This document shows, piece after piece, positions 1 to 6,926 of a DNA stretch of 6,926 bases. The notes below the pieces were generated by a model that saw only the letters and a list, made by a program, of their open reading frames with translations, had not been told where the DNA came from and made no database searches. Positions within the stretch are counted from its first letter, which is position 1. Each line of letters starts with the position of its first letter. The position numbers were made by a program, and so were the translations under genes. Source of the stretch: a virus (Duplodnaviria > Heunggongvirae > Uroviricota > Caudoviricetes); the IMG/VR virus record IMGVR_UViG_2690316188_000015; one strand, given 5' to 3'.

Positions 1-536
1 AATGCCGAACCACCACGACAGCATGGTACCAGCAGGATCCCCGCGTTATTCGGGATATACGGGAGCAGTTTTTTGGCAATATGTAAGCCCTGGCCGACAC
101 AGCCGTACTGCCCTTTGCTCAGGTCTGCCTTCGGATGATTCAGCGTACTCATATCCTGCACATCATGCAGGCAGTGGTCGGCCGGAATAATATCGTTATA
201 TCTGCATGCAGCCCCACCCGGCGTAACTGTACTGCGGCGCGCCAGCTGTTTAATGCGCGGATCCGGAGCATCGTATGAATCCGGCAGCGGAAGCCCTTCA
301 CCGTAAGCCATGGCATTGGACTGCCCGGCCAGTACGATGACGTAGTACCAATCCGGCTCAGTTGCACCACTGACCACCACATCACCTTCTGCTGTAATCG
401 CCTGCATCAGGGTATAAGGGGTTATGGCCACCGGACTACCAAACGGCTGCCAGCCCTCTTTCAGTTTGTGTGTCAGCTTTTCCGCAAGGTCTGACGGCGA
501 CGCCGCCCTGACAACATCATAATGTTTAAATGTCAT
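1..536 (-). CDS. NanS-p-like protein: N-terminal DUF1737-like region plus SGNH/sialate O-acetylesterase domain; partial, 3' end beyond window
   Basis: ATG at 536-534 preceded by GGAGG (minus strand). Frame is open for 178 codons to the window edge. Translation starts MTFKHYDVVRAASPSDLAEKL and contains the GQSNA motif typical of SGNH esterases. Not in the ORF track because it has no stop in the window. Confidence 0.75.
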   Translation of the reverse strand, partial: MTFKHYDVVRAASPSDLAEKLTHKLKEGWQPFGSPVAITPYTLMQAITAEGDVVVSGATEPDWYYVIVLAGQSNAMAYGEGLPLPDSYDAPDPRIKQLARRSTVTPGGAACRYNDIIPADHCLHDVQDMSTLNHPKADLSKGQYGCVGQGLHIAKKLLPYIPNNAGILLVPCCRGGSA

Positions 537-720
537 TATTCCTCCCGGCCGGGATAGTGTATTAAATCAGATATGGAGTGGGCTGTAGTCCGGAAGCCTG
601 AATGACACACGGGGACTACAGCCCAAGAAATGAAAAAAGGCCACGCAGTTGCGCAGCCTGATAAACCCTGGTTAAAATCCACACGATAACAACACAACAA
701 TATCAGTATCTCATGCTATT

Positions 721-746
721 GCCCGAACCCATTCGGGCATTTTTTA
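721..746 (+). terminator. Rho-independent terminator, plus-strand orientation
   Basis: Hairpin GCCCGAA-CCCA-TTCGGGC (721-738) followed by A then TTTTTT (740-745) on the plus strand. Confidence 0.5.
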
Positions 747-750
747 CCCA

Positions 751-778
751 TAAAAAATGCCCCTCCGGAGAGGGGCAT
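751..778 (-). terminator. Rho-independent terminator, minus-strand orientation, downstream of the TerB-like gene
   Basis: 9-bp stem ATGCCCCTC / GAGGGGCAT with CGGA loop (757-778), followed on the minus strand by TTTTTT. Confidence 0.6.
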
Positions 779-943
779 GTTTGCATGCACATTCTTTTTC
801 TTGCATGGTGCCGGGTGCCTCCCGGTGAATTCAGTATCAGCACCTGAATCCGCGATTATCCCATATACCTGGTTGCTGATCGCCCCTCCGCACAGGGGGA
901 TTCACCATGCAGAAGTGTTTTTAATAAACAGCAAACAAAAAAA

Positions 944-1111
944 TCAAGCATTATGCAGGCTGTTTCTTTTTATCACCGGCCACAGCAATACCACAATGCC
1001 GCAGACCAGCACCCCATCCGCCAGCACCGACATGATTCTGCTGGTGAGATCCACCATCACCACCAGAAACAGCAGGAGTGCAGCCACAGCCAGGCGCAGT
1101 TTTACCGTCAC
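944..1111 (-). CDS. Candidate small hydrophobic membrane peptide (55 aa from GTG), possibly translationally coupled to the upstream TerB-like gene
   Basis: GTG start overlaps the TerB-like stop (GTGA overlap). Translation VTVKLRLAVAALLLFLVVMVDLTSRIMSVLADGVLVCGIVVLLWPVIKRNSLHNA has two hydrophobic segments. Below the ORF-track size cutoff. GC-rich region with several open frames, so it may be spurious. Confidence 0.25.
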   Translation of the reverse strand: MTVKLRLAVAALLLFLVVMVDLTSRIMSVLADGVLVCGIVVLLWPVIKRNSLHNA

Positions 1112-1539
1112 AGGTGATTCTCCAGACGAAGACCCAGAACACCGGCAATCTCTTCCAGCACCTTGCGCTCTTCCGGCTCAATTTCGCCGTCTGCCTCCGC
1201 AATGGCCACCGCCACATCCAGCACATCTTCCGCTTCACGCGTATCGTGTTTCACATCCTCAATCTCGCGTAACGCGGCACGACGACCAATTTTAAAATTG
1301 GTATCCAGCTGACCGATAATGGTTGCGCTAATCGCATTAATTTCCGAGGTAAACGCAGACAACGCAGGCTGATTACGTAAGACCTGTTCGATCTTCGCTT
1401 TCTCGGATGCCTCGCATTCACCATCTGCATAGGCCACCAGGTATGCAGCGTTAATCACCGCCTGTGCCAGATCGCGTTTCTCAAACTTTTTAATTTCCGC
1501 TGCCGCTCTGCGGGTTTTCTTTTTGAAGATTCCAAACAT
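1108..1539 (-). CDS. TerB-like (tellurite-resistance TerB family) protein, 143 aa
   Basis: ATG at 1539-1537 with AGGAAC Shine-Dalgarno 7-8 nt upstream. Protein MFGIFKKK...ADGECEASEKAKIEQVL...EADGEIEPEERKVLEEIAGVLGL has the paired ADG/DG plus acidic-helix organisation of TerB. The ORF-track N-terminal extension (start 1611) lacks an RBS. Confidence 0.75.
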   Translation of the reverse strand: MFGIFKKKTRRAAAEIKKFEKRDLAQAVINAAYLVAYADGECEASEKAKIEQVLRNQPALSAFTSEINAISATIIGQLDTNFKIGRRAALREIEDVKHDTREAEDVLDVAVAIAEADGEIEPEERKVLEEIAGVLGLRLENHL

Positions 1540-1671
1540 CGTGACGTTCCTTTGGGTGGGTGAGCCAACGCCCGGGAGCGATCTGCCCACAGAGAAAGTC
1601 ACACTGACCACTCCGTAAGCTCACCCCCGAAAGGCTCTGTGGTTGATATGCGCCGGGCGTGGCGCAGATAC

Positions 1672-1695
1672 AAAAAAGGCCCGCCGAAGCGAGCC
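1672..1695 (-). terminator. Rho-independent terminator just downstream of the tRNA cluster
   Basis: Minus strand reads GGCUCGC-UUCG-GCGGGCC followed by UUUUUU: 7-bp stem with one G-U pair and a UUCG tetraloop, about 14 nt past the tRNA-Arg 3' end. Confidence 0.6.
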
Positions 1696-1708
1696 TGGAA
1701 AATAAGTG

Positions 1709-1785
1709 TGGCGCGTTGTAGTGGAGTCTAACCACTGACCGATTGCTTAGAAGGCAATTGCTCTGTCCGACTGAGCTAACAACGC
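1709..1785 (-). tRNA. argO: tRNA-Arg (anticodon UCU), 77 nt with encoded CCA
   Basis: Manual fold: acceptor GCGTTGT/ACAACGC, D-stem GCTC/GAGC, anticodon stem ATTGC/GCAAT with loop CTTCTAA, CCA encoded. The T-loop TTAGACT is atypical. The symbol is assigned by position in the phage tRNA trio, not by sequence match. Confidence 0.7.
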
Positions 1786-1798
1786 ATGATGCTGATAA

Positions 1799-1875
1799 TG
1801 GACCGCCATCGGGGACTTGAACCCCGCGCAGCCAGCTTCGAAGGCTGGCGCTCTGTCCCGATGAGCTAATAGCGG
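1799..1875 (-). tRNA. argN: tRNA-Arg (anticodon UCG), 77 nt with encoded CCA
   Basis: Acceptor CCGCTAT/ATGGCGG (one G-U pair), D-stem GCTC/GAGC, anticodon stem CCAGC/GCTGG with loop CTTCGAA, T-arm CGGGG-TTCAAGT-CCCCG, CCA encoded. Symbol assigned by position only. Confidence 0.75.
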
Positions 1876-1884
1876 TATGTAATA

Positions 1885-1960
1885 TGGTGGCCCTTGCTGG
1901 ATTTGAACCAGCGACCTGGCGATTATGAGTCGCTCGCTCTCACCACTGAGCTAAAGGGCC
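1885..1960 (-). tRNA. ileZ: tRNA with CAU anticodon, ileX/ileZ-like (tRNA-Ile2 reading AUA after lysidine modification; formally a Met anticodon), 76 nt
   Basis: Sequence GGCCCTTTAGCTCAGTGGTGAGAGCGAGCGACTCATAATCGCCAGGTCGCTGGTTCAAATCCAGCAAGGGCCACCA closely resembles E. coli tRNA-Ile2 as recalled; canonical cloverleaf with T-loop TTCAAAT. Confidence 0.8.
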
Positions 1961-1988
1961 GAGCCAAAAAATAATAATCAGATGAAAA

Positions 1989-2702
1989 TCAATAATCAAG
2001 CCCTTGCCTGGATACATATCTGTCTGGCGGGAAGCCATAATAGCGGTGAAATACAGAAATAAAGTAGGACCTGCTTGAATAACCGCATTTTTCTGCTATA
2101 GCCTGTCCATATCCATGCCGGGAACATAACATATTTACAGCAACACGCATCCGCTCTTCCAGCAACAAGCGACTGAACATGCCCCCTTCATTTTTCAGTT
2201 TTGTCTTTAACAAACTCTCACTCATATGCAACTGTAGAGCAATCGCACCAAGCGTCCAGCTTGCTGATATATCTGTCTGAATTATCGCCCTGACTTTGGC
2301 ACTTATGCTGGATAAACATCCACTTAAAAACAATGACATCCGTTCATCTGTTTCAAACAGAGACAGGCAGGCCATCATAAGAAACATATCCGTGGCCTCT
2401 CCGGAAAATCCCTGGCTGGTAATTAAAGCCGCAGCCAACGCAGGATTGTTGGGTTCCAGCAACAGGTAAAGCGGAATGTCAGTCAGACGAGTCCTCGTCA
2501 GCTTATGCTGACTTTCCAGATATTGACTTACGACGGATTCGCTTATATCGACAATTTTAACTTTGCCATAATGCATAAGGAAAAGCTCCCTGATGCATTT
2601 GGTGGCCAGAACAACTGAGCCTGGCTTAAGTGACAACGTATCCTTTTCAAGAAAAATATTAATTGGGGAGCAAACCATGATAACTGAACAGACAACAGCC
2701 AT
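1989..2702 (-). CDS. AraC/XylS-family transcriptional regulator (AppY/YdeO/GadX-like subfamily), 237 aa, intact copy
   Basis: C-terminal region has both AraC-type helix-turn-helix motifs (WTLGAIALQLHMSESLLKTKLKNEGG... and AIAEKCGYSSRSYFISVFHRYYGFPP). N-terminus MAVVCSV resembles AppY-type regulators. Low GC. Confidence 0.85.
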   Translation of the reverse strand: MAVVCSVIMVCSPINIFLEKDTLSLKPGSVVLATKCIRELFLMHYGKVKIVDISESVVSQYLESQHKLTRTRLTDIPLYLLLEPNNPALAAALITSQGFSGEATDMFLMMACLSLFETDERMSLFLSGCLSSISAKVRAIIQTDISASWTLGAIALQLHMSESLLKTKLKNEGGMFSRLLLEERMRVAVNMLCSRHGYGQAIAEKCGYSSRSYFISVFHRYYGFPPDRYVSRQGLDY

Positions 2703-2737
2703 TATAATTTTACTTTCATTAGCAATTGGTTAGCTCA

Positions 2738-2768
2738 ATTATAGCCCCAAAAGGTAAATTATCATCAA
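2738..2768 (-). promoter_or_regulatory. Possible sigma70 promoter for the AraC-family gene: -35 TTGATG, 19-bp spacer, -10 TATAAT
   Basis: Perfect TATAAT on the minus strand about 36 nt upstream of the ATG. The -35 is weak and the spacer is long. An identical copy lies at 4129-4159 upstream of the truncated paralog. Confidence 0.3.
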
Positions 2769-2821
2769 CACATAAGCAAAGGACTGACAGGTGTCGCCCC
2801 CCCACCAGCCGCCCATTCACC

Positions 2822-2850
2822 ACAAATAAAAAGCCTTCAGGACTGAAGGC
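2822..2850 (-). terminator. Rho-independent terminator overlapping the stop codon of the 65-aa ORF
   Basis: Minus strand reads GCCTTCA-GTCC-TGAAGGC followed by TTTTTATTT. Confidence 0.6.
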
Positions 2851-3034
2851 GTCTGTAACAACCGCACTGATAGTCTGCCAGACCCGCCATAACAAGCTGG
2901 GTCAGTATTAACTGGCAGCGTTCGCGTGAAAGGTAAGTATTCTGCGCAATCTCCCCGACTGTCGCCGGTTCGGTAACGCTTAATTCATCAAACACAACTC
3001 TGGCGGTTTCTGTCATATCCTGCTGTTTCAGCAT
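2837..3034 (-). CDS. Small hypothetical protein (65 aa, or 59 aa from the second ATG), possible helix-turn-helix DNA-binding protein; copy A
   Basis: ORF with AAGGG about 9 nt upstream of the ATG. The only difference from copy B in this ORF is a synonymous change (GTT vs GTC Val at codon 20). Segment TVGEIAQNTYLSRERCQLILTQL is HTH-like. Function unknown. Confidence 0.5.
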   Translation of the reverse strand: MLKQQDMTETARVVFDELSVTEPATVGEIAQNTYLSRERCQLILTQLVMAGLADYQCGCYRRLQS

Positions 3035-3158
3035 GTCTTTTTACCCTTTCCGGTTAACGTGACATACCAATAACTCTTGTCTAAAAAGCCAGCAAGATAA
3101 AAAGCCAGTATTCACGACCACCAGCGTGTTTACTGTACTGCACCAGGTTTACAGGTAC

Positions 3159-3180
3159 AAAAAAACCGCTCAGCGGCGGG
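3159..3180 (-). terminator. Weak candidate terminator in the tail of repeat copy A
   Basis: Minus strand has a short CCGC/GCGG stem followed by TTTTTTT. The homologous site in copy B has a 5-bp stem. Confidence 0.35.
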
Positions 3181-3312
3181 TTTAAGTTGTGTGGCGAAGT
3201 AACCACTCTTAACACACTAATAGCATTTTTGTTATAACACAAGTAGCTCATTCAGTATTTTTAGAATCTTGACTTTCTTAAGCACGGAGAACTCTGAATA
3301 CCAAACATAAAA

Positions 3313-3546
3313 TCAATTATCTTCCAGGCCGGATGCTATCAACGAAAGCCTCTCAAAAAACGCTGTAGCAGCCTTGTCCAAAGTTGAATAAGTACTGTAT
3401 TCTCCGTGTTCGGGACCAACCACTACCCATGGTCGTCTTTTTGGGATTCGGGACTTCTCAGAAATCACTGTTCCAGATATACCAATATCAATTGTTACAC
3501 CTGTTATTATTTTCTCTTCATCTCTTTCCCTGAACTCAATTGCCAT
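3313..3546 (-). CDS. Hypothetical 77-aa ORF in the unique segment between the two repeat copies; possibly a gene remnant
   Basis: ORF-track ORF starting 19 bp inside the unique segment. No Shine-Dalgarno (A-rich upstream). No family recognised. Confidence 0.25.
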   Translation of the reverse strand: MAIEFRERDEEKIITGVTIDIGISGTVISEKSRIPKRRPWVVVGPEHGEYSTYSTLDKAATAFFERLSLIASGLEDN

Positions 3547-4093
3547 AAATGCCGTTTTTTTTTATGAACATGCCCCCTTCATTTTTCAGTTTTGTCTTTA
3601 ACAAACTCTCACTCATATGCAACTGTAGAGCAATCGCACCAAGCGTCCAGCTTGCTGATATATCTGTCTGAATTATCGCCCTGACTTTGGCACTTATGCT
3701 GGATAAACATCCACTTAAAAACAATGACATCCGTTCATCTGTTTCAAACAGAGACAGGCAGGCCATCATAAGAAACATATCCGTGGCCTCTCCGGAAAAT
3801 CCCTGGCTGGTAATTAAAGCCGCAGCCAACGCAGGATTGTTGGGTTCCAGCAACAGGTAAAGCGGAATGTCAGTCAGACGAGTCCTCGTCAGCTTATGCT
3901 GACTTTCCAGATATTGACTTACGACGGATTCGCTTATATCGACAATTTTAACTTTGCCATAATGCATAAGGAAAAGCTCCCTGATGCATTTGGTGGCCAG
4001 AACAACTGAGCCTGGCTTAAGTGACAACGTATCCTTTTCAAGAAAAATATTAATTGGGGAGCAAACCATGATAACTGAACAGACAACAGCCAT
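3536..4093 (-). pseudogene. Truncated paralog of the AraC-family regulator: N-terminal domain plus first HTH, residues 1-176 identical to copy A, then 9 unrelated codons and a stop
   Basis: Identical to copy A through ...KLKNEGGMF, then diverges exactly at the repeat boundary (3565) into IKKNGIYGN-stop. The second HTH is missing. Confidence 0.7.
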
Positions 4094-4212
4094 TATAATT
4101 TTACTTTCATTAGCAATTGGTTAGCTCAATTATAGCCCCAAAAGGTAAATTATCATCAACACATAAGCAAAGGACTGACAGGTGTCGCCCCCCCACCAGC
4201 CGCCCATTCACC

Positions 4213-4241
4213 ACAAATAAAAAGCCTTCAGGACTGAAGGC
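4213..4241 (-). terminator. Rho-independent terminator after the 65-aa ORF, copy B
   Basis: Identical to the terminator at 2822-2850. Confidence 0.6.
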
Positions 4242-4425
4242 GTCTGTAACAACCGCACTGATAGTCTGCCAGACCCGCCATAACAAGCTGGGTCAGTATT
4301 AACTGGCAGCGTTCGCGTGAAAGGTAAGTATTCTGCGCAATCTCCCCGACTGTCGCCGGTTCGGTGACGCTTAATTCATCAAACACAACTCTGGCGGTTT
4401 CTGTCATATCCTGCTGTTTCAGCAT
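4228..4425 (-). CDS. Small hypothetical protein (65 aa), copy B; protein identical to copy A
   Basis: Same ORF as 2837-3034 within the duplicated core. Confidence 0.5.
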   Translation of the reverse strand: MLKQQDMTETARVVFDELSVTEPATVGEIAQNTYLSRERCQLILTQLVMAGLADYQCGCYRRLQS

Positions 4426-4548
4426 GTCTTTTTACCCTTTCCGGTTAACGTGACACACCAATAACTCTTGCCGAAAAAGCCAGCAAGCTGAAAGACCTGT
4501 ATTAATAACTACCAGCACATTTAACGCACTGCGCTACTTTGCGGGCAC

Positions 4549-4571
4549 AAAAAACCCGCTCAGAGGCGGGG
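4549..4571 (-). terminator. Candidate rho-independent terminator between the CPBP gene and repeat copy B
   Basis: Minus strand reads CCCGC-CTCTGA-GCGGG followed by TTTTTTG, about 150 nt downstream of the CPBP stop. Confidence 0.5.
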
Positions 4572-4711
4572 TCAAGCTATGCGGCGAAATAACCACTCTT
4601 AACAGCATACCTGATTTTTTACGTACGTAAATGCTTTGCCGTGCATATTTTTCATGCAAATGTCACGTCCTGCTATTTTTCAGTCTTATAAATTTAAAAC
4701 CATAGAAAAAA

Positions 4712-5530
4712 TCAATTATGTTTTAAAAATGGATAGGTAAAGAATAACAAGTGACACAGATTCAAACCAAAATGGAAAAGGGTGGCAACCCACAAACGCC
4801 CACTCCACATCCATGACAATCCATACACAACACCAGATAACGTGGCAAATAATACAAGTAAAGCACCACCTGAATAGTGATAAAAACCAAACAACAAAGC
4901 CGCCACAATTAATGCAACCAATGGAGACGTTACTTCTGATAGCCGTGATTGAATATACCCTCTAAATAATGATTCCTCTGCCAGAGACACAAAAAACAAA
5001 TTAGCCAATATAAACTCTGGCAACCACTCAGGAAAATGAATCTCTGGCTTTAATCCACCAAAAAAAACAGCCAAAAACAGGATAAGAGGAACAGAGAGCG
5101 ACAGAGCCCCCCACTTCCACAAAGACACTTCTGATTTTACTTCTTTTTTAAACAAAGAAGATGTACACAGGACTAACAAAAATGGCACCAGCGCTTTATC
5201 AAAATTAAAATACATTGTATAGGGAGTACTTTGAGGGCCAACAGTAACAGAATTTAGCACTACAGGATTGTGAAACCCTGGCCATAGATGGAAAGATAAT
5301 GCTATGGCTGATAAAACTATGCCAACTTCATATATAGATTTAGCCCAGGCGTTATATTTCCAGTTGAACTTCAAAATAATAAAAAAAACGATTGTAGCAA
5401 CAAAAAATAACACCGACCAATCAATAATATCATTAAGCACAGCCAGGACAACAGACACCGTCAACAATGAAAAAGCCACTACCTTATGCCAACTGAGAGT
5501 TGACAGTGACAGTACTAACACAATCCACAT
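4712..5530 (-). CDS. CPBP-family (CAAX protease / Abi-domain, PF02517-like) intramembrane metalloprotease, about 272 aa
   Basis: ATG at 5530-5528 with AGGAG and a 5-nt spacer (the ORF-track GTG at 5536 is rejected). Polytopic hydrophobic protein with all three CPBP motifs: EESLFR (EExxxR), FGFYH (FxxxH) and HFGLN (HxxxN). Low GC, roughly 38% by eye. Confidence 0.8.
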   Translation of the reverse strand: MWIVLVLSLSTLSWHKVVAFSLLTVSVVLAVLNDIIDWSVLFFVATIVFFIILKFNWKYNAWAKSIYEVGIVLSAIALSFHLWPGFHNPVVLNSVTVGPQSTPYTMYFNFDKALVPFLLVLCTSSLFKKEVKSEVSLWKWGALSLSVPLILFLAVFFGGLKPEIHFPEWLPEFILANLFFVSLAEESLFRGYIQSRLSEVTSPLVALIVAALLFGFYHYSGGALLVLFATLSGVVYGLSWMWSGRLWVATLFHFGLNLCHLLFFTYPFLKHN

Positions 5531-5681
5531 AAGCACTCCTTTTATTTAATGATGAAGATTGATTATCAATATTTTCAATTCACCAGGCAACATTTTATCT
5601 ACCTTCCACAATACATGACCATCAAAAAATAAACATGTTAATTATAAACACAGAAAACATAACCCTCATCACTATATATCC
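5531..5681 (-). promoter_or_regulatory. AT-rich region immediately downstream of Q; expected location of the Q-dependent late promoter and Q-utilisation site
   Basis: Positional inference from lambdoid phage organisation. Several -10-like hexamers are present (TATAAT, TAAAAT) but no element could be assigned confidently. Confidence 0.3.
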
Positions 5682-6053
5682 CTACCGCATATCCATATCT
5701 AACCGGACATTCAGAGCCATAAGCATTCCTTCAATAATACCTTCCGCTTTATAAAGCCTTTTACCAATAAGCCCATCAGAACATCTATGCTTACGTGCAA
5801 GAGCCATAAATGTCATTCCACCTACGTAATAATCCACCAACAAATCGTGCAAATACTGATTATTCTTGTTTAATCGTGCCATACAACCACAAATTATCAT
5901 GGCGTCATCATCAGAACACTGAGGACGTGATTTCACTTTAGTCGGGATTAATCCTTTAAAACCAGCAGCTATCGAGGGCCATGTTACATCTTCATGATTA
6001 TTTGCTGCCCATGCCCCCCATCGCTCAAGAACCATCTGGATATCACGCGCCAT
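5682..6053 (-). CDS. Q: Late-gene antiterminator Q (QuuD/phage-82-type), 123 aa from the ATG
   Basis: Protein [25 protein letters not shown]...[14 protein letters not shown]... closely resembles E. coli prophage QuuD-type Q as recalled. GAGGTGG Shine-Dalgarno before the ATG at 6053; start overlaps the end of rusA. Confidence 0.85.
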
Positions 6054-6414
6054 CGTTACCACCTCTGATTTCGTAAATCTTCACGCCCAGCCGTCCACCT
6101 GGCACAGGCTGACCGCGCACAATATTGATTTCATCAAACTGCTCGTCATCAATGAGCACTTCCGCATGCGTCAGCGCATCCAGCGGTGCTTTCAGAATGT
6201 TGTCCAGGTCACGGCGGCGCTTATCCGGTGGTTCTGCAATAATTTTTATTGCCAGCCGTCCGGACAGGCTTAATTTCAGCCGCTGCTGGCGAACAATAAG
6301 CGCCACAGCCCGGCGATAACGCTCACCGGCTTTTGATACAAAATATGTGCTGCCACGACGTCGCCAGTAGGTGTTCACCGTCGGCGGGTAAGGCAAAACA
6401 AACTCTATACGCAT
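6043..6414 (-). CDS. rusA: RusA-family Holliday-junction resolvase, 123 aa
   Basis: AAGAGG Shine-Dalgarno 6 nt before the ATG at 6414. Motifs [19 protein letters not shown] and GGRLGV match the RusA family (compare DLP12 RusA ...PDRRRRDLDNLQKAAFDAL...). Position immediately upstream of Q is typical. Confidence 0.85.
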
Positions 6415-6426
6415 CAGTAACCTCTT

Positions 6427-6926
6427 TTACCCGAGCACGCCGGTTGCAAAAGCGTGATCAAGAAAACGAAAAATTAAATCAACCTGGGAACCATGCTTTT
6501 CTTCGAACGCCAGCGGATCCGCATGAAGCTCGTTGTGATGCTCCCGACACAGCGGTAGCGTGAAAATATCGTGGGATTTTGTTCCCATTCCACCCTGACC
6601 ATGACCAATCAGATGATGAGGATCGTCCGCTGGCTTACCACAACACGCACACGGCTGTGTCTTTACCCAGCGTGTGTATTTCTCATTTACCCAGCGGCGA
6701 CGTTTAGGTCGTTTCATGAAGGATTCCGGAGACTCCGGATCAACGGCAATGCTGACCACCGTCTTTTCCTGTGGTGGGTTCTGTTGCTGGTGGGTGTGAG
6801 GCGGTAGCGCAATATTTTTTGTGCGCTGCTTCAGTATGCTGGTGGCGGTCTGTTCTCCCGGTATGATGTCGCTTTCACGGTATACGGAGCGGATTTTTTC
6901 CGCCGGTAATCCCAGAGAACGACGCG
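6427..6926 (-). CDS. DUF968-like protein with HNH-like Cys/His cluster; partial, 5' end beyond window
   Basis: The reading frame is open from the window edge (6926) to the stop at 6427. The ORF-track GTG at 6759 is only the first in-window start codon. Motif CACCGKPADDPHHLIGHG...CREHHNELH is present. Confidence 0.65.
   Translation of the reverse strand, partial: RRSLGLPAEKIRSVYRESDIIPGEQTATSILKQRTKNIALPPHTHQQQNPPQEKTVVSIAVDPESPESFMKRPKRRRWVNEKYTRWVKTQPCACCGKPADDPHHLIGHGQGGMGTKSHDIFTLPLCREHHNELHADPLAFEEKHGSQVDLIFRFLDHAFATGVLG

Follow-up and report, generated by a model that had tools for sequence, protein, structure and literature searches.

A putative promoter-to-terminator ileZ-argN-argO tRNA cassette with a rare argO allele in a lambdoid Escherichia coli prophage region

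Lambdoid phages commonly carry tRNA genes just 3′ of the antiterminator gene Q (PMC3636060). The Sakai Stx2 prophage Sp5 has such a set, ileZ2, argN2 and argO2, and both the transcription start site (TSS) that drives these tRNAs, reported by Sy et al., and that of the Sp5 late promoter pR′ have been mapped, the latter by dRNA-seq (PMC7547250). A moron insertion site with convergent small RNAs (sRNAs) has been described for Sakai Sp3, 4, 5, 9, 10, 11, 15 and 17, and the anti-GcvB sRNA AgvB was described by Tree et al. in 2014 (PMC4104026). Among the papers covered by our literature search, none uses the names ileZ, argN and argO.

Here we analyse a 6,926-nt stretch of tailed-phage DNA (IMG/VR record IMGVR_UViG_2690316188_000015; the window) that carries a tRNA trio of this kind, with other genes where Stx2 phages carry their toxin. 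Coordinates refer to the window, and features lie on the minus strand unless stated otherwise.

The tRNA trio and its transcription signals

Run over the whole window, ARAGORN called exactly three tRNA genes, all on the minus strand: a CAU tRNA of the Ile2 type, ileZ (1885..1960; Rfam 72.5 bits), a tRNA-Arg(UCG), argN (1799..1875; 56.0 bits), and a tRNA-Arg(UCU), argO (1709..1785; 66.7 bits). The Rfam tRNA model has a gathering score of 29 bits, and with E-values of 7e-15 to 2.5e-10 the three calls are far above chance level. ARAGORN and Rfam both give the anticodons CAU, UCG and UCU in tandem, in that order and on one strand. Each gene encodes its CCA end, and the stems are paired throughout, except that the CAU tRNA has a mismatch, A27xC43, and tRNA-Arg(UCG) a wobble pair, U5oG68.

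The trio is 93.75% identical to ileZ2/argN2/argO2 of Sp5 over 304 nt, a match that runs from just 5′ of the first tRNA to just past the hairpin 3′ of the third, and it also aligns with Stx2a_1447, where the genes are annotated ileZ, argN and argO, and with phiSTEC1575-Stx2k. The original prediction of three tRNAs in the ileZ-argN-argO order is thus borne out, anticodons included. By this similarity, the stretch 1671-1999 of the minus strand is a copy of the ileZ-argN-argO cassette known from Stx-type lambdoid E. coli prophages. In the window and its relatives, the cassette is positioned 3′ of Q and pR′ and 5′ of the stx/moron slot, nanS-p and the lysis genes. We considered and rejected a remnant attachment site, as the trio is internal, lies by Q, has its own promoter and terminator and occupies the same place in hundreds of prophages.

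A promoter scan and a conserved motif mark a sigma-70-like promoter, TTGATT-N17-TATTAT (1971..1999), whose −10 hexamer ends 10 nt 5′ of the mature ileZ end. Our IMG/VR survey used the matches listed, which were anchored on the 3′ half of argO and are not a random sample; among these, TTGnnn-N16-18-TATTAT stands at the promoter position in 119 of 126 sites. The motif is kept although the DNA further 5′ is unrelated between sites: in some it holds an AraC gene, in others a methylase, and in others it is the Q-proximal region. At the other end lies an intrinsic terminator, GGCUCGC-UUCG-GCGGGCC followed by U6 (1671..1696, stem 1696..1677), with a folding energy of −14.6 kcal/mol (z = −4.4). Stx2 phages keep the same terminator in the interval from argO to stx2A. 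Together, these signals indicate that the cassette is probably an autonomous promoter-to-terminator unit rather than an appendage to the cargo beside it. The interval first singled out, 1672-1960, takes in the three genes and the terminator and leaves the promoter outside.

The CAU tRNA is 89.5% identical to K-12 ileX, compared with 70.1% to the elongator metT, and PGAP annotates the identical gene in relatives as tRNA-Ile. It also has the C4:G69 and C5:G68 pairs, which are major identity elements of E. coli TilS (PMC11947777, citing earlier work). On sequence grounds, the Ile2-like call made originally is well supported, and ileZ is expected to be modified to lysidine and to read AUA. The A27xC43 mismatch is invariant among distinct trios and is therefore a family trait of ileZ, not damage.

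A20 and C35 are major identity elements of E. coli ArgRS. In argN and argO alike, a D-loop with ...GGACA puts A at position 20, and C35 is present. In addition, argN has C1:G72, U5oG68 and an unusual U73; the K-12 tRNA set is not known to hold a tRNA-Arg(UCG) counterpart of it. We predict that argN reads CGA and, probably, CGG, and that argO reads AGA and AGG.

The late region on either side of the cassette

All protein-coding and tRNA genes of the window lie on the minus strand, and their order in the 5′ to 3′ direction starts with the 3′ end of a DUF968 gene, RusA and the antiterminator Q (5682..6053; Pfam Phage_antitermQ, E = 4.5e-52; 80.7% identical to Sp5 Q). From Q to the tRNAs the DNA is 36-47% GC, against 50-57% in the flanks, in agreement with the AT-rich cargo originally described there. 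The first cargo gene, itself AT-rich, encodes a CPBP/Rce1-like intramembrane protease (4712..5530; Pfam Rce1-like, E = 1.4e-19; PHROG 13291), and RM13514 has a homologue with the same annotation. CPBP lies between Q and pR′, with promoter-like sites of its own in the scan.

The Sp5 pR′ (−35 TTTACG, −10 TATCAT) aligns to 4631..4604 of the window and is followed by a conserved leader (4604..4538). By this homology, pR′ with its leader (copy A) would occupy 4538..4631, with the −35 hexamer TTTACG at 4631..4626 and the −10 hexamer TATGCT at 4609..4604. The published TSS would fall 7 nt after the −10 hexamer if there is a 142-nt shift between versions of the Sp5 record, which we assume from the stx2A start in the older version. 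Since CPBP is 5′ of pR′, it would lie outside the late operon as a separate unit.

The 3′ side of pR′ holds a 65-aa ORF, AraC, the tRNAs and the slot genes, and part of this series is present twice. The ORF list and comparison give a first 65-aa ORF (copy A, 4228..4425), followed by a truncated AraC copy A (3536..4093) with the first 176 codons and then unrelated sequence, interrupted at a junction at 3564/3565. A remnant ORF (3313..3546) corresponds to the last 77 aa of a PHROG 8498 protein of 205 aa. Alignment then identifies a second pR′ leader (copy B, 3148..3214) that has lost its hexamers, and a second 65-aa ORF (copy B, 2837..3034; PHROG 331, weak TrmB-like match in Pfam) runs into a terminator-like hairpin at 2850..2833. 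In relatives, the 65-aa ORF is kept 5′ of AraC or of the methylase. The full-length AraC-family regulator (1989..2702; Pfam HTH_AraC/HTH_18) is YdeO/GadX-like and lies immediately 5′ of the tRNA promoter; its NCBIfam YdeO match (E = 4e-31) is below the curated cutoff, and a promoter-like site of its own at 2765..2738 scores 10/12. The gene is presumably ‘Psr-like’, in view also of its NCBIfam similarity to YdeO/GadX.

The duplication goes back to a point, 3564/3565, at which two prophage lineages meet in the window. From 6926 to 3565 the sequence is of the O145:H28 RM13514 type (99.3% match), and from 3563 to 1 it is of the type of L019, L010 and NE 1092-2 (99.7-100% match). Through this fusion one AraC copy is cut short and a direct repeat of 1,391 nt arises. 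A search of IMG/VR, GTDB representative genomes and complete E. coli genomes returned no match to the junction, which reflects either a rearrangement specific to the strain or an error of assembly; the tRNA finding is unaffected.

On the other side of the tRNAs, alignment to Sp5 stops at 1661 and resumes at 928, at the start of STnc100, with stx2A-stx2B between these points in Sp5. The window has a TerB-family, TciA-like gene here (1108..1539; Pfam TerB PF05099, E = 2.9e-16, 60.2 bits against a gathering cutoff of 24.4; PHROG 632, E = 1.7e-69), followed by a gene for a TciB-like DUF3927 small membrane protein (944..1111; Pfam DUF3927, E = 4.9e-16; PHROG 1470). This break in homology indicates that TerB and DUF3927 stand, as a cassette, in place of stx2AB, and no tblastn match to Stx2A or Stx2B was found in the window. 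Both the TerB-like gene after the tRNAs and the replacement of the toxin by other genes had been correctly anticipated. Homologues of the pair in phage JLK-2012 are annotated tciA and tciB.

The downstream edge of the slot is an STnc100-family RNA element (746..939; Rfam 142.7 bits), which is also found 3′ of stx2B in Sp5. Convergent with it on the plus strand is AgvB (684..745; Rfam RF02702, 96.5 bits), identical to the RF02702 consensus at 62 of 62 positions. A nanS-p-type esterase gene, recognised by its DUF1737 N-terminus (Pfam) and listed in relatives as a carbohydrate esterase of the SASA family, leaves the window with its 5′ part at 1..536.

The original prediction implied that such an arrangement was unusual, and this does not hold. 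A trio at 80% coverage or more is present in 2,284 of 5,426 complete E. coli genomes (42%), in up to 13 places per genome and 7,585 places in total. Among the listed IMG/VR matches, 89 sites had at least 1.5 kb after argO; their slots hold TerB with or without DUF3927 (30), nothing, with nanS-p following directly (22), Stx (10) or other sequence (27). In an O157:H7 NE 1092-2 prophage at dusA, the trio is 100% identical, with the same AraC, TerB and DUF3927 neighbours in the PGAP annotation. In this sample no other occupant of the slot is as common as TerB with or without DUF3927, and the arrangement is ordinary and already annotated. The tRNA trio is accordingly no mark of a ‘former Stx phage’, toxin genes being a minority occupant of the slot. 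The region as a whole is a standard lambdoid late-regulatory module of Q, pR′, morons, tRNA cassette, moron slot, sRNAs and nanS-p, and beyond correct annotation it has little importance.

Codon supply, constraint and the argO allele

The explanation we favour, with a probability of about 78%, is a self-contained cassette in the late operon that provides a general codon supply and that, in this copy, has a weakened argO. The cassette would lie within the Q-dependent late operon, between pR′ on its 5′ side and the moron slot, nanS-p and lysis genes on its 3′ side. In a lysogen it would be transcribed from its own promoter, and after induction Q-modified polymerase and replicated copies would add further transcription. 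RNase P and 3′ processing would free the tRNAs, and TilS would turn C34 of ileZ into lysidine so that AUA is read. With argO reading AGA and AGG, and argN reading CGA and probably CGG, the trio would supply more of the decoders that E. coli keeps scarce. The benefit would fall to phage late genes and AT-rich acquired genes in general, rather than to the neighbouring cargo in particular. The terminator would shield the slot genes from the tRNA promoter, and through this insulation their expression would come mainly from Q-dependent read-through, as with stx2. A weakened argO would be tolerated thanks to the redundancy that host argU and further prophage copies provide. In this account we observed the genes and their homologies, the conservation of the promoter and terminator, the limits of the slot, how frequent the alleles are and the use of codons; expression, modification, charging and any effect on fitness are inferred.

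To place codon use on a common scale, we counted ATA, AGA, AGG and CGA per 1,000 codons, taking as host background only 40 K-12 core genes (15,080 codons), which have 7.7 per 1,000 and define 1.0-fold. The 28 late genes of the NE 1092-2 prophage, whose trio is identical, have 19.5 per 1,000 (2.5-fold, p = 3e-23), a modest enrichment. Higher values are seen for stx2AB (61 per 1,000, 8.0-fold, p = 4.7e-15) and the effector gene nleG7 (65 per 1,000, 8.4-fold, p = 2.1e-9), and TerB plus DUF3927 have 20 per 1,000 (2.6-fold, p = 0.07). For CGA, which is cognate to argN, no gene set shows an enrichment (3.5 per 1,000 in late genes versus 3.2); CGG is enriched about 4-fold in late genes (15.4 versus 3.9 per 1,000). 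Rare-codon supply is a reasonable general rationale for ileZ and argO.

It had originally been proposed that the tRNAs support the AT-rich cargo, and one could go further and suppose that the trio is kept specifically for CPBP and AraC as a local cargo-plus-tRNA unit. The full AraC copy fits this: it directly abuts the tRNA promoter, and with 5 ATA, 1 AGA and 5 AGG in 237 codons (46 per 1,000) it has a 6.0-fold excess (p = 3e-6). ATA makes up one third of the Ile codons in this gene, and AGR 46% of the Arg codons. CPBP, by contrast, shows no significant enrichment, reaching only 18 per 1,000 (2.4-fold, p = 0.06) with three Arg codons in all, and CGA is absent from both cargo genes. Moreover, the cassette comes with a promoter and a terminator of its own, CPBP belongs to a separate unit 5′ of pR′, and tRNAs act in trans, which makes physical linkage needless. 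Nor is the neighbourhood constant: among the listed IMG/VR matches, the gene 5′ of the trio is the methylase in 56 of 108 sites, AraC in 21 and Q directly in 12. In this sample the trio lies equally beside neighbours that are not AT-rich, which points to no association with how many rare codons the genes from Q to the trio contain. The tie between the tRNAs and the AT-rich genes next to them is weak and unspecific, and we consider a dedicated local unit unlikely.

General codon supply, the reading we prefer, does not account equally well for all three members, as argN is decaying in many prophages. Across 62 distinct trio sequences, cloverleaf pairs are kept in 96.6% of cells, and constraint differs strongly between the genes. 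ileZ is frozen, with 9 of 76 columns variable and only one of these varying in at least three sequences. argO is mostly conserved (16 of 77 columns), its stems are paired at 99-100%, and at pair 50:64 a compensated C:G to G:C swap occurs in 13 sequences. In argN, 48 of 77 columns vary, acceptor and T-stem cells are unpaired, and an arm has been replaced in 8 distinct trios; ARAGORN misses it in 25 of 134 IMG/VR sites among the matches listed.

This pattern could also mean that the cassette, or at least argN together with the argO allele of the window, is a decaying and functionless hitch-hiker between essential elements of the late operon. The state of argN speaks for it, as do A56 in the argO of the window (below) and G37 in argO2 of Sp5, and with up to 13 copies per genome each copy would be redundant. 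A cassette without function is nevertheless hard to reconcile with a near-invariant ileZ, a conserved promoter and terminator, the compensated stem change and nearly complete stem pairing of argO, and three intact cloverleaves in the window. We regard hitch-hiking as improbable.

The argO of the window pairs completely in all four stems and has U33 in its 7-nt anticodon loop as well as G18 and G19. Its T-loop is TTAGACT, as first noted, with A at position 56, and thus departs from the canonical T54-T55-C56 and its C56-G19 pairing. Most other argO copies, those of Stx2 phages included, have TTCGAAT and others have TTCGACT, from which TTAGACT differs solely by C56A. The exact A56 allele occurs in 76 of the 2,288 complete E. 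coli genomes with argO, and genomes with this allele also have several other copies of the trio. Among the listed IMG/VR matches it occurs at 17 loci, with TerB on the 3′ side in 16 and DUF3927 too in 15; the exception, L012, has neither gene within 4 kb, in a downstream flank of 3.4 kb. A56 is a derived minority allele, a rare point change in argO.

C56 is near-universal in tRNAs, forms the elbow pair with G19 and is required by T-loop modification enzymes. As C56A removes both the Watson-Crick partner of G19 and the base that these enzymes need, argO is probably weakened here, and the allele is plausibly hypomorphic, in line with the impairment originally suggested. The Rfam scores barely differ between A56 and C56 (66.7 versus 67.3 bits) and are uninformative on impairment, and MFE folding of argO gave no cloverleaf for either allele. 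A linked C16-to-U change in the D-loop was considered as compensation for A56 and rejected, as it lies away from position 19 and is also found in 8 sites whose T-arm is canonical. Within the favoured explanation, a weakened argO tolerated through redundancy is the most likely reading of the allele. A56 might instead be a selected elbow variant that is charged and decodes AGA and AGG while escaping readers of the G19:C56 elbow or of the T-loop, which we judge very improbable. That proposal cites fixation of the allele in a prophage lineage that always has TerB plus DUF3927, and its unaltered presence in 76 complete genomes and at 15 of the 17 A56 loci among the matches listed. In either case, the C56A argO would be a natural, testable tRNA elbow mutation that segregates in E. 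coli prophages.

Counter-defence by tRNAs has been reported for virulent phages. By analogy, the trio might replace host tRNAs that are cut or depleted by anticodon nucleases or colicins, and all three tRNAs do decode via host-scarce isoacceptors, with PHROGs for TerB and DUF3927 annotated ‘tellurite resistance’ and ‘resistance to colicin’; yet this is extremely unlikely, since ileZ and argO have exactly the anticodon loops of host ileX and argU (CUCAUAA and CUUCUAA) and thus lack the changes expected for nuclease evasion, the promoter is of a constitutive type in prophages, and PADLOC gave no match for any window protein and hence no support for a defence reading of CPBP, TerB or DUF3927.

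Comparison with known systems

Gene by gene, ileZ shares with K-12 ileX the anticodon loop, the T-stem, the D-stem and the C4:G69 and C5:G68 pairs, but has U6:A67 and the A27xC43 mismatch where ileX has C6:G67 and G27oU43. argO shares with K-12 argU the anticodon loop, A20, G73 and the overall cloverleaf, yet the two are only 68.8% identical, and the window copy is without C56. The TerB and DUF3927 pair falls into PHROGs annotated ‘tellurite resistance’ and ‘TciB-like’ and in this resembles TciA/TciB of phage P1-like elements; unlike these, it lies behind a terminator in a late operon.

The slot closely follows the moron site of the Sakai prophages. As in that site, it is bounded by the tRNA terminator and then by STnc100 with an antisense anti-sRNA, which is AgvB in the window and AsxR in Sp5; otherwise nothing material distinguishes the two, and the window has the AgvB-type version with no toxin. 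The cassette is nearest to that of Sp5 and Stx2a_1447, with which it shares the anticodons, their order, the 9-nt and 13-nt spacers, the terminator and the promoter motif. It differs in having TerB and DUF3927 instead of stx 3′ of the tRNAs, and on its 5′ side an AraC-type gene where clusters of the Sp5/Stx2a_1447 type have a methylase or tR′. Within the tRNAs, argN of the window has U5oG68 and a TTCAAGT T-loop, and argO has a GTGG/CCAC T-stem variant together with C56A.

Joining of two prophage lineages

Two prophage lineages are joined in the window at 3564/3565, where one AraC copy is cut off, and a direct repeat of 1,391 nt (2174-3214 and 3565-4604) derives from this join. The junction has no match in 5,426 complete E. 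coli genomes, IMG/VR or the GTDB representative genomes; either the rearrangement is private, or the assembly is chimeric here. A second IMG/VR locus (L023, UViG_2695420847_000016) joins the same two lineages at another point, and contains two copies of the ileZ-argN-argO tRNA trio ~1.9 kb apart (about 3579-3828 and about 5500-5749). One L023 trio is canonical; the other carries A56, the TTAGACT T-loop allele found in the window.

Late-promoter leaders and neighboring genes

The minus-strand leader of the late promoter pR′ is present twice, as copies A and B. When aligned with the mapped pR′ of Sp5, the Sakai Stx2 prophage, copy A (4538-4631) keeps the -35 and -10 hexamers, both of which are lost from copy B (3148-3214); this places the CPBP gene between the antiterminator gene Q and pR′. 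A terminator-like hairpin followed by a U-run lies within the first 60 nt of the pR′ transcript (4570..4555 in copy A). The same leader hairpin is present in Sp5, yet the Sp5 terminator tR′ was mapped at +258.

The full-length AraC-family gene (1989-2702, minus strand) owns the best promoter-like match of the window (2765..2738). Over its full length, the protein most closely resembles YdeO and GadX, two regulators of acid resistance (NCBIfam, scores below cutoffs), and may be a member of the prophage Psr/PatE regulator group. On the same strand, a 77-aa ORF (3313-3546) preserves just the C-terminal end of a PHROG 8498 protein of 205 aa and bears an extreme rare-codon load, with ATA, AGA, AGG and CGA reaching 130 per 1000 codons.

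Decay and variation within the tRNA trio

Across prophages, the tRNA of the trio that is in decay is argN (1799-1875, minus strand; alignment columns 86-163). In our alignment of the 62 distinct trios, 48 of its 77 columns are variable. Eight distinct trios have the argN D and anticodon arms swapped for unrelated sequence; ARAGORN misses argN in 25 of 134 sites. Its cognate codon, CGA, shows no enrichment in phage genes; CGG is enriched ~4-fold in late genes. In the reference Stx2 prophage Sp5, argO2 (2441-2517 of locus L009) has G37 in place of A37, giving the anticodon loop CUUCUGA, and G37 recurs in 5 of 135 IMG/VR trio sites. In ileZ (1885-1960, minus strand), an A27×C43 mismatch opens the anticodon stem and is shared without exception by the 62 distinct trios, whereas K-12 ileX has G27oU43 at this pair.

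Small RNAs downstream of the toxin slot

The downstream edge of the slot, the position taken by stx2AB in Sp5, is marked by two convergent elements: the anti-GcvB sRNA AgvB (684-745, plus strand; 62/62 identity with the Rfam consensus) and an STnc100-family element (746-939, minus strand). Sakai Sp5 has the same layout, with an STnc100/AsxR pair located 3′ of stx2B.

Follow-up and report, generated by a model that had tools for sequence, protein, structure and literature searches.

In phage lambda, Q loaded at the late promoter makes the polymerase resistant to terminators. The lambda-type pR'/Q logic has been discussed for the Stx phages (PMC7547250), and in Sp5 and Sp15 lysogens pR' is constitutive and gives a terminated short transcript, StxS-L, whose length of 258 nt was mapped by dRNA-seq and Term-seq (PMC7547250). 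For phages of this type, it is established that Q-modified polymerase reads through terminators (Sy 2020, PMC7547250; Tree 2014, PMC4104026). Lambdoid morons, as PMC4104026 sets out with credit to Juhala et al. 2000 and Hendrix et al. 2000, are extra late-region genes, each with a factor-independent terminator and often a promoter of its own; the prophage expresses them, and late transcription reads through them. The same paper places convergent sRNAs at a moron site that lies downstream of PR' (PMC4104026).

The window, that is, the whole stretch of 6,926 nt analyzed here, is, as judged from its sequence, the moron-rich Q-to-lysis region of a pathogenic E. coli prophage, lambdoid and Sp4-like. 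Positions 3565–6926 are 98.3% identical (DNA) to O157 Sakai Sp4, which has counterparts of Q, the CPBP gene, the 65-aa gene, psrA and ileZ-argN-argO there, and 99.3% identical to RM13514; positions 1–3563 are 100% identical to Z1323HEC0108. Gene order is common to the window and Sakai Sp4 (E. coli O157:H7), where ECs_1082–ECs_1088 cover DUF968, RusA, Q, CAAX protease, ECs_1086, psrA, ileZ-argN-argO and nanS-p. However, Sp4 has the pR'-65aa-psr segment in single copy and lacks tciAB, whereas in the window there is a further, chimeric copy made up of a WYL fragment, pR' v2, the 65-aa gene and psr, along with tciAB and STnc100/AgvB, as in strain Z1323HEC0108. The cargo genes are co-oriented and are flanked by the Q antiterminator gene and, in relatives, by a holin gene, located there downstream of nanS-p. 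The features are as follows.

5682..6053, minus strand: Q antiterminator gene, Q933/PF06530 family, allele class A (Pfam, homology)
4712..5530, minus strand: CPBP/Rce1-like membrane protease gene (PF02517 at 70.6 bits)
4549..4631, minus strand: putative pR' copy v1 (its homologue in Sakai Sp5 and Sp15 immediately follows Q933)
4570..4555, minus strand: stem of the pR' v1 hairpin, 5 GC pairs, T6
4228..4425, minus strand: 65-aa winged-helix-like ORF, phrog_331 (PHROG 331, E 6e-37)
4219..4241, minus strand: terminator after the 65-aa ORF, stem 4241..4224, 7 pairs, T5, −10.5 kcal/mol
4129..4156, minus strand: ATGATA-16-TATAAT ahead of the psr-like gene, promoter-like by consensus match only
3565..4093, minus strand: truncated psr-like AraC gene, copy A (HTH_AraC partial match)
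3159..3242, minus strand: putative pR' copy v2, 84% identical to v1 over 67 nt
3177..3165, minus strand: stem of the pR' v2 hairpin, 4–5 pairs, T7, −7.0 kcal/mol, the weakest
2828..3034, minus strand: second 65-aa ORF copy (2837–3034) and terminator (hairpin 2833–2850), duplicate of copy A
2850..2833, minus strand: stem of that terminator, 7 pairs, T5, −10.5 kcal/mol
1989..2702, minus strand: full-length psr-family AraC-like regulator gene (HTH_AraC and HTH_18)
1709..1960, minus strand: tRNA cluster ileZ(CAT)-argN(TCG)-argO(TCT) (ARAGORN, Rfam)
1671..1696, minus strand: terminator closing the tRNA module, stem 1696..1677, 8 pairs, T6, −14.6 kcal/mol
944..1539, minus strand: tciA (TerB family, 1108–1539) and tciB (DUF3927, 944–1111) (PF05099, PF13064)
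746..939, minus strand: sRNA STnc100 (Rfam RF02076, full length)
778..757, minus strand: stem of the STnc100 terminator, 9 pairs, T6, −21 kcal/mol
684..745, plus strand: anti-GcvB sRNA AgvB (Rfam RF02702)
720..739, plus strand: AgvB terminator, the plus-strand site of the strict scan
632..659, minus strand: further strong terminator, stem 659..638 (9 bp), T6, −14.9 kcal/mol

The Q gene (PF06530 at 175 bits, ATG confirmed at 6053) is annotated in RM13514 as an antiterminator Q family protein, and its product has 80.7% amino acid identity to Q933 of Sakai Sp5. Both pR' copies are probably late promoter units of the Q933 family and would act as promoters. In v1, the −35 hexamer TTTACG (4631–4626) lies within the palindrome TTTACGTACGTAAA (4631–4618), a candidate Q-binding element of class A, cognate to the window's Q. 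It is followed by the −10 hexamer TATGCT (4609–4604), the conserved initial transcribed sequence GTTAAGAGTGGTTA (4603–4590), within which the start is predicted at A4597, and the hairpin (4570–4555) with its T6 (4554–4549), equivalent to +28..+49. The start was placed from homology and length arithmetic. In Sp5 and Sp15, the homologous element directly follows Q, and a transcript starting 7 nt beyond the same −10 and ending with the T-run of the downstream terminator is exactly 258 nt long in both, so that the published pR' start falls inside the element. The −10 hexamer has the same A and T in all 19 variants. Counting against the assignment, the −35/−10 pair scores only 8/12 and escaped the consensus promoter scan, and no Hfq-bound sRNA was listed at its position in Sp4. 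HnrS was tested as the identity of the element and is unrelated.

The pR'-StxS-tR' unit of Sp5/933W and Sp15 (PMC7547250) is among the closest described systems. Its Q belongs to the family of the window's Q (81% identity), and it matches the window in promoter architecture, in the conserved initial transcribed sequence and in having a hairpin, with U7, at +28..+48. In those phages the unit abuts Q, whereas in the window the CPBP gene intervenes; their leader is a 258-nt non-coding RNA (StxS), whereas that of the window contains the 65-aa ORF and meets its first strong terminator only at +379. As the first strong stop after pR' v1, the terminator at 4219..4241 is therefore the tR' equivalent. 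The earlier note had assigned the terminators at 4213–4241 and 2822–2850 to the 65-aa ORFs; both are real, and the former is this first stop after pR'. It had also read 4549–4571 as the CPBP terminator and 3159–3180 as that of the copy A tail; the former is the +28..+49 hairpin of pR' v1, and the latter the same element in the second pR' copy, reached via the junction at 3564. Because the published 3' end in Sakai Sp5/Sp15 is at +258, the +28..+49 hairpin would be at least partly read through without Q, and it may be a terminator, an attenuator or part of the qut site. The lambda pR'-6S RNA-tR' unit shares the logic of a constitutive late promoter and terminated leader, but lambda Q (PF03589) is unrelated to the window's Q (PF06530), and lambda has neither a hairpin plus U-run in the first 50 nt nor a leader ORF, both of which are present here.

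Across loci, the pR' element adjoins the 65-aa gene and not Q. Its core is found in 30/30 non-redundant small-Q loci and in 0/13 loci with a 251-aa Q; the 65-aa ORF, the first after pR', follows the pR' hairpin in all 30 of the former and in the 13 Q251 loci as well. This ORF has a weak TrmB match (E 0.003, under the Pfam cut-off). Four palindrome classes were distinguished, each paired with one class of Q C-terminal half, and the pairing holds with anything from 60 nt to 2.5 kb between the partners, although it could partly reflect linkage rather than function. Copy v2 (−35 TTGTGT at 3242–3237, −10 TAGTGT at 3219–3214, predicted start A3207) has the class D palindrome GTTATAAC (3238–3231), non-cognate to the window's Q, and a weakened hairpin (3177–3165 plus T7, −7.0 kcal/mol); its native context is after a WYL gene and a class D Q allele. 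The CPBP gene occupies the position of ECs_1085 in Sakai Sp4, a slot taken by a WYL gene in S88/Z1323HEC0108. Lying between Q and pR', it is outside the Q-antiterminated late transcript. The earlier proposal of a Q-antiterminated late operon is supported by the co-orientation of the genes between Q and holin, but the operon would not include CPBP, downstream of which pR' lies.

For the hairpin-plus-T sites, a strict scan (≥5 stem pairs, ≥4 of them GC, loop of 3–8, ≥5 T in 6) was compared with 200 dinucleotide-preserving shuffles. It returned 7 minus-strand sites against 0.37 ± 0.57 in the shuffles (maximum 2), and 1 plus-strand site against 0.15 ± 0.38. A looser scan gave 23 sites against 7.1 ± 2.2; the looser criteria also catch weak sites inside genes. 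All six sites listed in the earlier note are present on the minus strand at the positions it gave, but that list missed the strong seventh at 659..638 (9 pairs, T6). Since the hairpin at 2833–2850 is an exact duplicate of 4224–4241 and that at 3165–3177 a diverged paralogue of 4555–4570 (84% over 67 nt), the independent sites number about five. The sites are conserved in >100 related loci, where loops vary and stems stay intact: most of 129 related copies retain the 4219..4241 terminator, with loop variants, the stem of 1671..1696 is retained by 18 variants in 103 copies, and 632..659 is kept in 7 variants. All are co-oriented with transcription, the sole plus-strand site ending AgvB. We conclude that the hairpin terminators are real.

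Like lambdoid morons, the cargo consists of late-region extras that only some relatives have; unlike classical morons, own promoters are predicted by consensus only and for psr and the tRNAs only, and one "moron" (CPBP) lies upstream of pR', outside the late operon. The psr site at 4129..4156 has the best score in the window (10/12 matches) and is duplicated at 2738–2765, and the tRNA trio, the same in Sakai Sp4 and Sp5, has a promoter-like site at 1971–1999; in Sp5, a TSS driving these tRNAs has been reported (PMC7547250). The consensus scan predicted no promoter-like site upstream of tciA (TerB), and such sites are not enriched across the window (16 against 11.4 ± 3.6). The suggestion of individually promoter-driven cargo has support from consensus matches at the psr-like gene and the tRNAs only. 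The 8-bp stem plus T6 at 1672–1695 closes the tRNA module, as had been proposed, whereas the site at 751–778, attributed to TerB, belongs to STnc100 (142.7 bits, gathering score 47) and not directly to TerB. AgvB (96.5 bits, gathering score 56) is convergent with STnc100, and tciA/tciB fall in the PHROG category "moron".

Mosaic breakpoints were compared in 168 related loci, giving 256 junction types. Within 20 nt of hairpin zones (6.7% of the window) lay 63 of the 256 (p about 2e-19), and in non-coding DNA only, 59 of 137 against 24% expected (p about 1e-6), values to be read with junction types not independent of each other and BLAST alignment ends imprecise. The claim that hairpins bracket the cargo modules is borne out by this mapping, which places terminators at module boundaries. 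One boundary, at 4192, is 30 nt downstream of the 65-aa terminator (5 junction types, 63 loci). At 1671..1696, where the tRNA and TerB modules also meet, homology ends at 1661–1676 on one side and at 1685–1696 on the other; retained by both upstream and downstream modules, the hairpin at 1677–1696 is therefore a shared crossover point. Hot spots at 1960–1964 and 4604 have no hairpin, and at 4604, the last base of the −10, cross-context homology begins.

Copy A of psr is fused at 3564 to a 3' fragment of a WYL-domain gene (3313–3563), with one filler T and no microhomology; the 77-aa ORF matches phrog_8498 positions 129–205, where the 205-aa S88 WYL protein has its C-terminal part. The two copies are identical over 891 nt with one mismatch, at 2975. 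The 1.39-kb duplication is this psr'::'WYL chimeric junction, which turned up in no public collection and brought in the second pR' copy. The full-length psr homologue has 89.7% amino acid identity to Sakai ECs_1087, named psrA (PMC13502914); PsrA is active in lysogens (PMC10877973).

A late operon that starts immediately after Q, with a promoter and terminator for each cargo gene, as the earlier note taken literally implies, would agree with canonical lambda, in which pR' directly follows Q, with the hairpins coming after each feature in linear order, and with three promoter-like sites between Q and CPBP (5621–5549). It is unlikely, however, as the homologue of the mapped Sp5/Sp15 pR' lies downstream of CPBP and none like it was found between Q and CPBP, the element adjoins the 65-aa gene and varies together with the Q allele, duplication or paralogy accounts for two of the six terminators, another belongs to an sRNA, and TerB has no predicted promoter. 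Alternatively, the 80-nt element (4549–4631, 3159–3242) might be a 3'-UTR/sRNA module (IpeX-, PasA- or PasC-like) merely terminating the upstream gene, be it CPBP, WYL, nmpC or Q. It does occur behind different upstream genes, reports place PasA and PasC close to holin genes, tRNAs, RusA and TerB, and the K-12 DLP12 copy sits just after IS5 in nmpC, ~120 nt upstream of essD, a site which we take to be the map position of ipeX. Such a module is nevertheless very improbable given the 258-nt arithmetic in two Stx phages, the invariant −10 signature, the strict small-Q association, the palindrome co-varying with Q allele, and the lack of relationship to HnrS.

The clustering of breakpoints on hairpins, and the retention of 1677–1696 by both adjoining modules, could also mean that the hairpins are mainly recombination linkers for module shuffling among lambdoid phages, with termination incidental and not setting expression states. 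We regard this as quite unlikely: the loops have drifted but the stems and U-runs have not, the pattern that selection on RNA structure should give, the sites follow the direction of transcription (7 minus; 1 plus, ending AgvB), and two hot spots are not hairpins; a linker role is in any case compatible with the explanation preferred below. Chance matches in AT-rich intergenic DNA have almost nothing in their favor beyond the weak intragenic sites flagged under loose criteria, being refuted by the shuffles and at odds with conservation in related loci and with two sites terminating Rfam-validated sRNAs.

The probable explanation is a moron region with pR' downstream of CPBP, terminator-ended modules, and Q read-through on induction. 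The anatomy, the homologies, the clustering of breakpoints and the pairing of Q with palindrome are directly observed, whereas how active the promoters are, how well the terminators work and whether Q gives read-through are inferred. On the minus strand, Q would be followed by the CPBP gene and then by the pR' unit, with its −35/−10, Q-allele-specific palindrome, start near 4597, conserved initial transcribed sequence, and hairpin plus U-run at +28..+49. Beyond it would lie the 65-aa gene with its own terminator (+379), the psr regulator and tRNA trio sharing one closing terminator, and tciAB and STnc100 sharing another, with one more terminator preceding nanS-p; the junction at 3564 would have added the second, non-cognate pR'-65aa-psr copy. 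In the lysogen, polymerase from constitutive pR' or from module promoters (psr, tRNAs) would halt at the next terminator, and on induction Q would be loaded onto polymerase at pR' and give read-through of all terminators into the lysis genes. Being upstream of pR', CPBP could be expressed only from its own promoter or by early-operon read-through. Such two-state expression would be the classical moron/pR'-tR' model rather than a new one, and is plausible here, with the terminators doubling as probable joints for module exchange between phages.

By Megablast, the window was identified as lambdoid prophage DNA of pathogenic E. coli. Its genes and RNAs are set out below.

Genes and RNAs of the window (coordinates, strand, feature)
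6427-6759, minus strand, DUF968 gene, cut by the window end
6043-6414, minus strand, RusA
5682-6053, minus strand, Q antiterminator, PF06530 (175 bits; 81% identical to Q933)
4712-5530, minus strand, CPBP/Rce1-like membrane protease
4228-4425, minus strand, 65-aa ORF, first copy
3565-4093, minus strand, truncated AraC-like gene, fused to a 77-aa ORF (3313-3546)
2837-3034, minus strand, 65-aa ORF, second copy
1989-2702, minus strand, full AraC-like gene
1709-1960, minus strand, tRNA-Ile2(CAT), tRNA-Arg(TCG) and tRNA-Arg(TCT)
1108-1539, minus strand, TerB/TciA
944-1111, minus strand, DUF3927/TciB
939-746, minus strand, STnc100 (RF02076; 142.7 bits against a gathering threshold of 47; model positions 1-206, full length)
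684-745, plus strand, AgvB (RF02702; 96.5 bits against a gathering threshold of 56; model positions 1-62, full length)
1-536, minus strand, nanS-p type esterase, start of the gene

Prophage Sp4 of O157:H7 Sakai matched window 3565-6926 at 98.3% identity and in gene order (ECs_1082 to ECs_1088), with ECs_1085 as the CAAX protease and ECs_1087 as the AraC-like gene. The latter has been named psrA (PMC13502914). As the AraC-like protein of the window was 89.7% identical to ECs_1087 over 195 aa, in the same synteny upstream of ileZ-argN-argO, it was placed in the Psr family of prophage regulators. In relatives a holin gene comes after nanS-p, so the window represents the Q-to-lysis region. PADLOC returned no defence-system match for CPBP, the WYL-domain protein, the 65-aa protein, psr or TerB.

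The earlier note had read 1672-4571 as a series of cargo cassettes bracketed by minus-strand terminators, each gene promoter-driven in lysogeny and co-transcribed after induction. All six of the hairpin-plus-T sites it listed were present in the window sequence. A stricter scan returned seven minus-strand sites and one plus-strand site, against means of 0.37 ± 0.57 and 0.15 ± 0.38 in 200 dinucleotide-preserving shuffles, none of which gave more than two. Fold energies of the hairpins ranged from -7.0 to -21 kcal/mol, and related copies, more than 100 in number, retained the stems but varied in the loops. The feature is real and non-random; what did not stand was the gene to which the terminator had been assigned in three of the six cases. 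Absent from that list was a strong seventh terminator-like hairpin at 659-638 on the minus strand (9 pairs and T6); this hairpin (632-659), retained in relatives, is on the strand opposite to AgvB and upstream of where that sRNA starts.

The hairpins assigned to the CPBP gene (4555-4570) and to the tail of copy A, the truncated psr-like gene with its WYL fragment (3165-3177), both fall within an 80-nt element (4549-4631 and 3159-3242) that was found in 4,329 of 5,426 E. coli genomes. The core of the element, GTTAAGAGTGGTTA, was present in all 30 non-redundant loci in which a small (PF06530) Q precedes the 65-aa gene; where Q has 251 aa, the hairpin occurred alone, without the core (13 of 13 loci). 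Across 19 variants, the core is abutted by a hexamer in which A at position 2 and T at position 6 never vary, as is characteristic of a -10 element. A -35-like hexamer lies 16-17 nt upstream in the same 19 variants, within a short palindrome that has an A-run after it, and reads TTTACG or TTTACA in palindrome class A. The hairpin stem was nearly invariant among the variants, so that counts of covarying pairs would be uninformative.

Sakai prophages Sp5 (Stx2a) and Sp15 (Stx1) carry the same element directly after Q933. With the seventh base past the -10 hexamer as predicted start, a transcript reaching the last base of the T-run in the downstream terminator would be exactly 258 nt long in both Sp5 and Sp15. 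This is the length obtained by dRNA-seq and Term-seq for StxS-L, the pR' transcript of Stx phages (Sy et al., PMC7547250). The agreement in length, together with the shared layout, identifies the 80-nt element, by homology to the mapped phages, as the late promoter unit pR' of the Q933 family. HnrS (EcOnc10-12) was tried as another identity for the element and rejected: no similarity was found to the 7 kb around EcOnc10 in Sakai Sp12, where HnrS is placed beyond the lysis genes and on the other strand.

Predicted late promoter units of the window
4549-4631, minus strand, pR' v1: -35 at 4631-4626, -10 at 4609-4604, predicted start A4597, hairpin and U-run at +28 to +49; palindrome at 4618-4631, class A, as the window Q
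3159-3242, minus strand, pR' v2: -10 at 3219-3214, predicted start A3207; palindrome at 3231-3238, class D, cognate Q absent from the window

The hairpin after CPBP is, by this homology, a promoter-proximal feature of pR'. The first strong terminator past pR' v1 comes after the 65-aa ORF, at +379, and the ORF thus fills the leader position held by StxS in Stx phages. Weaker hairpins at 4467-4487 and 3104-3125 occupy the 5' leader of the 65-aa ORF, past the pR' hairpin and ahead of the start codon. The early GC hairpin and its U7 were kept in every Q933-family promoter unit examined. In Sp5 (1871-1893 of locus L169) and Sp15 (locus L172), StxS-L contains a GC hairpin with U7 ending at +48, which goes unmentioned in the text of the paper. 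Since the published 3' end in Sakai is at +258, the early hairpin is read through without Q, at least in part; it may be an attenuator, a terminator of upstream transcripts or part of the qut site.

The cassettes, CPBP included, had been placed inside a Q-antiterminated late operon. Neither the core nor a palindrome was found directly after Q in the window; pR' v1 was instead placed downstream of CPBP, which is positioned between Q and pR'. In S88 a WYL gene likewise lies between the two. Q proteins act on polymerase that has started at their cognate promoter. For Stx phages this has been stated explicitly (PMC6266700). Given such a requirement and its position upstream of pR', CPBP should lie outside the Q-dependent transcript. 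In DLP12 of K-12 a pR' element occurs right after an IS5 inserted in nmpC (2501-2582 of locus L005), ~120 nt upstream of essD, and from this arrangement the nmpC porin gene apparently lies between quuD and pR' too. This DLP12 copy may overlap the ipeX locus.

The copy-A tail had been counted as a separate cargo cassette. Segments 2174-3214 and 3565-4604 are duplicates, with one mismatch in the first 891 nt and only ~79% likeness over the last 150 nt; the 2833-2850 hairpin is an exact duplicate of 4224-4241, and that at 3165-3177 a diverged paralogue of 4555-4570. Window 1-3563 was 100% identical to Z1323HEC0108, and 3565-6926 matched RM13514 at 99.3% and 2013C-3342 at 99.8% identity. At the join (3563-3565), psr codon 176 is fused to the middle of a WYL gene with one filler T at 3564 and no microhomology, the 77-aa ORF being the C-terminal part of the WYL-domain gene that occupies the slot of CPBP in Z1323HEC0108 and S88. 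Searches of 5,426 complete E. coli genomes, a protein-gene index and contig collections (genome, metagenome and viral) gave no instance of the junction. Its origin is either a rare event of illegitimate recombination or an error of assembly, and whichever holds, the supposed cassette is not a regular module: it is the product of a chimeric join, and its hairpin is a feature of pR' v2. In Z1323HEC0108 the WYL gene is in two CDS (4018-4028 of locus L007 against 3633-4250 of locus L008), apparently owing to a length change in an A9 run; this run is the sequence where the chimeric junction of the window begins.

A third reassignment concerns 751-778, previously given to the TerB-like gene: the 778-757 hairpin is the terminator of STnc100, matched by Rfam. 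STnc100 starts 5 nt past tciB and is convergent with the plus-strand AgvB, exactly the layout described by Tree et al. (PMC4104026) for convergent sRNAs at a moron site downstream of PR'. The minus strand at 632-780, opposite AgvB, also gives a weak GcvB-like Rfam match (20.7 bits, E 0.27). Such a match is to be expected from the complementarity of AgvB to the GcvB seed and probably does not represent a gene.

As expected of morons, a conserved hairpin and T-run was found downstream of the 65-aa gene, of the psr and tRNA module and of the tciAB and STnc100 module; psr has no terminator of its own ahead of the tRNAs. The modules also come and go among relatives, in which CPBP gives way to WYL or is missing altogether, the psr slot holds a DNA methylase and a toxin-antitoxin pair, and tciAB is absent or has stx2 in its place. 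Homology breakpoints coincided with module edges. When homology ends against 168 related loci were collapsed to 256 distinct junction types, 63 fell in or no more than 20 nt from one of the seven hairpin zones (6.7% of the window; p ~2e-19), and in non-coding DNA only, 59 of 137 lay near hairpins against 24% expected (p ~1e-6); with junction types non-independent and BLAST ends imprecise, this test supports but does not prove the cassette picture. Other hot spots were at 4604, the boundary between the pR' -10 element and the transcript, and at 1960-1964, the 5' edge of the tRNA cluster. The latter was the strongest single mosaic hot spot (15 junction types), at the exact 5' edge of tRNA-Ile2 and with no hairpin. 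The tRNA module is closed by the 1696-1677 hairpin. Loci that keep the tRNAs with a different downstream region lost homology at 1661-1676, and those that keep TerB with a different upstream region at 1685-1696; with homology lost on both flanks, the hairpin is a joint common to the tRNA and TerB modules.

Promoter-like sites numbered 16 against 11.4 ± 3.6 in shuffles, not above background, and are consensus matches only. The best in the window (ATGATA-16-TATAAT, 10/12) lies upstream of each psr copy; matches of 9/12 precede the tRNAs and CPBP, the latter with three sites in all, and the consensus scan gave no promoter-like site before TerB. A transcription start site has been mapped before these tRNAs in Sp5 (Sy et al., PMC7547250), and lysogen phenotypes are on record for PsrA (PMC13502914, PMC10877973), AgvB (PMC4104026) and StxS (PMC7547250).

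The -35/spacer palindromes were compared across 54 loci (L009, L013, L022, L104, L111, L112, L120 and L129 among them) and fell into four classes: TTTAC[GA][TA][AT]CGTAAA, GCGGTCCGC, CGCGTACGC and GTTATAAC. Each class occurs with one class of Q C-terminal half, with Q 60 nt to 2.5 kb away and irrespective of the gene in between. This pattern fits the palindrome as a candidate Q-binding element; linkage could contribute to the pairing.

Taken as a whole, the cassette reading held for the terminator-flanked modules and needs correction on the start of the late operon, three terminator owners and the duplicated copy. Its two expression states are those of the classical model of morons and pR'-tR', which had already been set out for the very same prophages, and the finding is an ordinary one. 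Several by-products that we infer may deserve a specialist look: the Q-to-pR' cargo, the leader-encoded 65-aa gene, the Q/palindrome classes and the conserved early hairpin. Tentatively, and as a possibility rather than a probability, the pR' of Q933-family phages may be a portable cassette matched to the Q allele and separable from Q by cargo (CPBP, WYL, nmpC), consisting of a palindromic Q-binding element, a conserved initial transcript and an early hairpin with U7 at +28 to +49. If so, Q-to-pR' cargo would be under early (N/pR) or autonomous control rather than Q control, the 65-aa winged-helix protein would be encoded in the pR' leader and be constitutive in lysogens, and the early hairpin would give a ~49-nt lysogen RNA or work as an attenuator. 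The two pR' units that stand in tandem in the window, one cognate and one non-cognate, would then offer a natural way to probe Q specificity.

In practical terms, cargo between Q and pR', here CPBP, is not expected to follow Q, and the first gene after pR', for the 65-aa protein, may be made constitutively. Pairing of Q with the palindrome, if functional, would help to predict cross-activation of late genes, including stx, between prophages in multi-prophage strains. In pathogenic E. coli, the organisation seen here is the one by which lambdoid prophages bear their cargo for virulence and fitness (Shiga toxin, Psr regulators, rare tRNAs and anti-sRNAs), and whether a given cargo gene is active in the lysogen or depends on induction is decided by the positions of the late promoter and the terminators.

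Follow-up and report, generated by a model that had tools for sequence, protein, structure and literature searches.

In the Hendrix-type model, lambdoid phages evolve in modules, by illegitimate and by homeologous recombination. Bacterial tandem duplications with non-homologous join points are expected to be lost through RecA-dependent recombination between their copies. The locus described here touches both phenomena, and its closest described relatives are the prophage regions encoding the AraC-like regulators psrA and psrB (and patE) of EHEC O157:H7. In the Sakai prophage Sp4 (ECs_1082-ECs_1088), the genes follow the order DUF968-RusA-Q-CAAX protease-small ORF-AraC regulator-ileZ-argN-argO-nanS-p. 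PsrA and PsrB are 90% identical to each other, and they activate gadE/hdeA and repress type III secretion (PMC10877973).

We analysed a stretch of 6,926 nt, hereafter the window, covering the late-regulatory region of a lambdoid prophage of E. coli, with its genes on the minus strand. A cassette made up of hyp65 and a psr-type regulator gene is present in it one and a half times. Our data point, with about an even chance of being right, to a hybrid of two lambdoid prophage lineages (A-type and B-type) generated by one illegitimate, out-of-register crossover.

Organization of the window and its psr copies

The features of the window are as follows.

1-536, minus strand: 5' part of a nanS-p-type SASA carbohydrate esterase gene (A-type arm; coordinates from the RefSeq annotation of the 100%-identical locus L002)
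944-1111: DUF3927 gene (A-type arm; L002 annotation)
1108-1539, minus strand: TerB-family gene (A-type arm; Pfam TerB, E=6.8e-16; L002 annotation)
1709-1960, minus strand: tRNA cluster ileZ (CAT), argN (TCG), argO (TCT), by ARAGORN and Rfam, named as in Sakai Sp4
1989-2702, minus strand: complete psr-type AraC-family regulator gene, 237 aa, copy 1 (Pfam HTH_AraC and HTH_18; ECs_1087 match)
2174-3064, minus strand: repeat core, copy 1 (one mismatch to 3565-4455)
2837-3034, minus strand: hyp65, gene of a small TrmB-like winged-helix protein, copy 1 (weak Pfam TrmB, E=0.003; phrog_331)
3065-3214, minus strand: tail A, 3' flank of the WYL gene (96-100% identical in 10 of 10 WYL-bearing loci; 78% to tail B)
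3215-3563, minus strand: 3' remnant of a WYL-domain gene, with a 77-aa ORF at 3313-3546 (100% identical to L002)
3564, no strand: joint, a lone A unlike either parent (three-way alignment)
3536-4093, minus strand: truncated psr' fusion ORF, 185 aa (from the ORF list; Psr residues 1-176 plus 9 foreign residues)
3565-4455, minus strand: repeat core, copy 2 (one mismatch to copy 1)
4228-4425, minus strand: hyp65, copy 2 (translation identical to copy 1)
4456-4604, minus strand: tail B, 3' flank of the CPBP gene, with a terminator-like hairpin at 4555-4570 (99-100% identical in 3 of 3 CPBP-bearing loci)
4712-5530, minus strand: CPBP/CAAX intramembrane protease gene (B-type arm; Pfam Rce1-like, E=1.4e-19; L004 annotation; Sakai ECs_1085)
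5682-6053, minus strand: antiterminator Q, B-type allele (Pfam Phage_antitermQ, E=4.9e-52)
6043-6926, minus strand: RusA gene (6043-6414) and 3' part of the DUF968 gene (6427-6926) (B-type arm; Pfam RusA; L004 annotation)

Copy 1 of the core holds psr codons 1-176, hyp65 (labelled "TrmB family transcriptional regulator" in the source records) and 30 nt upstream of hyp65. A promoter scan placed a promoter-like site for psr inside it, at 2738-2765, and Chi sites lie in both cores, at 2802-2809 in copy 1 and at 4193 in copy 2. Tail A carries another Chi site (3118-3125) and a terminator-like hairpin (3165-3177 followed by a U-run); for structured RNA in the tails, there was no Rfam match at E<=1, only terminator-like hairpins. 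The WYL remnant terminates in a T9 homopolymer (3555-3563), and an intact WYL gene of 205 aa occurs in E. coli S88. The B-type Q of the window and its A-type counterpart share only 61% identity.

The product of psr copy 1 has a double helix-turn-helix (HTH_AraC in two stretches, E=2.4e-13; HTH_18 at residues 155-230) and is identical to Sakai Sp4 ECs_1087 (= psrA) at 175 of 195 aa (90%). Its gene has the location of the Psr/PatE group, in a lambdoid prophage late region adjoining ileZ-argN-argO. Copy 2 is without the last 61 codons and the second helix-turn-helix is gone; in Pfam, Psr' gave only the first HTH_AraC stretch, at 23.3 bits against a cut-off of 26.6 bits, and it is not an intact member of the family.

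Two parental lineages and one repeat

At an offset of 1391, window positions 2174-3064 match 3565-4455 over 891 nt with one mismatch (2975 A / 4366 G), far beyond what chance would give. The left edge of the repeat is sharp at 2174/3565, with only a chance-level match over 2150-2173. Beyond the core, 3065-3214 and 4456-4604 are still homologous, with 32 substitutions and one 1-nt indel (78% identity), and homology ends at about 4604. This comparison bore out the preliminary description of the locus as two head-to-tail copies with a single core difference and a sharp contrast between core (1 of 891 sites differing) and tail (33 of 150). The tails are slightly more similar than the 70-75% given there, and homology stops short of the right end of 4616 that it had proposed. 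The topology is that of a tandem duplication with a unit of 1391 nt, in which 3565 corresponds to 2174, that is, unit end is followed by unit start. The copies do not share one parental segment: copy 1 has A-type sequence over its whole length, and from 4366 rightward copy 2 and everything beyond it are B-type and identical to single-copy prophages elsewhere.

Window 1-3563 has 100.000% identity with the single-copy A-type prophage of E. coli Z1323HEC0108, and window 3630-6926 has 100% identity with the single-copy B-type prophage of strain 2013C-3342; over 3565-6926, the window is 98.3% identical to Sakai Sp4. The A-type order is Q(A)-WYL-hyp65-psr-tRNAs-TerB-nanS-p and that of the Sakai Sp4-like B-type is DUF968-RusA-Q(B)-CPBP-hyp65-psr-tRNAs. 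In both lineages the hyp65 and psr cassette lies between the antiterminator Q and ileZ-argN-argO, and the upstream modules flanking this conserved cassette vary (WYL, CPBP and at least two others). The two arms share orientation and colinear order, Q(B) is intact, and at 2975/4366 each copy carries the allele of its own lineage. These alignments identify both parental lineages and the breakpoints. The best matches of the two arms come from strains of different countries. A-type and B-type prophages do occur together in one genome (GCA_037957245.1, loci L022 and L023), and therefore had the opportunity to recombine.

Copy 2 has no exact B-type match in the databases, a point that counts against a single crossover; its best match, 2013C-3342, differs at 8 sites, all within 3573-3629. 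The A-type alleles at these sites are also natural in the B-type prophage RM13514.

The contrast between core and tail is found outside the window as well. When the single-copy prophages of Z1323HEC0108 (A-type) and 2013C-3342 (B-type) are compared with each other, 9 of 891 core sites and 33 of 150 tail sites differ, and cores of single-copy A-type and B-type prophages from different strains are in general about 99-100% identical. These alignments show that single-copy prophages already have the contrast. The cores would owe their near-identity to inheritance, since the cassette moves between prophages with hardly any change. Within the window the cores differ at 1 site, against 9 between the window and the single-copy 2013C-3342, of which 8 are clustered in 57 nt, and over 826 of the 891 core nt there is no excess of similarity within the locus. 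Tail A goes with the WYL gene in 10 of 10 independent loci (96-100% identical) and tail B with the CPBP gene in 3 of 3 (99-100%); on this association, the divergent tails are the 3' flanks of two different upstream genes.

The joint at 3564 and its possible origins

A-type homology stops at 3563 and psr homology starts at 3565, limits respected by every database alignment. Homology to each parent is lost abruptly at a single point without extended homology, as in an illegitimate joint, with 0 nt of microhomology and one unmatched base; position 3564 is the only base of the 6,926 unmatched by any relative. Among the 100%-identical psr matches listed, alignments begin at 3565 and none has a natural A allele at 3564. 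The joint, which contains neither Ns nor a k-mer overlap, interrupts two genes, WYL in the A-type arm (at the end of the T9 run) and psr in the B-type arm (after codon 176). Neither breakpoint is a natural module boundary, as A-type relatives run on through WYL and B-type relatives through psr.

The joint was found in 0 of 5,426 complete E. coli genomes (641-nt and 201-nt queries), in no phage record and in no plasmid record. IMG/VR, GTDB species representatives and JGI metagenomes gave no match to the exact 40-mer across the joint (CCATAAATGCCGTTTTTTTTTATGAACATGCCCCCTTCAT) or to a gapped pattern (T7-T9 plus filler). The Psr' fusion protein, queried with seven alternative start codons, is absent from a collection of 15 billion proteins. 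The joint is therefore without independent support.

Draft contigs often end near the WYL homopolymer tract, giving partial proteins of 69-103 aa, and the joint sits at this very homopolymer, which also counts against a crossover. Among the 15 members listed of the AraC (psr) protein cluster, contig ends truncate 10, leaving partial proteins of which none stops at psr codon 176; the clustering of contig ends near the homopolymer, looked at as a signature of contig concatenation, has no counterpart among these listed psr proteins. An RNA-mediated (poly-A) origin, in view of psr' being followed by A9 on the coding strand, was rejected, as the A-run is native to the WYL gene.

We infer a single event that produced the joint, and with it the existence of the molecule. 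A single non-homologous (illegitimate) crossover or template switch would have united two related phage genomes 1391 bp out of register, with the A-type break inside the WYL gene at the end of T9 and the B-type break inside psr after codon 176. The product would retain the lambdoid gene order and gain a partial tandem duplication: promoter-proximal hyp65 and truncated psr', then the WYL remnant, then complete hyp65 and psr. Shared orientation, colinearity and an intact Q(B) are needed by a viable recombinant and unexpected in a random chimera. These prophages often contain gene remnants annotated as "partial in the middle of a contig", which means that genuine illegitimate joints are frequent here. 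Against this origin, the joint is blunt, with a single unmatched base and without microhomology, which is not the commonest signature of illegitimate recombination in E. coli.

The preliminary description attributed the contrast between core and tail to gene conversion or recent recombination homogenizing the core. An old in-situ duplication that diverged everywhere and was then re-homogenized in its core could produce the observed 1 of 891 against 33 of 150 differing sites, and a short conversion tract could explain why copy 2 equals copy 1 at the 8 sites of 3573-3629, unlike its closest B-type relative. We consider such a history very improbable. The copies belong to two prophage lineages; each tail has a 100% match in single-copy prophages from other strains and is continuous with the flanking gene of that lineage, so the divergence did not occur in situ. 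Unlinked single-copy prophages show the same degree of core conservation, so local gene conversion is unnecessary, and local conversion or crossover could account for at most the 8 clustered sites. The comparison of one-copy and two-copy relatives proposed earlier gave single-copy states in all 20 of the other distinct genomic contexts examined (cassette or adjacent WYL remnant, through hyp65 and the 77-aa ORF), none with two copies or a truncated psr. Two steps might instead be involved, a rather unlikely alternative: in-situ tandem duplication of 2174-3564 in an A-type prophage by illegitimate sister-strand exchange, then a homologous crossover in the core of copy 2, between 3630 and 4365, with a 2013C-3342-like B-type phage that replaced everything rightward. 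Existing sequences would then account for every base, as copy 2 has A-type alleles at the 8 sites of 3573-3629 and is 100% 2013C-3342-like from 3630, including the G at 4366. The joint from unit end to unit start is that of a tandem duplication, Chi sites lie within the core at 2802 and 4193, and homologous or homeologous exchange is well documented among lambdoid phages (PMC2327257, PMC3945230). However, two rare events are needed, the second before the unstable duplication is lost, and RM13514 makes a B-type parent with the 3573-3629 alleles plausible, so that the extra step is unnecessary.

An artefact of assembly, scaffolding or concatenation is unlikely but has to be taken seriously. The A-type and B-type prophages would then occupy different loci, or different strains in a mixed sample, and their contigs would have been linked end to end. 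The lone A at 3564 would mark a gap or serve as a placeholder; no second instance of the joint turned up in any of the collections searched, the sole unmatched base sits exactly at it, the left arm stops exactly at the tract around which many draft contigs break, and the arms find their best matches in different countries. Yet the joint is without Ns or k-mer overlap, the listed partial psr proteins do not end at codon 176, and an arbitrary join would be unlikely to show, by coincidence, the shared orientation and colinear order with a 1.4-kb offset. A de Bruijn assembly containing both prophages would presumably collapse the 891-nt core rather than keep two full copies and the lineage-specific SNP. 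We see the single out-of-register crossover as an ordinary by-product of phage mosaicism, an assembly error being less likely.

It is a long shot that the joint is a fresh, unpurged product of illegitimate recombination between co-resident lambdoid phages and that Psr' is also expressed and dominant-negative on Psr-dependent control of acid resistance and type III secretion. The proposal is built on Psr' consisting of the N-terminal domain and half a DNA-binding domain, with its own promoter-like site. If true, the joint would capture directly the raw step that phage mosaicism is postulated to involve.

Comparison with known systems

If real, the single crossover would be a tidy example of lambdoid prophages swapping Q/late-region modules, with an in-gene, unselected joint of the kind usually removed by selection, and it would add a truncated copy of a gene that regulates virulence and acid resistance. 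No concept is changed by it. In practice, near-identical cores with divergent flanks in prophage regions should be read with caution, as they usually represent shared mobile cassettes and not local gene conversion.

RecA-dependent deletion acts on direct repeats, and 891-nt direct repeats should be recombinogenic. To this extent the preliminary description holds; its homogenized in-situ duplication is not supported, given the two lineages. Such recombination would soon collapse the locus to a single-copy mosaic.

The gene order of the B-type arm is identical to that of Sakai Sp4. Unlike in Sp4, the promoter-proximal psr copy of the window breaks off after codon 176 and runs on into 9 foreign codons. 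Like the mosaic joints described in lambdoid phages, the window passes abruptly from one lineage to another, each matched at about 100% identity, keeps its gene order, and has a conserved cassette flanked by alternative modules (PMC2327257, PMC3945230, PMC9836094). Established mosaic boundaries are usually found at gene borders, whereas the joint of the window falls within two genes and creates a duplication, which is what one would expect from a fresh product that selection has yet to filter. With bacterial tandem duplications the window shares the head-to-tail repeat and one new join point that lacks extended homology, but its copies are not sisters, since the second continues into the tail and flanking genes of another lineage.

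Gene content and repeat structure

The window covers late-regulatory sequence of a lambdoid E. coli prophage, in which all genes lie on the minus strand. Its features, in the direction of transcription, are:

6427-6926, minus: DUF968 gene, 3' part
6043-6414, minus: RusA gene
5682-6053, minus: antiterminator Q
4712-5530, minus: CPBP/CAAX protease gene
4456-4604: tail B with a terminator-like hairpin, between the CPBP/CAAX protease gene and hyp65
4228-4425, minus: hyp65 (small winged-helix, TrmB-like protein), copy 2
3536-4093, minus: truncated AraC-type ORF
3564: joint
3215-3563, minus: 3' remnant of a WYL-domain gene, with a 77-aa ORF
3065-3214: tail A with a terminator-like hairpin, between the WYL remnant and hyp65
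2837-3034, minus: hyp65, copy 1
1989-2702, minus: complete AraC-type gene (psr)
1709-1960, minus: tRNAs ileZ, argN and argO
Beyond the tRNAs: TerB, DUF3927, the sRNAs STnc100 and AgvB, start of nanS-p
746-939, minus: STnc100 (142.7 bits, Rfam gathering-level)
684-745, plus: AgvB, anti-GcvB sRNA (96.5 bits, Rfam gathering-level)
Chi sites (GCTGGTGG): 2802-2809, 3118-3125 and 4193-4200, minus; 6786-6793 and 6838-6845, plus

AgvB and STnc100 lie back to back, with the DUF3927/TerB genes on one side and nanS-p on the other. The tRNA at 1885-1960 (minus) was called Met (CAT) by ARAGORN, is ileZ/tRNA-Ile in the RefSeq annotation of most relatives but tRNA-Met in that of S88, and is presumably of the lysidine-modified Ile2 type.

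Self-alignment of the window bore out the preliminary description of two near-identical cores 1391 nt apart: 2174-3064 and 3565-4455 differ at a single position (2975 A / 4366 G), and the match ends abruptly on the left at 2174/3565. On the other side it continues as a tail (3065-3214 versus 4456-4604) that differs by 32 substitutions and one indel. The proposed contrast between core (1/891) and tail holds, although tail identity is 78%, a little above the 70-75% first given, and homology ends near 4604 rather than 4616. All 20 other genomic contexts of the neighbouring genes that were compared are single-copy.

Two parental lineages

The two arms of the window correspond to different single-copy prophages. 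Positions 1-3563 are 100.000% identical to a prophage of E. coli Z1323HEC0108 (A-type), with the order Q(A)-WYL-hyp65-psr-tRNAs-TerB-nanS-p. Positions 3565-6926 match a prophage of 2013C-3342 (B-type; DUF968-RusA-Q(B)-CPBP-hyp65-psr-tRNAs) without interruption at 99.8%. The Q proteins of the two types are only 61% identical. All eight mismatches to 2013C-3342 fall within 3573-3629, so that 3630-6926 is identical to it; there the window has the copy 1 alleles, which O145:H28 RM13514 also has in its B-type prophage.

We compared the window segment by segment with 15 loci. Tail A was 96-100% identical in 10/10 loci with the WYL 3' part and tail B 99-100% identical in 3/3 loci with CPBP, identity to the other type being ~78% for each. 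The core was 100% identical among psr-bearing A-type loci (a single hyp65 mismatch in one) and, by segment, 98.5-100% identical in 2013C-3342. Tails thus follow the upstream gene while the core is common to both types, and the same contrast appears between two single-copy prophages of different strains (9/891 core versus 33/150 tail differences). Each tail is just the 3' flank, terminator hairpin included, of one of two alternative upstream genes. Since the cassette is shared, the contrast pre-exists elsewhere and each copy has its lineage's allele at the sole differing core site, homogenisation after duplication is unnecessary; a short conversion or crossover tract could account for, at most, the eight sites at 3573-3629.

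In both tails (3140-3215 and 4531-4605, minus) a 5' hairpin precedes a terminator-like hairpin and U-run, and where the copies differ the pairs are kept as G-U. Folding of the copy 2 tail is unusually good (z = -3.0), and an Rfam search of the tail folds gave zero matches at E<=1.

The joint and its origin

A-type homology runs to 3563, where a T9 run within the WYL gene ends, and homology to psr begins at 3565, following codon 176. Between them lies an A (3564) that fits neither parent; alignment with both parents revealed no microhomology, and natural module boundaries coincide with neither breakpoint. The truncated ORF encodes Psr residues 1-176 (N-terminal domain and first helix-turn-helix) followed by nine foreign residues. 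None of 5,426 complete E. coli genomes crosses the joint, alignments among the matches listed starting exactly at 3565; nor does any phage or plasmid record. Exact and gapped pattern searches of IMG/VR, the GTDB species representatives and JGI metagenomes yielded zero matches to it, and a collection of 15 billion proteins lacks the fusion protein under all seven start choices tried.

In S88 the A-type WYL-domain gene is whole (205 aa), but many assemblies have it split; the 77-aa ORF downstream is present on 169 contigs. Homopolymers around CCATAAATGCCG (window 3555-3563) vary among 11 loci (T7/T8/T9, then CGTTTCCCG, T4/T5, A7/A8), for which phase variation, a decaying gene or a tract prone to sequencing error are possible causes.

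The most economical account, to which we give about an even chance, is that a single illegitimate crossover or template switch linked an A-type and a B-type phage genome. These would have been aligned via the common cassette, yet joined 1391 nt out of register. The product would keep the lambdoid gene order, an intact Q(B) and the intergenic region downstream of it (5531-5681), where the cognate late promoter is assumed to lie, and would be 1.39 kb longer; for these reasons the recombinant could be viable. Opportunity for such exchange exists in GCA_037957245.1, where both prophage types lie on contig JARWBT010000002.1 (A-type 99.96% to 803-3562; B-type 98.6% to 3565-6926); the psr cassettes of these two are only ~93% identical and so are not homogenised there. 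Prophages of these types commonly hold gene remnants left by similar events. Direct repeats of 891 nt are expected to recombine readily, leaving a clean single-copy mosaic, and the apparent rarity of the two-copy structure fits such collapse. The window holds five Chi sites in 6.9 kb versus 0.25 expected from shuffles. Each core copy has one, and another is present in tail A but not in tail B; these sites may stimulate RecBCD-dependent cassette exchange between prophages.

An old duplication whose core was later evened out by gene conversion, as first proposed, is highly improbable, being contradicted by the tail-gene linkage and core/tail contrast of unlinked single-copy relatives. We regard as unlikely a tandem duplication within an A-type genome followed by a homologous crossover, somewhere from 3630 to 4365, with a phage like that of 2013C-3342; this accounts for every base with known sequences but requires two events. 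That the joint is an artefact of assembly, scaffolding or concatenation is a minority possibility that deserves some weight: the joint is unique, the lone unmatched base falls exactly on it, and the left arm stops at a homopolymer that is the break point of many draft contigs. Counting against an artefact, the joint shows neither Ns nor k-mer overlap, both arms carry a full core with lineage-specific SNPs, their orientation and order are colinear, and 0/10 partial Psr proteins listed end at codon 176.

The psr cassette and known prophages

At least four different modules precede the hyp65-psr cassette. Besides those with WYL and CPBP, they include two (in L019, L020 and L025) made up of, respectively, a 126/148-aa ORF on the opposite strand and an NA37-domain gene plus a 404-aa ORF; in L005-L012 and L014 an N6/N4 methyltransferase gene, not psr, follows hyp65-like genes. 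In other genomes psr is broken by IS3-family transposase insertions (L019 4333-6382; H128-H130, O145 RM9872 group), so the cassette has been inactivated in several independent ways.

The AraC-type protein shares 175/195 residues (90%) with Sakai ECs_1087, named psrA of prophage Sp4 in a 2026 paper, and the gene order of Sp4 is exactly that of the window's right arm. Both PsrA and PsrB are activators of gadE and hdeA and repressors of type III secretion (PMC10877973). The observation of a two-copy module is confirmed and its earlier interpretation partly supported; the kind of event, a mosaic joint or partial duplication in a lambdoid prophage carrying the known psr cassette, is already known, and this instance of it is new.

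Follow-up and report, generated by a model that had tools for sequence, protein, structure and literature searches.

The window, i. e. the whole stretch of 6,926 nucleotides that was analysed, represents the late-regulatory region of a lambdoid prophage, and all of its relevant genes are located on the minus strand. In the direction of transcription, the genes for a DUF968 protein, RusA and the late antiterminator Q are followed by the gene for a CPBP/CAAX intramembrane protease, by the two copies of a direct repeat that each hold a small gene and sequences of an AraC-type regulator gene, by three tRNA genes, and finally by a TerB-family gene (see Table 1). The regulator gene next to the tRNAs, psrB, is intact, the copy upstream of it, psrB', is truncated.

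Table 1. Features of the psrB locus and its surroundings, with positions counted from the first nucleotide of the window.
Feature	Position	Strand	Basis or remark
TerB-family gene	1108-1611	-	
Terminator-like hairpin beyond the tRNAs	1677-1696		
tRNA Arg-TCT (the trio in Sakai is ileZ/argN/argO)	1709-1785	-	ARAGORN, Rfam
tRNA Arg-TCG (the trio in Sakai is ileZ/argN/argO)	1799-1875	-	ARAGORN, Rfam
tRNA with CAT anticodon (in Sakai ileZ, tRNA-Ile)	1885-1960	-	ARAGORN, Rfam, Sakai annotation
psrB, intact AraC/XylS-family regulator, 237 aa (allele WP_000301785.1)	1989-2702	-	ORF call, Pfam, identity
Direct repeat, copy 2	2174-3114		941 bp, offset 1391; partner 3565-4505
Sigma-70-like promoter candidate of psrB, ATGATA-16 nt-TATAAT	2738-2765	-	10/12 consensus positions
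Terminator-like hairpin GCCTTCAGTCCTGAAGGC, then T-run	2833-2850	-	Overlaps the 65-aa gene at its stop codon; precedes the psrB promoter candidate
psr-linked 65-aa gene, possible small winged-helix protein	2837-3034	-	ORF, PHROG 331
Recombination junction and 77-aa ORF (3313-3546)	3313-3564	-	A9 tract at the junction
psrB', 185 aa, PsrB residues 1-176 plus the tail IKKNGIYGN	3536-4093	-	ORF, comparison with PsrB
Direct repeat, copy 1	3565-4505		Holds psrB' and duplicates of the promoter candidate (4156-4129) and of the 65-aa gene (4228-4425)
CPBP/CAAX intramembrane protease, cargo between Q and the psr module	4712-5536	-	Pfam Rce1-like, 1.4e-19
Late antiterminator Q	5682-6062	-	Pfam Phage_antitermQ, 4.9e-52
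RusA	6043-6414	-	
DUF968 protein	6427-6759	-	

The initial annotation of this DNA had described an intact regulator of 237 amino acids with a full AraC-type C-terminus containing two helix-turn-helix (HTH) motifs, and this description holds: The psrB open reading frame begins with ATG and is free of internal stop codons, and its product scores above the Pfam cut-offs both for HTH_AraC (50.3 bits in two stretches, cut-off 26.6) and for HTH_18 (39.8 bits over residues 155-230, cut-off 33.6). Both AraC-type HTH motifs are found within residues 141-230. The dual-HTH C-terminal domain is complete, and the protein thus has the C-terminal domain of about 100 amino acids with two HTH motifs (Pfam) that is characteristic of the AraC/XylS family. 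M1 is the right start of the protein since its alignments with GadW, AppY and PatE begin at residue 1 of each of these relatives, with the M-x-x-x-C-S-V motif at the N-terminus. In the older annotation of the Sakai genome, the start of psr had been placed at M43, resulting in a protein of 195 amino acids. RefSeq lists the protein as "helix-turn-helix domain-containing protein", and the PHROG to which it belongs is one of unknown function. The gene is low in GC as had been stated before, with 43.8% as compared to 52.5% for positions 1-1988 and 49.4% for positions 5701-6926; the segment from 1989 to 5700 has a GC content of 41.6%. Its position next to the tRNA trio was also described correctly: psrB ends 28 nucleotides upstream of the three minus-strand tRNAs at 1709-1960.

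Several lines of evidence identify the gene as an allele of psrB. First, the encoded protein shares 234 of its 237 residues (98.7%) with the copy in O-island 57 (OI-57) of E. coli O157:H7 EDL933 (WP_000301797.1), and equally 234 of 237 with ECs_2191 of the Sakai prophage Sp11. Second, Sp11 carries nleG2-3, nleG6-2 and nleG5-2, which are the OI-57 effectors z2149-z2151; the EDL933 copy itself falls within the published coordinates of OI-57. Third, ECs_2191 is 90.7% identical to ECs_1087, and this value fits the 90% identity of PsrB and PsrA that is given in the review PMC10877973. ECs_1087, located in Sp4, is psrA in the naming of the Tree laboratory (PMC13502914), and it served as the PsrA reference throughout this study. 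In the review literature, PsrA corresponds to z1789 in OI-50, which disagrees with the assignment of psrA to ecs1087 in Sp4 (PMC10877973, PMC13502914). The protein encoded in the window is fully identical to WP_000301785.1 and differs from the characterised PsrB by the substitutions A103V, H196Y and I202V, two of which adjoin the second HTH motif. It is 90.7% identical to PsrA, with 22 substitutions that mostly affect the N-terminal domain. As judged from these identities, the ORF is not a new gene but psrB, a prophage regulator of the AraC type that had been characterised before as an activator of host acid-resistance genes in pathogenic E. coli.

Among the more distant relatives, PatE (z0321 according to the review, here taken as ECs_0287 of Sakai Sp1) is a homologue over the full length, 37% identical to the psrB product over residues 1-232. 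Like PsrB, PatE is a prophage-borne AraC-like activator of acid resistance, and the same target region at the hdeA promoter has been described for it (PMC10877973). In contrast to psrB, however, it is a distant paralogue that resides in another prophage and in another slot, without the linked 65-amino acid gene and without adjacent tRNAs. Over their full length, GadW and AppY share 35% and 28.6% of their residues, respectively, with the psrB product, and AppY is itself prophage-borne (DLP12). The N-terminal M-x-x-x-C-S-V motif is common to PsrB, GadW, YdeO and AppY. The N-terminus had initially been described as similar to AppY and GadX; the similarity to AppY stands, whereas GadX aligns only over residues 108-234 (41% identity, BLASTP) and thus drops out. 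The equivalog models of NCBIfam were also considered: The psrB product reaches 108.5 bits with the YdeO model NF007407 (residues 1-229 against 1-230 of 253; cut-off 348) and 87 bits with the GadX model NF007432 (residues 108-232 only; cut-off 500), and both assignments were rejected because the scores are below the cut-offs. The protein is therefore a homologue of YdeO, GadW and AppY, but not an equivalog. The closest solved full-length structures are those of Rns, CsvR and ToxT (PDB; phmmer 5e-16, residues 110-230), and the DNA-binding domain of GadX (3mkl) matches the protein with an E-value of 7e-19. An AF2 model that was calculated from an alignment of 11 sequences is poor (pLDDT 64, pTM 0.41); in a Foldseek comparison of this model to Rns, CsvR and ToxT, E-values of about 1e-8 over approximately 250 columns were obtained at a TM-score of 0.28 and about 20% identity. 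In ligand-binding virulence regulators of the Rns/ToxT type, a beta-rich N-terminal domain with a fatty-acid pocket is packed on the DNA-binding domain.

The genomic context agrees with that of the known psr genes. In the window as well as in Sp4 and Sp11, the slot is built in the order Q antiterminator, variable cargo, 65-amino acid gene, psr and tRNAs, and the typical surroundings of PsrA and PsrB, i. e. a lambdoid prophage, a position between Q and the lysis genes and the ileZ/argN/argO tRNAs, are all present. The psrB loci of Sp11 and OI-57 (z2104 in EDL933, ECs_2191 in Sakai) resemble the window in the length of the full ORF, in the promoter region, in the 65-amino acid gene 134 nucleotides upstream, and in the location of psr directly upstream of the prophage tRNAs. 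They differ in that they have only ileZ and argO whereas the window has all three tRNAs, in the upstream cargo, and in the truncated duplicate that is found upstream in the window. The psrA locus of Sp4 shares the complete order RusA, Q, CPBP protease, small gene, psr and ileZ argN argO with the window, with the CPBP gene at the position of ECs_1085, and the DNA of positions 3565-6926 is 98.3% identical to that of Sp4. PsrA and PsrB are described as associated with effector loci and with Pch regulators, which belong to the PerC family, on the same prophage. A gene of the PerC family is present about 7 kb downstream of the identical protein in six further loci (L003, L007, L008, L009, L011, L012) and likewise downstream in Sp4, Sp11 and OI-57; the window ends before this region.

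A constant companion of psr is the 65-amino acid gene, which was located 134 nucleotides upstream in all ten loci inspected. Its product matches PHROG 331, a family of unknown function, with an E-value of 6e-37 and shows a weak similarity to Pfam TrmB that is below the cut-off (E = 0.003). The Sakai protein ECs_2192 differs from it at 2 of 65 residues; in Sp4, unlike in the window, a frameshift has altered the C-terminus and extended the protein to 79 amino acids. The hairpin that separates this gene from the psrB promoter candidate is retained in Sp4 and Sp11. The initial annotation had mentioned a possible TATAAT promoter, and such a site is indeed present (ATGATA-16-TATAAT, 2765-2738), with a -10 region ending 35 nucleotides upstream of the psrB start codon. 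It is the best promoter-like match of the region, and it is unchanged in the copies in the window and at the Sakai psrA and psrB loci. The promoter scan as a whole was not above chance, with 14 sites as compared to 9.1 +/- 3.3 expected from shuffled sequence, and the argument for this promoter therefore rests on its conservation rather than on the match to the consensus. A scan of the psr region against Rfam revealed no known RNAs besides the tRNAs; a match to Plastid-ycf2 was below the threshold and was discarded as an antisense-tRNA artefact.

This arrangement suggests how psrB might be expressed. During lysogeny, transcription of psrB would start from a conserved, sigma-70-like candidate promoter of its own, and the terminator-like hairpins on both sides may insulate it from transcription of the neighbouring genes. 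After induction of the prophage, Q-modified RNA polymerase would probably read through psrB as well.

In addition to this location in the path of the late operon, between Q and the lysis genes and in the same orientation, the 65-amino acid gene as a constant and possibly DNA-binding companion might indicate that psrB is a phage-internal regulator of late or lysogeny genes, with incidental effects on the host. We consider this extremely improbable for several reasons. The module is missing from otherwise similar prophages: An AraC-type gene was sought in the Sakai prophages Sp6 and Sp10 as well as in prophage CP-933N (OI-50) of the re-sequenced EDL933 and was not found there, and most Stx phages are devoid of the psr module. 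Such a pattern would be expected for an accessory cargo rather than for a core regulator of the phage. Moreover, psrB has its own promoter candidate and the flanking hairpins, and its GC content is below that of the neighbouring core genes. Finally, the published targets are all host genes (PMC10877973), and the closest relatives outside of the Psr proteins, GadW, YdeO, AppY and PatE, are regulators of host acid resistance. The initial annotation had also envisaged, as a refutation of a role on host genes, that the closest homologues might turn out to be phage-internal regulators; instead, they are PsrB and PsrA, which activate acid resistance of the host, and the proposal is thus not refuted.

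The neighbourhood of the module likewise shows the pattern of a mobile cargo. Among ten loci, the gene beyond the 65-amino acid gene codes for a 205-amino acid WYL-domain protein, for an ORF6N protein or for an uncharacterised ORF of 148 amino acids on the opposite strand, or it is Q directly; in Sakai Sp4 and in non-O157 STEC prophages the CPBP protease is upstream of the psr module. Stx phages carry stx in the same late-regulatory region. In phage phiSTEC1575-Stx2k, a psr-family gene is located directly upstream of the tRNAs and of stx2k, and this supports the idea that the psr module is probably a mobile cargo ('moron') at the hotspot that is also used by stx. A psr gene is present in 726 of 5,426 complete E. 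coli genomes (about 13%), in 595 of them with at least 99% identity, so that the proper naming of psrB has some practical value. The index of a public assembly collection lists the exact protein of the window in 7,648 blocks, and the carriers of psr include strains of human and of bovine origin.

How prophage cargo wires itself into the stress network of its host is illustrated in textbook fashion by the Psr regulators. According to the literature, PsrA and PsrB raise GadE and YhiF (PMC10877973, citing Tree 2011 and Yang 2015; PMC8565820, PMC3355084). PsrB binds directly to the gadE promoter and to the hdeA promoter between -132 and -45; PsrA and PsrB activate gadE, yhiF and hdeA, resulting in higher acid resistance, and the LEE-encoded type III secretion is repressed by GadE and YhiF and thus indirectly by Psr (PMC10877973, PMC8565820, PMC3355084). 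The same sources report a contribution of PsrA to persistence in sheep (PMC10877973, PMC8565820, PMC3355084), and one of them an increase of acid resistance and of survival during passage through the mouse stomach upon induction of PsrB (PMC10877973). In addition, psrA is up-regulated by HnrS, a prophage-encoded small RNA that targets Hha and that is located among the late genes of Sp9, Sp10 and Sp12 (PMC13502914).

By analogy to the EDL933 protein, with which it is 98.7% identical, the PsrB protein of the window would bind via its two-HTH C-terminal domain to AT-rich host promoters, i. e. to the region between -132 and -45 of hdeA and to the gadE promoter. It would then raise GadE and YhiF and thus induce the GAD system (AR2) together with the chaperones HdeAB, and in LEE-positive hosts, GadE and YhiF would in turn repress type III secretion. 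The proposal of the initial annotation that the regulator may act on the acid-resistance and virulence regulons of the host is therefore in good agreement with the identities to PsrB (98.7%) and PsrA (90.7%) and with the host targets published for them. In EHEC and EPEC, Psr in this way couples the timing of type III secretion to acid resistance, which is required for the passage of the stomach.

It is conceivable that psrB is intact and nevertheless has little effect in its host, either because it is silenced, e. g. by H-NS/Hha on AT-rich prophage DNA, or because it is redundant with other psr genes, patE or gadW/gadX, and is thus a decaying cargo. The deletion of psrB alone in O157 had little effect on type III secretion (PMC10877973), indicating that the gene is possibly redundant. 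Such redundancy would fit to the number of copies, with a median of two and up to four in the psr-carrying complete E. coli genomes; moreover, many variants in the databases are frameshifted, at a G5 tract or an A-run, or truncated (P0036, P0040, P0041, P0047, P0048), the window itself contains a broken copy, and the response of psrA to the Hha-targeting HnrS suggests that such genes are silenced (PMC13502914). We nonetheless regard a largely ineffective psrB as unlikely: Its reading frame is uninterrupted, the exact protein is shared by a very large number of assemblies and occurs in different prophage backbones, the candidate promoter is invariant between psrA and psrB loci, and induction of PsrB increased acid resistance and survival in the mouse stomach (PMC10877973).

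The initial annotation of the regulator was silent about the truncated second copy 1.39 kb upstream. The two repeat copies are identical up to positions 3064 and 4455, respectively, with the exception of one synonymous difference (2975 versus 4366), and they differ at nine positions across 3065-3114. The psrB' product covers only positions 1-33 of the 42 positions of the Pfam HTH_AraC model, with a score of 23.3 bits that is below the cut-off, and Pfam together with the low-confidence structural model suggests that the N-terminal domain is retained in psrB' together with the first HTH motif, whereas the linker helix and the second motif are missing. At the junction (...ATGTTCA-T-AAAAAAAAACGGC...), codon 176 of psrB is followed by one extra T, by the A9 tract and by the last eight codons of the gene for the WYL-domain protein. 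In this gene, the tract consists of eight A residues where it is intact and codes for 205 amino acids, and of nine in an H1-type genome and in the window. The A9 tract splits the WYL gene into ORFs of 131 and 77 amino acids, and the 77-amino acid ORF is thus the C-terminal fragment of the 205-amino acid protein (PHROG 8498, positions 129-205 of 205).

The two sides of the junction point to different origins. The left part (3565-6926) is 99.2-99.8% identical to non-O157 STEC prophages of the CPBP type, whereas the right part (1-3564) is 98.8-100% identical to prophages of the WYL type. The structure therefore appears to be a recombinant of two psr-carrying prophage types, and the most plausible reading of psrB' is that it was left behind when two distinct prophages, both with a psr gene, underwent illegitimate recombination. 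We rejected a simple duplication in tandem, since the 450 bp that separate the repeats (3115-3564) have no counterpart upstream of copy 1 and since the two copies begin to differ beyond 3064/4455.

The same two matches, to CPBP-type prophages on the left and WYL-type prophages on the right, would also result if the tandem of psrB' and psrB were a chimera of two co-resident prophages that arose during assembly or sequencing; in this case, there would be just one intact psrB locus of each type. The A9 homopolymer at the junction is a typical site of sequencing errors. The duplication junction was found neither among the listed matches in complete E. coli genomes nor in the GTDB representatives, IMG/VR or the JGI metagenomes, as might be expected for an artefact. 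However, mis-joins at a shared repeat usually appear as a simple switch inside the repeat rather than as a duplication in which unrelated sequences meet at a new junction, and the divergence of the copies upstream of 3064/4455 is what two distinct parents predict. We therefore judge a chimera to be quite unlikely, and less likely than a strain-specific rearrangement. Exact look-ups of the 185-amino acid psrB' product and of its 143-amino acid version starting at M43 gave no record.

It may be asked whether psrB' is more than debris. It shares the promoter region and the 5' sequence of psrB, and the neighbouring truncated copy could modify the activity of PsrB. The fragment could interfere with PsrB, PsrA or GadW-type relatives; this would require self-association through the N-terminal domain. 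Moreover, the loss of one A, i. e. a change from A9 to A8, would join PsrB(1-176) and the 77-amino acid C-terminal part of the WYL protein in one reading frame, and slippage could thus act as a toggle. It is tempting to speculate that psrB' is a dominant-negative brake on the switch between acid resistance and type III secretion, with slippage toggling between two products, yet we consider this very improbable.

Taken together, the locus is very probably explained best by an ORF that is psrB, a late-region prophage cargo activating the acid resistance of the host, with the upstream psrB' as a by-product of recombination. With the ORF recognised as psrB, no new biology is required, and nothing but the truncated duplicate departs from the usual layout of the locus. 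Unless it proves to be expressed and active, this duplicate is of local interest only, as a minor case of lambdoid prophages of one host recombining at a cargo hotspot.

The window carries a second, truncated copy of the regulator gene psrB, designated psrB', which lies with its own copies of the promoter candidate and of a small 65-aa gene in a direct repeat of the psr module (see the table). psrB' arose by fusion of psrB, at codon 176, with the 3'-terminal codons of a WYL-domain gene, and the junction is located at window position 3564/3565. The integrity of the WYL-domain gene depends on its adenine tract: with eight residues (A8), the gene is a single ORF of 205 aa, and nine residues (A9), the state of both the window and NZ_CP148374, break it into ORFs of 131 and 77 aa. 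Judging from the sequence, an A8 tract in the window would bring the 77-aa part into frame with psrB' and yield a fusion of the two. The psrB'/WYL junction had no match in complete E. coli genomes (among the matches listed), GTDB representatives, IMG/VR or the JGI metagenomes.

Features in and around the psr module (window coordinates)
Feature	Position	Strand	Remarks
AgvB, prophage anti-sRNA	684-745	+	Rfam, 96.5 bits; consensus matched perfectly
STnc100 sRNA	746-939	-	Rfam, 142.7 bits
CAT-anticodon tRNA	1885-1960	-	ARAGORN: 'Met'
Direct repeat carrying the psr module	2174-3114 / 3565-4505
Poly-G tract	about 2795-2803 and 4186-4194		between 65-aa gene terminator and psr promoter
65-aa gene, two copies	2837-3034 and 4228-4425	-	PHROG 331, function unknown
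67-nt element, two copies	3148-3214 and 4538-4604	-	upstream of each 65-aa gene
psrB' (second, truncated psrB copy)	3536-4093	-	185 aa
A9 tract at the psrB' junction	3546-3564		counterpart in loci L004, L005 and L010 around 6133

Many psr variants in the databases are frameshifted, either in a G5 tract (codons 172-174) or in an A-run (codons 165-168), both of which immediately precede the part encoding the DNA-binding domain's second half. Examples are the homologues P0036, P0040, P0041, P0047 and P0048, with sites equivalent to about 2174-2210 of the window. Decay of psr genes seems to be frequent and to cluster at homopolymer tracts.

The 65-aa gene is always found 134 nt upstream of psr (10 of the 10 loci inspected), and a terminator-like hairpin separates the two genes. 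Its product has a weak TrmB-like winged-helix match, and the Sakai Sp4 copy carries a frameshift that alters the C-terminus. The protein may act as a Psr partner; alternatively, its gene may be a mere fellow traveller of psr. The 67-nt element closes with a hairpin that resembles an intrinsic terminator (CCCGCC..GAGCGGG and then a T-run), its two copies in the window are 84% alike, and the Rfam search revealed no matching family; it may be a terminator or a short-transcript module that moves with the psr cassette. The poly-G tract varies in length among loci: the window has G7 and Sakai Sp11 has G8, and in Sp4 the tract is interrupted.

The literature places psrA at two different loci: in reviews, it is z1789 in OI-50, and according to the Tree laboratory it is ecs1087 in Sp4. 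We found no AraC gene in the OI-50 prophage (CP-933N) of the re-sequenced EDL933 genome, nor in its Sakai counterpart, Sp6. The discrepancy may stem from a confusion of similar prophages in the original EDL933 assembly or numbering.

In the complete genome of the Stx-converting phage phiSTEC1575-Stx2k, a psr-family gene (5328-6041) with its 65-aa partner immediately precedes the tRNA trio and stx2k; a single phage can thus carry both an acid-resistance regulator and Shiga toxin. The CAT-anticodon tRNA of the window is annotated in Sakai and in most RefSeq records as ileZ, a tRNA-Ile that reads Ile codons after lysidine modification, and the RefSeq records are divided between Ile and Met. AgvB and STnc100 are arranged back to back between a DUF3927 gene and a sialate esterase gene that extends past the edge of the window.

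What the first reader, a model, noticed from the sequence alone, without database searches (positions are those of the whole stretch)
2822..3110. Duplicated 65-aa ORF flanked by its own terminator and an upstream region with 11-bp direct repeats
Both copies encode the same 65-aa protein. The only nucleotide difference inside the ORF is synonymous, which fits a real coding sequence but is a single site. The stop codon is embedded in a terminator hairpin. In copy A the upstream tail carries two perfect copies of TAAAAAGCCAG (3082-3092 and 3098-3108); in copy B only one copy (4473-4483) is intact. The protein has an HTH-like segment and could be a small regulator working with the AraC-family protein, but no family was recognised.
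Basis: partly seen in the sequence, partly recalled or inferred. Interest (0 to 1): 0.45.

Follow-up and report, generated by a model that had tools for sequence, protein, structure and literature searches.

The report
Small winged-helix gene of lambdoid prophages
The duplicated 65-aa ORF is a real, conserved lambdoid-phage gene for a tiny winged-helix protein whose usual downstream neighbour is a non-specific DNA methyltransferase, not the AraC-type regulator beside it here, and the duplication is a one-off rearrangement.

Summary
Two copies (2837-3034 and 4228-4425, minus strand) encode the same 65-aa protein with one synonymous difference. The stop codon lies in a terminator hairpin, and copy A has two perfect 11-mers upstream.

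The ORF is a genuine gene: median dN/dS is 0.12 across 30 loci, and the AlphaFold model is a confident minimal winged helix. It belongs to an uncharacterised family (phrog_331; SfV orf47, phiP27 L23, Sakai ECs_1086) that RefSeq calls "hypothetical" or "TrmB family".

In every other genus sampled, the ORF sits after Q and a terminator, 142-154 nt upstream of an M.EcoGII-type DNA methyltransferase. A conserved, covarying RNA leader fills that gap.

In this window a Psr-type AraC cassette with its own promoter-like site has replaced the distal leader and the methyltransferase. The 11-mer repeat is unique to copy A. In Sakai, the copy beside psrA is frameshifted. The "AraC partner with repeat operators" reading is therefore poorly supported.

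The duplication is a private, non-homologous junction (3564/3565) between two prophage backgrounds.

The most likely function, by inference only, is a nucleic-acid-binding controller of the downstream late gene.

The parts
2837..3034 (-). Small ORF, copy A (65 aa, minimal winged helix; identical to RefSeq WP_000917737.1)
4228..4425 (-). Small ORF, copy B (same 65-aa protein; one synonymous difference, 4366 G versus 2975 A)
2823..2850 (-). Stop-codon hairpin plus T-run (intrinsic-terminator-like), copy A; the TGA lies in the 3' arm
4214..4241 (-). Stop-codon hairpin plus T-run, copy B
2766..2822 (-). Remnant of the conserved leader (GTGAATGGGCGGCTGG box and first long hairpin, about 2775-2821), copy A; homology to methyltransferase-type loci ends near 2766
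4157..4213 (-). Same leader remnant, copy B
3035..3096 (-). Conserved 5' region of copy A: TTGCTG box (3090-3095), AGAGTTA box (3071-3077), GTATGTC box (3061-3067) and a GG-rich ribosome-binding site
4426..4487 (-). Conserved 5' region of copy B
3082..3108 (+). Two perfect TAAAAAGCCAG copies (3082-3092 and 3098-3108). The copy nearer the ORF overlaps the conserved TTGCTG box; the farther copy is lineage-specific
3148..3214 (-). Upstream element ending in an intrinsic terminator (stem 3165-3177 plus T7), copy A; probably the late terminator (tR'-type), by inference
4538..4604 (-). Upstream terminator element, copy B (stem 4555-4570 plus T6), 84% identical to copy A
1989..2702 (-). Full-length Psr-type AraC-like regulator (237 aa), occupying the slot held by the methyltransferase elsewhere
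2738..2765 (-). Promoter-like site of the AraC cassette (ATGATA-16-TATAAT, 10 of 12); a second copy lies at 4129-4156
3536..4093 (-). AraC-like gene copy lacking its 3' end (homologous part 3565-4093), fused in frame to foreign sequence at the junction
3555..3565 (.). Duplication junction: T9 run, one A, then the sequence re-enters the AraC gene at the equivalent of position 2174

Best explanation
SHOWN.
- The 65-aa ORF is a real protein-coding gene of lambdoid phages, encoding a minimal winged-helix protein (H1, beta, H2, H3, beta-hairpin wing).
- It belongs to a narrow, uncharacterised enterobacterial phage family: phrog_331, SfV orf47, phiP27 L23, Sakai ECs_1086.
- Its conserved place is downstream of the Q antiterminator and an intrinsic terminator. 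There it is the upstream gene of a two-gene module whose second gene is an N6_N4 DNA methyltransferase of the M.EcoGII type (non-specific for adenine, toxic, silent in lysogens).
- The two genes are separated by about 150 nt of highly conserved, covarying structured leader that begins with a hairpin over the small ORF's stop codon.
- In the window's lineage a Psr-type AraC cassette (about 1961-2765) with its own promoter-like site replaced the distal leader and the methyltransferase. The small ORF, its stop-codon terminator and the first leader hairpin were left in place.
- The duplication is one non-homologous junction (3564/3565). It joins an L001-type prophage segment to an Sp4-type segment and is not found anywhere else.

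INFERRED (mechanism).
- The small protein is made mainly from the Q-antiterminated late transcript, because its 5' region is a poor sigma-70 promoter and follows a terminator.
- It acts as a sequence-specific nucleic-acid-binding controller of its own module. It would bind an invariant box in the leader or the 5' region, as DNA or RNA, to set how much transcription or translation passes the stop-codon terminator and leader into the downstream gene. This resembles how controller proteins time restriction-modification genes.
- Next to psr it is a carried-over upstream gene, not a dedicated Psr partner.
For: Coding and fold:
- Median pairwise dN/dS is 0.12 over 248 pairs. dN is about 0.1 where dS is saturated between genera.
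- All sampled AraC-linked copies except Sakai's are intact, and 11 of 16 polymorphic codons are synonymous only.
- The AlphaFold2 model has pLDDT 91.8 and a winged-helix topology. Pfam gives only sub-threshold winged-helix hits. Foldseek returns MarR/OhrR, IclR, ArsR, TrmB N-terminal and Z-alpha-like domains.
- Invariant residues R39, C40, Q41, I43-Q46 lie in helix 3, and K/R61-R62 in the wing.

Family and context:
- phrog_331 matches at 6e-37.
- 295 homologues were found, all enterobacterial. Only 61 representatives appear among 1.84 billion proteins.
- The layout Q, terminator, ORF, ~150 nt, methyltransferase holds in SfV, phiP27, mEp460, Stx2a_1447 and 1720a-02, and in 26 species-level loci.
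- The partner is PF01555 at 1.1e-43. The M.EcoGII paper cites the 1720a-02 enzyme as very similar, and reports toxicity and silence in the lysogen.

Leader and hairpin:
- Alignments A2 and A3.
- 94% of cells are paired, against 23-46% when the partners are slid. 11 pairs change on both sides, against 6.1 +/- 1.6 in shuffles; 0 of 500 shuffles reach the observed value.
- The stop-codon hairpin is present in 26 of 30 loci.

Cassette:
- Boundaries come; the promoter-like site.
- The protein is 90.7% identical to ECs_1087 (psrA).

Duplication:
- Window 1901-3563 is 100% identical to L001, and 3565-6926 is 98.3% identical to Sp4.
- The junction is absent from 5,426 E. coli genomes and from the metagenome and viral collections.
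Against: - No binding, expression or phenotype data exist for any family member, and no literature was found under ecs1086 or z1788.
- The family is mildly acidic to neutral (median net charge -1, pI 5.6), which is not typical of a 65-aa DNA binder.
- No conserved inverted repeat (operator) was found.
- Fold matches are generic, none at E <= 1e-3, and they include non-DNA-binding winged helices such as the dimerisation domains of O-methyltransferases.
- Single-sequence folding energies are unremarkable (z = -0.5 to -2.0), so the structures rest on covariation alone.
- Calling the upstream terminator tR' is an inference from position and from SfV's annotation.
- Persistence of intact copies in AraC-linked loci could come from recombination with methyltransferase-linked copies in the same genomes, rather than from selection in place.
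Confidence: 0.55

Rival explanations
1. One reading: the small protein is a co-regulator that works with the adjacent AraC/Psr regulator, and the 11-bp direct repeats are its, or the AraC protein's, binding sites.
For: The ORF is adjacent to the AraC-like gene on the same strand in the window and in 697 E. coli genomes. It has a winged-helix fold. The 11-mers are more frequent than chance in this window. The ORF is intact in 8 of 9 sampled AraC-linked copies.
Against: - The conserved partner outside this lineage is always a methyltransferase.
- A terminator and a separate promoter-like site lie between the ORF and the AraC gene.
- The tandem 11-mer is unique to copy A among 30 loci, and copy B has only one imperfect copy.
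- ECs_1086 beside psrA in Sakai is frameshifted. Sakai is the strain in which psrA responses were reported.
Confidence: 0.08
2. The small protein is a protein-protein partner of the methyltransferase, for example restraining, dimerising or targeting the promiscuous enzyme. Next to psr it would be a functionless leftover.
For: - Strict synteny with the methyltransferase at a fixed spacing.
- An acidic to neutral charge.
- The top Foldseek hits include winged-helix dimerisation domains of SAM-dependent methyltransferases.
- The enzyme is toxic and needs restraint.
Against: - M.EcoGII is fully active alone, in vivo and in vitro, so the small protein is not an essential subunit.
- No fusion of the two domains was found.
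- The ORF remains intact, with mostly synonymous variation, in AraC-linked loci.
- The invariant polar and basic residues on helix 3 and the wing look like a nucleic-acid-binding surface.
Confidence: 0.2
3. The ORF matters only as a translated leader: ribosomes reaching the stop codon inside the hairpin modulate termination (attenuation), and the peptide itself has no function.
For: The stop codon lies in or next to a covarying hairpin in 26 of 30 loci. A possible stem sequesters the start codon.
Against: dN/dS of 0.12, a confident globular fold and an invariant helix 3 are not expected for a mere leader peptide. The hairpin is absent in Proteus and Providencia, where the protein is still conserved. 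A dual role is not excluded.
Confidence: 0.07
4. The duplication itself is an assembly or cloning chimera and not a biological rearrangement; the source genome has two separate prophages, each with one copy.
For: - The junction is unique in all collections searched.
- The two sides match two different prophage types that coexist in EHEC genomes.
- The junction follows a T9 homopolymer.
Against: Assembly errors normally switch inside shared repeats, whereas this junction joins non-homologous sequence: the T9 run of a phrog_8498-type gene to the middle of the AraC gene. A single illegitimate crossover between two prophages explains it equally well.
Confidence: 0.25

Closest known systems
phrog_331 family: SfV orf47 (NP_599079), phiP27 L23 (NP_543075), Sakai ECs_1086, RefSeq WP_000917737.1 ('hypothetical protein' or 'TrmB family transcriptional regulator')
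   Same: Same protein family: the window protein is identical to WP_000917737.1 and 92-97% identical to the phage proteins. Same size and same position downstream of Q.
   Different: In SfV, phiP27 and most loci the next gene is a DNA methyltransferase; here it is a Psr-type AraC regulator. Here the gene is also duplicated. No member has a demonstrated function.
Controller (C) proteins of restriction-modification systems (e.g. C.PvuII, C.AhdI) (comparison from general knowledge)
   Same: A small helix-turn-helix protein encoded immediately upstream of a gene for a potentially toxic DNA-modifying enzyme, in a position to time or limit its expression.
   Different: C proteins are Xre-type HTH dimers that bind palindromic C-boxes and usually control the endonuclease. 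This is a winged helix, no palindromic operator was found, and the partner is an orphan non-specific methyltransferase behind a structured RNA leader.
M.EcoGII / M.EcoGI prophage methyltransferase locus (PMC5778455)
   Same: The ancestral partner gene of this ORF family is of this type. Phage 1720a-02, cited in that paper, has the ORF 150 nt upstream of its methyltransferase.
   Different: The window has lost the methyltransferase. The word 'upstream' does not occur in the paper's main text, so it does not mention an upstream ORF or leader in those terms.
PsrA / PsrB / PatE prophage AraC-like regulators of EHEC (PMC10877973; psrA = ECs1087, PMC13502914)
   Same: The neighbouring 237-aa gene is 90.7% identical to ECs_1087 and lies in the same Sp4-type gene order (Q, CPBP, small ORF, AraC, ileZ-argN-argO).
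   Different: This concerns the neighbour, not the ORF. No link between the Psr proteins and the small ORF was seen in the passages read from these two papers.
MarR / TrmB / ArsR winged-helix transcription factors
   Same: Same core fold (TM-score 0.8 to OhrR).
   Different: All Pfam scores are below the curated thresholds. The protein lacks the dimerisation helices of MarR and the sugar-binding domain of TrmB, and is only 65 aa.

Membership tests
phrog_331 / SfV orf47 - phiP27 L23 - ECs_1086 family | Significant sequence similarity over the whole protein | tested here: met
   phrog_331 at 6e-37; 92-97% identity to phage proteins; identical to WP_000917737.1
phrog_331 / SfV orf47 - phiP27 L23 - ECs_1086 family | Position downstream of Q and a terminator, upstream of the late cargo and lysis genes | tested here: met
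Winged helix-turn-helix fold | H1, beta, H2, H3 (recognition helix), then a beta-hairpin wing | tested here: met
   AlphaFold2 pLDDT 91.8; H9-17, H26-33, H37-49, E53-56, E59-62; TM-score 0.81 to OhrR
TrmB family (PF01978), the name used by NCBI | Score at or above Pfam's gathering threshold | tested here: not met
   17.8 bits against a cut-off of 25.6; no NCBIfam hit
TrmB family (PF01978), the name used by NCBI | C-terminal effector (sugar-binding) domain of full-length TrmB (general knowledge) | tested here: not met
   The protein is 65 aa and consists of the winged helix only
MarR family | Pfam MarR/MarR_2 match above threshold, with flanking dimerisation helices | tested here: not met
   MarR_2 at 14.1 bits against a cut-off of 27; no extra helices in the model
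R-M controller (C) proteins | Xre-type HTH domain (HTH_3 / HTH_31) | tested here: not met
   No such Pfam hit even at E <= 1; the fold is a winged helix
R-M controller (C) proteins | Gene immediately upstream of the controlled modification or restriction gene | tested here: met
   True of the family, at 142-154 nt upstream of the methyltransferase in about 30 loci, but not of this window, where the methyltransferase is gone
R-M controller (C) proteins | Palindromic C-box operators upstream of its own gene | tested here: not met
   The conserved upstream boxes TTGCTG, AGAGTTA and GTATGTC are not inverted repeats
R-M controller (C) proteins | Autoregulation and delayed expression of the partner gene | not testable with these tools
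   Needs reporter and binding assays
Intrinsic (rho-independent) terminator, at the stop codon | G+C-rich stem-loop followed by a T-run | tested here: met
   7-bp stem with 4 GC pairs, then TTTTTATTTG; -10.5 to -11.2 kcal/mol; covarying arms
Intrinsic (rho-independent) terminator, at the stop codon | Termination activity in vivo | not testable with these tools
   Needs Term-seq or a reporter
M.EcoGII-type small-ORF / leader / methyltransferase module | N6_N4 methyltransferase about 150 nt downstream | tested here: not met
   In the window the downstream gene is AraC-like, at a gap of 134 nt
M.EcoGII-type small-ORF / leader / methyltransferase module | Conserved structured leader | tested here: inconclusive
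   Only the first ~75 nt are retained (stop-codon hairpin, AATGGGCGGCTGG box, first stem); the rest is replaced
Psr / PatE AraC-like regulators (the neighbouring gene) | AraC-type HTH domain and high identity to PsrA (ECs_1087) | tested here: met
   HTH_AraC at 2.4e-13; 90.7% identity over 237 aa to ECs_1087; psrA = ecs1087
HnrS prophage sRNA (considered for the upstream terminator element) | Perfect 15-nt complementarity to the 3' end of mazF | tested here: not met
   No match in the window or in any fetched locus

The most novel reading that the evidence does not exclude
The small winged-helix protein, the hairpin over its stop codon and the ~150-nt covarying leader that occludes the methyltransferase start codon together form an undescribed control module. 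This module would keep the toxic, non-specific M.EcoGII-type methyltransferase off in lysogens and release it at the right time in late lytic growth. The protein would bind the invariant leader box, possibly as RNA. In that reading the window shows the module's upstream half, re-used in front of a virulence and acid-resistance regulator (Psr).
Probability: 0.3. Interest if true: 0.55.

Novelty: new member of a known kind. Interest (0 to 1): 0.3.

Why it matters
For this window, the result mostly removes a tempting story: the small protein is not a dedicated AraC partner, and the repeats are not conserved operators.

The wider value is comparative. About 40% of complete E. coli genomes carry this gene, often in several prophages and including Stx2 phages. 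Its conserved link to the M.EcoGII-type methyltransferase through a structured leader suggests a way in which a promiscuous, toxic anti-restriction enzyme is kept silent and then switched on. The M.EcoGII paper raised that question without answering it.

The gene also lies on the late transcript upstream of stx2 in several Stx phages, so anything that modulates read-through here could affect toxin expression.

Tried and rejected
- Rfam on the window and on four methyltransferase-type loci: nothing covers the ORF, its flanks or the leader.
- PDB sequence search with the 65-aa protein: no hit at E <= 10.
- Foldseek against the PDB and BFVD: only generic winged helices, none at E <= 1e-3, and no informative fusion.
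- The two long proteins that weakly matched in the representative search are unrelated repeat proteins.
- HnrS as the identity of the upstream terminator element: rejected, because there is no complementarity to the mazF 3' end.
- StxS: the same architecture, but sequence identity could not be tested because no sequence was available.
- The conserved TTGCTG / AGAGTTA region as the late promoter pR' with the stop-codon hairpin as tR': disfavoured. It is conserved across at least three different Q types, and the spacer is identical in loci with different Q proteins. It is also a poor sigma-70 match and was not flagged by the scan.
- A sigma-70 promoter for the small ORF: not supported.
- Literature search by locus tags and accessions (ecs1086, z1788, WP_000917737 and others): nothing relevant.
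- Junction search in E. coli genomes, metagenomes and viral contigs: absent.
- Single-sequence folding z-scores are weak, so they were not used as evidence.

Full report
CONTEXT. The window is the late-regulatory ("moron") region of an E. coli lambdoid prophage, with nearly all genes on the minus strand. Read right to left, it contains:
- DUF968 (6427-6759), RusA (6043-6414) and antiterminator Q (5682-6062);
- a CPBP/Rce1-like protease (4712-5536);
- small ORF copy B (4228-4425);
- an AraC-like gene lacking its 3' end (3536-4093);
- a 77-aa gene fragment (3313-3546);
- small ORF copy A (2837-3034);
- a full-length AraC-like gene (1989-2702);
- three tRNAs (1709-1960);
- TerB and DUF3927.
The sRNA genes STnc100 (746-939, minus strand) and AgvB (684-745, plus strand) follow.

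OBSERVATION.
- The two ORFs give the identical 65-aa protein. The single internal difference (2975 A versus 4366 G) is synonymous.
- The near-identical block is 2174-3064 versus 3565-4455. Further upstream the copies drop to about 84% identity.
- The stop codon lies in the 3' arm of GCCTTCA-GTCC-TGAAGGC, followed by TTTTTATTTG.
- TAAAAAGCCAG is perfect at 3082 and 3098. The copy-B site at 4473-4483 has one mismatch, so it is not strictly intact. Three matches at one mismatch or fewer compare with 0.2 expected.

IS IT A GENE? Yes.
- Across 30 loci the median pairwise dN/dS is 0.12. dN stays near 0.1 where synonymous sites are saturated between genera.
- An AlphaFold2 model built on 16 homologues has mean pLDDT 91.8 and the topology H1, beta, H2, H3, beta-hairpin, which is a minimal winged helix.
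- Pfam gives only sub-threshold winged-helix hits (TrmB at 17.8 bits against a cut-off of 25.6). NCBIfam gives nothing. PHROGs gives phrog_331, function unknown, at 6e-37.
- Foldseek against the PDB and viral models finds only generic winged helices, the best being OhrR at TM-score 0.81, with none at E <= 1e-3.
- The family is narrow: 295 homologues, all enterobacterial, and 61 representatives among 1.84 billion proteins.
- The protein is identical to RefSeq WP_000917737.1, annotated "hypothetical protein".
- Invariant residues cluster in helix 3 (R39, C40, Q41, I43-Q46), and the wing keeps K/R61-R62. Overall charge is slightly negative.

WHAT IT NORMALLY SITS NEXT TO. This is the main result.
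- In Buttiauxella and Salmonella prophages, in phages SfV (orf47), phiP27 (L23), mEp460, Stx2a_1447 and 1720a-02, and in 26 species-level loci, the ORF lies downstream of Q. The species range from E. albertii to Proteus, Providencia and Plesiomonas.
- In every locus with enough downstream DNA it is followed at 142-154 nt by an N6_N4 DNA methyltransferase of 347-357 aa (PF01555, 1.1e-43). The one exception is the decayed Erwinia locus L027, where the ORF is frameshifted and the gap is 201 nt.
- The M.EcoGII paper describes this enzyme type as prophage-borne, non-specific for adenine, toxic and silent in the lysogen. It names the 1720a-02 enzyme as very similar. The word "upstream" does not occur in its main text.
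- Among 5,426 complete E. coli genomes, about 2,140 carry the ORF, at up to 7 places each. 1,874 have the methyltransferase-linked form and 697 the AraC-linked form.

FLANKING ELEMENTS.
(a) Upstream terminator. Every locus has an intrinsic terminator with lineage-specific but complementary arms, about 95-190 nt before the start codon. SfV's record annotates it, and in SfV it lies in the tR' position after Q. In the window these terminators are at 3165-3177 and 4555-4570, inside the 67-nt elements that are 84% alike. Reading them as tR'-type late terminators is an inference, consistent with what is known for StxS. They are not HnrS.
(b) 5' region. Between that terminator and the ATG, three boxes are conserved: TTGCTG (about -60), AGAGTTA (about -42) and GTATGTC (about -30). 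A GG-rich ribosome-binding site precedes M1. This is a poor sigma-70 promoter. GUAUGUC can pair with GACAUGC across the start codon, but the support is weak.
(c) 11-mers. The copy nearer the ORF simply overlaps the TTGCTG box.
(d) Stop-codon hairpin. It is present in 26 of 30 loci (-7.7 to -14.3 kcal/mol), with arms that change together: GCCUUCA/UGAAGGC, GCCUCC/GGAGGC, CUCCGC/GCGGAG and GUCGCCA/UGGCGGC.
(e) Leader. Beyond the hairpin lies an invariant GTGAAAATGGGCGGCTGG box, a long covarying stem, and a long-range stem (GGUCACAAG with CUUACUGAUC) that abuts the methyltransferase AUG. On the named structure 94% of cells pair, against 23-46% in slid controls. 11 pairs change on both sides, against 6.1 +/- 1.6 in shuffles, and 0 of 500 shuffles reach that. 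Rfam has no such family.

THE AraC CASSETTE.
- The window shares only about 75 nt after the stop codon with methyltransferase-type loci. Homology ends at about 2766 and resumes only at the tRNA gene at 1960.
- The intervening DNA carries a promoter-like ATGATA-16-TATAAT site (2738-2765) and a 237-aa YdeO/GadX-like AraC protein.
- That protein is 90.7% identical to Sakai ECs_1087, which the literature equates with psrA. It is 98.7% identical to a second O157:H7 paralogue.
- Sakai prophage Sp4 shows the same gene order: Q, CPBP, ECs_1086, ECs_1087, then ileZ-argN-argO. There ECs_1086 matches the window protein for 49 residues and is then frameshifted.
- Other AraC-linked copies are intact, and 11 of 16 polymorphic codons are synonymous.

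THE DUPLICATION.
- Window 1901-3563 is 100% identical to one E. coli prophage (L001). After a T9 run and one A, the sequence re-enters the AraC gene at the equivalent of 2174. It then continues as an Sp4-type prophage, 98.3% identical to Sakai.
- The junction is non-homologous. It is absent from 5,426 E. coli genomes, from the metagenome collection and from IMG/VR.
- It is therefore a private illegitimate recombination between two prophage backgrounds or, less likely, an assembly chimera.
- The "duplicated ORF" says nothing about function. The single synonymous difference reflects very recent common ancestry of the two copies.

MECHANISM.
Shown:
- a conserved winged-helix protein;
- fixed synteny with a toxic methyltransferase;
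- a covarying stop-codon hairpin and leader;
- a cassette replacement in this lineage.
Inferred:
- The protein is produced from the Q-antiterminated late transcript.
- It binds an invariant box in its own module, as DNA or RNA. In doing so it controls passage through the stop-codon terminator and leader into the downstream gene, in the manner of a controller protein.
- Beside psr it is carried-over upstream sequence.
Rivals:
- a protein-protein modulator of the methyltransferase, which cannot be an essential subunit because M.EcoGII is active alone;
- a pure leader ORF, contradicted by dN/dS and the fold;

COMPARISON AND NOVELTY.
- The protein is a member of phrog_331 and has the winged-helix fold. 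It is not a bona fide TrmB, MarR or C-protein family member, since the defining features were tested and not met.
- The gene is already present, unnamed, in thousands of public genomes. No literature was found for it.
- What appears undescribed is the module it belongs to: small winged-helix gene, structured leader, M.EcoGII-type methyltransferase.
- For this window the finding is largely ordinary: a catalogued hypothetical phage gene caught in a private rearrangement. I score interest at 0.3. If the control-module reading proves right, it would deserve more.

Noticed in passing
Loci L002-L036 and L044, between the small ORF and the methyltransferase (e.g. L008:3696-3844); remnant in the window at 2766-2822 and 4157-4213: A ~150-nt intergenic leader with invariant blocks, an invariant GTGAAAATGGGCGGCTGG box, a long covarying hairpin, and a long-range stem that pairs with the sequence abutting the methyltransferase AUG. 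No obvious Shine-Dalgarno sequence precedes that AUG. There is no Rfam family for it. It is a candidate cis-regulatory RNA for M.EcoGII-type methyltransferases.
   Followed up: partly
window 3148-3214 and 4538-4604 (minus strand): A promoter-like sequence, then a ~55-60-nt segment (TGTTAAGAGTGGTTAC...) and an intrinsic terminator, 84% alike in the two copies and shared with Stx2a_1447 and phiP27. This is the architecture of a short pR'-tR' transcript (StxS-like), and it could be an sRNA. It is not HnrS.
   Followed up: partly
window 684-745 (+) and 746-939 (-): A full-length AgvB anti-GcvB sRNA (96.5 bits) and STnc100 (142.7 bits) lie back to back, downstream of the TerB and DUF3927 genes.
   Followed up: no
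L045:28344-28583 (Sakai ECs_1086): The small ORF next to psrA in E. coli O157:H7 Sakai is frameshifted after residue 49 and is annotated as a 79-aa hypothetical protein. The wing is lost.
   Followed up: partly
window 3313-3563; L001:5354-5972: The 77-aa ORF is the C-terminal part of a phrog_8498 protein (205-aa profile). In L001 the gene is split into two overlapping ORFs around a T9 homopolymer, one of them annotated 'WYL domain-containing'. The same T9 run is the left edge of the duplication junction, so this may be a frameshift-prone or slippage-prone site.
   Followed up: partly
window 3536-4093 (minus strand): The truncated Psr-type copy keeps its promoter-like site (4129-4156), the N-terminal ~176 residues and part of the first HTH, and reads on into foreign sequence (185 aa). 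If expressed, it could be an inactive or interfering fragment.
   Followed up: no
window 3031-3037 with 3061-3067 (and the copy-B equivalents): The conserved GUAUGUC box can pair with GACAUGC across the small ORF's start codon. RNAalifold predicts 7 pairs, 2 of them with compensatory changes, at weak energy. This is a possible translational control of the small ORF itself.
   Followed up: partly
window 1885-1960 (minus strand): ARAGORN calls this tRNA 'Met' (anticodon CAT), whereas Sakai annotates the homologous gene as ileZ (tRNA-Ile, anticodon cat). RefSeq records are split between tRNA-Ile and tRNA-Met for the same gene.
   Followed up: no
L027:4001-4345 (Erwinia tracheiphila): Here the small ORF has lost its stop codon and hairpin and reads on to 114 aa. 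The methyltransferase ORF is shortened to 281 aa. The module appears to be decaying as a unit.
   Followed up: no

Follow-up and report, generated by a model that had tools for sequence, protein, structure and literature searches.

A truncated psr gene that may mark a non-homologous join between two kinds of Escherichia coli lambdoid prophage

A late-region stretch of an Escherichia coli lambdoid prophage carries two copies of a gene for an AraC-type regulator, one intact and one (psr') that leaves the reading frame of the gene after codon 176, and this raises the question of how the short copy arose and whether its product could act on the full-length regulator. In this study, we report that the 185-codon open reading frame is, with a probability of roughly 0.55, a gene remnant, left behind by a single non-homologous join that linked late regions from two kinds of lambdoid prophage. 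A sequence-only reading had taken the short copy for a truncated paralog of the adjoining AraC-type gene in which the N-terminal domain is kept, and possibly for a dominant-negative form or a decaying pseudogene; the first description agrees with our results, and the two proposals are considered below.

The window, by which we mean the whole stretch of 6,926 nucleotides that was analysed, lies between the antiterminator gene Q and the lysis genes, in the stretch that is occupied by stx in Stx phages, as seen among phage records. On the minus strand, the order after Q is CPBP-65aa-psr'-WYL fragment-65aa-psr-tRNAs (Table 1). In a PADLOC scan, none of the CPBP, WYL, 65-aa, psr and TerB proteins matched a defence system.

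Table 1. Features of the 6,926-nt window, from Q-proximal to Q-distal genes, followed by signals and segments
Feature	Position	Strand	Remarks
DUF968 gene fragment	6427-6759	-	runs off the window
RusA	6043-6414	-	
Antiterminator Q	5682-6062	-	sets the entire module within the late operon
CPBP/CAAX (Rce1-like) membrane protease gene	4712-5536	-	cassette of type 1, lying between Q and 65aa-psr
65-aa ORF, copy B	4228-4425	-	phrog_331; weak TrmB-like winged-helix match; protein identical to copy A
psr', truncated Psr-family AraC-like regulator copy	3536-4093	-	176 native codons, 9 out-of-frame codons, stop
77-aa ORF, 3' fragment of WYL-domain gene	3313-3546	-	residues 129-205 of the 205-aa S88 protein
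65-aa ORF, copy A (WP_000917737.1)	2837-3034	-	hairpin after it at 2850->2833
Intact psr-family regulator, 237 aa	1989-2702	-	100% identical to WP_000301785.1
Three tRNA genes	1709-1960	-	
TerB-family gene, DUF3927 gene, then start of SASA-family esterase gene		-	last in transcription order
Terminator-like hairpin after 65-aa ORF, copy B	4241->4224	-	
Promoter-like site for psr', ATGATA-16-TATAAT (10/12)	4156->4129	-	~35 nt upstream of the ATG
Promoter-like site for intact psr	2765->2738	-	identical to the psr' site
First terminator-like hairpin downstream of psr'	3165-3177	-	upstream of the copy-A 65-aa gene
Duplicated segment, copy A	2174-3099		offset 1391
Duplicated segment, copy B	3565-4490		psr codons 1-176, intergenic promoter-like site, 65-aa ORF, ~65 nt upstream
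Non-homologous junction	3555-3565		T9 run of the WYL fragment 3555-3563; orphan A 3564; psr T 3565 (= 2174)
Homologous crossover interval	4219-4365		site-by-site comparison with loci L001 and L002

The intact regulator scored 50.3 bits for HTH_AraC (cut-off 26.6) and 39.8 bits for HTH_18 (cut-off 33.6) in Pfam, and its residues 134-233 aligned with the GadX domain 3MKL (E = 7e-19). The AlphaFold model had a mean pLDDT of 73, with values of 80-94 across most of the DNA-binding domain. Confidence was moderate in the N-terminal domain (residues 1-130, pLDDT about 55-78), which was modelled with five beta-strands, all within residues 5-53, and then helices that reach residue 129. The DNA-binding domain was modelled as seven helices, namely H1 (133-143), H2 (151-157), H3 (162-171), H4 (176-194), H5 (200-205), H6 (211-222) and H7 (226-232). 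This domain superposed on GadX 3MKL with an rmsd of 1.3 A and a TMt of 0.87, and a Foldseek search matched the full-length model to Rns and CsvR (E = 1e-9). The intact copy has the C-terminal domain of ~100 aa, with two helix-turn-helix motifs and seven helices, that defines the AraC/XylS family. Beta-strands followed by helices in the N-terminal domain are shared with GadX/GadW and the Rns/CsvR/ToxT subfamily, although in the window this domain is shorter (~130 aa) and not recognisable by sequence.

When PsrA (ECs1087, Sakai Sp4) was taken from an upstream in-frame ATG, 215 of the 237 residues (90.7%) of the intact regulator were identical to it. The gene psrA is ecs1087 in the Sakai prophage Sp4 and encodes a prophage-encoded secretion regulator of EHEC O157:H7 (PMC13502914, 2026); PsrB is reported to be 90% identical to PsrA (PMC10877973). 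Sp4 has the order ECs_1083 (RusA), ECs_1084 (Q), ECs_1085 (CAAX protease), ECs_1086 (small ORF), ECs_1087 (psrA) and three tRNAs, and the window shares this order from RusA to tRNAs of the ileZ/argN/argO type, its left arm being 98.3% identical to Sp4 DNA. The close identity to PsrA and the location at the same lambdoid prophage site as psrA both assign the gene, as far as sequence and gene order can tell, to the Psr family, at the canonical Q-CPBP-65aa-psr-tRNAs position of the late region. The GadX-type AraC DNA-binding domain is likewise common to the intact copy and PsrA/PsrB. The window allele is ~9% diverged from PsrA, with which the direct comparison was made, and it is accompanied by a second, truncated copy that Sakai Sp4 does not have. 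PsrA and PsrB activate gadE, yhiF and hdeA, through which LEE type III secretion is repressed (PMC10877973). By analogy, the intact downstream copy, whose type-2 context (described below) is unaltered, would supply the roles known for PsrA and PsrB, that is, activation of gadE and hdeA and indirect repression of LEE.

The psr' product has 185 aa and matches the 237-aa regulator without a difference over residues 1-176, as the sequence-only reading had stated (176/176 residues, and 801/801 nucleotides for the DNA). The tail that follows, IKKNGIYGN, is read through the poly-A run into the WYL-gene fragment, out of the WYL frame, and bears out the earlier count of nine junction-derived codons; the stop codon of psr' and the WYL 3' fragment overlap by 11 nt. 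These nine unrelated codons replace residues 177-237, which hold H4-H7. The Pfam scan, the 3MKL (GadX domain) alignment and the helices of the AlphaFold model, on which the account of the lost helices rests, agree that psr' keeps the N-terminal domain and H1-H3 (HTH1; helices within residues 133-171) and lacks H4-H7 including HTH2, so the second helix-turn-helix is missing, as had been proposed. The remaining HTH_AraC hit (residues 141-173) scored 23.3 bits, below the cut-off of 26.6, and there was no HTH_18 hit. The complete two-HTH DNA-binding domain that defines AraC/XylS proteins is absent from psr', which has half of it, unlike GadX/GadW and Rns/CsvR/ToxT, and we infer that psr' cannot work as a normal AraC-type activator. 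In the AlphaFold model the cut after residue 176 coincides with the N-terminal end of the long helix H4, which ties both helix-turn-helix subdomains together. Since this core helix is lost, a stable fold is doubtful and the predicted product is probably unstable.

The two copies belong to a longer duplicated segment. Positions 2174-2974 and 3565-4365 are identical at 801 of 801 positions with an offset of 1391, a match far beyond chance. Beyond the 801 bp the copies differ by 6 mismatches up to 3099/4490, then fall to ~84% similarity to near 3214/4604, and are unrelated past that point. Such a pattern might suggest a simple duplication in place of a 1391-bp unit followed by divergence or decay, for which the constant 1391-bp spacing and the identity of the first 801 bp could be cited. 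The units are, however, unrelated over their last 350-450 bp, with 3215-3564 holding the WYL fragment and 4605-4955 the 3' end of the CPBP gene, so that head-to-tail homology does not extend across the whole 1391-bp units. The differences between the copies also form a clean switch from type-2 to type-1 parental alleles instead of random decay, and both flanks are 100% identical to separate natural phages. With the distal third of the units unrelated and copy B an allele mosaic, the simple tandem duplication was rejected, and we leave it next to no credence.

The two parental types are both known from complete E. coli genomes. Type 1, with the order Q-CPBP-65aa-psr-tRNAs, is found in O145:H28 RM13514, 2013C-3342 and Sakai Sp4, and type 2, Q-WYL-65aa-psr-tRNAs, in Z1323HEC0108 and S88. 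Window positions 1-3563 are identical at all 3563 positions to the type-2 prophage of Z1323HEC0108 (NZ_CP148374.1). Positions 3565-6926 are 99.8% identical to the type-1 prophage of 2013C-3342 (NZ_CP027766.1), in which psr is intact; the 8 differences are confined to 3573-3629, a stretch in which copy B has the copy-A allele, and 3630-6926 is 100% identical. Read along the minus strand, the type-1 arm of the window thus comprises RusA, Q, the CPBP protease, the 65-aa ORF and psr codons 1-176, and the type-2 arm the WYL 3' end, the 65-aa ORF, intact psr, the three tRNAs and terB onward.

The arms meet at a single point. The WYL parent reads GCCG(T)9/CGTTTCC and the psr parent AAGCGAC/TGAACATG (breakpoints marked by a slash), and the window reads GCCG(T)9-A-TGAACATG, a string also given as GCCG(T)9-A-TGAACATGCCCCC, with one orphan base and no microhomology. 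The WYL-domain gene is cut at its A8/A9 run. An allele switch is visible further towards Q. The alleles of copy B are of type 2 (WYL-phage) up to at least position 4218 and of type 1 (CPBP-phage) from 4366 on, a switch that falls inside the 65-aa gene and indicates a homologous crossover inside the shared 65aa-psr module.

The non-homologous join between the two prophage kinds could have come about in two ways. In one, a type-2 prophage would first have gained an internal duplication of ~1.39 kb and would then have had its Q-proximal arm swapped by homologous recombination with a type-1 phage within 3630-4365. In the other, a single illegitimate exchange would have taken place between two co-resident or co-infecting phages; this one-step history requires a parental allele that was not observed, the best type-1 parent differing from copy B at the 8 sites near the junction. 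Both histories fit the data, and we do not choose between them. Because no substitution separates the copies, the event appears to be very recent.

The same observation bears on the label of decaying pseudogene, which did not hold. The psr' gene has lost an essential part of its coding sequence, as a pseudogene would, yet it has accumulated no mutations relative to the functional copy (0 substitutions over 801 bp), and its flanks are 100% identical to natural prophages. From these comparisons, the join is best taken for a very young recombination event, or possibly an assembly error, and psr' does not appear to be an evolved, decaying or selected paralog. The fragment is most likely selectively neutral.

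An assembly or scaffolding error would mean that two separate prophages, one of type 1 and one of type 2 and each with an intact psr, had their contig ends joined or a one-base gap 'closed'. Both termini of the window are identical to those of a public scaffold (L059), which suggests that the window is a complete contig, or a complete scaffold, from a draft assembled from short reads. L059, listed as a viral contig, consists of three contigs joined by single Ns, and it shows false tandem copies of psr and of a 591-bp segment; it was considered as an independent natural tandem psr array and rejected, its joins being literal Ns, that is, scaffold gaps. The junction in the window consists of one orphan base between segments that each perfectly match separate natural prophages, and illegitimate recombination in E. 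coli does not usually leave a 1-nt filler with no microhomology, which counts against a real rearrangement. Draft contigs also often break inside psr, with partial proteins that end at residues 169, 180, about 182 and 219, but none of the partial psr proteins at contig ends stops at residue 176. Against an artefact, the window itself contains no N, and a De Bruijn or overlap misjoin needs shared sequence at the join, where there is none. In related assemblies, contig ends cluster around 2801-2886, position 1 and position 6926 instead of 2174/3565 or 3563, which weighs somewhat against a plain joining of contig ends. In none of 44 loci was the WYL-side end the edge of a repeat.

The absence of the junction from all collections searched fits an artefact as well as a very young remnant. 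It was found in none of 5,426 complete E. coli genomes and was absent from phage records. Two exact junction strings and one gapped string had no match in the viral contig collection, the two exact strings had none in genome or metagenome contig collections, and no record was found of the exact 185-aa product. As a positive control, the uninterrupted sequences across the breakpoints were recovered from 52 viral contigs for psr and from 44 for WYL. Among the collections searched, the truncated junction form was thus seen in this window alone. Taken together, we regard an artefact as a serious rival explanation, though the less likely one.

Other alleles that encode only the N-terminal part of Psr do occur. 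They comprise frameshifts in a G5 run (residues 173-174) and in a poly-A run close to residue 166, a stop codon directly behind residue 176, and fusions following residue 189. The lesions all differ and each is present on 1-3 contigs, against hundreds of contigs with intact alleles, so that such alleles appear to be rare, independent and sporadic, and none looks like a conserved class. Neither recurrence nor conservation, by which maintenance of the truncated form across lineages would be recognised, was found.

As for expression, the sequence-only reading had noted that copy B keeps the upstream region of the intact gene. This is true for the 272 nt before the ATG, which are identical in both copies and include the promoter-like site and the terminator-like hairpin that closes the preceding 65-aa gene; the leader and the start codon are identical as well. 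Transcription of psr' is plausible given the identical promoter region. After induction, the region would also be read from the Q-dependent late promoter, in keeping with established lambdoid biology. From its own promoter-like site, leader and start codon, together with the Q-antiterminated late transcript, psr' is probably transcribed, and its transcript would be expected to end at the hairpin at 3165-3177. The homologous psrA is known to be transcribed in lysogens (PMC13502914).

These signals also give some ground to the proposal that psr' is a functional anti-activator, in which a stable fragment would heterodimerise with the full-length Psr of this and other prophages, lower its activity, and so tune gadE/hdeA acid resistance and LEE secretion. 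The fragment shares its promoter-like site, leader and start codon with the intact copy, whose relative psrA has transcripts in lysogens. In AraC, ExsA, ToxT and Rns, dimers form through helices of the N-terminal domain (PMC4552939, PMC8329261), the full-length model aligns with full-length Rns and CsvR, and a class of small proteins that act as anti-activators of AraC-family regulators is known, the ANR proteins (PMC4983702). The N-terminal domain was, however, modelled with moderate confidence only, and an incomplete DNA-binding subdomain without the core helix H4 makes misfolding or proteolysis likely. The form is unique, and copy B, which is too young to have diverged, offers no substitutions by which selection could be gauged; other alleles cut down to the N-terminal part turn up sporadically, as described above, in contrast to the intact ones. 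A literature search returned no usable documented case of a dominant-negative AraC-family N-terminal fragment. Fragments of a dominant-negative type are reportedly published for ToxT and XylS. A dominant-negative role is conceivable from general AraC-family knowledge of N-terminal dimerisation, nothing found here supports it, and we consider a functional anti-activator quite unlikely. The stronger proposal, that psr' is real, expressed and stable, and would heterodimerise with several Psr regulators of co-resident prophages as a natural phage-borne anti-activator, has a very slim chance of being correct. If it were true, psr' would lower GadE-dependent acid resistance and relieve the repression of LEE type III secretion in the host. 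The likeness to ANR proteins is one of concept, both being small proteins without DNA-binding that would bind and block an AraC-family regulator; ANRs are dedicated proteins conserved across many pathogens (PMC4983702), whereas psr' is a unique 185-aa fragment of the regulator itself.

As the probable remnant of a non-homologous join of two common prophage modules, psr' adds one more case to a familiar type of by-product and is largely ordinary. The window shares with the exchange of moron cassettes in lambdoid late regions the alternative CPBP or WYL cassettes placed before a common 65aa-psr-tRNA module. Late-region mosaicism is further reflected in allele switches at homologous stretches, as in the window, and in the module deletions of Sakai Sp6 and EDL933 CP-933N. 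Unlike a clean module swap, however, the junction in the window is non-homologous and leaves a partial gene duplicate. The locus is an example of lambdoid prophage late regions that shuffle accessory genes and leave fragments behind, here in a module with a known regulator of EHEC virulence and acid resistance. Partial psr 'paralogs' in draft STEC assemblies may, in the same way, stem from recombination scars or from joins made in scaffolding. Given a real junction and a stable fragment, psr' would provide a ready-made natural construct for asking whether Psr proteins act as dimers.

A more distant relative is PatE (z0321, OI-8), a prophage-encoded AraC-like activator of acid resistance, which resembles the window's regulator in overall architecture and in its N-terminal motif (MA..CSVI...). 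Over its full length, the regulator in the window is 37% identical to ECs_0287, which lies at the end of Sakai Sp1 and is a presumed PatE ortholog, its orthology to z0321 being based on position only. PatE differs in being located at a prophage end instead of the late region that follows Q. Among the cluster names, none carried a Psr or PatE label.

Two points concern the annotation of psr genes. A review (PMC10877973) puts psrA at z1789/OI-50. No psr homolog was present in the late regions of Sakai Sp6 and re-sequenced EDL933 CP-933N, or in Sakai Sp10, and z1789/OI-50 was rejected as the psrA site in favour of ecs1087 in Sp4, as given in PMC13502914. The annotated Sakai ECs_1087 has 195 aa and lacks a conserved 42-residue beta-strand region, and psr genes are better annotated from the upstream ATG, which gives a product of 237 aa.

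The point at which the window joins the two prophage types, Q-CPBP-65aa-psr and Q-WYL-65aa-psr, coincides exactly with the A run of the WYL-domain gene, in its nine-base form (see table). In type-2 prophages, this run shows an A8/A9 length polymorphism on the coding strand. With eight A's the gene encodes an intact 205-aa protein, a form found in 42 of the 44 viral loci, and a run of nine or more, for example in L002, L048 and L081, causes a frameshift.

Comparison of Psr protein homologs showed that independent broken psr alleles are concentrated at residues ~166 to 189 (P0036, P0038, P0040, P0047, P0048, P0029 and P0030). Frameshift sites among these disrupted alleles include a G5 run and, separately, a poly-A run. 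In P0038, a stop was located immediately past residue 176, with the rest of the HTH encoded in an overlapping ORF. Fusions past residue 189 were of two different kinds, and in one of the two the tRNA cluster was deleted. The CAT-anticodon tRNA of the window's three-tRNA cluster was called Met by ARAGORN; in RefSeq it is Ile (ileZ) or Met, varying by genome.

Coordinates of the features identified in the window and related loci
Feature	Location	Strand	Remarks
AgvB (anti-GcvB sRNA)	window 684-745	+	Rfam match above gathering score, 96.5 bits
STnc100 sRNA	window 746-939	-	Rfam match above gathering score, 142.7 bits
Three-tRNA cluster	window 1709-1960		Arg-TCT, Arg-TCG, CAT-anticodon tRNA
65-aa ORF	window 2837-3034 and 4228-4425		WP_000917737.1, phrog_331
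WYL A/T run	window 3555-3563; L002 5337-5347; also L003		
C5 run	window 3572-3577	+	psr codons 172-174
CPBP/CAAX (Rce1-like) membrane protease cassette	window 4712-5536		
WYL-domain cassette	L003 5114-5731		
Sakai ECs_1087 as annotated	L012 28804-29391		start M43, 195 aa

Alternative cassettes are found between Q and the 65aa-psr module. Some prophages carry a CPBP/CAAX (Rce1-like) membrane protease gene there and others a WYL-domain gene, and neither product matched the PADLOC defence models. The conserved 65-aa ORF sits before psr in both architectures compared (L001, L002, L003 and L007), and it may regulate psr or act as its partner. It gave a weak TrmB-type winged-helix match, and it is followed by a terminator-like hairpin of its own. 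In the Sakai annotation it appears as ECs_1086, of 80 aa.

Annotated starts of psr (window 1989-2702) are in conflict, with M43 (195 aa) used for Sakai ECs_1087 and in many other records, versus M1 (237 aa) in PGAP. Three features of residues 1-42 favour the 237-aa form: they are conserved at the protein level in homologs as distant as 37-38% identity, the structural model places beta-strands there, and phrog_1450 spans them. The better Shine-Dalgarno-like sequence, GGGAG, is nevertheless that of M43.

The public viral scaffold L059 (IMGVR_UViG_2695420847_000016) was found to consist of three contigs scaffolded by single Ns, at 4571 and 7492, and these joins make two psr-tRNA modules, and likewise a 591-bp segment present twice, look like tandem copies. 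Both termini of L059 are identical to those of the window. In related draft assemblies, contig ends accumulate at window positions ~2801-2886, 1 and 6926, which therefore mark repeat edges common to co-resident prophages.

The entire 65aa-psr-tRNA module is absent between the Q-downstream region and terB in both Sakai Sp6 (L006, 14263-14389) and EDL933 CP-933N (L010, ~21770-22010), and a search of Sp6 and of a 50-kb stretch of EDL933 revealed no psr homolog. The latter result conflicts with a review placing psrA at z1789 on OI-50/CP-933N (PMC10877973). A 2026 paper identifies psrA as ecs1087 in Sp4 (PMC13502914).

The AgvB and STnc100 matches were both placed between the esterase gene and the DUF3927 gene.

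Follow-up and report, generated by a model that had tools for sequence, protein, structure and literature searches.

Organization of the locus

The window studied here is the whole 6,926-nt stretch of viral DNA (Caudoviricetes, IMG/VR record IMGVR_UViG_2690316188_000015). Read along the minus strand, it carries a DUF968 gene, rusA, the antiterminator gene Q, a gene for a CPBP-type intramembrane protease, a small TrmB-like open reading frame (ORF) together with an AraC-type regulator (this unit is present twice), three tRNA genes and a TerB-like ORF. The features on which the analysis is centred are as follows:

6427-6759, minus strand: DUF968 gene
6043-6414, minus strand: rusA
5682-6062 (PGAP start at 6053), minus strand: Q antiterminator gene, Q21/Q933 family (PF06530, E=4.9e-52)
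5531-5681, minus strand: AT-rich intergenic region between Q and the CPBP gene, 28% GC, with a promoter-like site (promoter/terminator scan)
5536-5541, minus strand: ribosome-binding site AAGGAG, 5 nt ahead of the ATG (direct sequence reading)
4712-5530, minus strand: CPBP/Rce1-like glutamic intramembrane endopeptidase gene, 819 nt, 272 aa (PF02517, PGAP, phrog_13291)
4549-4631, minus strand: homologue of the late promoter (PR') cassette
1709-1960, minus strand: three tRNA genes (Met(CAT), Arg and Arg according to ARAGORN; Ile, Arg and Arg according to PGAP)

The longest ORF listed for the CPBP gene extends from 5536 to 4712 and starts with GTG. We regard the ATG at 5530 as the likelier start because it is preceded by AAGGAG and because PGAP calls the same start. 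An earlier note on this DNA had assigned the span 4712-5681 to the gene; the coding sequence accounts for 4712-5530 of it and the remaining 151 nt form the gap between Q and the CPBP gene. The note had also described a low-GC gene directly after Q and this description holds, as the coding sequence has a GC content of 37.9% and lies directly downstream of the PF06530 antiterminator gene. For comparison, the GC content is 53% for rusA and around 50% for the flanks and the phage backbone. The Q protein of the window is 81% identical over 119 aa to the Q protein of the Sakai Stx2 phage Sp5 and gives a distant match to the Q21 structure 6P18 (E=7e-8). The AraC-type regulator resembles YdeO/GadX and is the counterpart of the Psr regulators known from EHEC prophages.

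Family, motifs and predicted fold of the CPBP protein

The Pfam profile search assigned the protein to the Rce1-like family PF02517 (E=1.4e-19), and with 70.6 bits against a gathering cut-off of 22.4 the profile search proposed in the earlier note gave a clear answer. The match spans residues 171-260 and covers profile positions 3-92 of 93. All three CPBP motifs that had been read from the sequence (EExxxR, FxxxH and HxxxN) are intact, and we located them in the sequence and in an alignment of 38 homologues:

4961-4978, minus strand: motif 1, EESLFR, E185-R190
4877-4891, minus strand: motif 2, FGFYH, F214-H218
4760-4774, minus strand: motif 3, HFGLN, H253-N257

No substitution of E185, E186, R190, H218 or H253 occurs in the alignment, and N257 reaches a conservation of at least 90%. 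The same alignment displays a family-specific conserved segment at residues ~81-117, which reads HLxPGFHN...GPxSxPFxMYYNFDKALVPF. An AlphaFold2 model built on the 38 homologues is almost wholly helical and of high confidence (mean pLDDT 95.2, pTM 0.92), with ~8-9 long helices at residues 2-32, 39-56, 61-79, 110-120, 137-156, 170-198, 203-217, 223-243 and 246-263. The hydropathy peaks along the protein agree with a polytopic membrane topology, so that the topology expected from the letters is borne out by both lines of evidence.

The best two PDB matches of the model were Rce1 (4CAD) and SpdC (6U0O), both with weak scores (Foldseek E=0.03-0.05, TM 0.36-0.45). To our knowledge the PDB contains no further solved CPBP fold. 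At the sequence level no PDB chain was matched in a phmmer search against the PDB sequences. Every specific NCBIfam model scored far below its cut-off, and only sub-threshold matches to myxosortase or ABC-permease-CPBP models were returned. The PF02517 core is shared with Rce1 (type II CAAX prenyl endopeptidase, MmRce1), SpdC/LyrA, MroQ, PlnI/SkkI and the myxosortases, and as in Rce1 and the bacterial CPBP group the three motifs are placed on consecutive helices. In contrast to the myxosortase and PlnI/SkkI systems, no sorting-tag substrate, bacteriocin or partner gene adjoins the CPBP gene of the window. Judged by its sequence, the protein is a catalytically intact Rce1-like integral membrane protein, whose activity is predicted from the motifs. 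Over its full length it also matches phrog_13291, a family for which PHROGs gives the function as unknown.

Identity with Z1787 and distribution in E. coli

The gene is not new. Both RT-PCR primers published for Z1787 (Jandu et al. 2009) match the coding sequence exactly, at 5493-5513 and 5019-5038, which by sequence identifies it with the already described gene Z1787 of E. coli O157:H7 EDL933. Z1787 belongs to prophage CP-933N in O-island 50 (RefSeq WP_000265267/WP_000265265) and was named there as a putative protease of this island (Jandu et al. 2009). The family assignment of the earlier note was thus right and already part of the public annotation, where PGAP uses the name 'CPBP family intramembrane glutamic endopeptidase'. 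The Z1787 locus shares with the window the Q gene upstream and, downstream, the TrmB-like small ORF, the psr-type AraC regulator and the tRNA genes. It differs in that the unit of small ORF and psr regulator is duplicated in the window and a TerB-like gene follows the tRNAs.

Of 5426 complete E. coli genomes, 574 have a DNA-level match to the coding sequence, and in 548 the segment from Q to the CPBP gene occurs at an identity of at least 99%. Carriers include O157:H7, O55:H7, O26, O111, O103, O121 and O145, and across the O157:H7, O26, O111, O103, O121 and O145 genomes the CPBP gene is 99.9-100% identical. The window as a whole has no match among the complete E. coli genomes, of which the best covers 91% of it at 97.7% identity. 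We did not find the gene in the Sakai prophage Sp6 or near Sp12, and a tblastn search with the protein detected it in none of the 50,697 INPHARED phage records. The carriers may be mostly defective prophages, the prophage of O111 11128 being a degraded example, and arguments based on a benefit to the phage are weakened to that extent.

Position relative to the late promoter

Downstream of the CPBP stop codon at 4712 we encountered an element that is 75-85% identical to the sequence following Q, from its stop codon onwards, in Stx2 phages. Its parts on the minus strand are:

4626-4631: -35 hexamer TTTACG, inside the palindrome TTTACGTACGTAAA (4618-4631)
4604-4609: -10 hexamer TATGCT, after a 16-nt spacer
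near 4597: predicted transcription start
4555-4570: leader hairpin CCCGC...GCGGG
4549-4554: T run

The palindrome occurs a single time in the window. In the aligned downstream regions of loci whose CPBP proteins are 59-83% identical the layout is near-invariant and consists of TTTACGTACGTAAA, 8 nt, TATnnT, GTTAAGAGTGGTTAC, a GC hairpin and a T run. In P13374 and Sakai Sp5, both Stx2 phages, the element begins at the very stop codon of Q. Phage 434 and PA-2 have it ahead of the holin gene and behind a porin gene on the reverse strand, and their segments likewise fall within the 75-85% identity. For Sp5, dRNA-seq located the PR' start 258 nt ahead of the end that Term-seq gave for tR' (Sy et al. 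2020). We placed this start on the element by converting coordinates through the 258-nt distance, and counting back from the T run of tR' in the Sakai sequence it falls 7 nt after TATCAT with TTTACG 16 nt upstream. The curated record of phage 21 is equally compact: the -35, the Q-binding element in the spacer, the -10, the pause element and the terminator lie within ~85 nt and are annotated as PR'/QBE/SDPE/terminator. Given the 81% identity between the two Q proteins, the same type of Q-binding promoter would be expected in the window. On the basis of these comparisons we conclude that 4549-4631 is most plausibly the PR' cassette and that the CPBP gene is located between Q and PR'.

Two other arrangements were considered and rejected. 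If PR' followed directly after Q, the CPBP gene would lie inside a long leader between PR' and tR'. However, the element that abuts Q in the Stx2 phages is found at 4549-4631, the promoter hexamers at the mapped start site belong to that element, and the gap between Q and the CPBP gene has no homology to it. An alternative register of the element, with TAAAAA as the -10 and TATGCT as the pause element, was dropped as it lacks a conserved -35. No Rfam family was found for the CPBP region or for the PR' element.

This position alters the reading of the locus in the earlier note, which had placed the gene in the slot that carries the toxin genes of Stx phages. The stx genes of 933W and Sp5 do share with the CPBP gene the lambdoid late-regulatory region, a related Q (81% identity), a related PR' and the tRNA genes. 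However, their place is beyond PR', tR' and the tRNAs, and they need Q antitermination. The CPBP gene precedes the PR' homologue and is therefore predicted not to be part of the Q-antiterminated late transcript. The terminator that had been ascribed to the gene does exist in the form of the hairpin at 4555-4570 with its T run. It is part of the PR' cassette and not specific to the gene, as it is conserved in all related phages whatever their cargo. Both the expression logic and the terminator assignment of the earlier note are thus wrong.

Putative expression signals between Q and the CPBP gene

The best promoter-like site in the gap consists of a -35 TTGCCT (5585-5590), a 17-nt spacer and a -10 GATAAT (5562-5567), which corresponds to 9 of 12 consensus matches in AT-rich DNA. 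A similar arrangement of -35, 17 nt and -10 is present at the same place in loci with CPBP proteins of 83%, 62% and 59% identity, and we interpret the site as a putative sigma-70-like promoter of the CPBP gene. Among the signals that a moron would own, the promoter-like sites are accordingly conserved in position, and the sole terminator is the shared PR' leader hairpin. As the terminator scan detected no terminator-like site in the gap, early transcripts that pass through Q are expected to continue into the CPBP gene after induction. Such a coupling to prophage induction, which the earlier note had considered likely, is nevertheless not needed for expression: the Z1787 transcript was detected in uninduced EDL933 and CL56 (Jandu et al. 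2009), and the conserved sigma-70-like site could serve the gene independently of induction.

The putative -10 is overlapped by a further candidate signal:

5555-5573, minus strand: Fur-box-like 19-mer AATATTGATAATCAATCTT, 14 of 19 positions matching the consensus (shuffle p ~0.02, a weak match)

A 17/19 Fur-like match is located upstream of the 55%-identical CPBP gene in two loci of another prophage type (L101 and L102). Fur-like boxes were absent from most chromosomal orthologues that we scanned, hence iron control cannot be generalised to the family. On HEp-2 cells Z1787 was up 2.66-fold together with exbB, chuU, entE, chuA and entF, and no induction was seen on T84 cells (Jandu et al. 2009). 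Taken together, the Fur-like box and the published co-induction with iron-uptake genes are suggestive of iron control, although weakly so.

Variable cargo, linkage to Q and selection

We surveyed 80 IMG/VR loci fetched with the Q protein. The CPBP gene was present in all 23 loci with a Q at least 93% identical and in none of the 57 loci with a Q of 83-87% identity, which contained other cargo or none that was identifiable. The gene is therefore variable cargo that accompanies one group of Q alleles and not a core phage gene, as the earlier note had suspected. The distance between Q and PR' varies with the cargo. It is 0 in Sp5 and P13374, ~1050 nt with the CPBP gene, ~1640 nt with a reverse-strand porin gene of the nmpC/lc type (22 loci), 806-1088 nt with forward ORFs (21 loci) and 524-609 nt with small lipoprotein-like ORFs; other lengths were seen in few loci. 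From these sequences the gap between Q and PR' is best described as a cargo slot that is distinct from the stx site and has a different expression logic. The lc porin gene of PA-2 and the nmpC porin gene of DLP12 occupy the same gap, between a Q gene of the Q21/Q933 family and the conserved PR' element, and resemble the CPBP gene in their low GC content and in having putative expression signals of their own. They differ in being on the opposite strand and in encoding outer-membrane proteins, whereas the CPBP gene is co-directional with Q and would encode an inner-membrane enzyme.

Other prophage backbones carry divergent copies of the CPBP protein (83%, 62% and 59% identity), again encoded immediately behind a PF06530 Q gene, and a 55%-identical copy lies between a non-homologous Q gene (PF03589) and a holin gene. 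The synonymous divergence of Q and of the CPBP gene is alike (e.g. 0.118 and 0.113, or 1.84 and 1.39). For prophage copies down to 58% identity we obtained dN/dS values of 0.12-0.29 over 272 codons without indels, and the catalytic residues are kept. These sequence comparisons indicate that the linkage of the gene to Q is probably long-standing and that the prophage copies are under purifying selection. Some copies are frameshifted in one homopolymer run of the coding sequence:

5381-5388, minus strand: T8 run, frameshifted in T7 variants

The loci L028 and L030 have T7 in place of T8, which leads to an early stop, and the protein cluster P0004 (313 member sequences; 220 aa, with its start at residue 53) has the appearance of a call made past such a frameshift. 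The gene would thus be dispensable in some lineages, given the sizeable set that is frameshifted in this run.

Chromosomal relatives

Homologues of the same length and ~50% identity were found in at least 365 species-level Enterobacterales genomes, among them Providencia, Proteus, Photorhabdus, Xenorhabdus, Serratia, Pantoea, Erwinia, Enterobacter and Cedecea. In 36 of 80 chromosomal loci the orthologue directly follows modF and has gpmA or gal genes downstream (modE-modF-CPBP-gpmA/gal). No other recurrent neighbour or partner gene was detected in these 80 loci, and in other species the orthologue stands alone at unrelated chromosomal sites. Within complete E. coli genomes the DNA-level match is limited to the 574 that have the prophage copy. 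As the chromosomal relatives are single-copy and without a recurrent partner gene, the target of the family appears to be something that these bacteria share and not a co-encoded partner.

Interpretation of the function

The reading we favour, and consider somewhat better than an even bet, is that the CPBP gene is a prophage moron of the Z1787 type, i.e. a lysogenic-conversion gene for an inner-membrane protease, located between Q and PR' of a lambdoid prophage. In the lysogen, a sigma-70 promoter of its own within the gap would drive its transcription, perhaps under the influence of iron via Fur, and after induction read-through of the early transcript across Q would reach it as well. Transcription would stop at the leader hairpin of PR', which would make expression independent of Q antitermination. 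The enzyme would cleave a membrane-embedded or membrane-anchored bacterial substrate in the producing cell. E. coli would in this way gain by lysogenic conversion an activity which other Enterobacterales encode chromosomally, and any effect on STAT-1 signalling of the host cell would be indirect.

The earlier note had proposed a function in exclusion, immunity or defence. A prophage defence gene could act by superinfection exclusion, abortive infection or immunity to a membrane-active bacteriocin or microcin. The occupation of the same gap by the lc/nmpC porin of PA-2 and DLP12 is in favour of this, as the porin gene is a textbook case of lysogenic conversion with an effect on phage receptors. 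In Gram-positive bacteria, CPBP/Abi proteins reportedly protect against bacteriocins, and the protein studied here has conserved catalytic residues. If the gene is indeed co-induced with TonB-dependent uptake genes, immunity to toxins that are imported under iron limitation would be in keeping with that. However, no PADLOC defence model was matched at E values up to 0.01, and neither the window nor ~190 related loci contain a toxin, bacteriocin or partner gene, which extends the note's own remark that none was visible in the window and removes the context in which PlnI/SkkI-type self-immunity genes are found. The neighbours are phage regulatory genes, and the ~50%-identical orthologues are chromosomal singletons surrounded by housekeeping genes and not by defence islands. 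We therefore consider a defence function unlikely. Rather less credit is due to the view that the protease is released and, as a virulence factor, blocks IFN-gamma/STAT-1 signalling in host cells. EDL933 deleted for Z1787 no longer blocked STAT-1 phosphorylation and Z1787 placed in HB101 gave a partial effect (Jandu et al. 2009), which together with the rise on HEp-2 cells speaks for such a role. However, complementation of the deletion was only partial, T84 cells gave no induction, and in 2012 the same laboratory still held the STAT-1 inhibitory factor to be an unidentified secreted protein. Z1787 is also not among the genes listed in a 2021 O-island review. According to the model the protein is wholly membrane-embedded, with ~8-9 helices and no soluble domain, and it is implausible that the published phenotype is due to a released protease. 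A polar effect of the deletion on PsrA-type regulation is a plausible alternative, since PR' and the psr regulator gene follow directly on the deleted gene.

Two further explanations concern the phage itself. After induction the protease could process a phage or host membrane protein and influence, for example, the timing of lysis, given that the lysis genes come shortly after it. The order Q, CPBP, PR' and holin in several prophages, the expected read-through from Q and the long-standing linkage to Q would all agree with such a function in the lytic cycle. We nevertheless judge it very unlikely: the gene lies outside the late operon, its relatives are ordinary chromosomal genes, its transcript is present without induction, and its absence from every INPHARED phage and from most prophages with a related Q implies that it is not needed for growth. 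The frequent frameshifted T7 variants, the degraded state of carrier prophages and the 99-100% identity in 548 genomes, which may reflect recent spread, could also be explained by a passenger without current function that hitch-hikes on the success of a Q allele, its carriers being mostly defective prophages. This is the explanation to which we attach the least weight, because dN/dS stays at 0.12-0.29 down to 58% identity and both the full length and the catalytic residues are kept.

Returning to the lysogenic-conversion gene, its relevance lies in its distribution, as about one in ten complete E. coli genomes carry it, including the main EHEC serogroups, and in its history as a once proposed virulence factor. 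The virulence claim for Z1787 can be reinterpreted accordingly: a membrane enzyme is not plausibly secreted and the knockout may have been polar. A speculative extension, which we regard as improbable, is that iron limitation switches on the protease via Fur and that the enzyme then matures or destroys a bacterial envelope or exported factor, altering the interaction of EHEC with its surroundings. If this were true, it could amount to control of the secreted IFN-gamma/STAT-1 inhibitor or to immunity to toxins imported via TonB-dependent receptors, and a phage-borne copy of a widespread enterobacterial housekeeping protease would act as a conversion gene. The substrate of either the prophage copy or the modF-linked copy would inform both.

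Duplication downstream of the late promoter

We identified a 1.04-kb direct repeat in the window, with one copy at 2174-3214 and the other at 3565-4604 (96.7% identity). The repeat unit comprises the leader hairpin of the late promoter PR', a TrmB-like ORF of 65 aa and part of the psr-type AraC gene, namely its first two thirds; this is the prophage regulator gene downstream of the CPBP gene. Of the two psr copies, the one nearest the promoter (3536-4093) is a truncated gene fused with a fragment of 77 aa at 3313-3546, which corresponds to the C-terminal part of phrog_8498, and the full-length one is distal (1989-2702). The second copy of the hairpin (3148-3214) lacks the promoter portion, TTTACG...CGTAAA. 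This arrangement was found in no complete E. coli genome, the best of them covering 91% of the window.

Beyond the repeat the following features were annotated:

1885-1960, minus strand: tRNA gene, called Met(CAT) by ARAGORN
1108-1611, minus strand: TerB-family ORF, phrog_632, a 'tellurite resistance' moron
746-939, minus strand: sRNA STnc100 (Rfam, 142.7 bits, above the gathering score)
684-745, plus strand: anti-GcvB sRNA AgvB (Rfam, 96.5 bits, above the gathering score, perfect to the consensus)

Three tRNA genes are followed by the TerB-family ORF. In RefSeq a gene identical to the listed tRNA gene is labelled tRNA-Ile (ileZ type, with a lysidine-modified CAT), and the Ile-Arg-Arg trio is the same as that upstream of stx in Stx phages. 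In those phages stx takes the place of the TerB-family ORF, and in O111 11128 this place is taken by a nanS-p-type esterase gene. STnc100 directly adjoins AgvB on the opposite strand.

Variation in the CPBP gene and its relatives

Within the CPBP CDS we observed a homopolymer that varies among related loci:

5381-5388, minus strand: T8 run inside the CPBP CDS, T7 in L028 and L030

In these two loci the shorter run shifts the reading frame of the CDS. A 220-aa product beginning at residue 53 is represented by 313 sequences (cluster P0004), compared to 703 for the full-length protein (P0009). The T8/T7 variation could reflect decay or slipped-strand switching.

For the chromosomal orthologue (L106-L185, genome contigs), modF precedes the CPBP gene on the same strand in 36 of the 80 species, with a median gap of 250 nt. 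ModF, an ABC-type ATPase, is not known to have a membrane partner. The CPBP protein's best NCBIfam match, to an 'ABC permease/CPBP' fusion model, scored far below the cut-off.

In two related loci (L101/L102) a 55%-identical CPBP gene lies between a PF03589 Q, non-homologous to that of the window, and a holin. It is preceded by GTTAATGATAAACATTATC, which matches the Fur-box consensus at 17 of 19 positions and lies ∼5 nt ahead of the start as called and some 40 nt ahead of the conserved Met-Trp start.

In six prophages with an 84-85%-identical Q (L044, L045, L047, L049, L051 and L073), the first 160 nt past the Q stop codon contain, directly 3' of Q, a promoter close to the consensus (TTGACC, 18 nt, TATATT). 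Two hairpins follow, one of them with a T run, and an ORF6N-like gene and, farther along, the PR' element lie downstream. This site may mark an unannotated small RNA or serve as the promoter of the cargo gene.
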